Position numbers and translations under genes: made by a program
Notes under the pieces: model-generated
Seen by the model: the letters and a program-made list of their open reading frames with translations, nothing else
The model's database searches: none
Told to the model about the DNA's origin: nothing
In this document: in pieces, positions 1 to 64,000 of the stretch
Numbering within the stretch: position 1 is the first letter of the stretch
Layout: every line of letters begins with the position of its first letter
NCBI GenBank assembly: GCA_040398845.1
Contig: JBBATH010000004.1
Coordinates: 146,981 to 210,980 of the forward strand
DNA: 64,000 nucleotides
Direction: 5' to 3'
From: Candidatus Nanopelagicales bacterium
GTDB taxonomy: Bacteria > Actinomycetota > Actinomycetes > S36-B12

Positions 1-512
1 AGGCCTAGATCGACCTGCGCGTACTGAGCCCCGACATCGCCGGCAACCCGGCTCGCGCTTCCGTCAGCACCGATCAGGGCCTGCGTGCGCACGATGCCCG
101 CCGAGGTGCGCAGACTTACGTTTGTGGAGTCCTCATCAATCTGCTCAAGGGTGACCCCGGTGGCAATAACCGCGCCGGCACTCTCGGCAACAGCGACGAG
201 CTTCGAGTCGAACTCGCTGCGATCAATCATCCAAATGAATGGCTCGGTTGTCGTGCGCGTCGCCGCTCGCTGTCCGCCCAGACTGAAGGTCGCCGACGTC
301 GTTGAGTCGAGGACGGGCACCTCAAACCCCGGCGGCAGTGCACGCAACGAGGTGCCGACCAGCCCACCCCCGCAAAGCTTGTAACGCGGGAGGTCGCTGC
401 GCTCAATCAGGAGGGTTCGGGCACCGGACTCGGCAGCGGCCAGCGCGGCCATCGATCCAGCGGGTCCTGCGCCGATCACGACGACATCCCACTGCGATCC
501 GTCGATGGTCAT
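1..512 (-). CDS. geranylgeranyl reductase family FAD-dependent oxidoreductase, N-terminal part (3' end outside window)
   Basis: Absent from the ORF track because no stop lies in the window. Own translation of the minus strand from ATG 512-510 gives MTIDGSQWDVVVIGAGPAGSMAALAAAESGARTLLIERSDLPRYKLCGGGLVG...LIGADGSASRVAG. It shows the GxGxxG Rossmann start and the GADG motif typical of this family. Confidence 0.75.
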   Translation of the reverse strand, partial: MTIDGSQWDVVVIGAGPAGSMAALAAAESGARTLLIERSDLPRYKLCGGGLVGTSLRALPPGFEVPVLDSTTSATFSLGGQRAATRTTTEPFIWMIDRSEFDSKLVAVAESAGAVIATGVTLEQIDEDSTNVSLRTSAGIVRTQALIGADGSASRVAGDVGAQYAQVDLG

Positions 513-654
513 GCGACCAACGCCCTTCGCTGCACGGCAGTATGGTAGACCGGGCTCGTCGACTTCGCTCAAAGGGCTCGACGCAAACCAGCGTTACCAT
601 CGTCCTTCAGGATCGGGCTATGGGAACTTCACGCTGAGCCAAAGGGAGCAGGAC

Positions 655-1272
655 GTGGATAGGGATGAGGCTGCCGCGCTCCTCGGTGTCCCGTCTCATG
701 CGACCACCGAGGCCGTTAAGCGCGCATGGCGGGTGTGGGCGAGGCTTGCGCACCCTGACGCCGGCGGCGACCCGCAGCATTTCGCCGAACTCGACGAGGC
801 GCGGCGGGTCCTGCTCCGTGCACAACCGCCCTCACTCGGACTCGAACCCACGCCACGATCGACCTGGCGGGAGGTGCTCACCCGCCCCGCGCATCCGATC
901 CTGCTGGGCCTCGGAGCCGTGGTGGCGGTGACGCTCGCCGTCGTCCCCTCGTTTACTCCCCCGCCGCTCGTCCTCGCCGCCGCCCCAGCCTTCCTCGCCG
1001 CGACCGCTTGGGCAGTAGTCGCCAGCCGCGCCCTGCTTGCTCCGCGGGGAGGGCGTAGCCCGAGACCCGATCACGGTCACCGAATCACGGCACTCGCACT
1101 GCTTTGGCTCCCCATCGCGTCAGCTCAGGTGGTCGTCGCGATCATCGCAGGCGTCAGTCTGATTCCCGTGCTCCCGCTCAGTGCCCTTCCGCTCGCAGCC
1201 GCAGTTTCGGCGGTCAATCCCGGGGCAGGTCTGTGGCGTCCGGTGAGCGGCGAACGCCCACCGGACGACTGA
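655..1272 (+). CDS. J-domain (DnaJ-like) polytopic membrane protein
   Basis: ORF 505..1272. J-domain with HPD motif (LLGVPSHATTEAVKRAWRVWARLAHPDAGGDPQHFAELDEARRVLL), followed by several hydrophobic helices. Start moved to GTG 655, which has AAGGGAG 6 nt upstream and avoids overlap with the divergent gene starting at 512. Confidence 0.7.
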   Translation: MDRDEAAALLGVPSHATTEAVKRAWRVWARLAHPDAGGDPQHFAELDEARRVLLRAQPPSLGLEPTPRSTWREVLTRPAHPILLGLGAVVAVTLAVVPSFTPPPLVLAAAPAFLAATAWAVVASRALLAPRGGRSPRPDHGHRITALALLWLPIASAQVVVAIIAGVSLIPVLPLSALPLAAAVSAVNPGAGLWRPVSGERPPDD

Positions 1273-1274
1273 AC

Positions 1275-2657
1275 CTACTTCGTGATCCGGACCCCTGCTG
1301 AGATGGCGCCCATCTGGGTGAACATCGGCGTGTAGGTAAGCGAGACGCTGCACCTGACGCTGCTGCCAGTCGCTACGCCGTCAGGGGTGAAGGTCTTCCT
1401 CGTCTCCCCCCCGATCGCGGATCCATTGCGCAGCCACTGGTATTTGACGGAGGCAACCTTCCAACCCGTCGTGTTGCGGTACGAGCAGGCCAACGGCGAG
1501 CCTGCCGCCGCGGTGCCCGAGACCTTGGCGGTGAGCACCGGGCCAATGCCCGTCCCGATGCGGGAGATGCGCCCGGGGTACTGAATCGACCCTGCCGCGG
1601 TGGTTCTGGACGGCTGCTCGCTGAGCCAGATATTGCCGTCGGCTCCTGCCGCGCCCAGGCCTGGCTGAGCGTTGGCCTTCGGCGTTGGGTATTCCGTGAT
1701 GACCCCGTCGAGGGTGATCTTGGCCAATTTGCTCGTCATTGACTCAACGAACCATAGGTTGCCGTCTGGGCCAGAAGTGATGTCCTGCGGGTCTGACGCT
1801 GGGGTCGGGATGTTGAACGTGGACACCACTCCGGTGGGCGTCATGCGCCCGATCTGGTTATCAACCGGCATGGTGAACCACAGGTTTCCGTCGACTCCCA
1901 CGGTGATGTCCCCGACGCTAATCGGGTTGGGATTGCTAGGTGCCGGCGGCGTGGTCGCCACCGGGAACGAGGTGACGACGCCATCAACAGTGATGCGGCC
2001 TATCCTGCTCGCCGCGGGCATGGTGAACCACATGGCTCCGTCTGGTCCGGCGGTGATGAGGTACCCGCACTGAATGCAGTTGCTGGAGTATTCGATCTTG
2101 GTTGGCCCAGTCGCCCCCACCGCCGGGATCGCGAACTCGGTGATGACGCCATCGGGAGTGATCCGGCCGATCGCATTCGCGAAGTCCTCGGTAAACCAGA
2201 GGTTCCCATCAGGGCCAGCCGCGATCCCATACGGACGTGAGTTCGCTGTCGGCGTTGGGTAGGTCGTGATGTCACCTGCTGGAGTGATCCGGCCAATGAC
2301 GTTGGTGTTAAACGCCGTGAACCACATATTGCCGTCGGGTCCCGCCGCCATGTCGAACAGTCAGGCCGAACTCGTCCCACCGCCAGGGAACTGGAACTCC
2401 CGGACGGCACCGCTGGGCGCGATCCGTCCAATCCTGTTGGTCCAGTAGCGGGTGTACCACATGTTGCCGCCCGGTCCTGCGGTCACGCCGTACGCCGGGC
2501 CGTTGGTCCGGGCCTTTGGAACGTACACCTGCGAGTAGTCACCCAGCGGATCCGCCTGAGCGGGCGCCGCCGCGAATCCAGCGGCGACCGCGCCGATTGC
2601 CACGGCCATCACCACGACGGAACGCGTCGAGGCGCCTTTGAATGTTGCAATGCTCAT
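1275..2657 (-). pseudogene. Vgb (virginiamycin B lyase)-like beta-propeller secreted protein interrupted by an in-frame TGA
   Basis: ORF 2361..2657 carries the signal peptide (MSIATFKGASTRSVVVMAVAIGAVAAGFAAAPAQA) and the first blade. ORF 1275..2351 carries blades with recurring GPDGNLWFTE..IGRITPxGxxTEF and a C-terminal Ig-like domain. The two are in the same frame, separated only by TGA at 2361-2363 (..GGGTSSA*LFDMAAGPDGNMWF..). Confidence 0.8.
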
Positions 2658-2731
2658 GCTCTCGCTCTTTCACTCAGGTGATGCAGGAGGTGGTGAATCT
2701 ACAGGCCACAACGTGGTGCCCTCTGTGTTCC

Positions 2732-5700
2732 CTACGTAACCTTTATTGACCCAGCGGACTTGGCTATTTGACCGGTGCCGTTGGCAGTGAAGCTCACCCG
2801 CAGGGAGTACGAGCCGTGACTGGTGCTCTTCGGGACTTTTAGATTGTTGTTTCCTTTTCCGTTGAGGACATTTACCCTGCCTAGGGTTGCGGTCGTCTTC
2901 CCGTCCTTGTATAGCGTGACGGTAGCCGAGCCATCCGGAGAGCCGGGGCCAACTGAGACCTTGATCTTGAAGTCGTCGCCTGCCTTGACGGAGGTGGGTG
3001 CCGATGCGTCGAGTTCGAGTTGGGCTGGCGGGGCTGGGGTGGTCGGCGCGGCACTGCCCGCGCTCATGACCACGGGAGCAGTCGGGACCGATGGTGGCGC
3101 CGCGCCTTGGCTGGTGTTCGTGGTCACCTGCACCGTTACGGGAGTCCCCGCCGGCACATTCACGATGGTGCAGTTGGTGGTGGTGGTGGTGCAGGTCTGG
3201 CCAGAGTTCGTACGCGCTGTGTAGCTGACCGCTGCGATCGCACCCGAGGCTGTGGTGACGGCATTCCAAGAAACTGCGGCGATGCCGCCACCATAGTTGG
3301 CGATGACATTCTGCACCGGAGTTGCCGGGGATGGCGGAACAGCGGCAGCAGTCGGCGTGGTGGGAGCACTCGGCGCCGACGCCGCACTTGTCAAACCGCC
3401 CGAGGCTGCCGTCACCGTGACGGTGACTGGCGTTCCGTTCGGCACCGAGAGGATTGTGCACGTGGTTCCTGAGGTGGAGCAACTCTGACCGCTGCTGGCC
3501 GTTGCCACATAGGTTACTGACTGAATGCCACTGGTCGTCGCAGTGATCGGGGTCCAGGCTGCAGCGACTAACCCGGATCCTCCCAAGGCCACGACGTTGG
3601 TCGGCGCGGCGATCGTGCTGGGGGTGGTTGCTCCGCCCGAGCCAGAGGAACCGCCCGAACCTGGTGGCGAGGTCAGGTTTCCGGCGGGGTTATTGATCCA
3701 CGCCGTCACCGGCGTGCCATTCCAGTTGAGGTTGAGGGCATTGTTCGCACCCCCCGTGAGCCCCTGGGGAATTTGCGTGCTGGCTGACATGACGCAGCCC
3801 CACTGGCTGACGTACCCGCCGGGGATGGTGTTCTGGATTTGCTGCAGGTCACTGTTCGTGAGCATCCACAGGTTCGAGCCCGTCGGGGAGAATCCGCCAG
3901 TTATCGTGCTTGCTGGAACGTTGGTCGGCATTGCGTAGATCAAGGATGCTCCGCTGCTGCTCACCCCACGGTAGACCAACTGGCTTGCCATTTGGTTCAC
4001 CGAAGAATAGGAGGCCGGTGGATTGGACAGGCTGTAAGTCTTGGCATTCCAGGGGGTCGCGAAGTTCCAGTCGCCAACGGTGCAGCCGGTCGACACTGAA
4101 GAGTCCGCCGTCGTACTCGACGTGCCAGGCACCGAGGCGGCCGTTACGCACGGAACTGCCGTAGCCGCGCACAGGCCCACCGAGGCAGCACTCGTTGCAG
4201 TGCCAGCGGCGTAGGGCCCGCCCTTGGTGATCGTTGTATTGCCGAACCCGAGCAGAACGGTAGCCCCTACGCTCATAACGTACGGGCTTTCCTGATCCGG
4301 ATTCTGGCTTCCGTTCTTGTTGTAGGCCATCTGCGTCGAGCCCGAGCATGCTGACCAGTCCGCTGAAATTCCACCAGTGAAGGCAGATGCGCCGAAATTC
4401 GTGGAGGTAGACGTCGAGGAAGGATTCGTCTGCTGCTGATTGTTGAGATTGCAGGTGTAGGTGTTCGTGCAGGGGTTCGACATCGAACCGCAACCGTACG
4501 GCCCCACGCTTAGGACATTCGAGTTCAGCATGGCCATCACGAGGGAACCCGTGGAGTAGAGCTGGCTTTGGAGTTGGGATAGGGAAACCGCCAAACCATT
4601 CGCTGAGGTCGCGTTGTAAGCCGCAACGGGGGTGATTCCCATGCCAGCCGTCACCGGCAAGTTCGCGGTCGAGGCCGAACCTAATGCGGCGGTCGATCCA
4701 TACGCTGGCACCCAATAGTTGATGTTCCCGGCCGCCTGGCTCGGGTTCACATCAGTTGCCGTCCAGTTGATCTGCCAAGCTGAGCCGGACATCGAACAGT
4801 TTGGTTTGGGTGTAACGAGGGCTTTCACTCCGACGGACACCAGATCAACGGCAACGAAGGCGCCGGCGGTCAGCACACCCGTTGACGCTCCGTGCGCGAT
4901 GCCTGCCTCAAGCCCCACTGATGCGGCCTCGTTCGCACTTGTGAAAGCCTCATTCAAGGATTCTGAGGCTGTCTCTGATGGATTCGAGTTGTAATCCTGA
5001 CTATTCGCCAGCAGCGCCTGCTGGTCCCACATGAAGGTCGTTCCGGCGGGGATCACCTGGTTCGTCACCGCTGTGCCCGTGGTGCACTGCACCGCTGTCA
5101 CGGTGACAGTGAGATCGAACGGCGAACCGTTGAAGAGTGCAAATGGCGCCGGCACCGGAGCGACGGGCGGCGGCTCTTCCATGAAAATACTGCGGGTACC
5201 GCTCCTGGTCTCCCGGGGCTTTGCCTCCTTCTTGGCCGGAGTGCCCGGGAGGGAGAATGCGGTGGCGAACTGACGGACTTCGAAACCACCGATGTTGGGG
5301 TTGGTGTCTTTGTCATGCCAGAGCATCACATTCACTCGCTCGGAAAGCCGCTTCTTCGGCACCTTGCGCAACGAGTCTGCGACCGTCCTCGGGAGTTTCG
5401 CCGCTATGGTGAAGGTTCCATCCCTGTTGATAACACGGGTCGGAATTGCCTTATTCATGAGGTAGAGATCACCCGACTTAGTCTGGGTATCACGTGACGG
5501 GAACCTAAGGTCGACACCCTTGCGCGATATTTGAAGCCGGCCGCCCAGCCGATCAACGGCGGCTGTTGAGTTTCGGGTGGCCGTGCGCCACGCGGTCGCC
5601 TTGACCTTGAAGCTCAGCACATTTCCCTTAAGGGACGGATCCAACACGACCACCGGCATTCCGGCGGGAGACTCGGTTGCCCGCACGTTCTTTTGCTTCT

Positions 5701-5899
5701 TTAGCGGCTGCCGAACCACGGATTCACCAATCGCCGGACTGCTGACGGCGCTCGGCGCCCCGATCGTGGCCGCGACCACAGCCGTGATGAATACTCCGGC
5801 GATCGTCAATCGAGCCCCCCGAAACGACGGCTGCTTCCGCAGGGGGCCACAACTTTCGGGTGGTGACACGTGAGTTCGGCTACGAAGAAGCGAGAACAT
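2732..5899 (-). CDS. large secreted protein of unknown function (1055 aa) with two FN3-like domains and a C-terminal Ig-like domain
   Basis: Long uninterrupted ORF with an N-terminal hydrophobic signal/anchor (ARLTIAGVFITAVVAATIGAPSAVSS). The central region is Ser/Thr/Asn/Gln-rich, contains Cys, and matches no family I recognise. The C-terminus has 2 FN3-like units and an Ig-like unit. It overlaps the upstream gene by 20 nt, so GTG 5869 is an alternative start. Confidence 0.8.
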   Translation of the reverse strand: MFSLLRSRTHVSPPESCGPLRKQPSFRGARLTIAGVFITAVVAATIGAPSAVSSPAIGESVVRQPLKKQKNVRATESPAGMPVVVLDPSLKGNVLSFKVKATAWRTATRNSTAAVDRLGGRLQISRKGVDLRFPSRDTQTKSGDLYLMNKAIPTRVINRDGTFTIAAKLPRTVADSLRKVPKKRLSERVNVMLWHDKDTNPNIGGFEVRQFATAFSLPGTPAKKEAKPRETRSGTRSIFMEEPPPVAPVPAPFALFNGSPFDLTVTVTAVQCTTGTAVTNQVIPAGTTFMWDQQALLANSQDYNSNPSETASESLNEAFTSANEAASVGLEAGIAHGASTGVLTAGAFVAVDLVSVGVKALVTPKPNCSMSGSAWQINWTATDVNPSQAAGNINYWVPAYGSTAALGSASTANLPVTAGMGITPVAAYNATSANGLAVSLSQLQSQLYSTGSLVMAMLNSNVLSVGPYGCGSMSNPCTNTYTCNLNNQQQTNPSSTSTSTNFGASAFTGGISADWSACSGSTQMAYNKNGSQNPDQESPYVMSVGATVLLGFGNTTITKGGPYAAGTATSAASVGLCAATAVPCVTAASVPGTSSTTADSSVSTGCTVGDWNFATPWNAKTYSLSNPPASYSSVNQMASQLVYRGVSSSGASLIYAMPTNVPASTITGGFSPTGSNLWMLTNSDLQQIQNTIPGGYVSQWGCVMSASTQIPQGLTGGANNALNLNWNGTPVTAWINNPAGNLTSPPGSGGSSGSGGATTPSTIAAPTNVVALGGSGLVAAAWTPITATTSGIQSVTYVATASSGQSCSTSGTTCTILSVPNGTPVTVTVTAASGGLTSAASAPSAPTTPTAAAVPPSPATPVQNVIANYGGGIAAVSWNAVTTASGAIAAVSYTARTNSGQTCTTTTTNCTIVNVPAGTPVTVQVTTNTSQGAAPPSVPTAPVVMSAGSAAPTTPAPPAQLELDASAPTSVKAGDDFKIKVSVGPGSPDGSATVTLYKDGKTTATLGRVNVLNGKGNNNLKVPKSTSHGSYSLRVSFTANGTGQIAKSAGSIKVT
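3074..3607 (-). repeat. tandem pair of FN3-like domain-coding units inside the 1055-aa ORF
   Basis: Unit 1 is APTNVVALGGSGLVAAAWTPITATTSGIQSVTYVATASSGQSCSTSGTTCTILSVPNGTPVTVTVTAAS. Unit 2 is PVQNVIANYGGGIAAVSWNAVTTASGAIAAVSYTARTNSGQTCTTTTTNCTIVNVPAGTPVTVQVTTNT. They are colinear with conserved W, Y, C..C and PxGTPVTV positions. Confidence 0.6.
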
Positions 5900-7793
5900 A
5901 GTAGAACTTCCCTTCCTTTTTTGCTCGGACGAGGTACGTGTCGATCCTGGTGAACGTCAGTGCCGGCAGGGTCACCAGACCCTTCGACGTGGACTTCGCC
6001 GCTCCGAAGGACTTCCAGGAACCGCCGATCTTGACCTGTGCCGTGAATTTCGACTTTCGGGGAAGTCCGCTTATTCGAAGTCTTATCGGCTGGTTGACCG
6101 AAACGGCTATCTGCCGAGCGGAGTCGACGGTACGAGAAGCCTTCACTGTCTTTGACGTGCGAACGCTCACTGGACTACCCGATGCCGGGGTGTATACCCC
6201 GCCGCCAAGTGACTGGCCCGGCCGTAGGTACGTAAAGGAGTTCGCAAGGGTGCCGGTCGATCCCTGACGACTTACTGCGATCGCGACAGTCCCGGTCGTT
6301 CCATGAGCGGGGGTGCGGGCAGTGATGGTCGAACTTGAGCGAACAGTGACGCCGGTTGCTGCAATGCCTCCGATGGTGACGGTCTCGGACCCGGTGAATC
6401 CGCTTCCGTAGATGGAAATCGTCGTTCCGCCCGTCGTGAAACCTGATTTCGGAGAGAGTGATGTCAATCTTGGAGCCTCGGGCGCCGAGATGTTCACGAG
6501 AGAGATGGCGGACACCATCCCAGTTGCGGTGAATGTCAACGTGTAGGTGCCGGCCCCGCCGATCACGGCAAGATTGGTGAAGGCTGCAATACCGGCAACC
6601 GCCGCCACACTGACCGTGCCCGTGAGGGTGCCGCCTGAGCTCACCGACGCCGTCACCACCAGCGTGCTCGAAGTATTGGTGTTGCCTGCAGCGTCCCGTA
6701 TCGCCACCCTCGGTTGCGTCGCAAATACGACACCAGACTGCGATGCGGACGCCTCCGCCAGCACTCCTACGTTGCTCCCCGATCCAACCGTCGGCACAAC
6801 TGAGACGGTCGCACTCGTCAAGCCCGATGTCGCGAAGGTGATGACGTAAGCAGCACCAGCCGTGCCGCTAATACCCAAGTTGCTGAATGTAGCCAGGCCC
6901 GAAACTGTCGTTGCGGTCGTGGTGCCCACCAGGGTAGCGCCAGTAGACACTGTCGCAGTGACGACAGCGGCATACGATGTGATGCGGTTGCCGCTCGAAT
7001 CAACGACCGCGACCGCCGGTTGAGTTGTGAAGGCACTTCCCGAGGTGAATCCCGCAGGTGCGGTCGCAATCGACAATGCGGATGATGCGCCAACCAAGAC
7101 CAATGACTGACTTGCGACCGTGAGCGAGCCCGAGGTGAACGTCAGGGTGTAGGTCGAGCCCGTTGTGCCCGTCACCCCAAGGATTGAATAGGTGACGACC
7201 CCACTTACCGCAGCAACCGCAGTCGTTCCGATGGCGGTGGCCCCTGAACTGACAATCGCGGTAACAGTGACCGTGCTGCTCGTCACCTTGTTGCCAGCTG
7301 AGTCCCTGATCTCCACTGCGGGTTGGGTGGCGAAGGCCGTACCCGAAACCGCCCCGGCCGCATTCGTTGTGATCGCAAGTTTTGTTGCGGCGCCGGCAGC
7401 CGCAACAGTGATGGTCTGAGTGGCAACGGACAGGGTGCCGGAGTGGTAGGTGATCGTGTACGTCGTCCCGACTGTGCCCACGACTCCGAGCCCGGTGAAC
7501 GTAGCGACCCCAGAAACTGCCGCAATGCTGCCTGCCCCCACCAGGGTTGCCCCCGTGCTCACCGCTGCATAGACCGTTGAGGTGACCGTCGTGTCAGTCA
7601 CGTTCGTACTGTCCTGGATTGCGATGACCGGTTGCGTGGTGAAGACCGCACCGGATGTCACCGTCGCCGATGCGGCCGCGGTGGTCACGGTCAAGTGATC
7701 GGCAACTGCATGGGCTTGCGACAGTCCGATGAGTGATCCGCCAACCGCGAGCGCGATGACAACCCCACCGATCACGAATGATCGCAACTTCAC
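5880..7793 (-). CDS. secreted protein with four Ig-like (Big-type) repeats and an IPT/TIG domain
   Basis: ORF 5880..7874. Probable start is GTG 7793, which gives the signal peptide VKLRSFVIGGVVIALAVGGSLIGLSQAHA. Contains four ~100-aa repeats with the motif FxTQPxVxIxDxxGN...AAVSGVATFxxLGxxGxxGxxYxLTF, then an IPT/TIG-like unit (PRLTSLSPKSGFTTGGTTISIYGSGFTGSETVTIGG..FTYL). Confidence 0.8.
   Translation of the reverse strand: MKLRSFVIGGVVIALAVGGSLIGLSQAHAVADHLTVTTAAASATVTSGAVFTTQPVIAIQDSTNVTDTTVTSTVYAAVSTGATLVGAGSIAAVSGVATFTGLGVVGTVGTTYTITYHSGTLSVATQTITVAAAGAATKLAITTNAAGAVSGTAFATQPAVEIRDSAGNKVTSSTVTVTAIVSSGATAIGTTAVAAVSGVVTYSILGVTGTTGSTYTLTFTSGSLTVASQSLVLVGASSALSIATAPAGFTSGSAFTTQPAVAVVDSSGNRITSYAAVVTATVSTGATLVGTTTATTVSGLATFSNLGISGTAGAAYVITFATSGLTSATVSVVPTVGSGSNVGVLAEASASQSGVVFATQPRVAIRDAAGNTNTSSTLVVTASVSSGGTLTGTVSVAAVAGIAAFTNLAVIGGAGTYTLTFTATGMVSAISLVNISAPEAPRLTSLSPKSGFTTGGTTISIYGSGFTGSETVTIGGIAATGVTVRSSSTITARTPAHGTTGTVAIAVSRQGSTGTLANSFTYLRPGQSLGGGVYTPASGSPVSVRTSKTVKASRTVDSARQIAVSVNQPIRLRISGLPRKSKFTAQVKIGGSWKSFGAAKSTSKGLVTLPALTFTRIDTYLVRAKKEGKFYYVLASS
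6474..7694 (-). repeat. four tandem ~100-codon Ig-like domain repeats (protein-level repeat, diverged at DNA level)
   Basis: Repeat boundaries counted from the ORF translation (aa 61-467 of ORF 5880..7874). Confidence 0.7.
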
Positions 7794-7965
7794 CGTACGC
7801 AGGCTAACAAGCACTGTACCGAGCACCGCCCTTCCCAGAGTTGCTCCAACGTACGTGCACGATGATTCAAACACACATGTGCAACAAAATCGAGTCCCAG
7901 ACGCGTTCTAGGCAGGTTCGATGAATTCAGGGGCTCGGCGGCTGCCGAGGTCGATAGTCTGAGTT

Positions 7966-8976
7966 ATGACCTCGAATACCTCTGTGCGCCTCGCCCGTCG
8001 ACCCGCCGGCCTCCCCGTCGCCGACGACTGGCAGATCGAGGTCGGCGAGGTGCCCGACCCAGGTCCCGGTCAGTTCGTGGTGAGGACCCACCTCATCTCG
8101 CTCGACCCCGCCATGCGCGGCTGGCTCGATGACCGTCCAAGCTACCTGCCACCGGTGGGCATTGGCGAGGTCATGCGTGCCATGACGGTCGGCGAGGTGG
8201 TCGCCTCCCAGCACCACCGGTTTGGTGTCGGCGCCATGGTGCTCGGCACCTTCGGGGTTCAGGAGTACGCGATTTCGGACGGCGATGGCGTGACGATGGT
8301 CGACTCGCGGCTTGGCACATCGTCGATGTATCTCGGCGTCCTGGGAACCACGGGCCTGACCGCCTACTTCGGTCTCATGGAACTCGGCAAGCCTCGGGCC
8401 GGTGACACCGTTGTGGTGTCGGCAGCGGCCGGGGGCGTCGGCTCGGTCGTGGGCCAATTGGCGCGACTGAACGGCTGCCGGGTTGTCGGCATCGCGGGTG
8501 GCTCGGAGAAGAGCTCCTACATCGTCGATGAACTTGGCTTCGACGTTGCCGTTGATTACAAGGCCCCGGGACTTCGCAATGCGCTTGCCCGGGCCTGCCC
8601 CGAAGGCATCGACGTCTACTTCGACAATGTGGGCGGCCCGGTGCTCAATGCAGCCCTCGGCAACCTCGCCATGGGGGCGCGCATCGTCATCTGCGGCGCC
8701 ATCTCGCAATACAACGCAGAGGCACCGACTCCCGGCCCGTCCAACTACATGAGCCTGCTCGTCCGCCGGGCCACGATGGCGGGGTTCCTCGTGTTCGACT
8801 ACGCCAGCGAGTACCGGGTCGCCCGAAAGCGCCTAGCTCGCTGGGTTGCCGACGAGCGGATCGCAGCGCCCGAGACCCTCGTCAATGGCTCCGTTTCCGA
8901 CTTCAATGACGTGCTGCTGCGACTCTTCCGCGGCGACAACGTCGGTAAGCTCATTCTCGACGTCACACCCGGCTGA
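7966..8976 (+). CDS. NADP-dependent oxidoreductase, medium-chain dehydrogenase/reductase family (YncB/PTGR-like)
   Basis: 336-aa ORF with the MDR nucleotide-binding stretch VVVSAAAGGVGSVVGQLARLNGCRVVGIAGGSEK and the C-terminal FRGDNVGKLIL motif typical of the zinc-independent enone reductase subgroup. Confidence 0.85.
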   Translation: MTSNTSVRLARRPAGLPVADDWQIEVGEVPDPGPGQFVVRTHLISLDPAMRGWLDDRPSYLPPVGIGEVMRAMTVGEVVASQHHRFGVGAMVLGTFGVQEYAISDGDGVTMVDSRLGTSSMYLGVLGTTGLTAYFGLMELGKPRAGDTVVVSAAAGGVGSVVGQLARLNGCRVVGIAGGSEKSSYIVDELGFDVAVDYKAPGLRNALARACPEGIDVYFDNVGGPVLNAALGNLAMGARIVICGAISQYNAEAPTPGPSNYMSLLVRRATMAGFLVFDYASEYRVARKRLARWVADERIAAPETLVNGSVSDFNDVLLRLFRGDNVGKLILDVTPG

Positions 8977-10105
8977 CGCCGCCGCGCAAACGTTCGACGA
9001 CGAGGTCGTGCGGAAGGGCCGGGCTCACGTGACCCAAGCGCCCGACCATGGTCGTATTGCTCACGAGGGCATTGAGCACCGCCTCCTCGACCGCATGGAC
9101 AGTCGCCGAATAGAAGCCGTCCATGCGATTCCACGGAACGAGACTCATCGAGCGCAACCGGGCGTTCGCGGCGGGCTCGCTAGGAAAGCCGCTATCGAGC
9201 GCACCGGGATTACCGGTGGAGAAGGCGAGGAAGATGTCGCCGCTGAAATGGCCACCTGTTGTCCCAGTTCGCGCAAGTCCCAACGGGACGCGGCGAGCCA
9301 GGGCCTCACACTGCTGGGGGATCATCGGGGCGTCCGTCGCGATAACAGCGATCACCGATCCCGCTCCGGCGACCGGGTGCTTGTCTCGCTGTAGCCAGCC
9401 TGAGGATCCCATGGGGAAGGGCACGTCGAGGTCGCCCATCGGCACGCCGTTGATGACGAGTTCGCTGCGGTCGCCGAAGTTGGCCTGGAGGAACACAGCG
9501 ACCGTGTAGGTCTCGCCGCCGAGTTCGACGAGGCGTGAAGCGGTGCCGTTGCCGCCCTTGAACCCGTAGCAGTTCATGCCCGTGCCACCGCCGGACGAGC
9601 CCTCCATGACCGGCCCGGTCGTGGCCGAGTCAATTGCCTCACCTGCGTGCTCGGGCTGCACGAAGGGCTCGTTGATGCTGTTGAGGTAGCCGTCCCACGT
9701 TTCGGCCACGACCGGCAGCAGCCATTCAGCTGCGTGCTCCGGTCGGTTGCGTGCCATCCATTCGATGACCCCTCGATGCACGGTGCCGACGGCATGGGTG
9801 TTCGTGATCATCACCGGACCCGTGAGCGCGCCGGTCTCGCGGATCCAGTGGCACCCGGTCATCTCGCCATTTCCGTTGAGCGAGTTGATCGCTGACGGGA
9901 CAGAGGTCGTGATTCCGTCGCGGCCGAGTGGCAGGATCGCCGTCACCCCGGTGCGCGAGCAGACCGGCGCGACTGATCCGGAGCCGTCCGCTGAGCCGCC
10001 CTCGACAAGCGTGACCATGCCCACCTCGACGCCCGTCACGTCGGTGATGGCGTTCAACAGGCCCGGAGTGCCGTCGAACCTGATGCCAAGATCCCGTGCC
10101 CGCAT
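8963..10105 (-). CDS. P1 family (S58, DmpA-like) aminopeptidase
   Basis: ORF 8963..10120. N-terminus MRARDLGIRFDGTPGLLNAITDVTGVEVG and the overall DmpA/BapA-like sequence. ATG 10105 is preferred because GAGGGA lies 7 nt upstream. Confidence 0.85.
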   Translation of the reverse strand: MRARDLGIRFDGTPGLLNAITDVTGVEVGMVTLVEGGSADGSGSVAPVCSRTGVTAILPLGRDGITTSVPSAINSLNGNGEMTGCHWIRETGALTGPVMITNTHAVGTVHRGVIEWMARNRPEHAAEWLLPVVAETWDGYLNSINEPFVQPEHAGEAIDSATTGPVMEGSSGGGTGMNCYGFKGGNGTASRLVELGGETYTVAVFLQANFGDRSELVINGVPMGDLDVPFPMGSSGWLQRDKHPVAGAGSVIAVIATDAPMIPQQCEALARRVPLGLARTGTTGGHFSGDIFLAFSTGNPGALDSGFPSEPAANARLRSMSLVPWNRMDGFYSATVHAVEEAVLNALVSNTTMVGRLGHVSPALPHDLVVERLRGGVSRV

Positions 10106-10190
10106 ACGCAAATCCCTCACTCACCCTGCGTGTCACTCACCCTGCGGCAAGACTCTTGTAACGTGTATCGCATCACCTTACACTCGACCC

Positions 10191-10469
10191 GTGATCGTGG
10201 GCTTCCGGCACAAGGGGTTGCAGGCGCTGTACGAACGCGACTCCATCAAAGGGGTGCAAGTTGCTCACGCGCCGAAGTTGCGGCGCATTTTGTCTGCGCT
10301 CGACGTCGCCCAGGGGCCGCGGGATCTGGACATTCCTGGTTTCCAGATCCACCCGTTGTCCGGCAGGCTCGCCGATCACTGGTCAGTGTGGGTGAACGGC
10401 AACTGGCGGGTCACCGCTCGATTCATCGATGGTGACGTTGAGCTCGTCGATTATCAGGACTACCACTGA
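10191..10469 (+). CDS. higB: type II toxin HigB (RelE/ParE superfamily, plasmid maintenance killer type)
   Basis: C-terminal 92 codons of ORF 9747..10469, starting from in-frame GTG 10191: VIVGFRHKGLQALYERDSIKGVQVAHAPKLRRILSALD...HPLSGRLADHWSVWVNGNWRVTARF..VDYQDYH. This is the classic HigB signature. Confidence 0.85.
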   Translation: MIVGFRHKGLQALYERDSIKGVQVAHAPKLRRILSALDVAQGPRDLDIPGFQIHPLSGRLADHWSVWVNGNWRVTARFIDGDVELVDYQDYH

Positions 10470-10474
10470 GGAGT

Positions 10475-10765
10475 GTGGAAAGCATGAAGAATCCCGTGCA
10501 CCCGGGCGCCATCCTGCGGGAAGACGTCCTTGGCGAACTCGGAGTGTCGGTTTCCGATGCTGCTGAGCGTCTTGGGGTCTCCCGTGTGACGTTGAGCCGA
10601 GTGATCAACGAGCACGCACGGATCTCGCCCAACCTCGCCCTGCGTCTGGAGGCCGCTGGAATCAGCACTGCTCGAGCGTGGCTCGCCATGCAGAGCGCGT
10701 GCGACTTGGCCAAGGAGCGCGCTGCAGGAATGCCCAAGGTTCGCAAGTTCAGCACCGTCGCTTAG
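10475..10765 (+). CDS. higA: HigA antitoxin (XRE-type HTH)
   Basis: MKNPVHPGAILREDVLGELGVSVSDAAERLGVSRVTLSRVINEHARISPNLALRLE. Lies immediately downstream of higB. The start could instead be ATG 10484. Confidence 0.85.
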   Translation: MESMKNPVHPGAILREDVLGELGVSVSDAAERLGVSRVTLSRVINEHARISPNLALRLEAAGISTARAWLAMQSACDLAKERAAGMPKVRKFSTVA

Positions 10766-10857
10766 GAGACAGCTGATTTGGCCTGAATCCACCGGGAACC
10801 AGTTCGCAGATCGCCCTGAACCACGGCGCGTCGTGGACAAGATCAAGGGCGAGCGAA

Positions 10858-12153
10858 CTACCACTCCCAGAGGGCCGAGATGGGCAGCCCCCACAGCCGC
10901 TCGGAATGCTGATGGCCTGCCTCACCCGTGCCCAGGACGATCCCACCCGCGAAGCGGGACCCCAAACGCTCCGCGAACGAGCGCAGCCCCGCGAAGTGCT
11001 CGCCCCTGAATGAGGATGCCGCATTCACCTCGATGCCGATGACTCGGCCGTCGTCGAGTTCGACGACGAGATCGACTTCGAGGCCATTTCGATCTCGGTA
11101 GTGGGAGAGGGCATACGAGGTCTCGCTCCACCCTGCTTGCTTCATCAATTCGGAGACGACGAATCCCTCAAGCAGCGGGCCCAGATGGTCCCCGCCGACC
11201 AGGGGCTCAAGTTGGCCGGCCGACATGCGGGCCAGTCTCATGGCGACCGCCGAATCCAAGACGATGGACTTGTGTCGCCCGATCTCACGTCTGGTGAGGT
11301 TGGGGGTCCACGGCGGTAGCGCTGAGACTAGGAAGATGGCGGCGGCGACATCAAGGTAGGTCGAGATCGAGGTTGCCGGGATGCCTGACTGCTCAGCGAG
11401 ACGGCCCTTCACCAACTCACCGGACTGATTGGCCGCCAGTAGGCGCAGGACAGCCCGAAGACGCGCAGGTTGCACCTGGCGGTAGACAGAGGCCGCATCC
11501 CGTTTAATGATGCGCGCAAGATAGCCGCCCAACCAGACTGTTCGCATTCGGCCTTCGAGCCCCTGAACCGCAGGGTAGGCACCTCGAGCCAGCATGCCAA
11601 CGTAGTCCTGCCGACGCCAGGTCGTCCTGAATGCTGCCGGAGTGCCGTCATCCAGGATGCGCGTGACGAAGTCGTCGCTTCGCCCGACCATTTCGCCTTG
11701 GCTCAGCCCGTGCACGTGAATGGTTGCTCCTCGGCCAGCAAGGCTGTCTGCTGTCCCGGGGACCTTGAGCAGGTCGGTCGAACCCGTGAGGATGAACCGG
11801 CCCGGGCGCCGATCCCGATCAATAGCCGCCTTGATCGGCAGGACAATCTCTGGCACTCGCTGGACTTCGTCCAAGACCAGAGCCTTGCCCGGGAACTGGG
11901 CGACGAATGCGTCGGGGTCGGCTCGCACTGCATCCCTCGTTGCAGCATCATCGAAGGTGAAGTGCTCCGCTGCCAACCCCTGGGTGAGCATCCCCGCGAA
12001 CGTGCTCTTTCCTACCTGCCGTGCGCCCTGAATTACCACCGCGGGGAAAGCGGCAATTGTCTCCCGCGCAAAGGGGAGGAGATGTCTCGTAGGTTTGCTT
12101 CTCAATTCTCGTAGATTTGCTGGCTGATTCTCGTAGGTTTGCTGGCCAAGCAT
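10858..12153 (-). CDS. AAA+ ATP-binding protein with DUF4143 domain (COG1373 type), paralog 1
   Basis: Walker A (VVIQGARQVGKSTFAG), Walker B (LVLDEVQRVPE), RFILTGS motif and a DUF4143-like C-terminal half. The true start is probably downstream of the annotated ATG, for example TTG 12105, because three 22-nt-phased DNA repeats occupy 12084-12142. Confidence 0.8.
   Translation of the reverse strand: MLGQQTYENQPANLRELRSKPTRHLLPFARETIAAFPAVVIQGARQVGKSTFAGMLTQGLAAEHFTFDDAATRDAVRADPDAFVAQFPGKALVLDEVQRVPEIVLPIKAAIDRDRRPGRFILTGSTDLLKVPGTADSLAGRGATIHVHGLSQGEMVGRSDDFVTRILDDGTPAAFRTTWRRQDYVGMLARGAYPAVQGLEGRMRTVWLGGYLARIIKRDAASVYRQVQPARLRAVLRLLAANQSGELVKGRLAEQSGIPATSISTYLDVAAAIFLVSALPPWTPNLTRREIGRHKSIVLDSAVAMRLARMSAGQLEPLVGGDHLGPLLEGFVVSELMKQAGWSETSYALSHYRDRNGLEVDLVVELDDGRVIGIEVNAASSFRGEHFAGLRSFAERLGSRFAGGIVLGTGEAGHQHSERLWGLPISALWEW
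12084..12142 (-). repeat. three direct repeats GCAAAYCTACGAGA with exact 22-nt phasing at the 5' end of DUF4143 gene 1
   Basis: Plus-strand copies are gtctcgtaggtttgc (12084), ttctcgtagatttgc (12106) and ttctcgtaggtttgc (12128). The 22-nt period is not a multiple of 3, so this is not a peptide repeat. Confidence 0.7.
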
Positions 12154-12261
12154 CGGCCGTCACGACGGAGCGAGTAGCGCGCCGGCGGCCAAGGGTAAAC
12201 TCGTCGATGCGTCGCCAACGGGCATGCATAGTGAAAGCGGCACGCGGAGGAAAGTCCGGTC

Positions 12262-13902
12262 ATGTCAGATTCGCCTTCGTCAGATTCAAGTGTGACCGAA
12301 CAGGCCCCCGCACCTAGGCGCACCGCCTCCGATGCCGGTCGCGAGGCGAGCAAACGGCGGACCTTCGCGGTCATCAGCCACCCAGACGCCGGCAAGTCGA
12401 CACTCACCGAAGCCCTCTCGCTCCACGCCCACGCCATTTCCGAGGCCGGCGCCATCCACGGCAAGGCTGGTCGCCGCGGCACGGTCTCCGACTGGATGGA
12501 CATGGAGAAGGCTCGCGGTATCTCCATCAGCTCCTCCGCCCTGCAGTTCCCCTACGGCGACGCCATCTTCAATCTCGTCGACACTCCTGGGCACGCTGAC
12601 TTCTCCGAGGACACCTACCGGGTGCTGTCTGCGGTCGACAGCGCCGTCATGCTCATCGACGCGGCCAAGGGCCTCGAGCCACAGACGATGAAGCTCTTTG
12701 ACGTGTGCAAGGCGCGCGGCCTGCCGATCATCACCGTCATCAATAAGTGGGATCGACCCGGCTTGGACCCGCTCGCACTCATGGACGAGATCCACAAGCG
12801 CACCGGCCTCATCCCTACGCCGCTCACGTGGCCCGTCGGGGTTGCGGGCGACTTCCGCGGAGTCCTCGACCGTCGAACCGGTGGCTTCATCAGGTTCACC
12901 CGCACCGCCGGCGGCGCGAAGCTGGCGCCCGAGGAGTACCTCGATCCCGCTGCTGCCCTCGAACTCGAGGGTGCGGCGTGGGCATCAGCGGTCGAGGAGC
13001 ACGAATTGCTCGAGCTCGATGAGGCCCAGCACGATCAGGAGACCTTCCTCGCGGGGCGCACCACGCCCGTCCTGTTCGCCGCTGCAGTCCTGAACTTCGG
13101 TGTCGGCCAGCTGCTCGATGTGCTGCACGACCTCGCCCCATCACCCACCTCGCGCCCCGACTCAGCCGGATCGGCCCGTGACATCGATGCCGCCTTCAGT
13201 GCACAGGTGTTCAAGGTGCAGGCCGGCATGGATACGTCCCATCGCGATCGACTCGCCTTCGCTCGTGTCTGCTCCGGCGTCTTCGTCCGGGGTGAGGTCA
13301 TCACCCACGAGCCGAGCGGACGAGGCTTCGCGACGAAGTACGTCCACACGGTGTTCGGCCGGCAGCGCGAGACCGTCGACGTCGCCTACCCAGGCGATGT
13401 CATTGGCTTGGTGAACGCAAGTGCCCTGAGAGCCGGCGACACCCTGTATGCCGGCAAGAAGGTGCAGTTTCCGCCGCTGCCGCTCTTCGCCCCCGAGCAC
13501 TTCGCGGTCATGCGTGCCAAGGACCCGAGTCGCTACAAGCAATTCCGCAAGGGGGTCGAGCAGCTCGACCAGGAGGGCGTCGTGCAGATCCTGCGCTCCG
13601 ATCTGCGCGGTGATCAGGCGCCGATCCTCGCCGCTGTTGGCCCGATGCAGTTCGAAGTCGCGACGCATCGTCTCGAGCATGAGTTCTCGACCCCCGTCCA
13701 CCTCGACTTCCTCGAATACAACCTTGCCCGACGTACCACCGCCGCCGATGCTCCAGAACTCGCCGCGAAACGCGATGTTGAGGTGCTGCAGCGCACCGAC
13801 GGCGTGTACCTCGCACTGTTCAAGGGGCCGTGGCACCTCAAGCGCATCGAGCAGGATCTGCCCAATGCAATGCTCGAGCCGCTCGTCGCCGGCACCGACT
13901 GA
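12262..13902 (+). CDS. prfC: peptide chain release factor 3
   Basis: Translational GTPase motifs (AVISHPDAGKSTLTE, DWMDMEKARGISI, VDTPGHADF, INKWDR) and full-length RF3-like colinearity. Confidence 0.93.
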   Translation: MSDSPSSDSSVTEQAPAPRRTASDAGREASKRRTFAVISHPDAGKSTLTEALSLHAHAISEAGAIHGKAGRRGTVSDWMDMEKARGISISSSALQFPYGDAIFNLVDTPGHADFSEDTYRVLSAVDSAVMLIDAAKGLEPQTMKLFDVCKARGLPIITVINKWDRPGLDPLALMDEIHKRTGLIPTPLTWPVGVAGDFRGVLDRRTGGFIRFTRTAGGAKLAPEEYLDPAAALELEGAAWASAVEEHELLELDEAQHDQETFLAGRTTPVLFAAAVLNFGVGQLLDVLHDLAPSPTSRPDSAGSARDIDAAFSAQVFKVQAGMDTSHRDRLAFARVCSGVFVRGEVITHEPSGRGFATKYVHTVFGRQRETVDVAYPGDVIGLVNASALRAGDTLYAGKKVQFPPLPLFAPEHFAVMRAKDPSRYKQFRKGVEQLDQEGVVQILRSDLRGDQAPILAAVGPMQFEVATHRLEHEFSTPVHLDFLEYNLARRTTAADAPELAAKRDVEVLQRTDGVYLALFKGPWHLKRIEQDLPNAMLEPLVAGTD

Positions 13903-13952
13903 CGAAAGCCCGCCGCACTGTCCTTGAACATTCTGGTGATTCGTCCCAACCT

Positions 13953-13972
13953 ATGACTATAATTCGGGTCAT
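13953..13972 (+). promoter_or_regulatory. candidate leaderless promoter/operator of phd-relE module 1
   Basis: Perfect TATAAT at 13958-13963, 7 nt before ATG 13971. It is embedded in the inverted repeat ATGAC(13953-57)...GTCAT(13968-72). Confidence 0.4.
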
Positions 13973-14237
13973 GATGACGACCTCGCTGGCCACCGTCAAA
14001 GCGCGACTCTCGGCGTTCGTGGATTCCGTTGAGGGGACTCATGAACGCATCGTGATTACGCGCAACGGCGAACCCGCAGCAGTGCTCATCTCGCCGGAGG
14101 ATCTTGAGTCGCTAGAGGAGACCATTGCGCTCCTATCCGATCCCGAGGCCATGGCGGAGATCGACGAGGCGCGAAGTGGGATAGCCAAGGGTGACGTGGT
14201 GGACGTGGCCGCGGTGAGGATGCGTCCGAGGACCTGA
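13971..14237 (+). CDS. Phd/YefM family antitoxin
   Basis: In-frame ATG within ORF 13830..14237: MMTTSLATVKARLSAFVDSVEGTHERIVITRNGEPAAVLISPEDLESLEETIALLSD. Confidence 0.88.
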   Translation: MMTTSLATVKARLSAFVDSVEGTHERIVITRNGEPAAVLISPEDLESLEETIALLSDPEAMAEIDEARSGIAKGDVVDVAAVRMRPRT

Positions 14238-14497
14238 TGTTCCGAATCCTGCTGTCAGGACCCGCCCGTCGCGCGCTTGAGCACTCACTACCTGAGGGTA
14301 TAGCGGCGGCCGCATGGGAGTTCATCAATGGGCCCCTCGCAGCGAATCCACATCGCGTGGGCAGGCCACTCACCGGACAGCTCAGCGGCATGTGGTCGGC
14401 TCGCCGGGGGGACTATCGAGTCGTGTACGTCATTGACTACGACATCATTACAGTGACCGTTTTGCGTTTGGGGCACCGGCGCGACGCCTACCGATAA
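14237..14497 (+). CDS. RelE/ParE family toxin
   Basis: 86 aa with the motif ..LTGQLSGMWSARRGDYRVVYVIDYDIITVTVLRLGHRRDAY. Its start overlaps the antitoxin stop (TGATG). Confidence 0.88.
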   Translation: MFRILLSGPARRALEHSLPEGIAAAAWEFINGPLAANPHRVGRPLTGQLSGMWSARRGDYRVVYVIDYDIITVTVLRLGHRRDAYR

Positions 14498-14542
14498 GCG
14501 CACGCCCACCGGACAATTCGCTTCCCCAAGTAGGGTCACGGT

Positions 14543-16738
14543 ATGAGAGCGAAGCTGATCGTCACCGCAGGAGTCGTCATCGCCATGCTTCCCGGATTGA
14601 TGGTGCCGGCCTTGGCCGGGGGGCCAGCCCCGTCCGCCTCGGCGACCTCACCGACCGTTTACCGGTACCCGGCCGCCGCGACAACCGCCTACGTCGACAC
14701 CTACTTCGGCACGAACGTCGCGGACCCCTATCACTATCTCGAAAGCCCCACCGATCCAAGGACGAAGCGCTGGGTTGCCGCGGAGGCATCACTGGCCCGT
14801 CGCTATCTCGACTCAATGCCAAGCCTGGCCTCGCGCACCGAGCAGGTGAAGGGGCTGTGGAACTACACCCGGTTCACGTCGCCGGAGCAATACGCCAATC
14901 GACTCTTCTGGACCGAGAGTGATGGGGTTCGCGCTCAGCCCGTCGTCTACTGGTCCGAGGGCGCCAGCGGAATTCGCCGCGTGGCCATCGACCCCAATGC
15001 ATTGTCCTCCGACGGCACGGTGTCGATCGGCTTCATGAATGTGAGCCCGGATGGCCGGCTCATCGCCTACGGCGCGTCGGACGGTGGATCCGACTGGCGG
15101 ACGATCCACGTGCGCAACGTCGACACCGGCCAGGATCTGCCTGACGTCATCACGTGGGCGAAGTTCACTGCAGCCTCGTGGTCTCCCGACAGTTCAGGCT
15201 TCACGTACTCCAGCTACCCCGAGCCCGCGAATCCGCTCGAGCAGTCGAACTCGAATATGCGCGCCTACTTCCACAAACTGGGCACCACACAGGCTGATGA
15301 CCGCGTTGTCTACGCCGACCCAGCCCATCCCGAGGTGAGGACGTATGCCTTCATCCCCTCGGGAGACGTGCGCCGCTGGATCAGCCTGTCCACGTTGAGC
15401 GGCGAGAACCAGCTCTCCTACCAATCCCTGGCCGCGGTTGACTCGCCCATCACACCCCTCATCGACACAACCGGAACATCGTCAAGCCCGTTGCACGATG
15501 ACGGCAACTACACATGGATCCTCACAAACATCGATGCCCCCAACTACCGAGTGGTGCGGATCGACCTGCGAGCCCCGGCCCGGGAAAACTGGGTTGATGT
15601 CGTGCCCGAACAGCCCGACGTCATCGACTCGGTCACCGTCTCCGGAACGAACCTCGTGGTCTCGACGCTCCATGACGTGACCTCGCGGGTTCGCATCATC
15701 GGCCTCAACGGAGTCGCCGGGCCGACGGTCGAGCTTCCAGGTCTCGGCGGGGCCAGCAACTTCAAGGGAAGCGACACGAGCACCACCCTCTACTACCGTT
15801 TCGACTCGTTCACCTCGCCTTCGCCCGTCATGGCCCTCGACACGCGCACCGGCAAATCGACCATATGGAAGGTGGCCGAGGTCGGGTTCGACCCGTCACG
15901 CTTCGTCACGAAGCAGGTCTTCGTGACGAGCAAGGACGGCACGAAGGTGCCTGCTTTCATCGTTCATCGCAAAGGTGTGCGCCTCAACGGCCTGAATCCC
16001 ACGCTGCTGTACGGATACGGCGGATTCAATATCTCAATGACCGCTGGCTATTCGCCCTACCGAATGGCTTGGCTCGAGCGGGGCGGTGTCTACGTCCACG
16101 CGAACCTTCGAGGCGGAGGCGAGTACGGGAAGGCGTGGCACGACGCCGGCACGAAGCTGCAAAAGCAGAATGTCTTTGACGACTTCATCGCCGTTGCCGA
16201 GTATCTCGTCGACAAGGAGTGGACGTCGCCGGCGCGGCTCGCCATCGAGGGCGGCAGCAACGGAGGTCTCCTCGTCGGTGCTGCGATCACCCAGCGGCCC
16301 GAACTCTTCGGCGCGGCAATCCCGGCGGTCGGCGTGCTCGACATGCTCCGCTACCACCGGTTCACCATCGGTGCAGCGTGGGCGGGGGATTACGGGCGCA
16401 GCGACGACAGCCCAAAGATGTTCAAATACCTACTTGGCTATTCGCCCCTGCACAACGTCCGACCCGGCGTCGACTATCCCGCGACGCTCGTGATGACGGG
16501 AGAGCGCGACGACCGCGTCGTGCCGGCGCACAGCTTCAAGTTCGGTGCGACCCTGCAGGCTGACAATGCGAGTGATAACCCGATCATTGTCCGGGTCGAA
16601 ACCCGCGCCGGCCACGGCGCCGGGACCTCAACCGAACAGGCGATCGCCCAGACGGCCGACAAGCTGTCCTTCCTCGACGCCAATCTCGGCACCGCCCCCA
16701 TTGTCCCGAAGCCGGTCTTCCTGCCGCCCCGGCGATAG
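14543..16738 (+). CDS. prolyl oligopeptidase family (S9A) serine peptidase, secreted
   Basis: Signal peptide, a beta-propeller N-terminal half, and a catalytic region with LAIEGGSNGGLLVGAA, DDRVVPAHSFKF and RAGHGAG. Confidence 0.9.
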   Translation: MRAKLIVTAGVVIAMLPGLMVPALAGGPAPSASATSPTVYRYPAAATTAYVDTYFGTNVADPYHYLESPTDPRTKRWVAAEASLARRYLDSMPSLASRTEQVKGLWNYTRFTSPEQYANRLFWTESDGVRAQPVVYWSEGASGIRRVAIDPNALSSDGTVSIGFMNVSPDGRLIAYGASDGGSDWRTIHVRNVDTGQDLPDVITWAKFTAASWSPDSSGFTYSSYPEPANPLEQSNSNMRAYFHKLGTTQADDRVVYADPAHPEVRTYAFIPSGDVRRWISLSTLSGENQLSYQSLAAVDSPITPLIDTTGTSSSPLHDDGNYTWILTNIDAPNYRVVRIDLRAPARENWVDVVPEQPDVIDSVTVSGTNLVVSTLHDVTSRVRIIGLNGVAGPTVELPGLGGASNFKGSDTSTTLYYRFDSFTSPSPVMALDTRTGKSTIWKVAEVGFDPSRFVTKQVFVTSKDGTKVPAFIVHRKGVRLNGLNPTLLYGYGGFNISMTAGYSPYRMAWLERGGVYVHANLRGGGEYGKAWHDAGTKLQKQNVFDDFIAVAEYLVDKEWTSPARLAIEGGSNGGLLVGAAITQRPELFGAAIPAVGVLDMLRYHRFTIGAAWAGDYGRSDDSPKMFKYLLGYSPLHNVRPGVDYPATLVMTGERDDRVVPAHSFKFGATLQADNASDNPIIVRVETRAGHGAGTSTEQAIAQTADKLSFLDANLGTAPIVPKPVFLPPRR

Positions 16739-16767
16739 CCGGCTCACTCGATGCGGGCCCTGCCGAC

Positions 16768-17823
16768 TTAGCTAAAGAAGCGTCTCCGCAGCCATAGCGA
16801 CACGTACACGAGCGCAACGAGTGCCGGGACCTCGATCAGTGGGCCGATGACGCCGGTAAGTGCCTGCCCCGAGGTGACGCCCCAGACTCCGATGCTCACT
16901 GCGATGGCGAGCTCAAAGTTGTTGCCGCCAGCGGTGAATGCGAGGGTCGCGGTCTTCGGATATCCGAGGCCCGACTTCGCACCGAGGGCGAATGACACTC
17001 CCCACATGATCGCGAAGTAGGCGAGAAGTGGGATCGCGATCTGAACCACCGAGATCGGGTCGGAAATGATTGCATCGCCCTGAAGCGCGAACATGACGAC
17101 GATGGTGAAGAGCAGTCCGTACAGGGCGAAGGGCGCGATGTGCGGGATGAACGTGCCCTCGTACCAAGCCTTTCCCTTGGCCTTGAGCCCGATGCGCCGG
17201 GTGAAGTAGCCGGCCACGAGTGGGATGCCAAGGAAGATGAGCACCGCCTTGGTGATGTCCCAGGTTGAGAAGGTGACGTCCTGGGTATCGAGGCCGAGCC
17301 AGCCCGGGAGGATCTTCAGGTAGAAGGTGCCGAGCAGTGCGTAGGCGGCGATCTGGAAGACCGAGTTAATGGCGACGAGGAGGGCCCCGGCCTCGCTGTC
17401 GCCACAGGCGAGGTCATTCCAGATGAGCACCATCGCGATGCAGCGGGCAAGGCCGATGACAATGAGGCCGGTGCGCAGGGCGGGCTGGTCAACGAGGAAC
17501 ACCCAGGCGAGGGTGAACATGAGCGCCGGGCCGATCAGCCAGTTGAGGAGCAGCGACAGCCAGAGCAGCTTTCGGTCGCCAGTCACGTGGCCCATGTCCT
17601 CGTAGCGAACCTTCGCCAGAACTGGATACATCATGAGGAGCAGGCCGAGCGCGATCGGCAGTGACGTCTGGTCGACCTTGACGGAATCGAGGGCGCCCTG
17701 GACATCTGGCACTACCCGCCCGAGGATGAGGCCACCCGCCATTGCCGCGAGGATCCAGACCGGGAGAAAGCGGTCGAGCAATGAGAGCTTCGCGAGGACG
17801 GGGTCGCGAGTATCGGTCGTCAT
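16768..17823 (-). CDS. arsB: ACR3 family arsenite efflux transporter
   Basis: 351-aa polytopic protein. The N-terminus LSLLDRFLPVWILAAMAGGLILG is typical of ACR3. It is coupled to arsC (ATGA-type 4-nt overlap). Confidence 0.9.
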   Translation of the reverse strand: MTTDTRDPVLAKLSLLDRFLPVWILAAMAGGLILGRVVPDVQGALDSVKVDQTSLPIALGLLLMMYPVLAKVRYEDMGHVTGDRKLLWLSLLLNWLIGPALMFTLAWVFLVDQPALRTGLIVIGLARCIAMVLIWNDLACGDSEAGALLVAINSVFQIAAYALLGTFYLKILPGWLGLDTQDVTFSTWDITKAVLIFLGIPLVAGYFTRRIGLKAKGKAWYEGTFIPHIAPFALYGLLFTIVVMFALQGDAIISDPISVVQIAIPLLAYFAIMWGVSFALGAKSGLGYPKTATLAFTAGGNNFELAIAVSIGVWGVTSGQALTGVIGPLIEVPALVALVYVSLWLRRRFFS

Positions 17824-18266
17824 GCCGATGCTCCTGCAGGTGCGATCTCGGAGATGAGCGCCTCGATTCGCGCACGAATGTCATCGCGAATCGGACGGAC
17901 GGCCTCGACCCCCTGGCTGGCTGGGTCAGGGAGCTGCCAATCCTCGTAGCGCTTGCCGGGGAAGACTGGGCAGACATCGCCGCAGCCCATCGTGATAACG
18001 ACGTCGGATTCCTGCACCGCCTCAGTGGTGAGCACCTTCGGCACCTCAGCACCGATGTCGATGCCCTCCTCGAGCATCGCCTCGACGACGGCCGCGTTCA
18101 CCGAGTCGGCGGGAGCGGAGCCGGCCGAGCGCACCTCGACGCGGTCGCCGGCAAGGTGGGTGAGGTAGGCCGCTGCCATTTGGGAACGACCAGCGTTGTG
18201 GACGCAGACGAACAGCACGGATTTCTTGTCGAACACGGGATTGACTCCATCGAATCGGGTGGACAT
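17820..18266 (-). CDS. arsC: arsenate reductase, LMW-PTPase type
   Basis: VLFVCVHNAGRSQMAAAY P-loop (CX5R) and a downstream GCGDVCP cysteine pair. Confidence 0.9.
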   Translation of the reverse strand: MSTRFDGVNPVFDKKSVLFVCVHNAGRSQMAAAYLTHLAGDRVEVRSAGSAPADSVNAAVVEAMLEEGIDIGAEVPKVLTTEAVQESDVVITMGCGDVCPVFPGKRYEDWQLPDPASQGVEAVRPIRDDIRARIEALISEIAPAGASA

Positions 18267-18276
18267 GAGGCCGTGT

Positions 18277-18717
18277 TCAGCAACAGTTTGCGGGTGTCGA
18301 TTCGACCATCGCGAGGGCCGGCAACGCGGCCTCGGGGTTGTCGTCCTTGATTGCGTAGATCTCCCAGGGTGCGCCGGCCGGGTCGTGGACCCAGACCTTG
18401 TCCTGGAGGGCGTAGCAGCAGGTGGTGTCTAACTCGTCGAATGCCGCGAGGCCAGCGTCGCGGAGTCGCTGCGCCTGAGCCTCGACCATCGCGACCTCCT
18501 CGACCTCGACCCCGAGGTGGTTAAGCGCCCCCTGCACTCCGGTGCCACGCTGGTCGGCCGGAACCTCGATCAACACGAGTTTTAGCGCGGGCTCGTCGAT
18601 CGCGAAGTTCGCGTAGCCCGGGCGGCGCTTGTGCGGCGCGACTCCGAAGAGGGTCGTGTAGAAGGTGATCGATGCTTCGAGGTCAGAGACATTCAAGGCG
18701 AGCTGCACTCTGGACAT
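18277..18717 (-). CDS. arsI: ArsI/CadI family VOC (glyoxalase-fold) metalloenzyme
   Basis: MSRVQLALNVSDLEASITFYTTLFG.., the vicinal Cys pair in DTTCCYALQDKVWV, and an ars-operon context. Start set at ATG 18717 within ORF 18277..18807. Confidence 0.8.
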   Translation of the reverse strand: MSRVQLALNVSDLEASITFYTTLFGVAPHKRRPGYANFAIDEPALKLVLIEVPADQRGTGVQGALNHLGVEVEEVAMVEAQAQRLRDAGLAAFDELDTTCCYALQDKVWVHDPAGAPWEIYAIKDDNPEAALPALAMVESTPANCC

Positions 18718-18822
18718 CGCGGGGCCGCCTTCAAGTAGATTGACGTCTGTCGATACGAGTCTGGTCATCGCATAGATGGTTGTCAATATATGAAGAAGGT
18801 CGATCAAAAGGAGGACGCACGG

Positions 18823-19137
18823 ATGTCGATTGACTGCTGCCCCGCCGGCCTCACCGCGCCCCTTGACCGTGCGGGGGCCGAGCGTCTAGCCCGCCTCCTC
18901 AAGGCCGTCGCCGACCCCGCGCGACTCCAGTTACTCTCGCTGCTCAAGGCCAGCCCAGGCGGCGAGGCCTGCGTGTGCGACCTCACCGCGCCGATCGGGC
19001 TCTCTCAGCCAACCATCAGCCACCACCTCAAGGTGCTCACCGAGGCCGGCCTGGTCAATCGAGAGCAGCGCGGCACCTGGGTCTGGTACTCGATCGACGG
19101 CCAGCGGTTGGCCGAGCTCTCCGCAGTTCTTGCATAG
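18823..19137 (+). CDS. arsR: ArsR/SmtB family metalloregulator
   Basis: LKAVADPARLQLLSLL..ACVCDL..LSQPTISHHLKVLTEAGLV. ATG 18823 is preceded by AAAGGAGG. The gene is divergent from arsI. Confidence 0.9.
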   Translation: MSIDCCPAGLTAPLDRAGAERLARLLKAVADPARLQLLSLLKASPGGEACVCDLTAPIGLSQPTISHHLKVLTEAGLVNREQRGTWVWYSIDGQRLAELSAVLA

Positions 19138-19211
19138 GTCTTCTGACCTCCCCTGCTGGTCTGCGCCAATCGCCGATTGACGCAAGTGGCTGTGCCCGTG
19201 AGGGTTGACCC

Positions 19212-20442
19212 ATGGGATTCGGCGGCTGGCAGGATCGCACCTTCGCCGCCCTCGCCGGAGTCAACTACCGTCGATTCTTCTTCGGTCAGGCAATTTCGCT
19301 CAGCGGCACCTGGATGCAGTCGGTCGCGATCGCGTGGGTCATCCTGCAACTCACCCACTCGGCGACCTGGCTCGGCATCGCGATCGCCCTTCAGACCCTC
19401 CCGGTCCTCGTATTCGGCCCATACGCCGGAGTGCTCGTCGATCGGTTCGACAAGAGGCGACTCCTGATGGACACCCAGATTGCGGGTGCCGTCCAGGCCC
19501 TCACCCTAGGACTGCTCACCATCATGGGAGCGATGTCGCTCGGCTGGATCGTCCTGCTCTCAATCGGCCTTGGCCTCATCAACGCAGTGGACAACCCAGC
19601 ACGCCAAGCCTTCGTGCGCGAGATGGTGTCTGTCGAACTCGTGCGAAACGGTCAGCCTCAACGCCGTCCTCGTGAACGTTGCGAGGGCGGTGGGGCCAGC
19701 GCTCGCTGGCATCATCATCGCAACCGCTGGTGTCGGTGAGTGCTTCTTCATCAATGCGGCGAGCTTCGGAGCCGCACTCATCGCCTACGCGGGGATGAAC
19801 AGGGCCATGCTCCGCCCCACCGAGCCCGTGCTCCGCGGCCCAGGCCAGTTGCGGGAGGGCCTGCGTTACGTGCGTCACGATCACAGGCTCCTGATACCGC
19901 TGCTCATGATGGCCATCATCGGAACGCTGACCTACGAGTTCCAGGTCGTGCTCCCCGTATTGGCGACCGACACCTTCGACGGGAGCGCTGACAGCCTCGG
20001 ACTCGTCACAGCGGCGATGGGCGTGGGCGCCGTCATCGGTGGCCTCGTGAGTGCCGGTCGTCACTCCAGCGGAGTCGGCACCATGTCCCTTGCCTCCGCC
20101 GCGTTCGGCGCGACCATGCTCATCACCTCGATCTCCCCGACCCTCGAGGTCGCTGCAGTCTCACTCGTGGCCGTCGGCGCGGCGAGCATCTGGTTCCTGT
20201 CAGCCGGCAACACCGCCCTGCAACTGGCGGCCTCCCCCGAGATGCGCGGGCGCGTCATGGCCCTGTGGACGGTGGCGTTCATCGGCAGCACGCCCGTTGG
20301 CGGGCCGATCGTCGGCTTGGTGGCCGAGCACGCGGGCCCTCGCTGGGCCCTTGCGGTCGGGGCAGTTGCTGCATTCACCGCATCGAGTCTTGGGTTTCTT
20401 GCGAACCGCCGGCGACCAGGCGGGCCGCACCTCGATCAGTAG
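19212..20442 (+). pseudogene. MFS transporter (MFS_3/EntS-like) with a frameshift near 19649-19652
   Basis: ORF 19212..19739 reads correctly to ..NPARQAFVREMVSVELVRN. ORF 19570..20442, in the +1 frame, continues ..VSLNAVLVNVARAVGPALAG.., which is the expected next family motif. The junction sequence is cgaaacggtcagc. Confidence 0.75.
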
Positions 20443-21431
20443 GTGATGGCGCTGTCAGCCCCGCCGAGGAGGTCGAGTGAATGCAGCCTCCCTTCGACCG
20501 AATCCGAGTGGTGCACGAGCATGAGCTCGTCCGCGTTCGCGTGACGCCTGAAGTCACTGAGGTAGGCGCGCACGATCTCGGGAGTCCCCAGAGCCGTATA
20601 GGTGAGCATGCCATCGACGTGCCTCCCCTGCGGTCCGGCAAGCACGACCTCGATCGACTCGTCGTCGAGGGGCTCACCGCCTCGTCCGAACAGCACCCGG
20701 GCCAGCCCGCGTCGCCTCGTCTCCCGGGCGGCGAGCGCTGCTTCCTCCGTCTCGGCAACGATCACGTTCACCCCGGCGATCACATGTGGTTCGGCGAGTT
20801 GCTCCGACGGGACGAAGCGCTCGCGATAGATCCGAACCGCATCGAGCAGACCTTGCGGTGCGAAATGTGAGGCGCAGGCGTATGGCAGGCCGAGCATGGC
20901 GGCGAGCTGTGCGCCGAAGAGTGACGATCCTAGGATGGTGATCGGCACGTGGGTGCCTCGTCCGGGTGTAGCGTTGACCCCCGGCACCACGGTCTTGTCG
21001 CCCAGGAACCCTTGCAGTTCAACAACATCCTGCGGGAAGGACTCAGCTGCCCGTGGATCCCGCCTCAGGGCACGAACGGTCACCTGATCGGTGCCCGGAG
21101 CCCTGCCCAGCCCGAGGTCGATGCGATCGGGATGGAGCGCCGCCAAGGTCCCAAACTGCTCGGCGATAACAAGTGGCGAGTGGTTCGGGAGCATGACCCC
21201 GCCTGAGCCGAGTCGGATTCTCTCGGTATTTGCCGCCACGTGAGCGATGAGCACGGCGGTGGCCGACGATGCGATCGTCGGCATGTTGTGGTGCTCCGCA
21301 TACCAGACCCGTCGATAGCCCAACTGCTCTGCGCGGCGGGCAAGCAGCACACTGCCGAGGAGACTGTCGCGAATGCTCTCGCGCGGCCCGACGACGGCGA
21401 GATCTAGCAGCGACAGTGGCGTGACTGGCAT
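20436..21431 (-). CDS. LLM class (luciferase-like) flavin-dependent oxidoreductase
   Basis: [14 protein letters not shown]...[60 protein letters not shown]. Start set at ATG 21431 within ORF 20436..21527. Confidence 0.85.
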
Positions 21432-21542
21432 GTGCCCTCTCGAGGAAGAATTGAATCCGGACCCCGGCATGCGCATTACTGTTGCGAAATCGCTCAAACG
21501 TGGGAGTTTCGCGGCAGTAACGTGCACGTCCAGGGGCGATTT

Positions 21543-22247
21543 CTACTGGGGCGGGCCCCAGAAGAACATGTCGAAGCGGTCTGCCCCCGCCGCCACTGCC
21601 TCGGAGTAGGTGAACGCTCCGTCATAGAGGGCGTCGTCGAGGATGATGCCGTCAAGGCCGTTTGGGACGAGTTCATGGAGTGCGTGGAGGTCCCCTAAGT
21701 GTCCGATACCACCTCGCGCCATCACCGGCCGGTTCGTGTGTGAGCAGAAGTCCGCAAGCAGGTGCCGGTCGCCGTGCTTCCAGTGGTGCTTTTCAGCCTG
21801 ATCGGAGATCACGAACCGGCTGCACCCCGCGCGCTCGAGGCTGCCCGCGATGTCAAAGACGTCAGCCTGGCGAATGTCGAGGCCGACAGCCACGCGATCC
21901 CCGTGGGCCTTCACTGCCGCGCTTGCCCATTCACGGTCAGTGCCGTCGATGACGACCCGGCTGGCACCTGTCGCGATCGCAACCGACAACGCGGCCTCAT
22001 CGCGCACGACTCCCGAGTACTGCAGATGCGCCCCACCCGCCACCATGTGGTGGTGGTTGGGGGTCCCACCATCGATTGCATCCTGGTCGACGATGTGGAT
22101 CCACGCCGCGCCCTGATGTACCCACGAGGAGATCGATTGAGCGACGGAGCCGATCTCGTCTGACTGGCCGTAGCCCTGCGGAGCAATGCGCGCGCGCCCT
22201 CCAGAGATCGTGACAACCGGCAGCAGGGCAAGGGGGTACGTGGCCAT
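21543..22247 (-). CDS. HisA/PriA-like (beta/alpha)8-barrel protein, divergent stand-alone paralog
   Basis: Colinear by eye with actinobacterial PriA as I recall it: LALLPVVTISGG..AAWIHIVDQDAIDG..RVAVGLDI..CSRFVISD..ARGGIG..DGIILDDALY. It is not in a his/trp operon context. Confidence 0.6.
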   Translation of the reverse strand: MATYPLALLPVVTISGGRARIAPQGYGQSDEIGSVAQSISSWVHQGAAWIHIVDQDAIDGGTPNHHHMVAGGAHLQYSGVVRDEAALSVAIATGASRVVIDGTDREWASAAVKAHGDRVAVGLDIRQADVFDIAGSLERAGCSRFVISDQAEKHHWKHGDRHLLADFCSHTNRPVMARGGIGHLGDLHALHELVPNGLDGIILDDALYDGAFTYSEAVAAGADRFDMFFWGPPQ

Positions 22248-22256
22248 GGATGCAGA

Positions 22257-23354
22257 CTATCCGCGATCCCCTCGCGCCCCAATCCCGACGTGGCTTGCGC
22301 CGCCTGCAGGGAAGGTGTGGAGGTCGAGGGACTTCAGGCTCAGCCATACGCCGGTGCCCCTCGCAAGGCGCATGTCAGCGGCAGCCTCGGGCGTGATGGC
22401 AGCGATCACACTCGGCTCACCGTCGACATGGACGCGGATCCTGTCATGCGACGGCTGAAGCGAGGTCACGATCCCCTGCCATACGTTGCGAGCACTGCCC
22501 TCGGGCCGGGTCAGGTGCAAGGTCACCGACTCTGGTCGCACGACGGCCAAGGCGGGGCCGGCGAGGTCATGGTCGACGATGTTCAACACTCCCCCAGCGG
22601 CCAGCGTGAGTGTGCCGCCGGCGGCCTCACCGCGTAGGAGGGTGACGCCCATCAGGGTGGCAACGTAGTCGGTGAGCGGTCGCTGCGAAAGCTCCGCGGG
22701 GGTGCCGTCCTGGGAGACGATTCCGTTCTCGAGCACGATGACGCGATCGGCGAGAAGGAGGGCATCGAGCGGGTCGTGGGTGATGTGGACGACGCAGCCG
22801 GCGAAGGACTCGAGTTGCGTCTGCAACTCTGCGCGGACGATCTCCTTCGTCTCGACGTCAAGGGCAGCGAGTGGCTCGTCGAGGAGGAGGACGTCGGGCG
22901 AGGTCGCAAGCGCCCGCGCGAGGGCAACGCGCTGGGCCTGCCCGCCGGAGATCTCACCGGGCTTGCGGCCCGCGAGATCCGCGACGCCGAGGAGTCGCAG
23001 CGTCTCCAAAGCCCTTGCGCTGGAGACAGTTCGACCGGCGCCGCGCGAGCGTGGCCCGAAGGCGACGTTGTCGAGGACGCTGAGATGGGGGAACAGTGCA
23101 TAGTCCTGGAAGACGACACCGACCGATCTTCGGTGGGCAGGAACGAGCGTGGCCTCCCCGTCATCGACGACCCGACCGTTGATGCTGATCGACCCGGTAT
23201 CGATGGGGTGCAGCCCGGCAATCGCCCGCACGAGCGTGGACTTGCCTGCTCCATTCGGCCCGAGGATCGCCACGACGGTGCCCGGCTCGAAGACGGCAGT
23301 GACGGTCAACGTGAAGTCTCCGCGGGTGACCGTGCAGTCGAGGTTAAGGCTCAT
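22257..23354 (-). CDS. modC: molybdate ABC transporter ATP-binding protein with C-terminal TOBE/Mop domain
   Basis: GPNGAGKST Walker A, LSGGQAQRVALARAL signature, a C-terminal TOBE-like extension, and coupling to modB. Confidence 0.85.
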   Translation of the reverse strand: MSLNLDCTVTRGDFTLTVTAVFEPGTVVAILGPNGAGKSTLVRAIAGLHPIDTGSISINGRVVDDGEATLVPAHRRSVGVVFQDYALFPHLSVLDNVAFGPRSRGAGRTVSSARALETLRLLGVADLAGRKPGEISGGQAQRVALARALATSPDVLLLDEPLAALDVETKEIVRAELQTQLESFAGCVVHITHDPLDALLLADRVIVLENGIVSQDGTPAELSQRPLTDYVATLMGVTLLRGEAAGGTLTLAAGGVLNIVDHDLAGPALAVVRPESVTLHLTRPEGSARNVWQGIVTSLQPSHDRIRVHVDGEPSVIAAITPEAAADMRLARGTGVWLSLKSLDLHTFPAGGASHVGIGARGDRG

Positions 23355-24157
23355 GAGCGAGCGGCCCCCCTCATGTAATTGCCACGCAAGGCCACCAGCA
23401 CGGCCACACTCACGGCGAGCAGCAGGATGCTCAGAGCAATCGCGATGTCACGATCGGATTCGAGGGCCGTATAGACGGCAAGGGGCATCGTCTGGGTGAC
23501 CCCGGGAAAGTTGCCGGCAAAGGTGATGGTCGCCCCGAACTCGCCGAGCGCGCGTGCCCAGCACAGGGCCGCCCCCGCGATGATCGAGGGTGCGACGAGC
23601 GGGATCGTGATGCGACGAAACACCGTCCACGGCGAGGCACCGAGGGTGACAGCGGCGTCCTCGAAACGTCGGTCAAACGAGCGGAACGCCCCCTCGAGGG
23701 TGATGATGAGAAACGGCATGGCGACAAAGGTCTCGGCGAGGATCACCCCCGTCGCGGTGAACGGCAACTGGATGCCAAACGTGTCGAAGAGAAATCCGCC
23801 GACTGAGCCGCGTCGGCCGAACGCGGCGAGTAGCGCCACTCCCGAGACAACCGGGGGAAGCAGCAGCGGCACGATCACGAGGGCGCGGATGAGCCGGGTT
23901 CCCGGCAGGATCTCGCGGGCCAGCAGCCAGGCGAGCGGGATGCCGATGATGGCCGCAATCGCCGTCGCGATCAAGGAGGTGATGAGGGACAGTCGAAGCG
24001 CATCCATCGCCGAGGGGGTGGAGATGATTGACGCGAATGAGTCCCACGGCGCCTGTAGCAGCAGGGCGATGAGGGGGACGACGAGGAACGCGACTGCGAT
24101 CACCCCTGGCCCGATGAGGAACCACGGGGGCGCTGCTGCGTGCCGGACGGTCACCAA
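23351..24157 (-). CDS. modB: molybdate ABC transporter permease
   Basis: 268-aa permease with an EAA-type loop (DAAVTLGASPWTVFRRITIPL). Lies between modA and modC. Confidence 0.85.
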   Translation of the reverse strand: MVTVRHAAAPPWFLIGPGVIAVAFLVVPLIALLLQAPWDSFASIISTPSAMDALRLSLITSLIATAIAAIIGIPLAWLLAREILPGTRLIRALVIVPLLLPPVVSGVALLAAFGRRGSVGGFLFDTFGIQLPFTATGVILAETFVAMPFLIITLEGAFRSFDRRFEDAAVTLGASPWTVFRRITIPLVAPSIIAGAALCWARALGEFGATITFAGNFPGVTQTMPLAVYTALESDRDIAIALSILLLAVSVAVLVALRGNYMRGAARS

Positions 24158-24948
24158 GGCCGCACGAATCCGTAGGCGCGCAGGATGCCCTGCGCGGAGG
24201 TTGTGAATCGGACGTAGGTGACGAAGGCCCGAGCTGCTGCGGCATTGGGGGCGCCGATGACGGTGGCGATCGGGTAGGTCGTGGTGACGTTGCTCGCTGG
24301 CGGGATGGCCACAGACGTGACCTTGCTTGCAGCGGCCTTTACGTCGGATGTGTAGACGATGCCCGCATCGACCTCGTCCGCCATCACCTTGCCCAGAACT
24401 GCGCGAACGTCAAGCTCCAAGGTGACGGGCTTGACGACAACGGAGTTCAGCTTCAAGACATCACGGGTGGCCGCGCCGCACGGCACCGCCACGGCACATA
24501 CCGCGACCAGCACGCCCGGCCTCGCGAGGTCAGATAGCCGTTTGATTCCAGCGGGATTGTCCGGCGGCATCGCGATAGCCATGCTGTTCTTGGCGAAGAG
24601 GAATGGTGCGTTGACTCGTCCCGCATTGACCGCCTTCCACATGGTCGGCTCCGAGGCGGTCGCGAGCACATCGACGGGTGCGCCTGCGTTAATCTGCTCG
24701 ACGAGCGCGGGGCTGCCGCCGAAGTTGAACTTCACGTTCGTGCCCGGGTACTTCTTCATGAAAGCGGCGGCGATCACCGGAAACACGTCGGTGAGGGACG
24801 CCGCTGCCGACACCGTGACCGTGCCGGTCACCCGCTGCGGAGCAACCGGGCGGCCGGGCGACGCACCTGCCGCCCCCGCTCCAACCAACGAGGTCACCGT
24901 GATTGCAGTTGCCGCCGACCATGCCAACAGATGTCTGCTGATGCTCAC
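24151..24948 (-). CDS. modA: molybdate ABC transporter substrate-binding protein
   Basis: Signal peptide followed by TVSAAASLTDVF...FGGSPALVEQI..GAPVDVLATAS, typical of ModA. Confidence 0.85.
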   Translation of the reverse strand: MSISRHLLAWSAATAITVTSLVGAGAAGASPGRPVAPQRVTGTVTVSAAASLTDVFPVIAAAFMKKYPGTNVKFNFGGSPALVEQINAGAPVDVLATASEPTMWKAVNAGRVNAPFLFAKNSMAIAMPPDNPAGIKRLSDLARPGVLVAVCAVAVPCGAATRDVLKLNSVVVKPVTLELDVRAVLGKVMADEVDAGIVYTSDVKAAASKVTSVAIPPASNVTTTYPIATVIGAPNAAAARAFVTYVRFTTSAQGILRAYGFVRPW

Positions 24949-25346
24949 GTTGCTGCCTCGAGTTCGACGATGACGTTCGTCGACTTGATGACCGCAGCAA
25001 CGAGCGAGCCCGGGGCAAGGCCGAGCTCATCTGCCGACTCCCGACTCATGAGCGAGGTGACTCGGTGCGGGCCGGCCTGGATCTCGACGAGTGCCATCAC
25101 GCCGTCCTTCTCGACCCGAGTGACGATGCCGGGAAACCGGTTGCGCGCCGATTGCTGGACTGCCCGCGCCTCAAGGTGCGACTGCTCGGACATGAGGACC
25201 GCGACGCTGCCGGCATCGACAGTCCTCGGCCCGCCGGCATCCGTGCCGGCGGTCAGGCGGCCTGCGTCAAGCCAGCGGCGCACTGTGTCGTCGCTGACGC
25301 CGAGCAGGTTGGCCGCCTCCGAAACCCGCAGATTCGCCATAATCAA
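24945..25346 (-). CDS. MerR/excisionase-type HTH fused to a molybdate-binding Mop/TOBE domain (likely mod regulator)
   Basis: LRVSEAANLLGVSDDTVRRWLDAGRL (HTH), then SARNRFPGIVTRVEKDGVMALVEIQAGPHRVTSLMSRESADELGL.PGS.VAAVIKSTNV (Mop). Lies directly upstream of modA with a 4-nt overlap. Confidence 0.8.
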   Translation of the reverse strand: MIMANLRVSEAANLLGVSDDTVRRWLDAGRLTAGTDAGGPRTVDAGSVAVLMSEQSHLEARAVQQSARNRFPGIVTRVEKDGVMALVEIQAGPHRVTSLMSRESADELGLAPGSLVAAVIKSTNVIVELEAAT

Positions 25347-25394
25347 TCAATTTAGCCCGCACCTGCGGATATGGCAAGCATGAGCGCTCGTGTG

Positions 25395-25796
25395 TCAGGG
25401 GACCGTGGCCGGTGCCACGACTGGCATCCCGTTCATCGCGGCGGCGTCAGCGAGCCTGCGGTCGTAGGTCACAACGGCGACGAGATCGTCGCCAAGCGCG
25501 AGCGCCGATGCCACGTGGAGTGCGTCAAGCGTTCGTAGGTCCGAAGGTCCGAGTCGTCCGGCCGCTTCGAACAGCGCGGTGGTGATCGCGAGGAGGGTGA
25601 TCGAGTCGAGCACGACCCGAGCCCGCAGAACCCGGTCGGGGGCGGCCCGCCGAACCGCGCGGAGCAACTCAGTTCGGGCCAGATCACCAGCAACCAGCAC
25701 GGGTTGCGTTTCAGCTATCCAGGCAAGGAGTTCCTCGGTTTCGGCCTCAGCGACGACGAGTTTCACGAGCGCCGACGTGTCGATGTAGTGGGCCAC
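25395..25796 (-). CDS. vapC: PIN-domain toxin VapC (copy 1)
   Basis: MAHYIDTSALVKLVVAE...LRTLDALHVASALALGDDLVAVVTYDRRLADAA. The acidic PIN residues are present. Confidence 0.88.
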   Translation of the reverse strand: MAHYIDTSALVKLVVAEAETEELLAWIAETQPVLVAGDLARTELLRAVRRAAPDRVLRARVVLDSITLLAITTALFEAAGRLGPSDLRTLDALHVASALALGDDLVAVVTYDRRLADAAAMNGMPVVAPATVP

Positions 25797-25798
25797 GG

Positions 25799-26062
25799 TC
25801 AGTAGCGCTCGGCATCCCTCATCAGGGCCAATTCCGCCGACAGGCTCGGGCCCGCTTCAGGCGCAGGGAGGTCGCCAATATCGCGGCTTGGTGGGCGCGC
25901 TCGGCCGGAGTCGATCATCAATTGAAGGTTCGAGTTCAGGATTGGAATCATTTGCGCGACAGGACGGCCTCGATCCGTGATCGTCACGATCTCGCCGCCC
26001 GCCACACCCGCGACCACTGCCGACGCGTTTTGCTTCAGTGCTCGGATACCGACCTCGGCCAT
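25799..26062 (-). CDS. vapB: Phd/YefM-type antitoxin paired with VapC (copy 1)
   Basis: MAEVGIRALKQNASAVVAGVAGGEIVTITDRGRPVAQMIP.. . It ends 3 nt upstream of vapC. ORF 25799..26071 was trimmed to ATG 26062. Confidence 0.85.
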   Translation of the reverse strand: MAEVGIRALKQNASAVVAGVAGGEIVTITDRGRPVAQMIPILNSNLQLMIDSGRARPPSRDIGDLPAPEAGPSLSAELALMRDAERY

Positions 26063-26246
26063 GTTCTTCAAGGTAGCACAATGACTGGTTGGGAGCGACT
26101 CGTCCCTGGAGCCGGGTCGTACGCACCATCACCCCGAACCCACGTACCCCGAGCACATCACCGTCAGTCCTGCGTAGGTATCGAGCACCCGTTATGCATG
26201 CCCGGATGCAACCCTCACGGCAAACAGCCTGACGATCAGCGCTTCC

Positions 26247-26400
26247 TTAGGCCGGGGCGATGACCGGCGTCCCGTTCATCGCGGCGTCTTCAGCGAACCT
26301 GCGGTCGTACGTCACAACGGCGACGAGGTCGTCGCCAATCGCGACGCTGCAGGCATTGACCGTCTTCGGGCCGCTGGCAACCGTTACGGCGATTAGCTCG
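26247..26400 (-). pseudogene. 3'-terminal remnant of a second vapC (copy 2)
   Basis: Own minus-strand translation gives ..ASGPKTVNACSVAIGDDLVAVVTYDRRFAEDAAMNGTPVIAPA*. This aligns with the C-terminus of VapC copy 1 (..ASALALGDDLVAVVTYDRRLADAAAMNGMPVVAPATVP*). The DNA is visibly homologous to 25395-25500. Homology stops where the AT-rich segment begins, at about 26400. Confidence 0.75.
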
Positions 26401-26601
26401 CCGCATATTCGTCATATTCTGACGGCATAGACCGCACTTCCCGATTCTTTATGGATTCTCGCAACCCATCTGAGAGGTTTCCAAGAGGACACTCGTTGAG
26501 GTCATTTCAGCTCCTAGAATCGAGTTGTGCAGTGACTTTATGAAAAATCCCATCAGTTCCGCACCTTCACCTACCCCAACCACCTAGACCGGCAATGGCG
26601 A

Positions 26602-27717
26602 TTGTGGCGGGCCTTGGGCGAGGCGCAGAGCAAGTGCGAGCACGTGGCAGGAGCGCCGCTCCCCCCACACCTCGCGGAGGAACTCAGCGCCATCTACATG
26701 GCCAAGGGGGTCCACGCCACCACCGCAATCGAGGGCAACACGCTTTCCGAACAAGAGGTGGCCGACATCCTCGCCGGGACAGCCGACCTGCCACCCTCCC
26801 GCGAATACCAGAAAGTCGAGATCAAGAATGTTGCTGCCACCCTGGTCAGCATCGACGAGGCCATTAAGAACGGACAAGCACTTCACCTGACGGTCGAGTC
26901 AGTGACGGCACTCAACCTGCAGATCCTCCAGGGCACCGAACATGAGCCCAACGCGAAACCAGGCCGGTTTCGGCTCCATCAGGTGGTCATCGGACGCTAC
27001 CGGGCCGCGCCGTCCGAGGACGTCGAATACCTGCTGGACCGTCTACTTACGTGGATCAACCGCGAGACCCTTGAGAATTCCGATACGGATACGCAGTTCG
27101 CAAACGCCGTCATCGGAGCCGTCACGGCCCACGTCTACTTTGCCTGGATCCACCCCTTCGGGGACGGAAACGGACGCACTGCCCGCCTCATCGAAGCCCT
27201 CATCCTGGCGCGTTCTGGTCTGGTACCACTTCCGGCAATCAACCTCCTGAGCGATCACTACAACAAGACCCGGGACCGATACCGGCGAATGTTTGATGAA
27301 GCACGGGCGGCCAACGACATCACCTCCTTCATCCTCTACGCGGTCGAAGGCTACTTGGACGGTCTCCGGGGACAGGTGGAACAAATCCGACACGTCACGC
27401 TGCGAACATCGTGGGTGAACTATGTCCATGAACGGATGTCCGAGGAGCCCGAGGGCGCGACCCGGCGCCGGCGACGGGACCTCGTATTGGCCCTATCGTG
27501 CACGGGAATCGTGAAGCGCGCTGCCATCAGTCAACTCAACGCCCCGCTTGCAGCCGCCTACGCCGTCAAGGGCGAGAAGACCATATCCCGAGACCTCAAC
27601 CGGCTCGTCAGTCTCGGACTCGTCGTGCGCGTGGGACGTCATCACGTTCGGGCCAACAGCCAAGTTATGGAGGCCTTCCTGCCTCGCAAGGCAGACCCGC
27701 CGGAGCTCGCGGACTGA
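26602..27717 (+). CDS. Fic/DOC family protein (class II type with N-terminal inhibitory motif) plus C-terminal winged-helix domain
   Basis: Fic active-site motif HPFGDGNGRTARL. N-terminal TTAIEG matches the [S/T]xxxE[G/N] inhibitory helix. TTG start. Preceded by a 200-bp AT-rich segment. Confidence 0.88.
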   Translation: MWRALGEAQSKCEHVAGAPLPPHLAEELSAIYMAKGVHATTAIEGNTLSEQEVADILAGTADLPPSREYQKVEIKNVAATLVSIDEAIKNGQALHLTVESVTALNLQILQGTEHEPNAKPGRFRLHQVVIGRYRAAPSEDVEYLLDRLLTWINRETLENSDTDTQFANAVIGAVTAHVYFAWIHPFGDGNGRTARLIEALILARSGLVPLPAINLLSDHYNKTRDRYRRMFDEARAANDITSFILYAVEGYLDGLRGQVEQIRHVTLRTSWVNYVHERMSEEPEGATRRRRRDLVLALSCTGIVKRAAISQLNAPLAAAYAVKGEKTISRDLNRLVSLGLVVRVGRHHVRANSQVMEAFLPRKADPPELAD

Positions 27718-27814
27718 CACCCTCCTTCGAAGATGCACTTGCCTTTTGCAGTGACACTTGTCGCCGCGCACGCCTGCGTCATTCCGGGCGACCCTCGCGC
27801 AAGGAGTGCCTCGG

Positions 27815-28087
27815 TCAGGAGCGCTGGGAATCCCTCATCACGGCCAATTCCGCCGACAGGCTCGGCCCGGCTTCAGGCGCAGGGAGGTCTCGAATGTCGC
27901 GACTGGGTGGACGTGCTCGGCCGGATTCGATCATCAATTGGAGGCTCGAGGTCAGGATCGGGATCAGCTGCGTAACAGGACGGCCTCGATCCGTAATCGA
28001 CACGATCTCGCCGCCGGCCACATCTGCGACCACCGCGGGGGCGTTCTGCTTCAGTGCCCATGGGACGGCGGCGATTCGGCCGATCAA
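27815..28087 (-). CDS. Phd/YefM-type antitoxin, copy 2 (orphan; its vapC partner is deleted)
   Basis: ..ALKQNAPAVVADVAGGEIVSITDRGRPVTQLIPILTSSLQLMIESGRARPPSRDIRDLPAPEAGPSLSAELAVMRDSQRS, with about 67 of 80 positions identical to copy 1 by eye. The ATG of copy 1 is ATC here. The proposed start TTG 28087 overlaps the upstream gene's stop (TTGA). Confidence 0.65.
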   Translation of the reverse strand: MIGRIAAVPWALKQNAPAVVADVAGGEIVSITDRGRPVTQLIPILTSSLQLMIESGRARPPSRDIRDLPAPEAGPSLSAELAVMRDSQRS

Positions 28088-28719
28088 CCTATGTTCTGCG
28101 GGTTCTCCCTGACGCGAGCGTCGATGAGCACGTTGTGGCCGGCGAAGAACTGGTAACAGAACCAGACCGCCAACGGGATTCCGAGGATCAGGCCGCACAC
28201 GGAGAGGCTCACGACGTTTGACAGGACGAGGAGGGTCACAAGAAGACCGGCCGAACGGAGCATCGCCCTAGCTGCCACGGGGGCCGCGGCATCGCGGTCC
28301 TTGATGACCTCGTTGATGATCAGCGCCTCGATCACGATCGCCGCGATGACCGCAAGCAAGCCCAGGACCCCGGTGAGCAGGGACAGCACGATGGCAGCAC
28401 CAACGGCGATCACCGTTCCCCAGAAGTACTGCTCTAGGTTGGCACCCGCTCGCCCGGACAGGGTCCGATACATCCGCATCGCCTTTTAGAGCCACACCAT
28501 AAAGTAGATGCCGAACGTAATGGTGCTGAGGAACGTCATCATGCCGACGTCGACTCGACCCAGCTCAAGGAAAGCACCCCTCGGCGAGTCGGCCCGGACC
28601 GGACCGGACCGAACCGGCAGATTATCCGGAGGACCAGGAACCAGCGTGGGCGCCCCGCAGGCCATGTAGACTTGCAAGGATTGATGCTGAACCTCCGAGC
28701 CACACTTCGGACAAAACAC
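28084..28719 (-). pseudogene. zinc-ribbon + DUF4234-like membrane protein interrupted by an in-frame TAA
   Basis: ORF 28486..28719 (MFCPKCGSEV..C zinc ribbon ... TFGIYFMVWL) and ORF 28084..28479 (three hydrophobic helices) are in the same frame, separated by TAA at 28486-28488. The GIYxxxW motif is split from its expected continuation. Confidence 0.6.
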
Positions 28720-28925
28720 GATGGCCCCCTCAAGAGCTGCCGCACCCTACGACAACGAAGGCTGCTGGAGCAAGACGGGCTAGGTCAGGCGGGCGCCTCC
28801 GACGGCACCGGTCGTCGCTCAGGTGCGCGGTGATGAGTGGCACGCTCGGCGGATGCGCCCCGCGAAGGTTGGAGCCATTGCCTGGGAGCGAGTTCCGACG
28901 CGGGTCAGGTCCATGCTCAGTTCTG

Positions 28926-29876
28926 CTAGGTCGTGCGTCGCCGCCTGCCGTAGGCCTCGATGCCGAGTGCAAAGAGGATCACCAAGCCCTGAACGATCCG
29001 CTGCACCACCGGGTCGATGCCGTTGAGATTGAACCCATTGCCGAGGAAGGCGATGAAGAAGACACCGACAACCGTTCGCCATATCGCACCGTAGCCACCG
29101 GCGATCGATGTTCCGCCGACCACGATCGCCGCGATCACGGTGAAGACCAGACTGAAGTCGTCGCTCGCCTGAGCGGTGAGGGTTCGGATGGCGTTCAGCG
29201 AGCCAGCAAGTCCCGCGGCCATGCCGCCGAGGATGAACGCCAGCGCGATGACACGGTCGACCGGCACGCCCGCCAGGCGGGCAGCCTCCTGATTGCCGCC
29301 CACAGCGAATACATACCGGCCGAAGCGGGTCCGGTGAAGGAGTACCCCGGCGATGCCGATACATACGATGGCGATCCAGGTTGATGACGTGATGCCGAGA
29401 ACCTTGGTCGTGGCAAGGGCACGCATGGTCGAGTCGGGCAGTCGGAGGATGGATCCGTCCGAGACGAGATACGCGATGCCGAAGATCACCAAGGACGTCG
29501 CAAGCGTCACAATGAATGAGTTGATCTGGGCTTTCGAAACGATCAGGCCATTGATCAGACCGATGATGCACCCGACAACGGCCCCGACCAACAGCATGAG
29601 CAGCCCGGATTGAACATGCTCCGCAACGCGAATGGCCACGAGCGGGGCAAGGATGAAGGTTGCCGAAAGGGATATGTCAAAGCCACCGGCGATCAGGGTG
29701 ATGGTGGCGAAGACCGCGACGATGAGCACGATCGCGTTCTGGTCAAGGACATTCGACAGATTGGTGCCGCTGCGGAACGCCGGCGTGGTCACGGCAAGCA
29801 GCAGGAACAGGATGACAGTCGCCCACACGATCCCGTACTCGCCGAGGACATTAACGATACGTCGACTCGGATTCAC
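28926..29876 (-). CDS. ABC transporter permease, CUT2 (RbsC/AraH-like) family
   Basis: 316-aa polytopic protein with the typical ..GGFDLSxxxxxxL.. architecture (IAGGFDISLSATFIL). Has a 4-nt overlap with the ATPase gene. Confidence 0.85.
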   Translation of the reverse strand: MNPSRRIVNVLGEYGIVWATVILFLLLAVTTPAFRSGTNLSNVLDQNAIVLIVAVFATITLIAGGFDISLSATFILAPLVAIRVAEHVQSGLLMLLVGAVVGCIIGLINGLIVSKAQINSFIVTLATSLVIFGIAYLVSDGSILRLPDSTMRALATTKVLGITSSTWIAIVCIGIAGVLLHRTRFGRYVFAVGGNQEAARLAGVPVDRVIALAFILGGMAAGLAGSLNAIRTLTAQASDDFSLVFTVIAAIVVGGTSIAGGYGAIWRTVVGVFFIAFLGNGFNLNGIDPVVQRIVQGLVILFALGIEAYGRRRRTT

Positions 29877-31375
29877 GTGTCTCTCCCTGCAATGGTGAAC
29901 GCGGCGTTCATGATCTGCTCCTCAGTGGCGGTGCTGCCGTCGAATTCCGCGACGACCCTTCCCTCGTGCATAACAATCACGCGATGCGCCAAGCCGAGCA
30001 CCTCCTCGGTCTCCGACGAGACCATGAGGATCCCCATCCCTCGCTCGGCGAGCGAGACGAGGAGGTCGTAGATGGCGCGCTTTGCTGCGACGTCAACGCC
30101 GCGCGTTGGCTCGTCGGCGAGGAGGAGGACCGGATCCTCGACGAGGGCCCGGGCGAAGAGCACCTTCTGCTGGTTTCCGCCGGACAACGACGTGACCGGC
30201 GTTGTGACCTTTTCCGTTCGCACACCAACTGCCTCGACCGAAGTCTCGGCTTGCTCCAGCGCGGCACTCGGCGAGACGAGTCCAAAGGACCCCAAGTTTC
30301 GAAGGTGCGGCATCGTGATGTTCCACTCCACCGACATGTTGAGGAACAGACCCTGCTCCTTGCGTGACTCCGGTATGAGCGCGAGGCCGCTTCGCAGGGC
30401 CTCCGCCGGGTTGCGAGGCGCGAAGGCATTGCCCACCAATGTCATTGACCCGGAGTCTGCCGGCACATCGCCGAACACCGTGTGAAGGACCTCACTGCGG
30501 CCGGAGCCCACCAGCCCGGTGATCACGACGATTTCACCCTCGCAAACAACGAGGTCGACACCCGCGAACGCCGATCCCCTCGTCAGGCCCTGTACTGAGA
30601 GGAGTTCCTTCGCACCTGCGCCGGGAATCCTTCGAGGCGGGAAGTTCGCACTGAACGAACGCCCGGTCATGCCCTCGATGAGCGATTCCTCGGTCTCATC
30701 AGCCACTCGCGAGGTTCGAATGATCTCGCCATCGCGCATCACCGTCACGACGTCGGCGATGTCAAGTACTTCAGTGAGGAAGTGCGACACGAAAATCACG
30801 GTGCGTCCAGCATCGGCAAGCCGGCGAGTGAGCGACTTGAGCGCGGCCGTCTCAACACCAGTGAGTCGTGCGGTCGGTTCATCCATAACGATCACGCCGG
30901 CATCACGCGCCACAGCGCGAAGGATCTCTACTTTCTGGCGATCGCTAATCGGAAGGCCTCCGACGGCCACATCCGCGGGGACGCTGATCCCGGTGTCAGC
31001 GACGAGTGCGGCGAAGCGTCGATCGAGTGCCTTCTTTCGCACGAATGGACCCGAGTGGTCCTCAATGCCGAGGTAGACATTCTCGACAACAGATCGCGCC
31101 GGCACCAAGGAGAGTTCCTGCGCCATCATCGTGACGCCCACCTCGAGCGCCTGGCGGGGCGAGTTGAGTGACACAGCTCGCCCCGCTAGGATGTAATCAC
31201 CGCTGTCGGGCTGGATGACGCCCGCAATGACCTTGCCGAGTGTCGACTTTCCCGCACCGTTTTCTCCCACGAGGGCGTGAACGGTACCGCGCTCGATGGT
31301 CAGGTCCACAGCAAGGAGGGCCTGCGTTCCACCGAAACGCTTGGAGATGCCTGTCAACTCGACAACAGCGGCCAT
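29873..31375 (-). CDS. ABC transporter ATP-binding protein with duplicated ABC domains (CUT2/RbsA-like)
   Basis: Two Walker A / signature sets (GENGAGKSTLGK, ISDRQKVEILRA; LSGGNQQKVLFAR). Start set at ATG 31375 (MAAVVELTGISKRFGG) within ORF 29873..31468. Confidence 0.88.
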   Translation of the reverse strand: MAAVVELTGISKRFGGTQALLAVDLTIERGTVHALVGENGAGKSTLGKVIAGVIQPDSGDYILAGRAVSLNSPRQALEVGVTMMAQELSLVPARSVVENVYLGIEDHSGPFVRKKALDRRFAALVADTGISVPADVAVGGLPISDRQKVEILRAVARDAGVIVMDEPTARLTGVETAALKSLTRRLADAGRTVIFVSHFLTEVLDIADVVTVMRDGEIIRTSRVADETEESLIEGMTGRSFSANFPPRRIPGAGAKELLSVQGLTRGSAFAGVDLVVCEGEIVVITGLVGSGRSEVLHTVFGDVPADSGSMTLVGNAFAPRNPAEALRSGLALIPESRKEQGLFLNMSVEWNITMPHLRNLGSFGLVSPSAALEQAETSVEAVGVRTEKVTTPVTSLSGGNQQKVLFARALVEDPVLLLADEPTRGVDVAAKRAIYDLLVSLAERGMGILMVSSETEEVLGLAHRVIVMHEGRVVAEFDGSTATEEQIMNAAFTIAGRDT

Positions 31376-31382
31376 GCCTTGC

Positions 31383-32459
31383 CTAGCCCGCCCACTGGGC
31401 GGTGTAATCGCCCACGTTTGCGGAGGTGATCTTGCCGCCGTTCGGGAAATCGAGCAGCGGATTGACACCGCCAGTGATGGTTCCGTCGCGCAATGCGGCG
31501 ATCATCGCAAGGATGGCCTTCTCACCCTCGGTGCCCGGTGCGCCGAAGACGTCACCGAACCACGTTCCGCCGGCAACAGCATCAAGTGCTGCCTGCGAGC
31601 CGCCGAACCCGATGAGCTTGATCTTGGAGATCAGCCCGGCGTCCTCCACTGCGAGCTGGGCACCTTGAATCGCCTGATCGGGACCGGTGATGACGTTGAT
31701 CTCCGGGTTCTTCTGCAGCATGTCCTGAGTGCCCTTCATGGCGACATCAGGTCCGAGGTACTGGCTCTCGCCCTCCGCGACAACCTTGATGTTCGGGCTG
31801 CCCTTTGTTGCCTCATCGAAGCCCAGCCGAACAGCGGTGTCGAGGGGGGTTCCCTTGATGCCGAAGAAGTACCCGACATTGCACGGATCGAGATCCGCGC
31901 ACGCCTCGACCGCGAGCTCGCCGAGCAATGTGCCACTCGCCTTCGGGGGAACGAGCACCGAGGCCGACGGCCCGTCGAACTGCGGGTCGGAGGTGTCGAG
32001 CTGGTCACCGATGATCTGGTTGAGGATGACCACCTTGAGGCCGGCGTCGATCGCCTGCTGCAGGTCGGGGATCAATGCGGCCCCGTCGAGGCCGGCGATG
32101 ATGATGCCCTTGTAGTCGCCGGCGGCGATGACGTCTTGAATCTGCTTTGCGGCCTCGCCGGGCTTGAACTGGGCATCGAACTCAGTGATCTCGATCCCCT
32201 CGGGGGCCGCGATCGCCTGCATCGACTTGAGCGACGACTGCAGCCAGGTGTTTGCGGAACTTGCACTGAGGTAGGCCACCTTGCCGCCGATAGCAGCGGG
32301 CGCTGATTCAGCTGGGGCCGAGCTTGCCGCGGGGGCGGCGCTTGCAGGTTGAGCGGAGGACTCGCTGCTGCTGGAAGAACCGCCGCAAGCAGTGAGGAGC
32401 AGTGCAGCTGCCCCCACCGTTGCGATGAGCACAGCGGGCGTCGTCTTGAGTCGTGCCAT
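31383..32459 (-). CDS. ABC transporter substrate-binding lipoprotein, periplasmic-binding-protein type 1 (sugar-binding-like)
   Basis: Lipobox LLLTACGG, a Ser/Ala-rich linker and a PBP1-like body. It is the first gene of the transporter triplet. Confidence 0.8.
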   Translation of the reverse strand: MARLKTTPAVLIATVGAAALLLTACGGSSSSSESSAQPASAAPAASSAPAESAPAAIGGKVAYLSASSANTWLQSSLKSMQAIAAPEGIEITEFDAQFKPGEAAKQIQDVIAAGDYKGIIIAGLDGAALIPDLQQAIDAGLKVVILNQIIGDQLDTSDPQFDGPSASVLVPPKASGTLLGELAVEACADLDPCNVGYFFGIKGTPLDTAVRLGFDEATKGSPNIKVVAEGESQYLGPDVAMKGTQDMLQKNPEINVITGPDQAIQGAQLAVEDAGLISKIKLIGFGGSQAALDAVAGGTWFGDVFGAPGTEGEKAILAMIAALRDGTITGGVNPLLDFPNGGKITSANVGDYTAQWAG

Positions 32460-32541
32460 GGGTATTCCTTCCTGTTGGGCTGCAGAACCAGCCTGTTTCC
32501 ATGCAACGCTAGGTCCGTGACAATCATCTAGGAATGGACTT

Positions 32542-32573
32542 TTTGCCTACTTAGATAGCTATACATAGGCAAA
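32542..32573. promoter_or_regulatory. nested inverted repeat TTTGCCTA-N16-TAGGCAAA (centre ATAGCTAT) between the pucR-like stop and the SBP gene
   Basis: Perfect 8-bp arms at 32542-32549 and 32566-32573 in a locally AT-rich stretch. No U-tract follows on the transcribed (minus) strand, so an operator is favoured over a terminator. Confidence 0.35.
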
Positions 32574-32576
32574 CTG

Positions 32577-34238
32577 CTACCCACTCCTGCTAGCGGTGCG
32601 CCCGGGAGCATCACCGGCCTTGAGTTTCGCCACCCGGCACGCCAACTGAACGGCCAATCGCTCCTCCGGCTCCTCGAGATTCACCGTCAGTAGCGTTCGC
32701 AACCGCTCAACGCGGTTAATGACCGTATTGCGGTGGACGCCGAGCACGGCAGCCGTGAGGGTCGCGGACGACTCGGAATCGAGGTACGTCTCCAATGTCG
32801 CGAGCAACTGGCCGTCGGCATCGTTGTCTGTGACCGGCGCCAGCAGCGACGTGGCGAAGGCCGCGAACGACTCCGATGCATACCAGCCCAAGAGGATGCG
32901 ACGTACGCCAAGGGCATCGATGTGCTGGACCCCCGATCGCCCGCCTGCAGCCTGCGCGACAACGGATGCCTCCTTCGCCTCGCTCAGGCTCGCCTGCAAG
33001 CCGTTGAGACCCTGATAGGACCGCCCGAGTCCGCCATGCAGGTGCAGCCTGGGTGCACGGTCCACCACGAGTTCAACGGCGCGCCCAAGGTTCTCGGTCA
33101 ACAAGGCCAGTTGCTCCGGTGTTGGTTCCTTCAGATGCGACACCCATAGCGTCCATCCGTCAGGTCGCTCAATGAGCGGTCCGCGGAGTTCAGCCTCGAC
33201 GAGTTGCCGGTTGAGATCCTCGGTGAGCACGAGGACGCGCAGCGGGTCGGCCTCGCCGGAGGCTTGGAGGATGATCCCGGTGCACCAGCCGTCGACGTGC
33301 CAGCCGAGGGTGGCGAGTTGGCGCCTGAGAGGTCCCTCCGCCCTCTCGGACGAGTCGAGAATCAAACTCAGGATCCCCAGCCGAAATCGTGCGTCACGCT
33401 CACGCTGGAGCCGGTCTTGGACCATGCGCGAGGACACATACCAACCGGACATGAGCAGAAGATCCGAAACTAGAGATGTCTCAGCAGCCGTCGGCGTGCG
33501 GAGGCGCGCCGTCAGCCAGAAGGAGGCTTGCTCATTCGGGGCCAGGGTCAGGGGCCGAGTCACTATAGTGTCGTCACCCTCAAACACCTCAATGGGGACC
33601 TGGAGCACCTCCCCCCAGTCACTCGGCACCGCAGCGGGGTCTCCGAGGATGACGCTCCCCTCCGGCCCGGTCAGGGCGAGCGGTCCCGGGAAGGAGGTCG
33701 CGATCGACTCGAAGGCCCGGTCGAGGGTCGTTCTGGTGCCGGCCGCATCGAGGTGCTCGAGGAGGGTGAGCAGCAGGTCGCTGCGCGCAACATTGGGTTG
33801 CTTGACGACGCCTCGCAGTCCTTCGGCCAGTCGCAGGACCTCGGCCTCAGGCTCGAGGATCAATGGGAGCCGGAGCTTGTCCGCCAGTTTCAATGCCGAC
33901 ACCGGCACGATCATCCGCTGCGCACACAGGACAACGGCACTGGCGCCGCTCTCGCTCGCGACCCGGATCGCGACGTCAACCTGGTAGTTGTCCGAGACGA
34001 GCGTTCGGCCATCGAAGACAACGAGCGCGCCGGCCGCGATTCGGTCCCCCTTGACACGCGATTCGAGGCCGAGTGCGGTGACGTCAACGACGTGCCCGTC
34101 GAGTCCGGAGTCGCCGGCGAGCAGAACAACAGACTTGCTCCAAGGCGCCGCGCCGAGAAGCTGCCGCACAGTGACGGCCGCAAGATCTGCGTTCCTGCGC
34201 GATGAACTGAGCCTGGAATCCCCAGCTCTCATGCTCAT
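32577..34238 (-). CDS. PucR/CdaR family transcriptional regulator
   Basis: C-terminal PucR-type HTH LETYLDSESSATLTAAVLGVHRNTVINRVERLRTLL and a long N-terminal sensory region. Confidence 0.85.
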   Translation of the reverse strand: MSMRAGDSRLSSSRRNADLAAVTVRQLLGAAPWSKSVVLLAGDSGLDGHVVDVTALGLESRVKGDRIAAGALVVFDGRTLVSDNYQVDVAIRVASESGASAVVLCAQRMIVPVSALKLADKLRLPLILEPEAEVLRLAEGLRGVVKQPNVARSDLLLTLLEHLDAAGTRTTLDRAFESIATSFPGPLALTGPEGSVILGDPAAVPSDWGEVLQVPIEVFEGDDTIVTRPLTLAPNEQASFWLTARLRTPTAAETSLVSDLLLMSGWYVSSRMVQDRLQRERDARFRLGILSLILDSSERAEGPLRRQLATLGWHVDGWCTGIILQASGEADPLRVLVLTEDLNRQLVEAELRGPLIERPDGWTLWVSHLKEPTPEQLALLTENLGRAVELVVDRAPRLHLHGGLGRSYQGLNGLQASLSEAKEASVVAQAAGGRSGVQHIDALGVRRILLGWYASESFAAFATSLLAPVTDNDADGQLLATLETYLDSESSATLTAAVLGVHRNTVINRVERLRTLLTVNLEEPEERLAVQLACRVAKLKAGDAPGRTASRSG

Positions 34239-34242
34239 TCCA

Positions 34243-35253
34243 TCATGATGTCACTGCCGGAAGTAGTTCTGCGAGGCGCCGCCTGAGGGTGCCCGAGTTC
34301 ACCCACGCAGCGTCCTCCTCACCGAGTGCATCGACGAGCATGGCGCCTAGCCCGGCGAGATCACCGGGTCGCTGGACATCGTCGAGCATCGGGATAGCCG
34401 TGAGGTCGATGAGCGCACCACCGAGGATCGGATCGACGATCGGCATGAGGTCGGCCATGAAGTCCGGCCCGAGCCCGACCCGATCGGCGCCAAGGATTCT
34501 CATCGCATGCTGCACGTGTGCGATGAGATCAGCAGATGTCGCCGAATCCGCAAGGAACGGGGCGAAGGCATTGATTGCAACGAAACCGCCATGCTCGCCA
34601 ATCGCGCGGATCTGGCGATCCGTGAGGTTGCGGGGGTGATCCTGAAGAGCCCGGCAGGAGGAATGGCTGGCGATGAGCGGCGCCGTGGTGATCGAGTCCA
34701 CGTGCCAGAACCCGTTCTCTGAGAGGTGACTGACATCCAGAATGATGCCAAGGCGAGACATTTCCTGGACAGCGTCGATGCCCAGACCCGTCAGCCGGCC
34801 TCCCGTATCGCGCTCCCCGACGCCATCGGCCAGCATTGTCCGGCGATTCCAGGTGAGGGACACCATACGTACGCCCGCCTGAAACATCGTCCGAACGAGG
34901 GCAATATTGCTCCCAAACGACTCGCCGCCCTCAAGGGCGAGGACGAGCGCGATGCGCCCGCAGTCGATGGCTCGTTCGATGTCAGCACCCGTCAGGCAAA
35001 TGGCGACGTCGTCAGGGTGTTGCCTGGCGATCTGCCATGCCTCGTCAAGGAGGAGGAGGGTCCGGCGGAGTGCGCCTTCACCGACGTACTGCTCCTCAAC
35101 GAAAACCGGAAGAACCTGAAGAACGACACCACCGTCGCGTAGTTGCGGAAGCCAGAAATCCCCGAAGGGGTCCGATTGTCCCCTCTCGCGCCGGTGCAGG
35201 CACGGGATGAGGAGGTCGTTATGGCAGTCCGCCATCGCCAGTTGTCCGCTCAT
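34243..35253 (-). CDS. membrane (renal-type) dipeptidase, peptidase family M19
   Basis: DCHNDLL start motif, ..VSLTWNRRT.., ..LDVSHLSE.. and ..ASHSSCRAL.. are characteristic M19 metal-ligand contexts. Confidence 0.85.
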   Translation of the reverse strand: MSGQLAMADCHNDLLIPCLHRRERGQSDPFGDFWLPQLRDGGVVLQVLPVFVEEQYVGEGALRRTLLLLDEAWQIARQHPDDVAICLTGADIERAIDCGRIALVLALEGGESFGSNIALVRTMFQAGVRMVSLTWNRRTMLADGVGERDTGGRLTGLGIDAVQEMSRLGIILDVSHLSENGFWHVDSITTAPLIASHSSCRALQDHPRNLTDRQIRAIGEHGGFVAINAFAPFLADSATSADLIAHVQHAMRILGADRVGLGPDFMADLMPIVDPILGGALIDLTAIPMLDDVQRPGDLAGLGAMLVDALGEEDAAWVNSGTLRRRLAELLPAVTS

Positions 35254-35651
35254 GTCAACTCCTCTTCAGCGCGTGCCAATTGCAGCGCCCGGGTCAGTTC
35301 ATCACTCGGGGCAACGAGACGAGCCTCGCAAATCTGGCCCGCAGCAACCGTGATGAAGGACGCGCCCTCCACGTCGAGCACGACCGGTGGCTGCTCCGCC
35401 GACACTGCACTCATCCGCCAGCGAATGGCAGCCTGATTACCATCGGCCACGACCTGCAGCACGTCACGTCGATAGTTGGGGAAGAGCGCCACCAATTGAG
35501 CCATGGCGCGGCGATCATCCTCCGCGCTCGAGACTTCGCACACCCCGTTGACCGTGACGTGGATGTCCGGCGCGAGCAACGCCGTCGTGGCATCCCAGTC
35601 ATGTGAGTTCTCCGCGCGGTTGTATGCGAGGTACGCCTCGGCGGCATTCAT
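35250..35651 (-). CDS. SnoaL-like / NTF2 family protein
   Basis: MNAAEAYLAYNRAENSHDWDATTALLAPDIHVTVNG... is typical of the SnoaL-like fold. Start set at ATG 35651, 2 nt after the upstream gene's stop. The 3' end overlaps the dipeptidase start. Confidence 0.65.
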   Translation of the reverse strand: MNAAEAYLAYNRAENSHDWDATTALLAPDIHVTVNGVCEVSSAEDDRRAMAQLVALFPNYRRDVLQVVADGNQAAIRWRMSAVSAEQPPVVLDVEGASFITVAAGQICEARLVAPSDELTRALQLARAEEELT

Positions 35652-35653
35652 CA

Positions 35654-37210
35654 CTACCCCTTCAGCGGCCCGGCCGCCTTGACCTGCACTCGGCATCCTT
35701 GCCCCGGAAGATAGGACATCGGTACCTCCGCAACCGACGTGATGCGCACCCCGTTCGGATCGGCACCGGCACGCACTGCCGCATCGACCGCCAGTTGCTT
35801 TGCCTCGTCGAGGCAGGCATCGCGCCCCAATGCTTCATACCGATACACGCGATCGACGGCGCCGGACGCCTCTGCGATTGCCGCCCCGAAGGCGTTAGCA
35901 ACCGCGTAGTGTGCGGGGCGGATGACCTCGGCGACCCCGTTCACCCGATCTGGGACCAGGTGCGAGCCTCCTCCAACGGCGATGAGCGGCATCGACGCGC
36001 GACTTGCCTTCATTCGATCGCACAGCACCGTGATCTGCTCATCGACCCAGGCCAGAGCGCCGGAGACCGTGGCGTCGCTGATACCGCCAGCCAAGGACGC
36101 ATCCCCGAATCCGGTGAGCCGGCCGGAGCGCACGGCGATGTCGGACAGCGTGAGCGTGCGTCCACCGCTCACGAGTGCCTCCGTCACTACCAGATAGCCG
36201 ACCGAGTCGGGCCCTACGAGCACGGACGATCCGGATTCGGTGACGAGCGTGCCCCCACCGAGTCCGATTGAGATGAGATCGGGCATCCGGAAATTCGTAC
36301 GTACTCCCCCGACCTCGACCGCGGCCGCTGACTCACGTGGGAACCCGTCGACAAGGATTCCAACATCCGCAGACGTGCCGCCAATGTCGATGACGAGTGC
36401 GTTCGAAAGCCCTGCGAGTGCACAGGCCCCACGCATGGAGTTCGTCGGTCCGGAGCCAACAGTGAGGATCGGCAGCCTGACAGCCTCTTCGGCTGTCATG
36501 AGCGTCCCGTCGTTCTGGGTGAGGTAGGACTCGACGTCCAGTCCATGTCTGGTGAGCGCAGTCTGGAGGCCATCGACCACCCGGCGCGCGACGCCGAATA
36601 ACGCAGCGTTGAGAATCGTTGCGTTCTCCCGCTCAAGCAGCCCGAGTGAGCCGACCTGATGGGACATCGAGACGGCAACCTGCCCACCGGTCACCTCGTC
36701 GATGATCGCGGCGGCCCGGATCTCGTGGTCTGTGGTGGCCGGGGCGAACGCCGATGAAACGGCGATCGCACGGACGACACCTATGCAGTCGCGAGCGAAC
36801 GCGCGGACACCGTCTTCATCGAGGGGACTGATCTCCTCCCCGTCGTATTCGAAGCCGCCACGAAGGATGGCGGCCCTGCCGATGACCGTGTCGTGGAGGT
36901 CTGCCGGCCAAGCCATACCGGGACGAATCGCGAGGGACGCCGGCGCCGCAAGGCGCAGGATGCCGATCGGGTCGAGATCTCGGCGCCGAATGATGGCGTT
37001 TGCGGGATGGGTCGTGCCGAGCATCGCCTGCGTGATGTGGGCGCGATCGACGTCAGCGATGACCTGATCGAGGGCGATGCGAATGCCGTCGCTCGGATCT
37101 GGCGTTGTCGCGGTCTTGGTGCTCGACAGGACGTTGCCGTCATCATCGACGACCACCGCGTCGGTATTCGTTCCCCCAACGTCGATGCCGATCCGAAGTC
37201 GCGTGCTCAT
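35654..37210 (-). CDS. hydantoinase/oxoprolinase family protein (HyuA-like, ASKHA fold)
   Basis: RIGIDVGGTNTDAVVVDDDGNVL.., DIGGTSADVG and VGGGS motifs. No HyuB-type partner lies nearby. Confidence 0.85.
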   Translation of the reverse strand: MSTRLRIGIDVGGTNTDAVVVDDDGNVLSSTKTATTPDPSDGIRIALDQVIADVDRAHITQAMLGTTHPANAIIRRRDLDPIGILRLAAPASLAIRPGMAWPADLHDTVIGRAAILRGGFEYDGEEISPLDEDGVRAFARDCIGVVRAIAVSSAFAPATTDHEIRAAAIIDEVTGGQVAVSMSHQVGSLGLLERENATILNAALFGVARRVVDGLQTALTRHGLDVESYLTQNDGTLMTAEEAVRLPILTVGSGPTNSMRGACALAGLSNALVIDIGGTSADVGILVDGFPRESAAAVEVGGVRTNFRMPDLISIGLGGGTLVTESGSSVLVGPDSVGYLVVTEALVSGGRTLTLSDIAVRSGRLTGFGDASLAGGISDATVSGALAWVDEQITVLCDRMKASRASMPLIAVGGGSHLVPDRVNGVAEVIRPAHYAVANAFGAAIAEASGAVDRVYRYEALGRDACLDEAKQLAVDAAVRAGADPNGVRITSVAEVPMSYLPGQGCRVQVKAAGPLKG

Positions 37211-38292
37211 GCCGTCGCTCCTTCCATGGACACGAAGTCCACGTCATAGCCGAATGCCTTCGGTCCGACAAGCTCCAACATGCCCGGCTGATGCCACTCA
37301 GGTGCGCACGGCAGGCCGATGACATTGATGCGCTGGCCGTACGCGAGGGTCTCGGTCGTGATCGGATCAGAGGTCTCATAGTCGAGGAAGCAGATGAGAT
37401 CGGGGGTCGTGATGACCGGCTTGCCGTCCTCGAAGGCGATGAGGAACTCGTTTTGGATCTCCACGCGCATGATCCGCTCCGAATCAGAGAGGTCCTCCAG
37501 CACGACCGTTCCGCGAGCGAAACCGGCTGTTGTGCGACGGTCGACGTCGATGATCTTTCCTGAGAAGTACTTGCGGCCACCGGAGAAGCGCAGGAACTCA
37601 TCGAATGCGCCCTCCTCACCCCGCTTGACGGCATTGAGTCGCTTGCCCAACTCGACGCAGTAGCTCATCGAGCCTTGGATCCCGTGTTCGGCGACCTGTC
37701 TGACCGTCATCGGATAGCAGGAGATCCCATTGGCCATGCCCAATTGCATGACCGACGCACGGGCCAGTTTCTCGGCCACCTGATTGCTGATGGTCTGAAG
37801 TACCACCACATTGCCCTTTTCATCCGCCACGCTCATCGGAGCGGCAGGAATCCCTGCGAGGGTGAAGACAGTCATCTCGATCTGCGGGAACGCCCGGCGC
37901 ATCGAATCGGCATCAATGACCGGCAGGCCCATCTCGACAGCGGTTGCGAGCGGTATAAGGGTGTTCATGCCACCGACCTCGATCGGCATGATCGCAACCG
38001 GCTCCTTGCCCAAGTGAGCGGCAAGCGCCTTCACACAGGCAACGAACTCGGTGCCGGCCGGGGGCTTCTCGATGATCACGGTGGGCGCTCCGATGACCGC
38101 GGTCGTGAGCACGAGGCCATCGGGATCAAGTTCGCTCGGATCAACGATCTTCACTGCCCCGAAGCGCCCCATCGCCTGCCTGACCATAAGTCGGGCGATA
38201 TACGGATCCCCGCCGCCGCCAGTCCCGAGGAGGGTCGCCCCGATGACCATGTCATCAAGGTCGTCCAACGTGAGTTCGCGCATAGTTTCCAC
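37207..38292 (-). CDS. DUF917 domain-containing protein
   Basis: LTLDDLDDMVIGATLLGTGGGGDPY.. N-terminal signature of DUF917. Has a 4-nt overlap with the hydantoinase-like gene. Confidence 0.8.
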   Translation of the reverse strand: METMRELTLDDLDDMVIGATLLGTGGGGDPYIARLMVRQAMGRFGAVKIVDPSELDPDGLVLTTAVIGAPTVIIEKPPAGTEFVACVKALAAHLGKEPVAIMPIEVGGMNTLIPLATAVEMGLPVIDADSMRRAFPQIEMTVFTLAGIPAAPMSVADEKGNVVVLQTISNQVAEKLARASVMQLGMANGISCYPMTVRQVAEHGIQGSMSYCVELGKRLNAVKRGEEGAFDEFLRFSGGRKYFSGKIIDVDRRTTAGFARGTVVLEDLSDSERIMRVEIQNEFLIAFEDGKPVITTPDLICFLDYETSDPITTETLAYGQRINVIGLPCAPEWHQPGMLELVGPKAFGYDVDFVSMEGATA

Positions 38293-38388
38293 CTGTGTCA
38301 GTTCGAGGGACGTGCTGAGTACGAAGTAGTTGAACTGTAGAAGAGATTGCCCCCGGTAACCCTGTGCAGTTCGCTCACTGGTGATAAA

Positions 38389-39684
38389 TCACGTGGGCAG
38401 ATTGCCCCGTGCATGAGTCGGAGTTCGTAGCCCTTTGCCCCACTGGAATCGCTCGATGGAGAAGGGCGCAAGTTCTGGGGGCTGCGACTTCCCCTCGACC
38501 AGGTCAGCGACGAGTTGACCGGTACGAGGTGCCAGCGTTACGCCGAGCATGGCGTGGCCGGTAGCGAGGATGACCCCCGGTGCTTGCCGCAGCCGGCCGA
38601 TGACCGGCAGGCCGTCGGGGGTCATCGGTCGCAGCCCGGCCCACGGCTCGCGGGCGCCGTCGATGCCCGCAGCGAAGTACGGCCGGGAGGAGGTGATGAT
38701 GCCGGCTGCGCGCCGGAGATCCACCCGATCCGGATCGCCACCGAACTCCATCGTCCCCGCCAGTCGCATGCCCTCGTTCAACGGCGTGACCGCCACCTTT
38801 GCCTCCGTCAGGTAGACGGCTCGACGCGGCGGCACGGGCGGGGCCGCGAGGTCGTACCCGTATCCCTTGCCGAACCTCAGCGGTAGGCGCTGCCCGAGGG
38901 ACGCCACGATTCTCGAGGTACCGACGCCGGCGGCAACGACAACCTGTCGCGCCGACATGGACCCATGGCCCCACGACAGGGCGATCCGGTCCTTCGCGAT
39001 GGCCAGGCCCCGGACCGACTGCCCCTCGAGCACCGGCACGCCCATAGCGCCGATCGCGCTCCGCAGCCCATCTACGTAGCTGCCTGGATTGAGGTGCATC
39101 TGGTCCGGGCAGAGGATTCCGGCGACCACGGTTTCAGCAAGACCGGGCTCCACATCGCGGACCCCGGTCGCATCGAGGAGCTCCGGGGTTGATAGCCCCG
39201 CAGCCGAGGCTGCGTCCTGGTATTCCTTGACGTGGGCCTCGAACTCACCAAGCGACGTGAATGCGAGGAGGACGCCGTCCCGGTGCAACTCGAAGTGGAC
39301 TCCCCGCCCGGCGTAGGCATCGAACAGGTCCAGCGTGCCCTCCGCCAACGCGCCGACGGCAGCGTGCCCCTGCTGAAATCGCCGTGGCGTCGACGCCCGC
39401 AGCATGCCGATCATGAAGGCGATGTGCCCGGGGTCGAGGTCAGGCGCAACGCGAAGTGGCGACGTCGGATCGAACATCCAACGGGCGGCCTTGCCTACGA
39501 CACCGGGGGCAGGAACCGGCGCGGCCATAATGGGCACGACCCATCCAGCGTTGCGGCGCGCGGCACCCGAACCGACGGTAAGGGCTTCAATGACTGCAAC
39601 GTCGATGCCGCGTGTCGCGAGCTCGAATGCGACGCTCAGCCCAACCGGCCCGGTGCCAATGACAACAACCTCGTGGTCAGCCAC
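38389..39684 (-). CDS. FAD-dependent oxidoreductase (DadA / glycine-D-amino-acid oxidase-like)
   Basis: HEVVVIGTGPVGLSVAFELATRGIDVAVIEA dinucleotide fold and a DAO-family body. The ORF extends to ATG 39735. GTG 39684 is preferred because it reduces the overlap with the upstream gene from 59 to 8 nt. Confidence 0.8.
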   Translation of the reverse strand: MADHEVVVIGTGPVGLSVAFELATRGIDVAVIEALTVGSGAARRNAGWVVPIMAAPVPAPGVVGKAARWMFDPTSPLRVAPDLDPGHIAFMIGMLRASTPRRFQQGHAAVGALAEGTLDLFDAYAGRGVHFELHRDGVLLAFTSLGEFEAHVKEYQDAASAAGLSTPELLDATGVRDVEPGLAETVVAGILCPDQMHLNPGSYVDGLRSAIGAMGVPVLEGQSVRGLAIAKDRIALSWGHGSMSARQVVVAAGVGTSRIVASLGQRLPLRFGKGYGYDLAAPPVPPRRAVYLTEAKVAVTPLNEGMRLAGTMEFGGDPDRVDLRRAAGIITSSRPYFAAGIDGAREPWAGLRPMTPDGLPVIGRLRQAPGVILATGHAMLGVTLAPRTGQLVADLVEGKSQPPELAPFSIERFQWGKGLRTPTHARGNLPT

Positions 39685-40657
39685 GTGAGCCCCCGCCCAT
39701 GAGGAGGTCTGCGACTGCGGCGTCCTGGATACCAAGGCCGACGCTCGCGTAGACGGTCAAATCCAGTGCCGTGGCAAGTCGGTCTACGTGGCCGGCGAGA
39801 ACATCTCCGATTGCATGCACATCGTCGCGCGCAAGACTCCCCGAGGAAATTCCGGCGGCGACGGGGCCGCACTGCATGCACGCAGTGGCGACATCGTCGA
39901 CGTAGACCGAGCCTGCTCGCTCGATGACATCTGCCCCGAATTCGTGCCGGTCCGGGGCGAACGATCCGACGCTGACGAGCGTGGTGCCTGAGTCGAGCCA
40001 GTCTGCGCGAATGACCGGCTCGAAGCTCGTCGTGCAGAGGATGACCGTGTCGGCCCCCTCGACCCCTTGACGGAGGTCATCGGTCACCTGCAATCGATCA
40101 TCGACTGGGGGGCCCTCGACACCGTCACGGGCGAGCAGGGATCCGTGCCGGACCACCATGGTCACGCGCACGTCGGGATATCGCGCGAGCATGAGGTCGG
40201 CGTGCGCCAACCCTTGTCGACCGGCGCCGACGATGACCGCGTGCCTCGGCAGAGCCGTGCCCGCGTCGCCGAGCGCCAGTCCCTCCATCACTGCGATGCT
40301 CGCTGCCGGGGTTCGCCTCGTCGTGATCGCCTCGCCATCCATCGTCGCGACGACCTCGCCGGTGACCTTGTCCATGACGAGGACGAGGGCGTGCACGCTC
40401 GGCAACCCCCGCCCGGGATTGCCCGGGTTTACGCTGCCGATCTTCACGACCGGCCATCCGTCCCGGCTCGCTCGCGCGAGGTAGCTGAACGCCGTGTTCT
40501 CGCCGTAGGCCAGCAGCGCCCGAGTCGCGAGCTGCGCCTCACCGAGGGCAAAGGCCCGAAGCACGTCATGCTGAGAGGCCACCAAATCATCCCATGTCAG
40601 GGCTGACGCGACTGCGGCCGCTGAGAAATGCCGGGCCACCGATGGACTCAGGGCCAC
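39677..40657 (-). CDS. ornithine cyclodeaminase / mu-crystallin family protein
   Basis: ..VKIGSVNPGNPGRGLPSVHALVLVMDKVTGEVVATMDGEAITTRRTPAAS.. and the Rossmann stretch AVIVGAGRQG. Start set at GTG 40657 (GAGGGAGG 6 nt upstream) within ORF 39677..40729. Confidence 0.8.
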   Translation of the reverse strand: MALSPSVARHFSAAAVASALTWDDLVASQHDVLRAFALGEAQLATRALLAYGENTAFSYLARASRDGWPVVKIGSVNPGNPGRGLPSVHALVLVMDKVTGEVVATMDGEAITTRRTPAASIAVMEGLALGDAGTALPRHAVIVGAGRQGLAHADLMLARYPDVRVTMVVRHGSLLARDGVEGPPVDDRLQVTDDLRQGVEGADTVILCTTSFEPVIRADWLDSGTTLVSVGSFAPDRHEFGADVIERAGSVYVDDVATACMQCGPVAAGISSGSLARDDVHAIGDVLAGHVDRLATALDLTVYASVGLGIQDAAVADLLMGGGSRG

Positions 40658-40728
40658 GTCCGCCTCCCTCTTGAAATCCCACTCGACTAGCCGACACCAC
40701 GGTCTCCGCTGGTGTCCGTCGGACCACA

Positions 40729-40781
40729 CGATAGTCGCGGCCTTTCACCCCACTCCTGTGACATACCCACAGCGATAGTCG
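40729..40781. promoter_or_regulatory. direct repeat of CGATAGTCG (x2) in the divergent promoter region of the catabolic cluster
   Basis: CGATAGTCG occurs at 40729-40737 and 40773-40781. A related inverted copy CGACTAG lies at 40684-40690. All three sit between the OCD-family start (40657) and the racemase start (40876). Confidence 0.3.
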
Positions 40782-40875
40782 AATCGGTGTGCACGTTGCC
40801 ACTCTTGACGATCGGCCATGCGTGCGATCCTCAGTCTGCCATCTCGAGACCGTCGACCTTGAAAGGAGCCCGATC

Positions 40876-41661
40876 ATGGGCCGTCGCATCCTGTGGATCA
40901 ACCCGGTCGGAACCTCGGCCTACGACGAGCCGATCGGCACCGCGCTTCGCGGCGAGGCGCTACCAGACACGCGCATTGACGTGTGCTCCCTGCCAGGCTT
41001 TCCGATCAACCACCTCGAGTACAACGCCTATGAGATGGTCATGGCCGGTGCCACCATCGGAGCGGTTCGCTGGGGCGAGCAGCAGGGCTACGACGCCGCC
41101 GTCATCGGTTGCTTCTACGATCCGGCACTCCGCGCTGCCAGAGAGGTCTCCGGCTCGATGGCCGTCACGGCGCCGGCCGAGGCGTGCATGCACATCGCCA
41201 CGACGGTCGGCGAGCGGGTCAGCATTCTCGTCGGTCGATCGAAGTGGATCCCCGAGATGCACGAGAACGCAGTGAAGTACGGGTTCGCCGACAAGGTCGC
41301 CTCCTTCCGTGTGCTTCGCATGACCGTGAATGAGTTTCAGCAGGACCCCGCCTGCACTGAGGAGCGCATCCTCGAGGAGGCGCGGCTCGCCGTCGAGCAG
41401 GACGGCGCGGATGTCATCGTCCTCGGCTGCACGATCGAGTTCGGCTTCTACCGGACGATCCAGGACGAGCTCGGTGTCCCGGTCATCGACGCGCTCGTCG
41501 CTCCGCTTCGCTACGCGGAGCTCCTCGCCGACGTCAACACTCGGCATGGCTGGGGAACGAGTCGGGTTCGCGGATACGAGCGCCCCGACGAGGCTGAGCT
41601 TGACGCCTTCGTTCCGGTGTTCGTGCCGAGCGTCCATCGCGATCCTCGTGACACAGCCTGA
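40876..41661 (+). CDS. Asp/Glu/hydantoin racemase family protein
   Basis: MGRRILWINPVGTSAYDEPI.., ..AAVIGCFYDPAL.. and ..DVIVLGCTIEFGF.. provide the two catalytic-Cys contexts. ATG 40876 is preceded by GAAAGGAG. ORF 40789..41661 was trimmed accordingly. Confidence 0.85.
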   Translation: MGRRILWINPVGTSAYDEPIGTALRGEALPDTRIDVCSLPGFPINHLEYNAYEMVMAGATIGAVRWGEQQGYDAAVIGCFYDPALRAAREVSGSMAVTAPAEACMHIATTVGERVSILVGRSKWIPEMHENAVKYGFADKVASFRVLRMTVNEFQQDPACTEERILEEARLAVEQDGADVIVLGCTIEFGFYRTIQDELGVPVIDALVAPLRYAELLADVNTRHGWGTSRVRGYERPDEAELDAFVPVFVPSVHRDPRDTA

Positions 41662-41861
41662 GGTCAGGCGACGATCCACGGCGTGTGTGCGCCCATTGAG
41701 CATCCTTGAAGTGGGTGTCTCGCGGCCTCCAACACCAACTCAGTCTTGCCGCCTGATGAATTCCTCGTAAGGGTTCTCCGGCCCCATCGACCAAGCCGTG
41801 AGGGGATCGGGCCGGTCCCGCCCACCACTGGTATCGCGCGGGCTGCACTGCCCCAGCAACC

Positions 41862-41889
41862 GGGTTACGGTGATGTGCATTTTCCAACC
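41862..41889 (+). promoter_or_regulatory. promoter-like motif GGGTTAC-N16-CAACC upstream of fasciclin gene 1
   Basis: The same two blocks with identical spacing (23 nt start-to-start) recur upstream of fasciclin gene 2 at 48796-48823. The motif lies 21 nt before GTG 41910. Confidence 0.4.
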
Positions 41890-41909
41890 AATGAACAAGG
41901 AGTTCACCC

Positions 41910-42518
41910 GTGAAGAAAGTTTCAATCGCAGTGGTCGCATTGGCCGCCGCGCTCAGCCTCGGCGCATGCAGCTCATCCAGCGACACAGCGGCCACGCCGG
42001 CCGCATCAACCGAATCTGCGTCGGCACCCGCCTCGGCACCCGCACCCGTCGAGACGGCCGCCCCTTCAGAAGAGGCCATGACCGGCATGACCATCTTTGA
42101 CATGGCATCGACAGCCGATGGCTTCGCCACACTCACGGCAGCCATCACCGCTGCGGGTCTCGCGGAGGATCTTCAGGGCGAGGGTCCCGTCACGGTGTTC
42201 GCACCGACCGACGATGCTTTCGCAGCCCTTCCTGCGGGCGTCCTCGACGCACTTCTCCTGCCGGAGAACAAGGACCTGCTCATCAAGATCCTTACCTACC
42301 ACGTGATTCAGGGCAATGTCCTTGCCGCTGACGTCGTCGATGGTGACGTTCCCACCGCTGAGGGCCAGAACGTGACCCTCAAGACCGGTGAGTTCATCAC
42401 GGTCAACGGTTCGAAGGTCGTCGTAGCCGACGTCGTCGCATCAAACGGTGTCATTCACGGTATCGATGCAGTCCTCCTCCCGCCGGACGTCGACGTCGAC
42501 GCCCTGCTTGCCAACTAG
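41910..42518 (+). CDS. fasciclin (FAS1) domain lipoprotein, paralog 1
   Basis: Lipobox ALSLGAC, an Ala/Ser/Pro linker, and a FAS1 body [22 protein letters not shown]...YHVIQGNV...NGVIHGIDAVLLPPD. Confidence 0.88.
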   Translation: MKKVSIAVVALAAALSLGACSSSSDTAATPAASTESASAPASAPAPVETAAPSEEAMTGMTIFDMASTADGFATLTAAITAAGLAEDLQGEGPVTVFAPTDDAFAALPAGVLDALLLPENKDLLIKILTYHVIQGNVLAADVVDGDVPTAEGQNVTLKTGEFITVNGSKVVVADVVASNGVIHGIDAVLLPPDVDVDALLAN

Positions 42519-42536
42519 TCGCACCACGTTTCACGC

Positions 42537-42572
42537 GAATGGGGAGGGCCCAGTGCCCTCCCCATTCGTTTT
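42537..42572 (+). terminator. rho-independent terminator of fasciclin gene 1
   Basis: 13-bp perfect stem GAATGGGGAGGGC / GCCCTCCCCATTC with loop CCAGT, followed by GTTTT. Confidence 0.7.
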
Positions 42573-42687
42573 GGCCTTTCCCATTCGTTACGGCACAACA
42601 ACGAATTACCCGCTTGTTCTTCCAGCCTTCCATGACACGTCATGTTGATACCGCTGACTGCTCATGCAGATGCGTTGCACTACGTCC

Positions 42688-43809
42688 GTGCGGATTGCGA
42701 TATCAGCGGAATCGTTCCTACCTCGGACGAACGGCGTGGCAAACTCTGTTGCCCATGTGGCGCGGTCGCTGCGTCACCTCGGCCACGACTGCCTCATCAT
42801 CGCGCCGGACACCTTCCCAGGCCGCGACTTTGAGGGCATGCCGGTCCACCGCGTGCGATCCGTGCAGATCCCCGGCGTGCACGACGTCGATATCGCGGTG
42901 ACGAGCACGGCCAAGATGAGCGCTGAGCTAGAGGCCTTCAACCCCGATGTGGTGCACCTAGCCTCCCCGTTCGTTCTCGGTCGCCAAGTCCTCGCAGCCG
43001 CACGGGCGAACGGGATTCCCGCCGTCGCGATCTACCAGACCCATGTCGCGGGTTTCGCCCACCACTACGGTCTTTCAGGTGTCTCGTTTCTTGCCGATTC
43101 CATCGTGCGGGCGGTCCATCGCTCAGCCGATCTGACGCTGGCACCCTCCCGGCAATGTGTCTACTATCTCACCGGGCTCGGCGTACCTCGCATTCGCCTC
43201 TGGGGCCGCGGCGTGGACCTCGCTCGCTTCTCCCCCACGCGCCGCTCACGCGAACTCCGGGATCGCTGGAGTCCGGACGGACGACCGGTGGTGGGCTTCG
43301 TCGGCAGGTTGGCGCCTGAGAAGGGCGTGCATATGCTCGCTGGCCTTGCGGCTTCTGACGAGGTCCGGGTCGTCATTGTCGGTGACGGGCCAATGCGAGG
43401 CGAACTCGGCCGACTCATGCCGCAGGCCGTGTTCATGGATCGCCTGCTTGGCGACGACCTCGTCACCGCGGTTGCCAGCATGGATGTTCTAGTGGCGCCC
43501 GGTGAATTGGAGACGTTCTGCCAGGTCGTGCAGGAGGGCATGGCATCGGGAGTTCCCGTCGTCGCCCCAGCCATCGGTGGACCGCTCGATCTCGTGGAAC
43601 ACGGCGAGACCGGGCTCCTGTATCCGCCTGGCGACCGACTGGCGCTTGAGGACCACGTCCGCCGGGTTGTCACCGACGAGGTCCTCGCCGCACGGCTGAG
43701 ACGAAACGGCTTGGAGCAGGTCTCCACGAAGTCGTGGCTTGCCATCACGAATGAATTACTCGGGCACTACTCCGACGTCACCGGACAAGCCCTCACCCCG
43801 GCCGCCTGA
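42688..43809 (+). CDS. glycosyltransferase family 4 (GT-B, GT1-domain) protein
   Basis: VRIAISAESFLPRTNGVANSVAHVARSL.. N-terminus and the C-terminal E..GLLYPPGD motif region. Start set at GTG 42688 within ORF 42664..43809. Confidence 0.8.
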   Translation: MRIAISAESFLPRTNGVANSVAHVARSLRHLGHDCLIIAPDTFPGRDFEGMPVHRVRSVQIPGVHDVDIAVTSTAKMSAELEAFNPDVVHLASPFVLGRQVLAAARANGIPAVAIYQTHVAGFAHHYGLSGVSFLADSIVRAVHRSADLTLAPSRQCVYYLTGLGVPRIRLWGRGVDLARFSPTRRSRELRDRWSPDGRPVVGFVGRLAPEKGVHMLAGLAASDEVRVVIVGDGPMRGELGRLMPQAVFMDRLLGDDLVTAVASMDVLVAPGELETFCQVVQEGMASGVPVVAPAIGGPLDLVEHGETGLLYPPGDRLALEDHVRRVVTDEVLAARLRRNGLEQVSTKSWLAITNELLGHYSDVTGQALTPAA

Positions 43810-43810
43810 C

Positions 43811-44959
43811 GTGGCCGTCATCGCCCACCTGGCGAACTTTTACACACCGACGAGCGGTGGCCTGCGCACAGCGATGGATGCCCTCATGCTCGAGTATGTT
43901 CGCGCCGGTCATGAGGTTCACACAATCGTTCCCGGCGCCGAGGCTGCATCGCAGACGTCCGGATCAACGACGATCCACCACCTGCCAAGCTGGCAGCTTC
44001 CGGGATCCGGGGGCTACCGGGTCATCACCTCAACGGCTCGCGTGCGGGACATCCTTCGCGAGATTCAGCCAGACTGCATCGAGTTGTCAGACCGGCTCAC
44101 CCTGCTCGGTGCGGCCGACTGGGCCCGCTCAGCAGGAGTCCCTTCGTCACTCATCGCCCATGAGCGCATCGACGGTGTGTTGCAGGCATTCATGCCGTTC
44201 CTGCCCCGCAGACGCGTCGCTGATCGAATGAACGCATCTGCTTCTGCGCGAGTGGACACAATCGTCTGCACCACACAGTTCGCGGCCCAAGAGTTCGATC
44301 GAATCGGCCTCCCCACCACGCAGGTGCCGCTGGGCGTCGACCTCCAGACGTTCAACCCGGCGCAGCGATCCGCAACGGAGCGCGGAAGGTACGCGGAGCC
44401 GGTCCTGTTGGTCCTCGCCAGCCGACTGTCACGAGAGAAGCGCCCCGCGTTCGCCGTCGACGTCCTCGACGCCTGCCGTCGCCGCGGCATGGACTGCCGA
44501 CTGCTCGTCCTGGGCAAGGGACCGATGACTGAGCGCATGGTGGCACTGTCCAAGGATCGGCCGATGACCGTTCTGGGTCACATCGCGTCCCGAATCGAGA
44601 TGGCCCAATTCCTCGCCAGCGCGGATGCCGTCCTCGCCCCAGGCCCGATCGAGACCTTCGGCCTCGCAGCGCTGGAGTCGCTTGCCTGCGGCACTCCTGT
44701 GCTCTGCAATGAGGCATCGGCGATACCCGAGGTCCTCGGGCCGGATGCAGGGTTCGCACGCCCCTTGGATCCCGAACTCTGGGCGGACTGCATCGAAACC
44801 ACGATCAACGATGCCGCCGACGTCCGAGCTCATGCTCGCAGGAGAGCCGAGGAGTTTCCCTGGAGTCGAACGGCAAATTCGCTGCTTGAGGTCTCCGGGA
44901 TACCCAAGACTCCGACACCCGACACGTCGCTTGCCATCGGGACCTTGGAGGTCGGGTGA
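43811..44959 (+). CDS. glycosyltransferase family 4 protein (second of pair)
   Basis: VAVIAHLANFYTPTSGGLRTAMDAL.. and the C-terminal ..ETFGLAALESLACGTPVL.. (EX7E-type region). GTG 43811 lies 1 nt after the upstream stop. Confidence 0.8.
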   Translation: MAVIAHLANFYTPTSGGLRTAMDALMLEYVRAGHEVHTIVPGAEAASQTSGSTTIHHLPSWQLPGSGGYRVITSTARVRDILREIQPDCIELSDRLTLLGAADWARSAGVPSSLIAHERIDGVLQAFMPFLPRRRVADRMNASASARVDTIVCTTQFAAQEFDRIGLPTTQVPLGVDLQTFNPAQRSATERGRYAEPVLLVLASRLSREKRPAFAVDVLDACRRRGMDCRLLVLGKGPMTERMVALSKDRPMTVLGHIASRIEMAQFLASADAVLAPGPIETFGLAALESLACGTPVLCNEASAIPEVLGPDAGFARPLDPELWADCIETTINDAADVRAHARRRAEEFPWSRTANSLLEVSGIPKTPTPDTSLAIGTLEVG

Positions 44960-45825
44960 CAGTTGTCGTAGCGGTCGGCGACAGCATCGCCTTCGGTGTG
45001 GGTGATGTCGACACCGCCTGCGGCCCACAGGCGTGGTCCGGGAGAGTGAGTCGGCTCATCAGCGCCGTGAACGTCAACCTCGGCATGACAGGGGCGGTCC
45101 TTCGGGACGTTGAGTCACGGGTTCCCGAGGTCCTCGCACAGGGTCCCGACATCGTCCTCGTGAGCATCGGCGGAAATGACATCGTTCGCGGGCCGTTCGA
45201 CCGGGAGGAGTTCGGCAATCGACTTGCAGACTGCCTCGCCTCATTTCGATCGGTCGGAGCAGAGGTTGTTATTCTCACTGTGCCGGATCTTTCGCGAATG
45301 GTGCAGTTGCCCGGGTTCATGGGTCGTGCCCTGCACGCCCGCACCCACGCGGTCAATACCGCGCTCGTATCTGCCGCCGAGAGGACCTCAACGATCATCG
45401 TGGACCGTTGGCATGACCCGCAGACCTATCTGCACACGCACCTGCACGTGGACCGAACGCACCCTTCGTCAGCAGGCTTTCAGTATCTTGCCCATTGCAC
45501 GCTCGCGGCACTGGGGTTCGGCGTGGTCCTGGCTCCGATAGCGGAGGTCCCTGCCCCACGCCGCAGGGTCATGTGGATTGCAACATCGGGTCTCTCCTGG
45601 GTCATTCGCCGGTTTCCGCTCGTAGTGCGCAATGTCGTGACGCTCATGCGTGCTCGACCCCAGCGCGGAAGCGAGTGCACGCGATGTGACGCGGCGATCG
45701 GGCAGGCCTCCGCCGTTGCTCTGCCGCCAGGTGATATCGAGAAGGCGATCATTTGTTCGTCATCCTTACCCGCAATATGGCACTTGCCATCACCGGTGTT
45801 GACCTCGCCGTCAATGGCGGACTGA
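44956..45825 (+). CDS. SGNH/GDSL hydrolase family protein with C-terminal hydrophobic segment
   Basis: VVVAVGDSIAFGVGD (block I Ser), GGNDIVRG (block III) and DRTHPS (block V). The start overlaps the upstream GT stop. Confidence 0.8.
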   Translation: MTVVVAVGDSIAFGVGDVDTACGPQAWSGRVSRLISAVNVNLGMTGAVLRDVESRVPEVLAQGPDIVLVSIGGNDIVRGPFDREEFGNRLADCLASFRSVGAEVVILTVPDLSRMVQLPGFMGRALHARTHAVNTALVSAAERTSTIIVDRWHDPQTYLHTHLHVDRTHPSSAGFQYLAHCTLAALGFGVVLAPIAEVPAPRRRVMWIATSGLSWVIRRFPLVVRNVVTLMRARPQRGSECTRCDAAIGQASAVALPPGDIEKAIICSSSLPAIWHLPSPVLTSPSMAD

Positions 45826-45850
45826 CCTCGGGGCACTATCGTGACGTCCC

Positions 45851-47332
45851 ATGGGAGTACCCATCGTGACCCGTAGTCGCCCTCGGCTGCGCCAGCCTGC
45901 CGGTCTCACCACCCTCGCCATGATGGAGATGTGGGAGCGCTTCTCGTTCTACGGGATGGTTTCAATCCTCGTCCTTTACTTCATCGCCCCACCGGATGGT
46001 GGGAGTCCACCCGGGCCGGGGTTCGGATTCTCGAACGCGGATGCCGCGGCACTCTTCGGCTGCTACTCGGCGCTCATCTTCGCGACCCCGCTGGTCGGCG
46101 GTTGGATAGGCGACCGGCTTCTTGGCCCGCGCCGCACGCTCGTCATCGGGGCCGTGGTGATCGCCTCCGGCCATTTCGTTCTGCTCGTCCCCGGTGTCGG
46201 CTGGTTCTGGGCGGGGCTCATGTTCGTCGCGATGGGCACAGGGCTGCTCAAGCCAAACATCTCTGCAGTCCTCGCCGATCTCTACACCGAAGATGATCCG
46301 CGTCGCGATGGTGGCTTCTCCCTATTCTACATGGGAATCAACATCGGAGCGTTCTTGGCTCCGCTCATCTGCGGCTACATCGCGATGCAGGTCTCGTGGC
46401 GACTGGCCTTCTCCGTCGCAGGTTTCGGTATGGTCCTCGGTTTGATTCAGTACGCAATTGGACGCAGCCGTCTGGGCGTCGCGGTGCCGAAGCCTGCTGA
46501 CGCAAGCCAGCGTCAGAAGATCCTTCTTCTTGCCGCCGCCTCCGTCGCAGGAATCGCCTTCCTCTTCTGGGCAGTGATCTCTTCCGTTGGGTTCTCCGCC
46601 TCAGCCGTGACGGCCCTCGTCACCTTCCTCGTCATCGTCGTGTCGATCGTCGCATTCAGCCGGCTTCTCACCCGGCCCGGTTTCACCCCGCTCGAGAAGG
46701 CCAACCTGCGCGGATTTCTCGTTCTGTTCATCACCAGCGCTATCTACTTCGTGCTCTCATCCCAGGCCGGTTCGACCATCAATGAGTTCACCCAGCAGTG
46801 GATCAGGCGATCAGTTGGATCCTTCGAGATGCCGTCAAGTTGGCTGCTCAGCCTCAACCCAGTGCTCGTCGTCGTATTCGCACCTTTGTTCGCTCTCCTG
46901 TGGACCAGGCTCGCTCAGCGTGCTCCATCGACCCCGCTCAAGCTCGCCCTCTCGCTTGTCGGGGTCGGGCTCTCCTTCCTCATCATCGCCGTGCCGGGGT
47001 TTTCGGCGGATCAGGGGCAGTCATCTGCGCTTATGTGGGTGCTCGCGACCTTCCTCGTTCTCACTTGGGCCGAACTCCTCATCGTGCCGATTGCCCTATC
47101 GACAACGACGAAACTCGCGCCTCCCGGCCTCGCCGCCCAACTCCTCAGCCTGTGGTATCTCGCCGCTGCAGTCGGCGGCGCCGTCGGTGGTCAGGCGGCA
47201 CGCCTCGAGGAGCCCCTCGGCATGGGCTGGTACTTTCTCGCCTCGGGCCTGTTCGCGATGCTCCTCGGGCTGGTGTTCGTCCTGCTCCTGCCCCGACTCC
47301 GGCCACTGTTCGTCAGCAGCAGGCCTTTGTAG
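45851..47332 (+). CDS. POT/PTR2 family peptide:proton symporter
   Basis: LAMMEMWERFSFYGMVSILVLYF and GGWIGDRLLG PTR2 signatures, with about 14 predicted helices. Confidence 0.88.
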   Translation: MGVPIVTRSRPRLRQPAGLTTLAMMEMWERFSFYGMVSILVLYFIAPPDGGSPPGPGFGFSNADAAALFGCYSALIFATPLVGGWIGDRLLGPRRTLVIGAVVIASGHFVLLVPGVGWFWAGLMFVAMGTGLLKPNISAVLADLYTEDDPRRDGGFSLFYMGINIGAFLAPLICGYIAMQVSWRLAFSVAGFGMVLGLIQYAIGRSRLGVAVPKPADASQRQKILLLAAASVAGIAFLFWAVISSVGFSASAVTALVTFLVIVVSIVAFSRLLTRPGFTPLEKANLRGFLVLFITSAIYFVLSSQAGSTINEFTQQWIRRSVGSFEMPSSWLLSLNPVLVVVFAPLFALLWTRLAQRAPSTPLKLALSLVGVGLSFLIIAVPGFSADQGQSSALMWVLATFLVLTWAELLIVPIALSTTTKLAPPGLAAQLLSLWYLAAAVGGAVGGQAARLEEPLGMGWYFLASGLFAMLLGLVFVLLLPRLRPLFVSSRPL

Positions 47333-47334
47333 GC

Positions 47335-48675
47335 TCAGGCGCTGATGCGGATGAGCTTCCGGTTGAGGAACTCCTCGATACCAAGGGTGCCGAGCTCCCG
47401 ACCGAAGCCGGACCGCTTAGTCCCGCCGAACGGGAGTTCGGGCGCATCGAGGCCAACCCCGTTGATGAAGACCATGCCCGTGTCGAGGGCGTTCGCGACA
47501 CGCAGTGCCTGCTCGTCATCGGTCGTGAAGACATAGGAGCCAAGACCGTACGGAGTGTCGTTGGCAATGCGAATCGCGTCAGCCTCGTCCGTTGCGCGAA
47601 AGACCTGAGCCACTGGACCAAAGAGCTCTTCGTAGTACACCGGATTATCAGGAGTGACGTCGCTGAGCACGGCCGGCGGGAAGAAGGCCCCGTTTCGTTC
47701 GCCGTCGATTGACAGCGTGGCTCCGTTGGCCACCGCGCGAGAGACCTGGTCCGCGAGGATCTCCGCAGCGCGCTCCGAGCTGAGCGGAGTGCCGAGGTCG
47801 AGAACGAGCATCCGTGCCTTGAATCGCTCGACGAAATCGTCATACAGTCCGTCGATGACAACCATCCGCTTTGCCGCATTGCACGCCTGGCCAGTGTTGT
47901 CCGTTCGTCCCGTGATCGCCGCATCGACCGTGGCATCGAGGTCGTCCGTGCTCAGCACGATGAACGGGTCCGAGCCGCCGAGCTCAAGCACACACTTCTT
48001 CAGGTTGCGGCCGGCGATCTCAGCCACCGCGGCACCCGCCCGCTCGGAGCCGGTAAGTGAGACCCCGCGGATCGCCGGGTCGGCGATGATGGTGGCGATC
48101 TGCTCGTTGGTCGCGTAGACGTTGACGTAGACGCCCTCAGGCACGCCGGCTTCGGCGAAGATCGCCGCGATGACCGCAGCCGACTCGGGGCACTGCGGGG
48201 CATGCTTGAGCAAAACTGTGTTGCCTGCGACGAGATTGGGAGCCGCGAACCTCGCGACCTGGTAGGCGGGGAAATTCCAGGGCATGATCCCGAGCAGCGC
48301 GCCAACCGACGATGGCCGGATGAATGCCGACCCATCTCCACCCGCGAGTTCAACCGGCTTGTCGGCGAGCAGAGCCTCCGCGTTATCTGCGTAGTAGGCG
48401 TAGATAGTACCAGAGAACTCGACCTCACCCGTCGCATCGGCGAGGGGCTTGCCCATCTCCCGCACGATGATCGCGCCCAGTTCAGCAGCCCGCTCCTCAT
48501 GGAGCTCGCCGATCCGTCGCACGATGGCCGCACGATCGGCGATCGATCGCGCTGACCATGCAGCATGGGCGGATGACACCGAATCGACCGCTGTTCGAAT
48601 ATCCACGTCCGACGCCGTCGGGTAACTCTTCACGTGCTCGCCCGTGCTGGGATCGACGACCTCGTACAGACTCAT
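47335..48675 (-). CDS. aldehyde dehydrogenase family protein (succinate-semialdehyde dehydrogenase-like)
   Basis: ALDH motifs: VLELGGSDP with catalytic Glu, [11 protein letters not shown] with catalytic Cys, and EELFGPV. Start set at ATG 48675 (GGGAGAG upstream) within ORF 47335..48723. Confidence 0.85.
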
Positions 48676-48795
48676 GGCTCTCCCTAATGTGATCCGATCA
48701 CGGCCCGCGGTGGCCATGGACAATTATGTGGGCAGTGCAGCAAGAACCGGCCAAGCAGGCTCGCGAAGCGCTCAGGATGCGGCTTTGTCACATTC

Positions 48796-48823
48796 GGGTT
48801 ACCTTGAAAAAGTAATTTCAACC
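48796..48823 (+). promoter_or_regulatory. promoter-like motif GGGTTAC-N16-CAACC upstream of fasciclin gene 2
   Basis: See 41862-41889. The blocks and spacing are identical. The motif lies 19 nt before GTG 48842. Confidence 0.4.
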
Positions 48824-48841
48824 ATCACAGGGAGCAACAAC

Positions 48842-49450
48842 GTGAAAATCATTTCTATCGCCGCAATCGCGCTGGCCGGAGCGCTCAGCCTCGCAGCATG
48901 CAGTAGCTCGACAGACGAAACGGCCGCAGCACCCGCAGCATCCACAACCGCTGCCTCAGAAATGCCCATGGCCGCCTCAGAAATGCCCATGGCCGCCTCA
49001 GAAATGCCCATGGCCGCAGGCGACATCATCGACATCGCAAGCACCACTGATGGCTTCGCTACGCTCACCGCCGCCGTCACCGCGGGCGGCCTTGTCGAGA
49101 CCCTCAAGGGTGCGGGCCCGTTCACGGTGTTCGCACCGACTGACGCAGCATTTGCAGCACTTCCGGCCGGCGTCCTCGACGCACTGCTGCTGCCGGAGAA
49201 CAAGGATGCCCTCGCCAAGATTCTTGCGTACCACGTGGTTGCCGGCAAGGTCATGGCAGCTGACGTGACCGATGGCGACGTCGCGACCGTCGAAGGCCAG
49301 AACGTGACCCTGTCGACCGCTGATGGCGTCACCGTCAACGGCGCAAAGGTCGTCCAGGCTGATGTCGTGACCTCCAATGGCGTTATCCATGCCATCGATG
49401 CCGTCATCCTGCCCCCGGATGTCGACGTCGCGGCGCTTCTCGCGAAGTAG
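48842..49450 (+). CDS. fasciclin (FAS1) domain lipoprotein, paralog 2, with Met-rich linker repeat
   Basis: [20 protein letters not shown] lipobox and a FAS1 body nearly colinear with paralog 1 ([28 protein letters not shown]..). Start set at GTG 48842 within ORF 48644..49450. Confidence 0.88.
48953..49015 (+). repeat. perfect 3 x 21-bp in-frame tandem repeat gcctcagaaatgcccatggcc encoding (ASEMPMA)3
   Basis: Units start at 48953, 48974 and 48995 and are identical base for base. They sit inside the linker of fasciclin paralog 2. Confidence 0.95.
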
Positions 49451-49469
49451 TCAACTGATTGAAACCACG

Positions 49470-49510
49470 CGTATGGGGAGGGCCGAAAGGCCCTCCCCAT
49501 ACGTCGTTCT
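49470..49510 (+). terminator. rho-independent terminator of fasciclin gene 2
   Basis: 15-bp perfect stem CGTATGGGGAGGGCC / GGCCCTCCCCATACG with loop GAAA, followed by a T-rich tail TCGTTCT. The stem core ATGGGGAGGGC is shared with the paralog 1 terminator. Confidence 0.7.
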
Positions 49511-49632
49511 GGGGGTTCCCGACGGTTTAACTGGAGAGTAAACTGACGGCAATGATGTCCGTCAGACCAATGCCACCGACAGATGTATTGCCGCGCATCG
49601 CGTCGGACTGACCCAGGCTCCTAGCGCCGTCG

Positions 49633-49890
49633 CTAGGCATTTACCCGATGTTCGATGACATGCACCACGTTGCGCTTCACACCGTCGTCGATTTCGTAGA
49701 TGACGCGGTAGTCGCCACGACGAGCAACGTGCAGCCCCTCTAATTCGAAACGCAGCGGCTTCCCAACGCGTTGAGGATTGTCGGCTAGTGGTCCGTACAC
49801 GAATTCGATAGCAGCAGTCGCCACCTTCTCGGGCAGCACGGTCAGTGACCTCGACGCGGTTGCTGTCCACGCGACCTGCCACGTGGTCAC
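49633..49890 (-). CDS. RelE/ParE family toxin (module 2)
   Basis: ..ADNPQRVGKPLRFELEGLHVARRGDYRVIYEIDD..VVHVIEHR. Has a 4-nt overlap with the upstream antitoxin. Confidence 0.88.
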   Translation of the reverse strand: MTTWQVAWTATASRSLTVLPEKVATAAIEFVYGPLADNPQRVGKPLRFELEGLHVARRGDYRVIYEIDDGVKRNVVHVIEHRVNA

Positions 49891-50168
49891 TCCGCAAGAC
49901 CGACCCGGCGAGCGGCCTCCTCCTTGGTCAACGGCACCGCTTCGTCGCGCTCCGCACGCGAGGCGCGCACCTGCGCCAGCAGCGCGGGGTCGGACAGCAC
50001 CCGCAGGGTTTCCTCGAGCGAGTCAAGGTCGTCCACGCTTATGACAACAGCAGCGGGTCGGCCGTGCTTGGTAATCGTCACCCTCGCGTGCTGCGTTTCC
50101 ACCTGCTCGACGACCTCTGACAGGCGGTTTTTGACCTCAGCTAACGGCAACTGCTCTGCGAGACTCAT
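49887..50168 (-). CDS. Phd/YefM family antitoxin (module 2)
   Basis: LPLAEVKNRLSEVVEQVETQHARVTITKHGRPAAVVISVDDLDSLEETLRVLSD. Confidence 0.88.
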   Translation of the reverse strand: MSLAEQLPLAEVKNRLSEVVEQVETQHARVTITKHGRPAAVVISVDDLDSLEETLRVLSDPALLAQVRASRAERDEAVPLTKEEAARRVGLAE

Positions 50169-50173
50169 AGCTA

Positions 50174-50189
50174 TAAGTATGGCTACTTA
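50174..50189 (-). promoter_or_regulatory. inverted repeat TAAGTA-N4-TACTTA just upstream of the phd (module 2) start
   Basis: Perfect 6-bp arms located 5 nt from ATG 50168. This is a candidate autoregulatory operator. Confidence 0.3.
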
Positions 50190-50336
50190 CCCGACCCCGT
50201 CAAGAGTTCGGCGAGACTCATGGAACTCGTCCGTGACCGCAAGACCGCTTCATCAGGGAACTCGGACGACCGACCGGCGCGACACTTGAGCGCACCGGCA
50301 GCCTCGGACTTGGTCCGTTCCTGACCTGTCCATCTT

Positions 50337-50365
50337 TTGACTCGATCCAAGGATCGGCCTAACCT
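50337..50365 (+). promoter_or_regulatory. candidate leaderless furA promoter with embedded palindrome
   Basis: TTGACT (50337-42), a 17-nt spacer, TAACCT (50360-65), then 6 nt to ATG 50372. The spacer contains the perfect palindrome CGATCCAAGGATCG (50343-56). Confidence 0.5.
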
Positions 50366-50371
50366 ACGGAC

Positions 50372-53052
<2,681 letters not shown>

Positions 53053-53086
53053 TCCAAAGGGCCTCATTCGAGGCCGATGTCACCGA

Positions 53087-53121
53087 GCTTGCTGGTTCTC
53101 CAGCAAGCCCGGTGCTTTTTT
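53087..53121 (+). terminator. probable katG terminator
   Basis: Stem GCTTGCTGG / CCAGCAAGC with loop TTCT, followed 7 nt later by TTTTTT. A smaller hairpin GGCCTC-ATTC-GAGGCC lies at 53060-53075. Confidence 0.5.
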
Positions 53122-53185
53122 GGGGTGCTGTCGCACTGCCAGCAATGCTCGTGTGCTGAGCACAGCGTTACCTGTGTCCGTCCAG

Positions 53186-53244
53186 TACTATTTGCGGGTT
53201 GCAGTGAGTACAATCTGCGGATTAAATCGGGTATAATCTGCGGA
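53186..53244 (+). repeat. three direct repeats TAyWATyTGCGGr with exact 23-nt phasing upstream of DUF4143 gene 2
   Basis: TACTATTTGCGGG (53186), TACAATCTGCGGA (53209) and TATAATCTGCGGA (53232). The last copy contains TATAAT and ends 22 nt before ATG 53266. Confidence 0.7.
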
Positions 53245-53265
53245 ACTGACAACCCGGGAGTCGGC

Positions 53266-54516
53266 ATGGCATATCAAGCCCGCATCGCTGATGGCGAACT
53301 TGCGGCACGACTGGAGTCATCCGGCGCAGTACTCATTGAGGGGCCTAAAGCATGCGGAAAGACTGAGACCGCTCGCCAGCAGGCCGCTTCGGAGGTTCGT
53401 CTAGACGTCGACGGCCAACAACGTGCCGCCGCAGAAATCACCCCAGAACTCGTCCTCGATCGCCCTGCCCCACTCTTGATAGCCGAGTGGCAACTCGTGC
53501 CGTCAATTTGGGCCCACGTCCGCCGTGCCGTCGATGACCGCCAAGCACGCGGGCAGTTCATCCTTACCGGGTCAGCCACACCGAACGACGATGTATCCCG
53601 ACATTCAGGAGCCGGTCGGATCGCAGTCATGCGGTTGCGGCCCATGTGCCTCGCAGAATCCGGGCGCAGCACGGCGACGGTGTCCTTGACGAAACTGCTA
53701 GACGACAGCACACAGACTGCGGCTGACCCTGGCTTGACAGTGCCTGACCTTGCCACAGCGATCACCGTGGGTGGATGGCCGGCGGAACAGCGAACTCCCC
53801 CCGCGACTGTGTCCCGCAGCCTGCGCGACTATCTGACTCAGATCAGCCATGTGGATGTTGCAGCAGTGTCGGGAGGGCGCCGAGACCCGTCGAAGGTCGA
53901 TGCACTGCTGCGATCCTTGGCTCGAAATACGGCAAGCAAGGCCACGATCACAACACTCACGATCGATGCCACCGGACCTGGGGAAACGCTGGACCGCGAC
54001 TCCGTCAGTGGCTACCTCGCAATCCTCGAGCGCTTGATGGTTGTGGAGGACCAGCCGGCCTGGGCGCCGGCTATGCGTTCACGCGTGCAATTGCGCTCTT
54101 CTCCCAAACGACACTTCGTCGACCCGTCGCTGGCGGTGGCAGCGCTGCACGCCTCACCTGCCCTGCTTCTGGGCGATCTCGAGTCGATGGGGTTGCTTTT
54201 CGAATCCTTGGTGGTGCGCGACTTGCGGGTACTGGCGCAGCCGATCGACGGGCAAGTGCGGCATTACCGGGACAACAAGGGCCTTGAAGTCGACGCCATC
54301 GTGACCTGTGACGACGGCCGGTGGGGAGCCTTCGAGATCAAGCTCAGCTCCATGGGCATCGATGCGGCGGCGAAGAATCTTCTTGCGCTCGCGACCAAGA
54401 TTGACCGGGTTGCCTGTGGCGAACCGGGTGTACTCGCCGTTGTCACCGGCGCCGGCCTTGCCTACCGGCGTAAGGACGGAGTGCACGTCGTCCCTATCGG
54501 CACGCTGGGTCCCTGA
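53266..54516 (+). CDS. AAA+ ATP-binding protein with DUF4143 domain, paralog 2
   Basis: MAYQARIADGELAARLESSGAVLIEGPKACGKTETA (Walker A), LLIAEWQLVP, FILTGSA and a DUF4143-like C-terminal half. ATG 53266 was chosen within ORF 53077..54516. Confidence 0.85.
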   Translation: MAYQARIADGELAARLESSGAVLIEGPKACGKTETARQQAASEVRLDVDGQQRAAAEITPELVLDRPAPLLIAEWQLVPSIWAHVRRAVDDRQARGQFILTGSATPNDDVSRHSGAGRIAVMRLRPMCLAESGRSTATVSLTKLLDDSTQTAADPGLTVPDLATAITVGGWPAEQRTPPATVSRSLRDYLTQISHVDVAAVSGGRRDPSKVDALLRSLARNTASKATITTLTIDATGPGETLDRDSVSGYLAILERLMVVEDQPAWAPAMRSRVQLRSSPKRHFVDPSLAVAALHASPALLLGDLESMGLLFESLVVRDLRVLAQPIDGQVRHYRDNKGLEVDAIVTCDDGRWGAFEIKLSSMGIDAAAKNLLALATKIDRVACGEPGVLAVVTGAGLAYRRKDGVHVVPIGTLGP

Positions 54517-54660
54517 CGCCGGCTCAGTGCGAAGCAGCCGTTGAGGCGATCCGCTGAGAAGCACCAGTCTCTTTTCAATCCCGAGCACCTTGGGAAGAAC
54601 GGCCCCGGAACATGCGCTGTCACATGAGTAGAGTCACGAAATGGAAAGAAGCAATTCGCG

Positions 54661-55371
54661 GTGATCGCCACAGGAACTCCCGGTGAGGCCGCCCATGCGC
54701 GGCAAATCTACGTGGGGTGGGTGACTGCCGGGATCGAACGCTGCGAACGCGTGGTGACCTCGCTCAGTGATGCGGAGTTTGCCGAACCCAGTCGCCTGCC
54801 AGGTTGGACGAGGGCACATGTCATCGCTCACATCGACGGCAATGCCAGAGGCCTTGGCAATCTCGTGACCTGGGCAAGGGCTGGCATTGAGACCCCGATG
54901 TATACCTCGATGGAGCAGCGGGATGCCGACATAGAGGCGGGAGCCCTGCTCGCTCCCCAGGAACTGCGAGCCCGCCTCGTGCAGTCGAGTGCCCGGCTTG
55001 CAGATGGGTTCAAGAGTCTCCGTGAGGAAGATTGGTCAGTGCAGGTGCGCACGGCCCAAGGGCGGATGATCGCCGCGCGGGAGGTCATTTGGCTTCGGGC
55101 CCGTGAGCTCATGATCCACGCAGTCGATCTCGGGGGCGATGTCACCTTCGAAGACCTACCCGATGACTTCCTCATCGCACTTACCGATGAAGTCGTGGCG
55201 CGTCGAGGGACTCTGCCGGATCATCCTGCGATCGCGCTACGGGCGGGTGAGCACCGCTGGGACATCAGCGGCGAGGGTGCACCCGCTGTGGTCGACGGCA
55301 CGCTCCCCCAGATCGCTGCATATGTCACCGGACGCAGTTCACGTGAGCCCGCGCTACCTGGCTGGCTCTAG
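54661..55371 (+). CDS. maleylpyruvate isomerase family mycothiol-dependent enzyme (DinB fold)
   Basis: ..SDAEFAEPSRLPGWTRAHVIAHIDGNARGLGNLVTWA..MYTSMEQRDADIE..RELMIHAVDLG.. matches the actinobacterial mycothiol-dependent family signature. Confidence 0.8.
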   Translation: MIATGTPGEAAHARQIYVGWVTAGIERCERVVTSLSDAEFAEPSRLPGWTRAHVIAHIDGNARGLGNLVTWARAGIETPMYTSMEQRDADIEAGALLAPQELRARLVQSSARLADGFKSLREEDWSVQVRTAQGRMIAAREVIWLRARELMIHAVDLGGDVTFEDLPDDFLIALTDEVVARRGTLPDHPAIALRAGEHRWDISGEGAPAVVDGTLPQIAAYVTGRSSREPALPGWL

Positions 55372-55403
55372 ACATCAGAAGAGTCTCGTCGAGCAGCAGC
55401 GCC

Positions 55404-55739
55404 TCACGCCGCATAGACGACCTGCGCCTGGGCTAGGACCGCGTCCCTCAATCGAGCATGAAGCGCCCCCTTGGAGATCAGGTCGACCGGCCGGCCAAGC
55501 ACCTGTTCGAGATCGTCAGAGAGGTCGTTGATCGCCCACCCAAGGTGGACCCCATCGCGCAGCACGTACAGGACGTCAATATCGCTGTCAGGACGCGCTT
55601 CACCAGTGACAACCGATCCGAAGACGGCAAGCTCGGCAACGCCGTATTTCTCGCACGCCGCGCCGAGCGCGGCGAGATCAATGCCGGCCAGGGAAGACAA
55701 GTCGGCCACGATAGCGTCCATAGGGCGCTCTATCCGCAT
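55404..55739 (-). CDS. MntA-like minimal nucleotidyltransferase (no HepT/DUF86 partner present)
   Basis: ..YGVAELAVFGSVVTGEARPDSDIDVLYVL...LGRPVDLISKGAL.. shows the GSxxxGE...DxD NTase core. Start ATG 55739 (or 55721) within ORF 55404..55796. Lies 31 nt downstream of hipA on the same strand. Confidence 0.8.
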   Translation of the reverse strand: MRIERPMDAIVADLSSLAGIDLAALGAACEKYGVAELAVFGSVVTGEARPDSDIDVLYVLRDGVHLGWAINDLSDDLEQVLGRPVDLISKGALHARLRDAVLAQAQVVYAA

Positions 55740-55770
55740 GGAGGTCTCTGAATTCTCGACCAGCCGGGGT

Positions 55771-57108
55771 TCAGTGCTGGTTGCCGATCGCACCAAGCGA
55801 CCACGGCCGCAGTCTGCTCAGGCAGCTGGTGACGTGGGCTGCGATCGCGTCCGCGAGCCGATCCGGGAGGGGTGAGTCCCACCGGCCTCGAGACACCTCG
55901 ATCACCTCCCGAGACTCGTCAAGAAGCTGCTCGCTCATGCGTCGAACTCGCCGGAGCACCTCGCCGGGATCCACGCGGCAATCACGAGCGAGCTCGTCCC
56001 AGGCTTCGCGTCCGATCGCGTCAGGATCCCTCTCGCTGAATCCGATCCTCATGCTGAGGCTGACCGAGCGGTCACCGCGGTAGGGCAGATAAGAGTTGAG
56101 GTCGTACAGCGGGGCTAGTCGCGTCGCGGTGCGGCTGTGCAGCAGCGAATAGTTGCGCGCGTGCGCATCCGTGCCGACGACGAGCCAGTTGAAGGCGAGT
56201 GCATCGATGAAGTAATCGACGTCATGTTCTGCGTGACCGCCGGTTACCTGCTGTCGAAGCAGACGAGTGATGTCGATGACGTCCCGGCCCGCCTGCGCCT
56301 CGTACTTGCGGGTGGGCGACAAGCCCCTCGCCTGAACAGTGTCCTCCTGATGTATTCGGAGCCATTCGTCGCGAGAATCCTGGCGTCGGTCGAACCGGGT
56401 GACGATGAGTGCGCGCTCACCGTCGAATTCGGCCACTTCTGTCGGTGCGACCGGAAGCCCGACCGAAGCAGCCAGCCTCATTGTGAGGTGCTCGTTCAGG
56501 TCTTGATCGGCCAGCGCTGGGATTGCGGGCTTGAAGATGTGGGTCGATGGCACCTGTCCAGTCGACGCAGCCCACCCCGTGCTCGTGCGAGCGAGGGCGA
56601 ATTTGGCCTGCGCACCGGCGAGACTGAACTGACCCTGTGCGCTCGAAGCGGCCCAGGCTGTCGAGTCGGTGGCAATCTCGCGCAGCCGGTCACCTATCTG
56701 TTGGTCAGTGACCCGCTCAAACCCGCCAATTGATGGCGACGTCTCTGGGTGGACGAACGCGGCCGCTCCGGCGACGTCCTGACCAACGTGCCACAGCATC
56801 GCGTACGGGTCCAGGCGCTTGATGCCGTATAGCGCGCGCCAGCGGTTGAGCACCTCGCTCCGGTCGGGCAGGAGTCCTCCGAGCCAATGCGAGACCACCT
56901 GGCCGGAGTGCTGGCGGATGGAAACGGGGAGGCTGCACGACAGACCACCAGTTACCTCGCGTGCGTCGTCGGCGTAGGTGAGCTTGACCGCTCGCGCGTT
57001 GGGGCTGTCGAGCGCAGCTATGACACGGCCGTGCATGAAGACGTCGAGACGTCTCCCCACTTCGCCCGAGCGCAGCGGCCCTGGTGGCTGTCGGTGCTGC
57101 TTGCTCAC
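55771..57108 (-). CDS. hipA: HipA family serine/threonine kinase toxin
   Basis: LDVFMHGRVIAAL..(N-terminal coupling domain), FSLAGAQAKFAL, and the catalytic loop GTDAHARNYSLL. Its GTG start overlaps the hipB-like stop (GTGA). Confidence 0.88.
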   Translation of the reverse strand: MSKQHRQPPGPLRSGEVGRRLDVFMHGRVIAALDSPNARAVKLTYADDAREVTGGLSCSLPVSIRQHSGQVVSHWLGGLLPDRSEVLNRWRALYGIKRLDPYAMLWHVGQDVAGAAAFVHPETSPSIGGFERVTDQQIGDRLREIATDSTAWAASSAQGQFSLAGAQAKFALARTSTGWAASTGQVPSTHIFKPAIPALADQDLNEHLTMRLAASVGLPVAPTEVAEFDGERALIVTRFDRRQDSRDEWLRIHQEDTVQARGLSPTRKYEAQAGRDVIDITRLLRQQVTGGHAEHDVDYFIDALAFNWLVVGTDAHARNYSLLHSRTATRLAPLYDLNSYLPYRGDRSVSLSMRIGFSERDPDAIGREAWDELARDCRVDPGEVLRRVRRMSEQLLDESREVIEVSRGRWDSPLPDRLADAIAAHVTSCLSRLRPWSLGAIGNQH

Positions 57109-57440
57109 GTTCGGCTCACGCCAGTTCGAAAGGTTGCCAGGTATGCGTCGAGATCGATGTCGTCCTGGTTCGCAATGGGACCCAATGGCGGAACGGATGA
57201 GACGTCGTCGACGAGGTCAGCGCGGAGGGGGACATCGAGTGCGTTCAACAGGGCAAGGACGCGCCACACTTCGGCGTTGGGATGCCGGCCACCCTCAAGC
57301 AGGTTGACCAGACGCCGCGAGACACCGGCGGCATCAGCCGCCTCCTGCTGACTCCAACCGTTCCGCGCACGGGCGGCGCGCAAAATCTGGCTAAGGTCAG
57401 TAACGTCCTCGATCTCCACGGTGCCGCCTCCCTCTGTCAC
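57105..57440 (-). CDS. hipB: XRE-type HTH antitoxin, HipB-like
   Basis: LSQILRAARARNGWSQQEAADAAGVSRRLVNLLEGG is a typical HTH. Translationally coupled to hipA. The start could instead be the internal GTG at 57419. Confidence 0.8.
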   Translation of the reverse strand: MTEGGGTVEIEDVTDLSQILRAARARNGWSQQEAADAAGVSRRLVNLLEGGRHPNAEVWRVLALLNALDVPLRADLVDDVSSVPPLGPIANQDDIDLDAYLATFRTGVSRT

Positions 57441-57509
57441 GGATCTGTTACGTCCGTAGAAGAGTCATAGTACCGACACATTGGGTGAATGTCTTGGAAC
57501 CATTACATC

Positions 57510-58244
57510 TCAATGCTCCTTCGAACGCTCGAGTCTCTTGCGCCAGGCGCTGAATGAACCTGCCGGTCCGGCATGCGGCCGCGCGAGCCACGGCCACGGG
57601 TGGATCTCATCAGGCTCGATGAGGCTGCTGCGCCGCCGCCATCCGGGCACCGGCGCGAAGGTCGTGGCGAGGCATTCGGTGAGGAATACCCATCTTTTTC
57701 CTGTCAATCGGAGCCGAGCGAGCAGCGTTTCGTCGAAGACAAAGACCGCTGGCAGGTCCGGGTTCGCGGCGAGCGCCGGATCCTCGTCACCGAGCGACTC
57801 AGCCGTGATCCAGACTCGGCTCACCTCGGTTCGGCGCTCCACCTCTCGAGGCCCGGCGGTGGCTTCAGGGTCGAAGTCGGCACGGACTCCGGCAGGTGCC
57901 GTCACCTGTGCGAGCACCGGGTCGTCTCCGTACCGTTGAATCGGGCACGCTTGGCGAAGAGCGCAACCTGCACAGAGGTCCGGTGCGCGCCGCTCAACCT
58001 AGACGCGAGCGAATCCGTAGGCACGGCCTAGACCATCACCGACAGTCCACTGCCAGCCGAGCCTGTTGGCTGCTCGCGAGCCGTCGAGCAGGTGGGCGCT
58101 TTGCGGGCCGCAGAACGCAGCGACGCGAGGGGCTCGACGTGCCACGGCTCGGTCAGGGTGCGATGTGGATGTGGGCCGTTCAGCATGTGGGGCATGACTG
58201 CGGCAGCAGTTCACGCCGAGCAACTCCGCTCGCAGGGGAGCCTC
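57510..58244 (-). pseudogene. cryptochrome/photolyase-family remnant(s) with an in-frame TAG
   Basis: ORF 57999..58223 ends ..AHLLDGSRAANRLGWQWTVGDGLGRAYGFARV*, resembling the FAD-binding-domain motif LLDxDxAxNxGxWQWxAG. Reading continues in frame after TAG (57999-58001) into ..DLCAGCALRQACP.. and ORF 57510..57917, whose ..RVWITAESLGDEDPAL..VFVFDE..KRWVFLTECL resembles a photolyase N-terminal domain. At most about 245 codons are available, far short of a full photolyase, and the domain order is scrambled. Confidence 0.4.
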
Positions 58245-58263
58245 TCATCTCGCGGGGAGTCCG

Positions 58264-59636
58264 TCAGCTCTCGTCGGCCTGTGGTTCGGGCAGCGTCCAG
58301 CGCTCGCCTTGCTTGGGACGGATGAAGATCGAGTACCAGATGACGCCGACGAGGATTGAGGCAACCGCGACGATCAGCGGAGTCGGATCAGTCGCAAGGA
58401 TCTTGTACAGCACATAGGCCAAAAACGCGATGACAATGAGCGGCGGCAGCGGCCACAGCTGCATGCGGTAGTGGTCGGGCCGTCCACCCGAGGCCGATCG
58501 GGCGCGAAGCGACGCGAATGCGATCGCGACGTAGATCACGACGACCGTTGCGCTCGTTGCCACGATCAGCCATCCGAACGGGAGAAGATATCCGGCAGCA
58601 GCTGCGAGAACGCCGACAAGGACCGTCGCCGCAATGGGCGATTTCGTCCGTGCGTTGATCGACCCAAGCAATCGGTCGACGCCAACCGGCCACGAACGGT
58701 CACGGGCGGATGCGAAAACCAATCGCGCATTCTGAATCTGGATCGCAATCACCGCGTTGAACACGGAAATCGCGATCCCAATGCTGACAAGCATGTTCAC
58801 GGTTTCGCCCCCGCGCTGCAGCAGAAACTCGTTCAATGGAGCTTCTGACGCCATAAGCGACTCGAGGGAGTCTGCTCCGAGAATGACGGCCATGACCGGC
58901 AGCAGCTCAACGAGGACCGTGACAAGAAGGGACACCATGACCGCACGGGCCATCGTCTTCGAGGCGTTCTTCGTCTCCTCGGAGTAGAAGACGGCTGTGC
59001 CGTATCCGCCGTAGGCGAAGAGCGCAACGGAGACAAGTGAGAACAAGACACCCCACGTCACCGGTTCAAGACCGCCGGACGCTCCAAGCGTCTGCGGCGT
59101 CACGAATGTGTCGAGGCCGCGCTGAATGTCCGAGAAACCGAGCACGACGAGGACGAGAACGGCGAATACCTCAAGTCCGAGGAAGATTCCTGTCACCTAG
59201 GCATTCGTCCTGATCGTGAAGCAGGCCACGACCGTGGTGATGACGATGATCGTCGTCCACGGTGAGTCGAAGCCATCCCAGACGACCGAGAGATAGGTGC
59301 CCACCCGGACCCAATGACGGAGATGATGAAAATCCCAGCCATGAGCGACAGCGTGAGGGCCTCAAAGCCCATCGGCTTTCCAAGAAGTCGGGCGGCCCAT
59401 GTGTATTCACCCCCGCTTATCGGCCACCGGCTCGAAAGCTCGGCGTAGCAAAGCCCGACGAAGATCGCGAGGAAGGCCGCGATCACCATGGCCGCGACAC
59501 TGCCGCCCGCGAGCCCCACGATCAGCGAAGGGATAATGAAGACGCTGGACGCCGGAGTTACCGTCGAAAGCGTGATGAGGATGTTCTCTCGAAGCGTGAG
59601 GCTGCGGGCAAGTTCTTGCCGGTACTCGTTCGACAT
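58264..59636 (-). pseudogene. APC superfamily amino acid permease disrupted by a frameshift and an in-frame TAG
   Basis: The N-terminal part from ATG 59636 (MSNEYRQELARSLTLRENILITLSTVTPASSVF..GGEYTWAARLLG..) leaves frame near 59304-59306, a C-run. The shifted frame reads VGTYLSVVWDGFDSPWTTIIVITTVVACFTIRTNA and then hits TAG at 59197-59199. It continues in frame as ORF 58264..59196 (..FAYGGYGTAVFYSEETKN..). Confidence 0.75.
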
Positions 59637-59850
59637 GGGCGCCAATCCCTGACTCGGAAGGCAACCACCGCAAGCGAATTGAGTGTCTTGGATGGAGTGC
59701 GTCACTGGCAGGGTCTGTTCGGGCCCAGGGCCTCCGTCCGACTGAGACTGCTTCGCCCCGCGTGCCGAGACCGCTACCCGCAGGACTGCACTCACTGAAG
59801 GGACCCATCACGTTCACCATCACGCATGCGGTTGGAGCGGCACGGCATAG

Positions 59851-59977
59851 CAACGCGTGCCTTGGAATGTGCTGGTCCGCTGTACACGCGGTCGTCCAAC
59901 CTGTCGAGGAAGCCGTGCTCAGCGCACTTGTGCCAAACGCCACGATGACCTGGCGGTCGGGCGATGTCAGTCAGGCC
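59851..59977 (+). pseudogene. C-terminal fragment of a second DmpA/S58 peptidase
   Basis: SAVHAVVQPVEEAVLSALVPNATMTWRSGDVSQA aligns with the C-terminus of the intact gene at 8963-10105 (SATVHAVEEAVLNALVSNTTMVGRLGHVSPA). VPWN just upstream (59857-59868) lies in another frame, which implies a frameshift. No upstream body is present. Confidence 0.5.
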
Positions 59978-59980
59978 ACG

Positions 59981-60580
59981 TCAATCGATGACGGTGGACA
60001 CGACCCGTCCGGCTCGGGCCACCATGAGCCGCCCACCGTCGGAATCCGTCGCGGTGGTCACGGACACCGGGAACCCCGTCCCCTTCGGCGAGCACGAGCA
60101 CGGGCCGACAGCCACCGGCCCGTCGAAGAACAACTCCCGCACCAGCTGCGTCGCCCCTTCCTGGACGAGGCCAACCCGGAGGGTGTCGCCCTCGCGCCAC
60201 AGCGTGAACTCAACGCTCCACGTCGAGATGGCCTGCTTGGACCAATCCGAGTGCTCGCGAGTCTCGACGACACTGAACCAAGGGCTGCCGTCCAATTCGA
60301 TGCCGGCCTTCAGCCAGTTTCGCTCGTCGACGCGCACCATGAGCCCGCATTGGTCGAATGGCGACTGGAATTCGCAATGCAGTTGCATGGCAACCTTGAA
60401 GTCACCCTCGCATGAGATGAGGAGGGCGTCGCCGTCATCGGCCCCGACGACACCGCCGGTGTGACGCCAGAAATCGCTCACCGGCCTCGTATCCCAATGC
60501 ACTTGCAGGTCTGCGTCGATCTCCCACCCCACAGGCTCGTTGAGCCAAGCGAATCCTTCCCAACCTCCAACGACAGTCAT
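59981..60580 (-). CDS. DUF1349 domain-containing protein (concanavalin-like fold)
   Basis: ..FAWLNEPVGWEI...VSDFWRHT...FDQCGLMVRVDERNWLKAGIE.. matches the DUF1349 pattern. Confidence 0.75.
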   Translation of the reverse strand: MTVVGGWEGFAWLNEPVGWEIDADLQVHWDTRPVSDFWRHTGGVVGADDGDALLISCEGDFKVAMQLHCEFQSPFDQCGLMVRVDERNWLKAGIELDGSPWFSVVETREHSDWSKQAISTWSVEFTLWREGDTLRVGLVQEGATQLVRELFFDGPVAVGPCSCSPKGTGFPVSVTTATDSDGGRLMVARAGRVVSTVID

Positions 60581-60636
60581 CGAACCTCCTCAATCTCGTG
60601 GCGCAACCAGCGCCTGACTGAACATCGTCGCAGGCA

Positions 60637-61371
60637 CTAGATCGCTAGCCAACCACCATCAACTGGGATGTACGAGCCGGTCATGTACGAGGAGTCATCC
60701 GACGTCAAAAACGCGCACACTGCCGCAATCTCCTGAGCCAGCGCCGGGCGACCGAGCGGGATGCGCTCGCGCAGCCAGGCGCCCTTTGCCGGATCATCGA
60801 TCGACGCCTGGCTCATAGGCGTGGCAACCGGCCCCGGCCCGACCACATTGACGCGCACGCCGAACTTCGACCAGTCGACCGCGAGCGCGCGACCTAACTG
60901 CAGCACGGCTCCCTTGGACGCGGTGTAGGCGGCATTGCCTCCATAACCGACCGTCGACAGGATCGATCCGAGTAGGACGATCGAGCCGGATCCCTGCGGC
61001 ACCATCACCCGACCCGCCACGCGAGCCACGAGGAAGGATCCGGTGACATTGACGCGCATGGTTTGCTCAAACACCGCGAGTGACATGTCGCGCGCATCGA
61101 CGAATGCCTCTTCGATACCCGCGCAATGGACGACGCCGTCCAATCGGCCGTATCGCTCGACCGCTGCGCCGACGAGCGCATCAGCGTCGGACTCGACGGT
61201 GATGTCTCCCGCCGCGACAAGGCCACCCGTCAGGGACACCACTTCCTCCAGCGCGGTTGCGGAGAGGTCCGCGCAGATGACGCGATCACCCCGCTCCGCG
61301 AGGCGGAGTGCAGTCGCGCGGCCAATACCGGAGGCTGCACCCGTGACCAGCGTGACGTGCGTGTCAGTCAT
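60637..61371 (-). CDS. SDR family oxidoreductase
   Basis: TGAASGIGRATA (TGxxxGxG), NAAYTASKGAV (YxxxK) and a PGPVATP region. Confidence 0.88.
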   Translation of the reverse strand: MTDTHVTLVTGAASGIGRATALRLAERGDRVICADLSATALEEVVSLTGGLVAAGDITVESDADALVGAAVERYGRLDGVVHCAGIEEAFVDARDMSLAVFEQTMRVNVTGSFLVARVAGRVMVPQGSGSIVLLGSILSTVGYGGNAAYTASKGAVLQLGRALAVDWSKFGVRVNVVGPGPVATPMSQASIDDPAKGAWLRERIPLGRPALAQEIAAVCAFLTSDDSSYMTGSYIPVDGGWLAI

Positions 61372-62329
61372 GCGTTCGATTCCTTTCGTCGACGTGAGCG
61401 AGGAAGTCCGTCACCAAGGGGAAGAAGGAGTGGGGCGTCTCCAGATGCGCACAATGCGATGCGTCAGGGAGCACGTGCCACTTCGCGCCGGTGATTCCTG
61501 CTGCGAGAGTTCCCATGACCTCGGGGGTTGCCTCATCGAACTCACCCGAGATGCACAGGGTGGGTACCGCGATCTCGTGCAGGCGTGGTCGAACATCCCA
61601 GTGCTTGAGGACAGCCATGCTCGTACCGTTGTCGAATTCAGACCCACCGGCCATCACACGGTAAACCTCGCCATCCGCCTCGAGCGACCGCTCACTTAGG
61701 TCAGCACATTCGGGGAGGGGTTCGAGCCGACAGACGAAGCGCCGGTTGAACTCGTGCTCTGCCGCCTTGAACTCAGGCGAGTCGACAGCCCCCGTGCCAC
61801 GTAGTTCCGCAAGTACAGAGCGAACATCCTCGGGAAGCGTGGCGAGGAGTGCATCGGTGGCCGCTGTCCACTCCTCGATGCTCGCCAGTGTGGAGTAGAG
61901 GATGAGCCCGGCTAGCCCGGGCGGCGAGGTGAGGGCGAAGTCCAGCGCGAGCATCCCGCCCCAGGACTGACCGAGCAACACGTACTGATCGAGTTCAAGC
62001 TCACTGATCAGTAGGGCGAGTTCTTCGATGAATAGGCCGGGTTCGAACATTGCCGGGTCGTGCGGCACGTGCTTGAGCGAGGACTCCCCACACCCGAGTT
62101 GGTCGTAGCGCACGACCGCCCTGCCGGTGCGAGCCAGTGCCTCCATCGGCTCCAGCGAGTAGGACGGGTAGCCCGGCCCGCCGTGGAGCAGGATGACCGG
62201 AACACGTCCGGAGTCGAGATCGCCGGTCACTCGGTACCACGTCTGAAAGCCCCGAACGTCAAGCCGCCCATCACGCACCGGCGGCTCAGCCGCCCGTCCG
62301 CGTGGCGATGTCAACGGTTCACTCTTCAC
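61364..62329 (-). CDS. alpha/beta hydrolase, proline iminopeptidase family
   Basis: VILLHGGPGYPS oxyanion motif, nucleophile elbow LLGQSWGG, and a C-terminal ..DASHCAHLE.. His context. Confidence 0.85.
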   Translation of the reverse strand: MKSEPLTSPRGRAAEPPVRDGRLDVRGFQTWYRVTGDLDSGRVPVILLHGGPGYPSYSLEPMEALARTGRAVVRYDQLGCGESSLKHVPHDPAMFEPGLFIEELALLISELELDQYVLLGQSWGGMLALDFALTSPPGLAGLILYSTLASIEEWTAATDALLATLPEDVRSVLAELRGTGAVDSPEFKAAEHEFNRRFVCRLEPLPECADLSERSLEADGEVYRVMAGGSEFDNGTSMAVLKHWDVRPRLHEIAVPTLCISGEFDEATPEVMGTLAAGITGAKWHVLPDASHCAHLETPHSFFPLVTDFLAHVDERNRTHD

Positions 62330-62341
62330 GATTGATGCACC

Positions 62342-63826
62342 TCACTTCATGCTCGCTGCGATGCGCTCGCCCACGACGACGACAGGCAGTGCGGGGGTGG
62401 AGCGCGGCACCTCGGGGAAGATCGAGGCATCGGCCAGCGTCAGACCGGCAACCCCGTGCACTCTGCCGTCGGCGTCGCAGACCCCGTCTCGTTCGGCGAG
62501 GCCCATGGCTGCCGTGCCCGCAGGATGCCAGTAGTGGCTGTGCGTCCTGGTCATCCAGGAATCGACGCCCTCATCTGGTTGCTGTGGGTTAAGACGTGTT
62601 CCAAGAAGTGGCGCCAATTGATCACCGGCGCACAAACGCTGAGCCGTGGCCAAGCCATCGGCCATCGAGGCCCGATCTGACGGCGCTGCCAGGTATGCAT
62701 GATCGGGAACGAAGCCTCCGGCAGAGCCCACTCGAAGACGGCCTCGTGAGGCGGGGGTGAGCAGCGACACCGGGACGATCGCAGCCCAGCCGGTCGGGGA
62801 GTCAGGCCGCGGTTCGACCCAGGGGTAGATATGTAGGTCGAAGGGTCCCTGCGATGACGACGATGAGACCTTCGCAAGTGCCTGCTCCTCGGGCAGCCAG
62901 CCGTGCTCGGCACGGAAGGCGTCGAGTTGCGAGACCAGTTCAGCCGAGGCGTTGAACTCGAGGGTGATCGCCGGATGGTCATGCAGGTTGCCGCCCGCAC
63001 CCGGAAGCTCAACCTGCGTTTCGACACCGAGACTCGCAAGGTCCTCGCTTCGCCCAATACCTGACCGCATAAGGATTTCAGGGGTTCCGTAGGCGCCTGC
63101 GCACAGCACAACTTGGTCGCAACTCACCACGGTCATCACGCTGTCCTTGATTATCTCGACGCCGGTAACACGTCCGGATTTGATGACGATGCGCAGCGCG
63201 CTGGTGTCGTGCCAGATCTCGAGGTGACCTCGCTCGCGTACCGGATCGATGTAGGCGAATGAGGCATTCCAGCGGACACCGTCGACGATGTTGACGGGGC
63301 TGACATCGACGCCGATGCCGCCATCGAGACTGTCGAGATCCGCGACTCGTGGGACGCCATCCGCTTCGCATGCATCGACAAAGGCCCGATGATAGGGCTG
63401 CACCTCGGATTCTGCGAAGCGGTGCACACGCATCCGCTCTGTCGCAGCGTCGAAGTGCGGCCGCAGGTCATCTGCCGCCCAGCCAGCAAGTCCGCTTGCG
63501 GCCCATCGGTCATAATCCCCTGACCAGCCCCAAGACTGGGTGCAGCCATTGTGAGTAGAGCAGCCACCCATGACCCGTGCTCGGTCAAACGCAAGAGCAC
63601 GGCCCCCAGAACCCGGTCCGCCGTACCCCCAGTCGTGACTCGTGGGCAGCGTGCTGGCGTCGAGGAGGTCTCCGGGCCAGCGTCCCGAGGTGCGGCCGCC
63701 ATAGTCGGGTCCGGCCTCGATGAGTAAGACCTGGCGGTCCGCGCGCTCGGCCAACCTGCCCGCCACGACGCAGCCGGCAGTGCCACCGCCGATGACCACG
63801 ACATTCGGGGATGCTGTCACCCTCAT
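62342..63826 (-). CDS. GMC family oxidoreductase (choline dehydrogenase-like)
   Basis: VVVIGGGTAGCVVAGRLAE.., ..GGCSTHNGC.. and the C-terminal ..HPAGTAAMG.. and ..LTLADASIFP.. GMC signatures. Confidence 0.88.
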   Translation of the reverse strand: MRVTASPNVVVIGGGTAGCVVAGRLAERADRQVLLIEAGPDYGGRTSGRWPGDLLDASTLPTSHDWGYGGPGSGGRALAFDRARVMGGCSTHNGCTQSWGWSGDYDRWAASGLAGWAADDLRPHFDAATERMRVHRFAESEVQPYHRAFVDACEADGVPRVADLDSLDGGIGVDVSPVNIVDGVRWNASFAYIDPVRERGHLEIWHDTSALRIVIKSGRVTGVEIIKDSVMTVVSCDQVVLCAGAYGTPEILMRSGIGRSEDLASLGVETQVELPGAGGNLHDHPAITLEFNASAELVSQLDAFRAEHGWLPEEQALAKVSSSSSQGPFDLHIYPWVEPRPDSPTGWAAIVPVSLLTPASRGRLRVGSAGGFVPDHAYLAAPSDRASMADGLATAQRLCAGDQLAPLLGTRLNPQQPDEGVDSWMTRTHSHYWHPAGTAAMGLAERDGVCDADGRVHGVAGLTLADASIFPEVPRSTPALPVVVVGERIAASMK

Positions 63827-63913
63827 TCGGCCCGCTTGAGGAACGACCGCACCTTGAGCATTCGAGTTCCCCAGTCTCCGAAATCCACGGTCCGTTGCTT
63901 CCCCAACGGTAAG

Positions 63914-63925
63914 TTATGATCATAA
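63914..63925. promoter_or_regulatory. perfect 12-bp palindrome TTATGATCATAA in a divergent intergenic region
   Basis: Lies in the AT-rich gap between the GMC gene start (63826) and the next plus-strand ATG (63966). This is a candidate operator. Confidence 0.35.
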
Positions 63926-63965
63926 GATTTCTACGCTAGATTGGGAAGACCAACAGGAGGCCGAA

Positions 63966-64000
63966 TGCAGCCCGACAACGCAGACGCCCGCACCAACCCC
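63966..64000 (+). CDS. 5' end of an unidentified CDS running off the window
   Basis: ATG 63966 is preceded by CAGGAGG (5 nt spacing). Only 11 codons are visible (MQPDNADARTNP), so no function can be assigned. Confidence 0.35.

What the first reader, a model, noticed from the sequence alone, without database searches (positions are those of the whole stretch)
55404..57440. Three-gene hipB-hipA-nucleotidyltransferase operon: an MntA-like NTase without HepT sits directly behind a HipA kinase toxin
The hipB-like HTH and hipA overlap (GTGA). A 111-aa MntA-type minimal nucleotidyltransferase with an intact GSxxxGE...DxD core follows 31 nt downstream on the same strand. In known MNT-HEPN modules, the NTase is the antitoxin that (poly)adenylylates its HepT toxin. 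No DUF86/HEPN ORF exists here: the next gene is convergent and ends at 55371. The NTase could be a third component that modulates HipA or a HipA target, by analogy with tripartite HipBST-type systems. It could also be a stranded antitoxin after HepT loss.
Basis: partly seen in the sequence, partly recalled or inferred. Interest (0 to 1): 0.6.

Follow-up and report, generated by a model that had tools for sequence, protein, structure and literature searches.

The report
hipBA beside a stranded MntA antitoxin
The nucleotidyltransferase behind the HipA kinase gene is the leftover antitoxin of a separate MntA-HepT toxin-antitoxin pair whose toxin gene was deleted, so this is two neighbouring modules, one of them decaying, and not a new three-part HipA system.

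Summary
hipB (57105-57440) and hipA (55771-57108) overlap by GTGA, and an intact GSX10DXD minimal nucleotidyltransferase follows at 55404-55739. The first 31 nt (10 codons, MRREALLLDE) of a hepT gene survive at 55384-55414. They start at an ATG that overlaps the NTase stop by 11 nt, as in every intact mntA-hepT pair among the NTase's relatives (65-87% identity). None of those pairs lies near a HipA gene. Syntenic sister contigs keep a longer hepT stump (at least 31 codons) that lacks the RX4HXY catalytic motif; the window lost about 92 nt more.

In the sister contigs the NTase is frameshifted (L023), cut by an IS630-family insertion (L042) or loaded with private amino-acid changes (L001). L001 also carries a nonsense codon in hipA.

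HipA relatives at 82% identity lack the NTase, and their hipA abuts the katG terminator. None of 22 further HipA loci (37-66% identity) shows an NTase. 15 of the 18 reference-genome loci have more than 1 kb of downstream sequence.

Verdict: an ordinary hipBA module next to an orphan MntA antitoxin left by HepT loss. Interest is low.

The parts
57105..57440 (-). hipB-like XRE/HTH antitoxin gene (111 aa; a GTG 7 codons further in would give 104 aa, as called in L001)
   Evidence: Pfam HTH_31 4e-11 and HTH_3 2e-08. NCBIfam couple_hipB 3e-12, below its cut-off. Its stop overlaps the hipA start as GTGA. dN/dS 0.05 against sister contigs.
55771..57108 (-). hipA Ser/Thr kinase toxin gene (445 aa). 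The last 10 codons are a window-specific extension caused by a TAG to TGG change at codon 436.
   Evidence: Pfam HipA_C 9e-50 and Couple_hipA 5e-14. phmmer against E. coli HipA 3tpd gives 2e-33, and the P-loop SLAGAQAK, THIFK, DAHARN and YD motifs align to S150, K181, D309 and D332 (residue numbers from my own knowledge of E. coli HipA). Sister contigs stop at codon 436.
55404..55739 (-). Orphan mntA-like minimal nucleotidyltransferase (111 aa from the ATG at 55739; the conserved start at 55721 gives 105 aa)
   Evidence: NTP_transf_2 3e-14 and Polbeta 1e-10. MntA_antitoxin 47.7 bits against a 60-bit cut-off. The GSX10DXD motif is intact. Relatives at 65-87% identity are paired with HepT.
55384..55414 (-). 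hepT 5' remnant: 31 nt, codons 1-10 (MRREALLLDE). Its ATG overlaps the mntA stop by 11 nt. The rest of the gene is deleted.
   Evidence: Translation compared with intact HepT proteins MRREALLLDEIITAAQRATD.... DNA alignments. A four-sequence HepT HMM hits this frame (E 0.018) and the longer L023 stump (E 7e-12).
54661..55371 (+). Convergent mycothiol-dependent maleylpyruvate isomerase-family gene. Its 3' end marks the far side of the deletion.
   Evidence: TIGR03083 2.5e-28 and MDMPI_N 4e-26. The same neighbour is present in L001 and L023.
53121..55770 (.). 2.65-kb block that is present in this lineage but absent between hipA and the katG terminator in the lineage with 82%-identical HipA. It holds the AAA_14/DUF4143 ATPase gene, the isomerase-family gene, the hepT stump and mntA.
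   Evidence: blastn of L025 and L028 against the window and the junction sequences.

Best explanation
Two independent toxin-antitoxin modules lie side by side. One is a complete, apparently functional type II hipBA pair: an HTH antitoxin/repressor plus a HipA Ser/Thr kinase toxin, which by family knowledge phosphorylates an aminoacyl-tRNA synthetase. The other is the wreck of a type VII mntA-hepT pair.

In an ancestor of this lineage, a deletion removed roughly the 3' two-thirds of hepT, including the RX4HXY RNase and AMPylation motif. Losing the toxin first is the only order of loss that the cell survives. The antitoxin gene mntA was left without a partner. The window then lost about 92 nt more of the hepT stump, leaving 10 codons.

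The orphan NTase is intact here and may be transcribed by read-through from hipBA. That step is inferred; no terminator or promoter was detected either way. It has no dedicated role in HipA control, and it is being lost by frameshift, IS insertion and amino-acid drift in sister strains.
For: 1. The hepT remnant sits at the exact orthologous position. Its ATG overlaps the mntA stop by 11 nt, and its first 10 codons are identical to the intact HepT of L002.
2. Syntenic sister contigs L023 and L001 keep a longer hepT stump. It matches intact HepT over at least the first 31 codons (tblastn). It is truncated at the same point, before RNRIVHGY (HMM E 7e-12).
3. NTase relatives sit in intact mntA-hepT pairs with the same 11-nt overlap in unrelated neighbourhoods without HipA. 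These are L002/L003 (87%), L004 (78%), L033-35 (76%), L039-41 (65%, HTH-fused) and L043.
4. The adjacency does not recur outside the lineage. L025-28 (HipA 82%) have hipA running straight into the katG terminator. L029-32 (66%) and 18 reference-genome loci (37-61%) show no NTase or HepT by tblastn or by HMM search. 15 of the 18 have more than 1 kb of downstream sequence.
5. The parts decay independently. L023 has an NTase frameshift with hipA intact. L042 has the NTase 3' end replaced by a DDE_3 (IS630-family) element. L001 has a hipA nonsense codon at position 206 and an NTase dN/dS of 0.77 with about 8 private replacements.
6. A second, independent orphan NTase with a 42-codon hepT stump (L036-38) shows that this outcome is recurrent.
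Against: The window's NTase is intact with a complete catalytic motif. Its dN/dS against L024 (0.07) and L023 (0.13) is low, although this rests on only 6-14 substitutions. Some retained function therefore cannot be excluded.

The gap to hipA is short and no terminator was detected, so co-transcription is likely. The sister sequences are metagenome contigs, so single frameshifts could be assembly errors. The L023 contig was, however, seen in 2 samples.

The rest of the genome is unseen, so a trans-acting HepT partner elsewhere cannot be ruled out.
Confidence: 0.87

Rival explanations
1. The orphan MntA is kept because it is still useful in trans. It could act as an anti-addiction or immunity factor, or as a spare antitoxin that AMPylates HepT toxins encoded elsewhere in the genome or brought in by mobile elements. 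It would have no link to HipA.
For: The ORF and the GSX10DXD motif are intact. dN/dS against L024 and L023 is low (0.07 and 0.13). Related genomes can carry several mntA-hepT pairs close together (L043).
Against: The gene is frameshifted in L023, IS-disrupted in L042 and drifting in L001. No HepT-like sequence exists elsewhere in the 64-kb window. The substitution counts are too small to demonstrate selection.
Confidence: 0.1
2. The NTase is a true third component of a tripartite HipB-HipA-NTase system that nucleotidylylates HipA or its target and so modulates toxicity.
For: The genes are on the same strand with a 31-49 nt gap. No terminator was detected between hipA and the NTase. The arrangement is shared by five contigs of one lineage.
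Against: All five contigs are syntenic close relatives, so they represent one event. The hepT remnant shows that the NTase arrived as half of a canonical mntA-hepT pair. HipA at 82% identity at the same chromosomal site lacks the NTase. None of the 22 more distant HipA loci shows it. L023 and L042 have an inactivated NTase, with an intact hipA in L023 and an uninterrupted C-terminal hipA fragment in L042. The published survey of Hip kinase gene organisations does not mention nucleotidyltransferase or HEPN partners (PMC8262856).
Confidence: 0.03

Closest known systems
HipBA type II toxin-antitoxin module (E. coli HipA/HipB)
   Same: It has a full-length HipA with the N-terminal Couple_hipA domain and the HipA_C kinase domain. 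The P-loop and catalytic Asp motifs are conserved. The upstream HTH antitoxin gene overlaps hipA by 4 nt.
   Different: Identity to E. coli HipA is low (phmmer E 2e-33). The host is an uncultured actinobacterium. The window's allele has a 10-aa C-terminal read-through extension. Its target and toxicity are untested.
MntA-HepT (MNT-HEPN) type VII toxin-antitoxin module (Shewanella oneidensis SO_3165/SO_3166; PMC7641770)
   Same: The NTase carries the GSX10DXD motif that defines MntA. Its closest relatives are followed, with an 11-nt overlap, by 111-115 aa HepT proteins with RX4HXY (RNRIVHGY).
   Different: Only 10 codons of hepT remain here, so the module has no toxin and is not a functional TA pair. 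The NTase scores below the NCBIfam MntA equivalog cut-off (47.7 against 60 bits).
HipBST tripartite system (E. coli O127, Legionella)
   Same: Three same-strand genes that include an HTH protein and a Hip kinase.
   Different: In HipBST the kinase (HipT) is short, and the third protein (HipS) corresponds to the HipA N-terminal subdomain and lies between hipB and hipT. Here HipA is full length, and the third gene is an unrelated NTase lying downstream. It is not conserved with hipA.

Membership tests
HipBA type II TA | Toxin with a HipA_C kinase domain plus the HipA N-terminal domain | tested here: met
   PF07804 at 8.9e-50 (169.7 bits, cut-off 30.5). PF13657 at 4.8e-14. TIGR03071 at 6.9e-16.
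HipBA type II TA | Conserved kinase residues: the P-loop Ser, the ATP-binding Lys, the catalytic Asp and the Mg-binding Asp | tested here: met
   The alignment to E. coli HipA 3tpd pairs SLAGAQAK with SVAGAQEK, THIFK with THIIK, TDAHARN with TDGHAKN, and PLYD with PFYD. Residue numbering comes from my own knowledge.
HipBA type II TA | Upstream, translationally coupled HTH (HipB) antitoxin gene | tested here: met
   GTGA overlap at 57105-57108. HTH_31 and HTH_3. The couple_hipB subfamily model matches at 3e-12 but scores below its cut-off (46 against 71.65 bits).
HipBA type II TA | Growth arrest by the kinase, neutralised by HipB | not testable with these tools
   Requires expression assays.
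MntA-HepT type VII TA | MNT protein with the GSX10DXD motif (PMC7641770) | tested here: met
   GSVVTGEARPDSDID in the 55404-55739 ORF. PF01909 at 3.4e-14.
MntA-HepT type VII TA | Adjacent HepT (PF01934 or PF08780) gene with the RX4HXY motif | tested here: not met
   Only a 31-nt 5' remnant at 55384-55414 remains. The motif region is deleted. No other HepT-like sequence occurs in the window.
MntA-HepT type VII TA | Score above the NCBIfam MntA_antitoxin equivalog cut-off | tested here: not met
   47.7 bits against a cut-off of 60. The gene is a relative by descent, shown by its paired homologues, but it is not a curated equivalog.
MntA-HepT type VII TA | Descent from a paired module (closest homologues are paired with HepT) | tested here: met
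   L002/L003, L004, L033-35, L039-41 and L043 all show NTase plus HepT with an 11-nt overlap.
Tripartite Hip system (HipBST-like) | A third gene consistently co-occurring with the kinase across lineages | tested here: not met
   The NTase is present only where HipA is at least 86% identical. It was not found in L025-28 (82%), L029-32 (66%) or 18 reference-genome loci.
Tripartite Hip system (HipBST-like) | A short kinase lacking the N-subdomain, plus a HipS-like antitoxin | tested here: not met
   HipA here is 445 aa and includes Couple_hipA. The third protein is an NTP_transf_2 NTase.

The most novel reading that the evidence does not exclude
After losing HepT, the intact and probably hipBA-co-transcribed MntA in this strain has been co-opted. 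It could serve as a stand-alone immunity factor against incoming HepT toxins, or as a nucleotidyltransferase acting on a new substrate such as HipA, HipB or the HipA target.
Probability: 0.05. Interest if true: 0.6.

Novelty: new member of a known kind. Interest (0 to 1): 0.15.

Why it matters
It matters mainly as a caution. Same-strand adjacency of TA genes in a variable chromosomal spot can look like a new multi-component system. A few dozen leftover bases and a handful of sister contigs were enough to show that it is module decay.

It is also a clean, stepwise natural example of how an MntA-HepT pair dies. The toxin is truncated first. The stump then erodes further. The orphan antitoxin is then lost by different routes in different strains. 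It does not open a new question about HipA regulation.

Tried and rejected
1. A tblastn hit of HepT (L002) at window 58145-58351 (E 0.001) is rejected. It contains an in-frame stop, and it is not found with HepT of L004 or with the HepT HMM (E 3.6). I treat it as chance.
2. The consensus promoter and terminator scan of 55200-57700 found nothing. It is uninformative for a high-GC actinobacterium and is used only as 'no terminator detected'.
3. The genome-contig scan with HipA found no genome carrying this locus (best 61% identity). The host species could therefore not be named; its nearest relatives are Candidatus Nanopelagicales MAGs.
4. dN/dS on the NTase was meant to decide between 'selected' and 'drifting'. 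With 6-16 substitutions per comparison it cannot decide for the window's copy.
5. Structure prediction of a HipA-NTase complex was considered but not run, because the comparative evidence had already removed the rationale for it.

Full report
**Observation**

The minus strand of 55404-57440 carries three ORFs, as described.
- A 111-aa HTH protein lies at 57105-57440. It matches HTH_31 at 4e-11 and the couple_hipB subfamily at 3e-12.
- A 445-aa HipA lies at 55771-57108. It matches HipA_C at 9e-50 and Couple_hipA at 5e-14. Its GTG start overlaps the hipB TGA stop as GTGA.
- A minimal nucleotidyltransferase lies at 55404-55739. It matches NTP_transf_2 at 3e-14 and Polbeta at 1e-10. It scores 47.7 bits against the NCBIfam MntA_antitoxin model, below the 60-bit cut-off.

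The NTase motif GSVVTGEARPDSDID fits GSX10DXD, which defines MntA (PMC7641770). HipA aligns to E. coli HipA (3tpd, E 2e-33) with the P-loop, Lys and both Asp motifs conserved. The convergent gene ending at 55371 belongs to the mycothiol-dependent maleylpyruvate isomerase family (TIGR03083, 2.5e-28).

**The hepT remnant**

Directly at the NTase stop the sequence reads ATGCGGCGTGA. The ATG lies 11 nt inside the NTase gene and opens a frame encoding MRREALLLDETLLMSRASQ....

I retrieved the neighbourhoods of the closest NTase homologues. In L002 and L003 (87% identity) and L004 (78%), the NTase is followed by a 113-aa PF01934 HepT with the same 11-nt overlap. That HepT begins MRREALLLDEIITAAQRATDIA... 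and carries RNRIVHGY, which fits RX4HXY.

The window therefore retains the first 31 nt (10 codons) of hepT, at 55384-55414. After that point the similarity stops, 12 nt before the stop codon of the convergent gene.

**Sister contigs show the steps**

Three metagenome contigs share the window's synteny at 94-96% DNA identity. L001 and L023 cover the hipB, hipA, NTase, isomerase-family and DUF4143-ATPase genes, and L023 also reaches katG. L024 covers only hipB, hipA and part of the NTase, at 87% identity.

- L023 keeps the first 113-127 nt of hepT. The stump stays in frame and matches intact HepT over at least 31 codons (MRREVLLLDEIISAVQRAIDIATRHVVEDLG...; tblastn, HepT HMM E 7e-12). It ends before the RX4HXY region.
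- L001 has the same truncation point plus small frameshifts.
- Relative to both, the window carries a further deletion of about 92 nt.

The order of events is therefore a 3' truncation of hepT in the common ancestor, followed by further erosion in the window's line.

**The remaining genes decay independently**

- In L023 the NTase has a 1-nt deletion (80-aa ORF) while hipA is intact.
- In L042 (NTase 97% identical), homology ends at window position 55433. An IS630-family (DDE_3) element replaces the NTase 3' end.
- In L001 hipA has a TAG at codon 206. Its NTase shows 11 non-synonymous against 5 synonymous differences from the window (dN/dS 0.77). About eight of the replacements are private to L001 when polarised with L002, L004 and L024.
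- The window's NTase is intact. Its dN/dS against L024 (0.07) and L023 (0.13) is low, but the counts are only 6-14 substitutions, so this does not establish selection.

**Does the hipA-NTase adjacency recur?**

It recurs only within this lineage.
- Contigs L025-L028 (HipA 82% identical) have hipB and hipA followed, 34 nt after the hipA stop, by sequence homologous to window 53120-53013. That sequence is the hairpin terminator just downstream of katG.
- The 2.65-kb block 53121-55770 is therefore an indel between lineages. It holds the DUF4143 ATPase gene, the isomerase-family gene, the hepT stump and mntA. hipBA exists at this chromosomal site without any NTase.
- L029-32 (HipA 66%) lie in a TA island with PIN, Phd/ParE and an integrase. 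A convergent gene starts 29 nt after hipA.
- Eighteen reference-genome loci with HipA at 37-61% identity show no NTase or HepT, either by tblastn or by an HMM built from 90-135-aa NTase homologues. 15 of the 18 have more than 1 kb of downstream sequence.
- Conversely, the NTase family sits in mntA-hepT pairs in six unrelated neighbourhoods.
- One further case, L036-38, is another orphan with a 42-codon hepT stump whose start codon is lost. Toxin loss that strands MntA is therefore recurrent.

**Mechanism**

- *Shown:* the anatomy, the remnant, the order of the deletions and the lack of co-occurrence.
- *From family knowledge:* HipB represses and neutralises HipA, a kinase that blocks translation by phosphorylating an aminoacyl-tRNA synthetase (PMC8262856). 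MntA neutralises HepT RNase by oligo-AMPylating the Tyr of RX4HXY (PMC7641770).
- *Inferred:* once hepT was truncated, mntA had no substrate and is drifting towards loss. In the window it is probably still transcribed by read-through from hipBA, because the gap is short and no terminator was found (a weak test).

The published survey of Hip kinase gene organisations contains no mention of nucleotidyltransferase or HEPN partners.

**Comparison and novelty**

This is a new member of two known kinds, hipBA and a degraded mntA-hepT pair, lying side by side. It fails the defining features of a tripartite Hip system. There is no conserved third gene, HipA is full length and there is no HipS-like protein. 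As a module it also fails the MntA-HepT definition, because it has no HepT. The NTase nonetheless descends from such a pair.

The residual novel possibility is that the orphan has been co-opted. I put this at about 5%.

**Verdict**

Interest is low.

Noticed in passing
window 55771-55803 (-): The window's HipA is 10 aa longer than in L001, L023 and L024. The ancestral TAG stop at codon 436 is TGG here, so translation runs on to a TGA. This change, and not operon design, produces the short 31-nt gap to the NTase ORF.
   Followed up: partly
window 53083-53121: A GC-rich hairpin (GCTTGCTGGTTCTCCAGCAAGC) followed by a T-run lies just after the katG stop. It looks like the katG intrinsic terminator. 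In L025 and L028 it lies 34 nt from the hipA stop, so it may serve both convergent genes there.
   Followed up: partly
window 53121-55770 compared with L025:2152-2292: A 2.65-kb block (AAA_14/DUF4143 ATPase, isomerase-family gene, hepT stump, mntA) is present in the window's lineage but absent in the lineage with 82%-identical HipA. Whether this is an insertion or a deletion was not resolved.
   Followed up: partly
L036:2501-3003 (also L037, L038): An independent orphan NTase (71% identical) is followed by a 42-codon hepT stump whose start codon is mutated (ACG). It sits next to a Phd/ParE pair.
   Followed up: partly
L039:2501-3356 (also L040, L041; proteins P0040, P0044, P0046, P0048, P0050, P0052, P0054, P0063): A subgroup of this NTase family is fused to an N-terminal XRE-type HTH domain (164-176 aa). 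In the one case examined (P0040) it is still followed by HepT. This would be an MntA with a built-in DNA-binding domain.
   Followed up: no
L043:4001-4589 and 7039-7672: Two mntA-hepT pairs lie within 3.7 kb on one contig. The first has a shortened NTase (83 aa) and lies next to Gp49-family and DUF433/DUF5615 TA-like genes.
   Followed up: no
L042:985-2110: An IS630-family (DDE_3) element is inserted at the NTase 3' end. The sequence beyond the IS does not match the window, so a rearrangement accompanied the insertion.
   Followed up: partly
L024 compared with window 55461-57506: Divergence is uneven along the locus. hipA has dS 0.27 but the adjacent NTase has dS 0.08, which suggests recombination within the locus.
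   Followed up: no
window 57510-57917 (-): A 135-aa ORF upstream of hipB has no Pfam or NCBIfam hit. The DNA up to about 57670-57730 is conserved in L001 and L025.
   Followed up: no
L029:435-5299 (also L030-L032): The 66%-identical hipBA lies in a toxin-antitoxin island with two PIN-domain genes, a Phd/ParE pair and a phage-type integrase.
   Followed up: no
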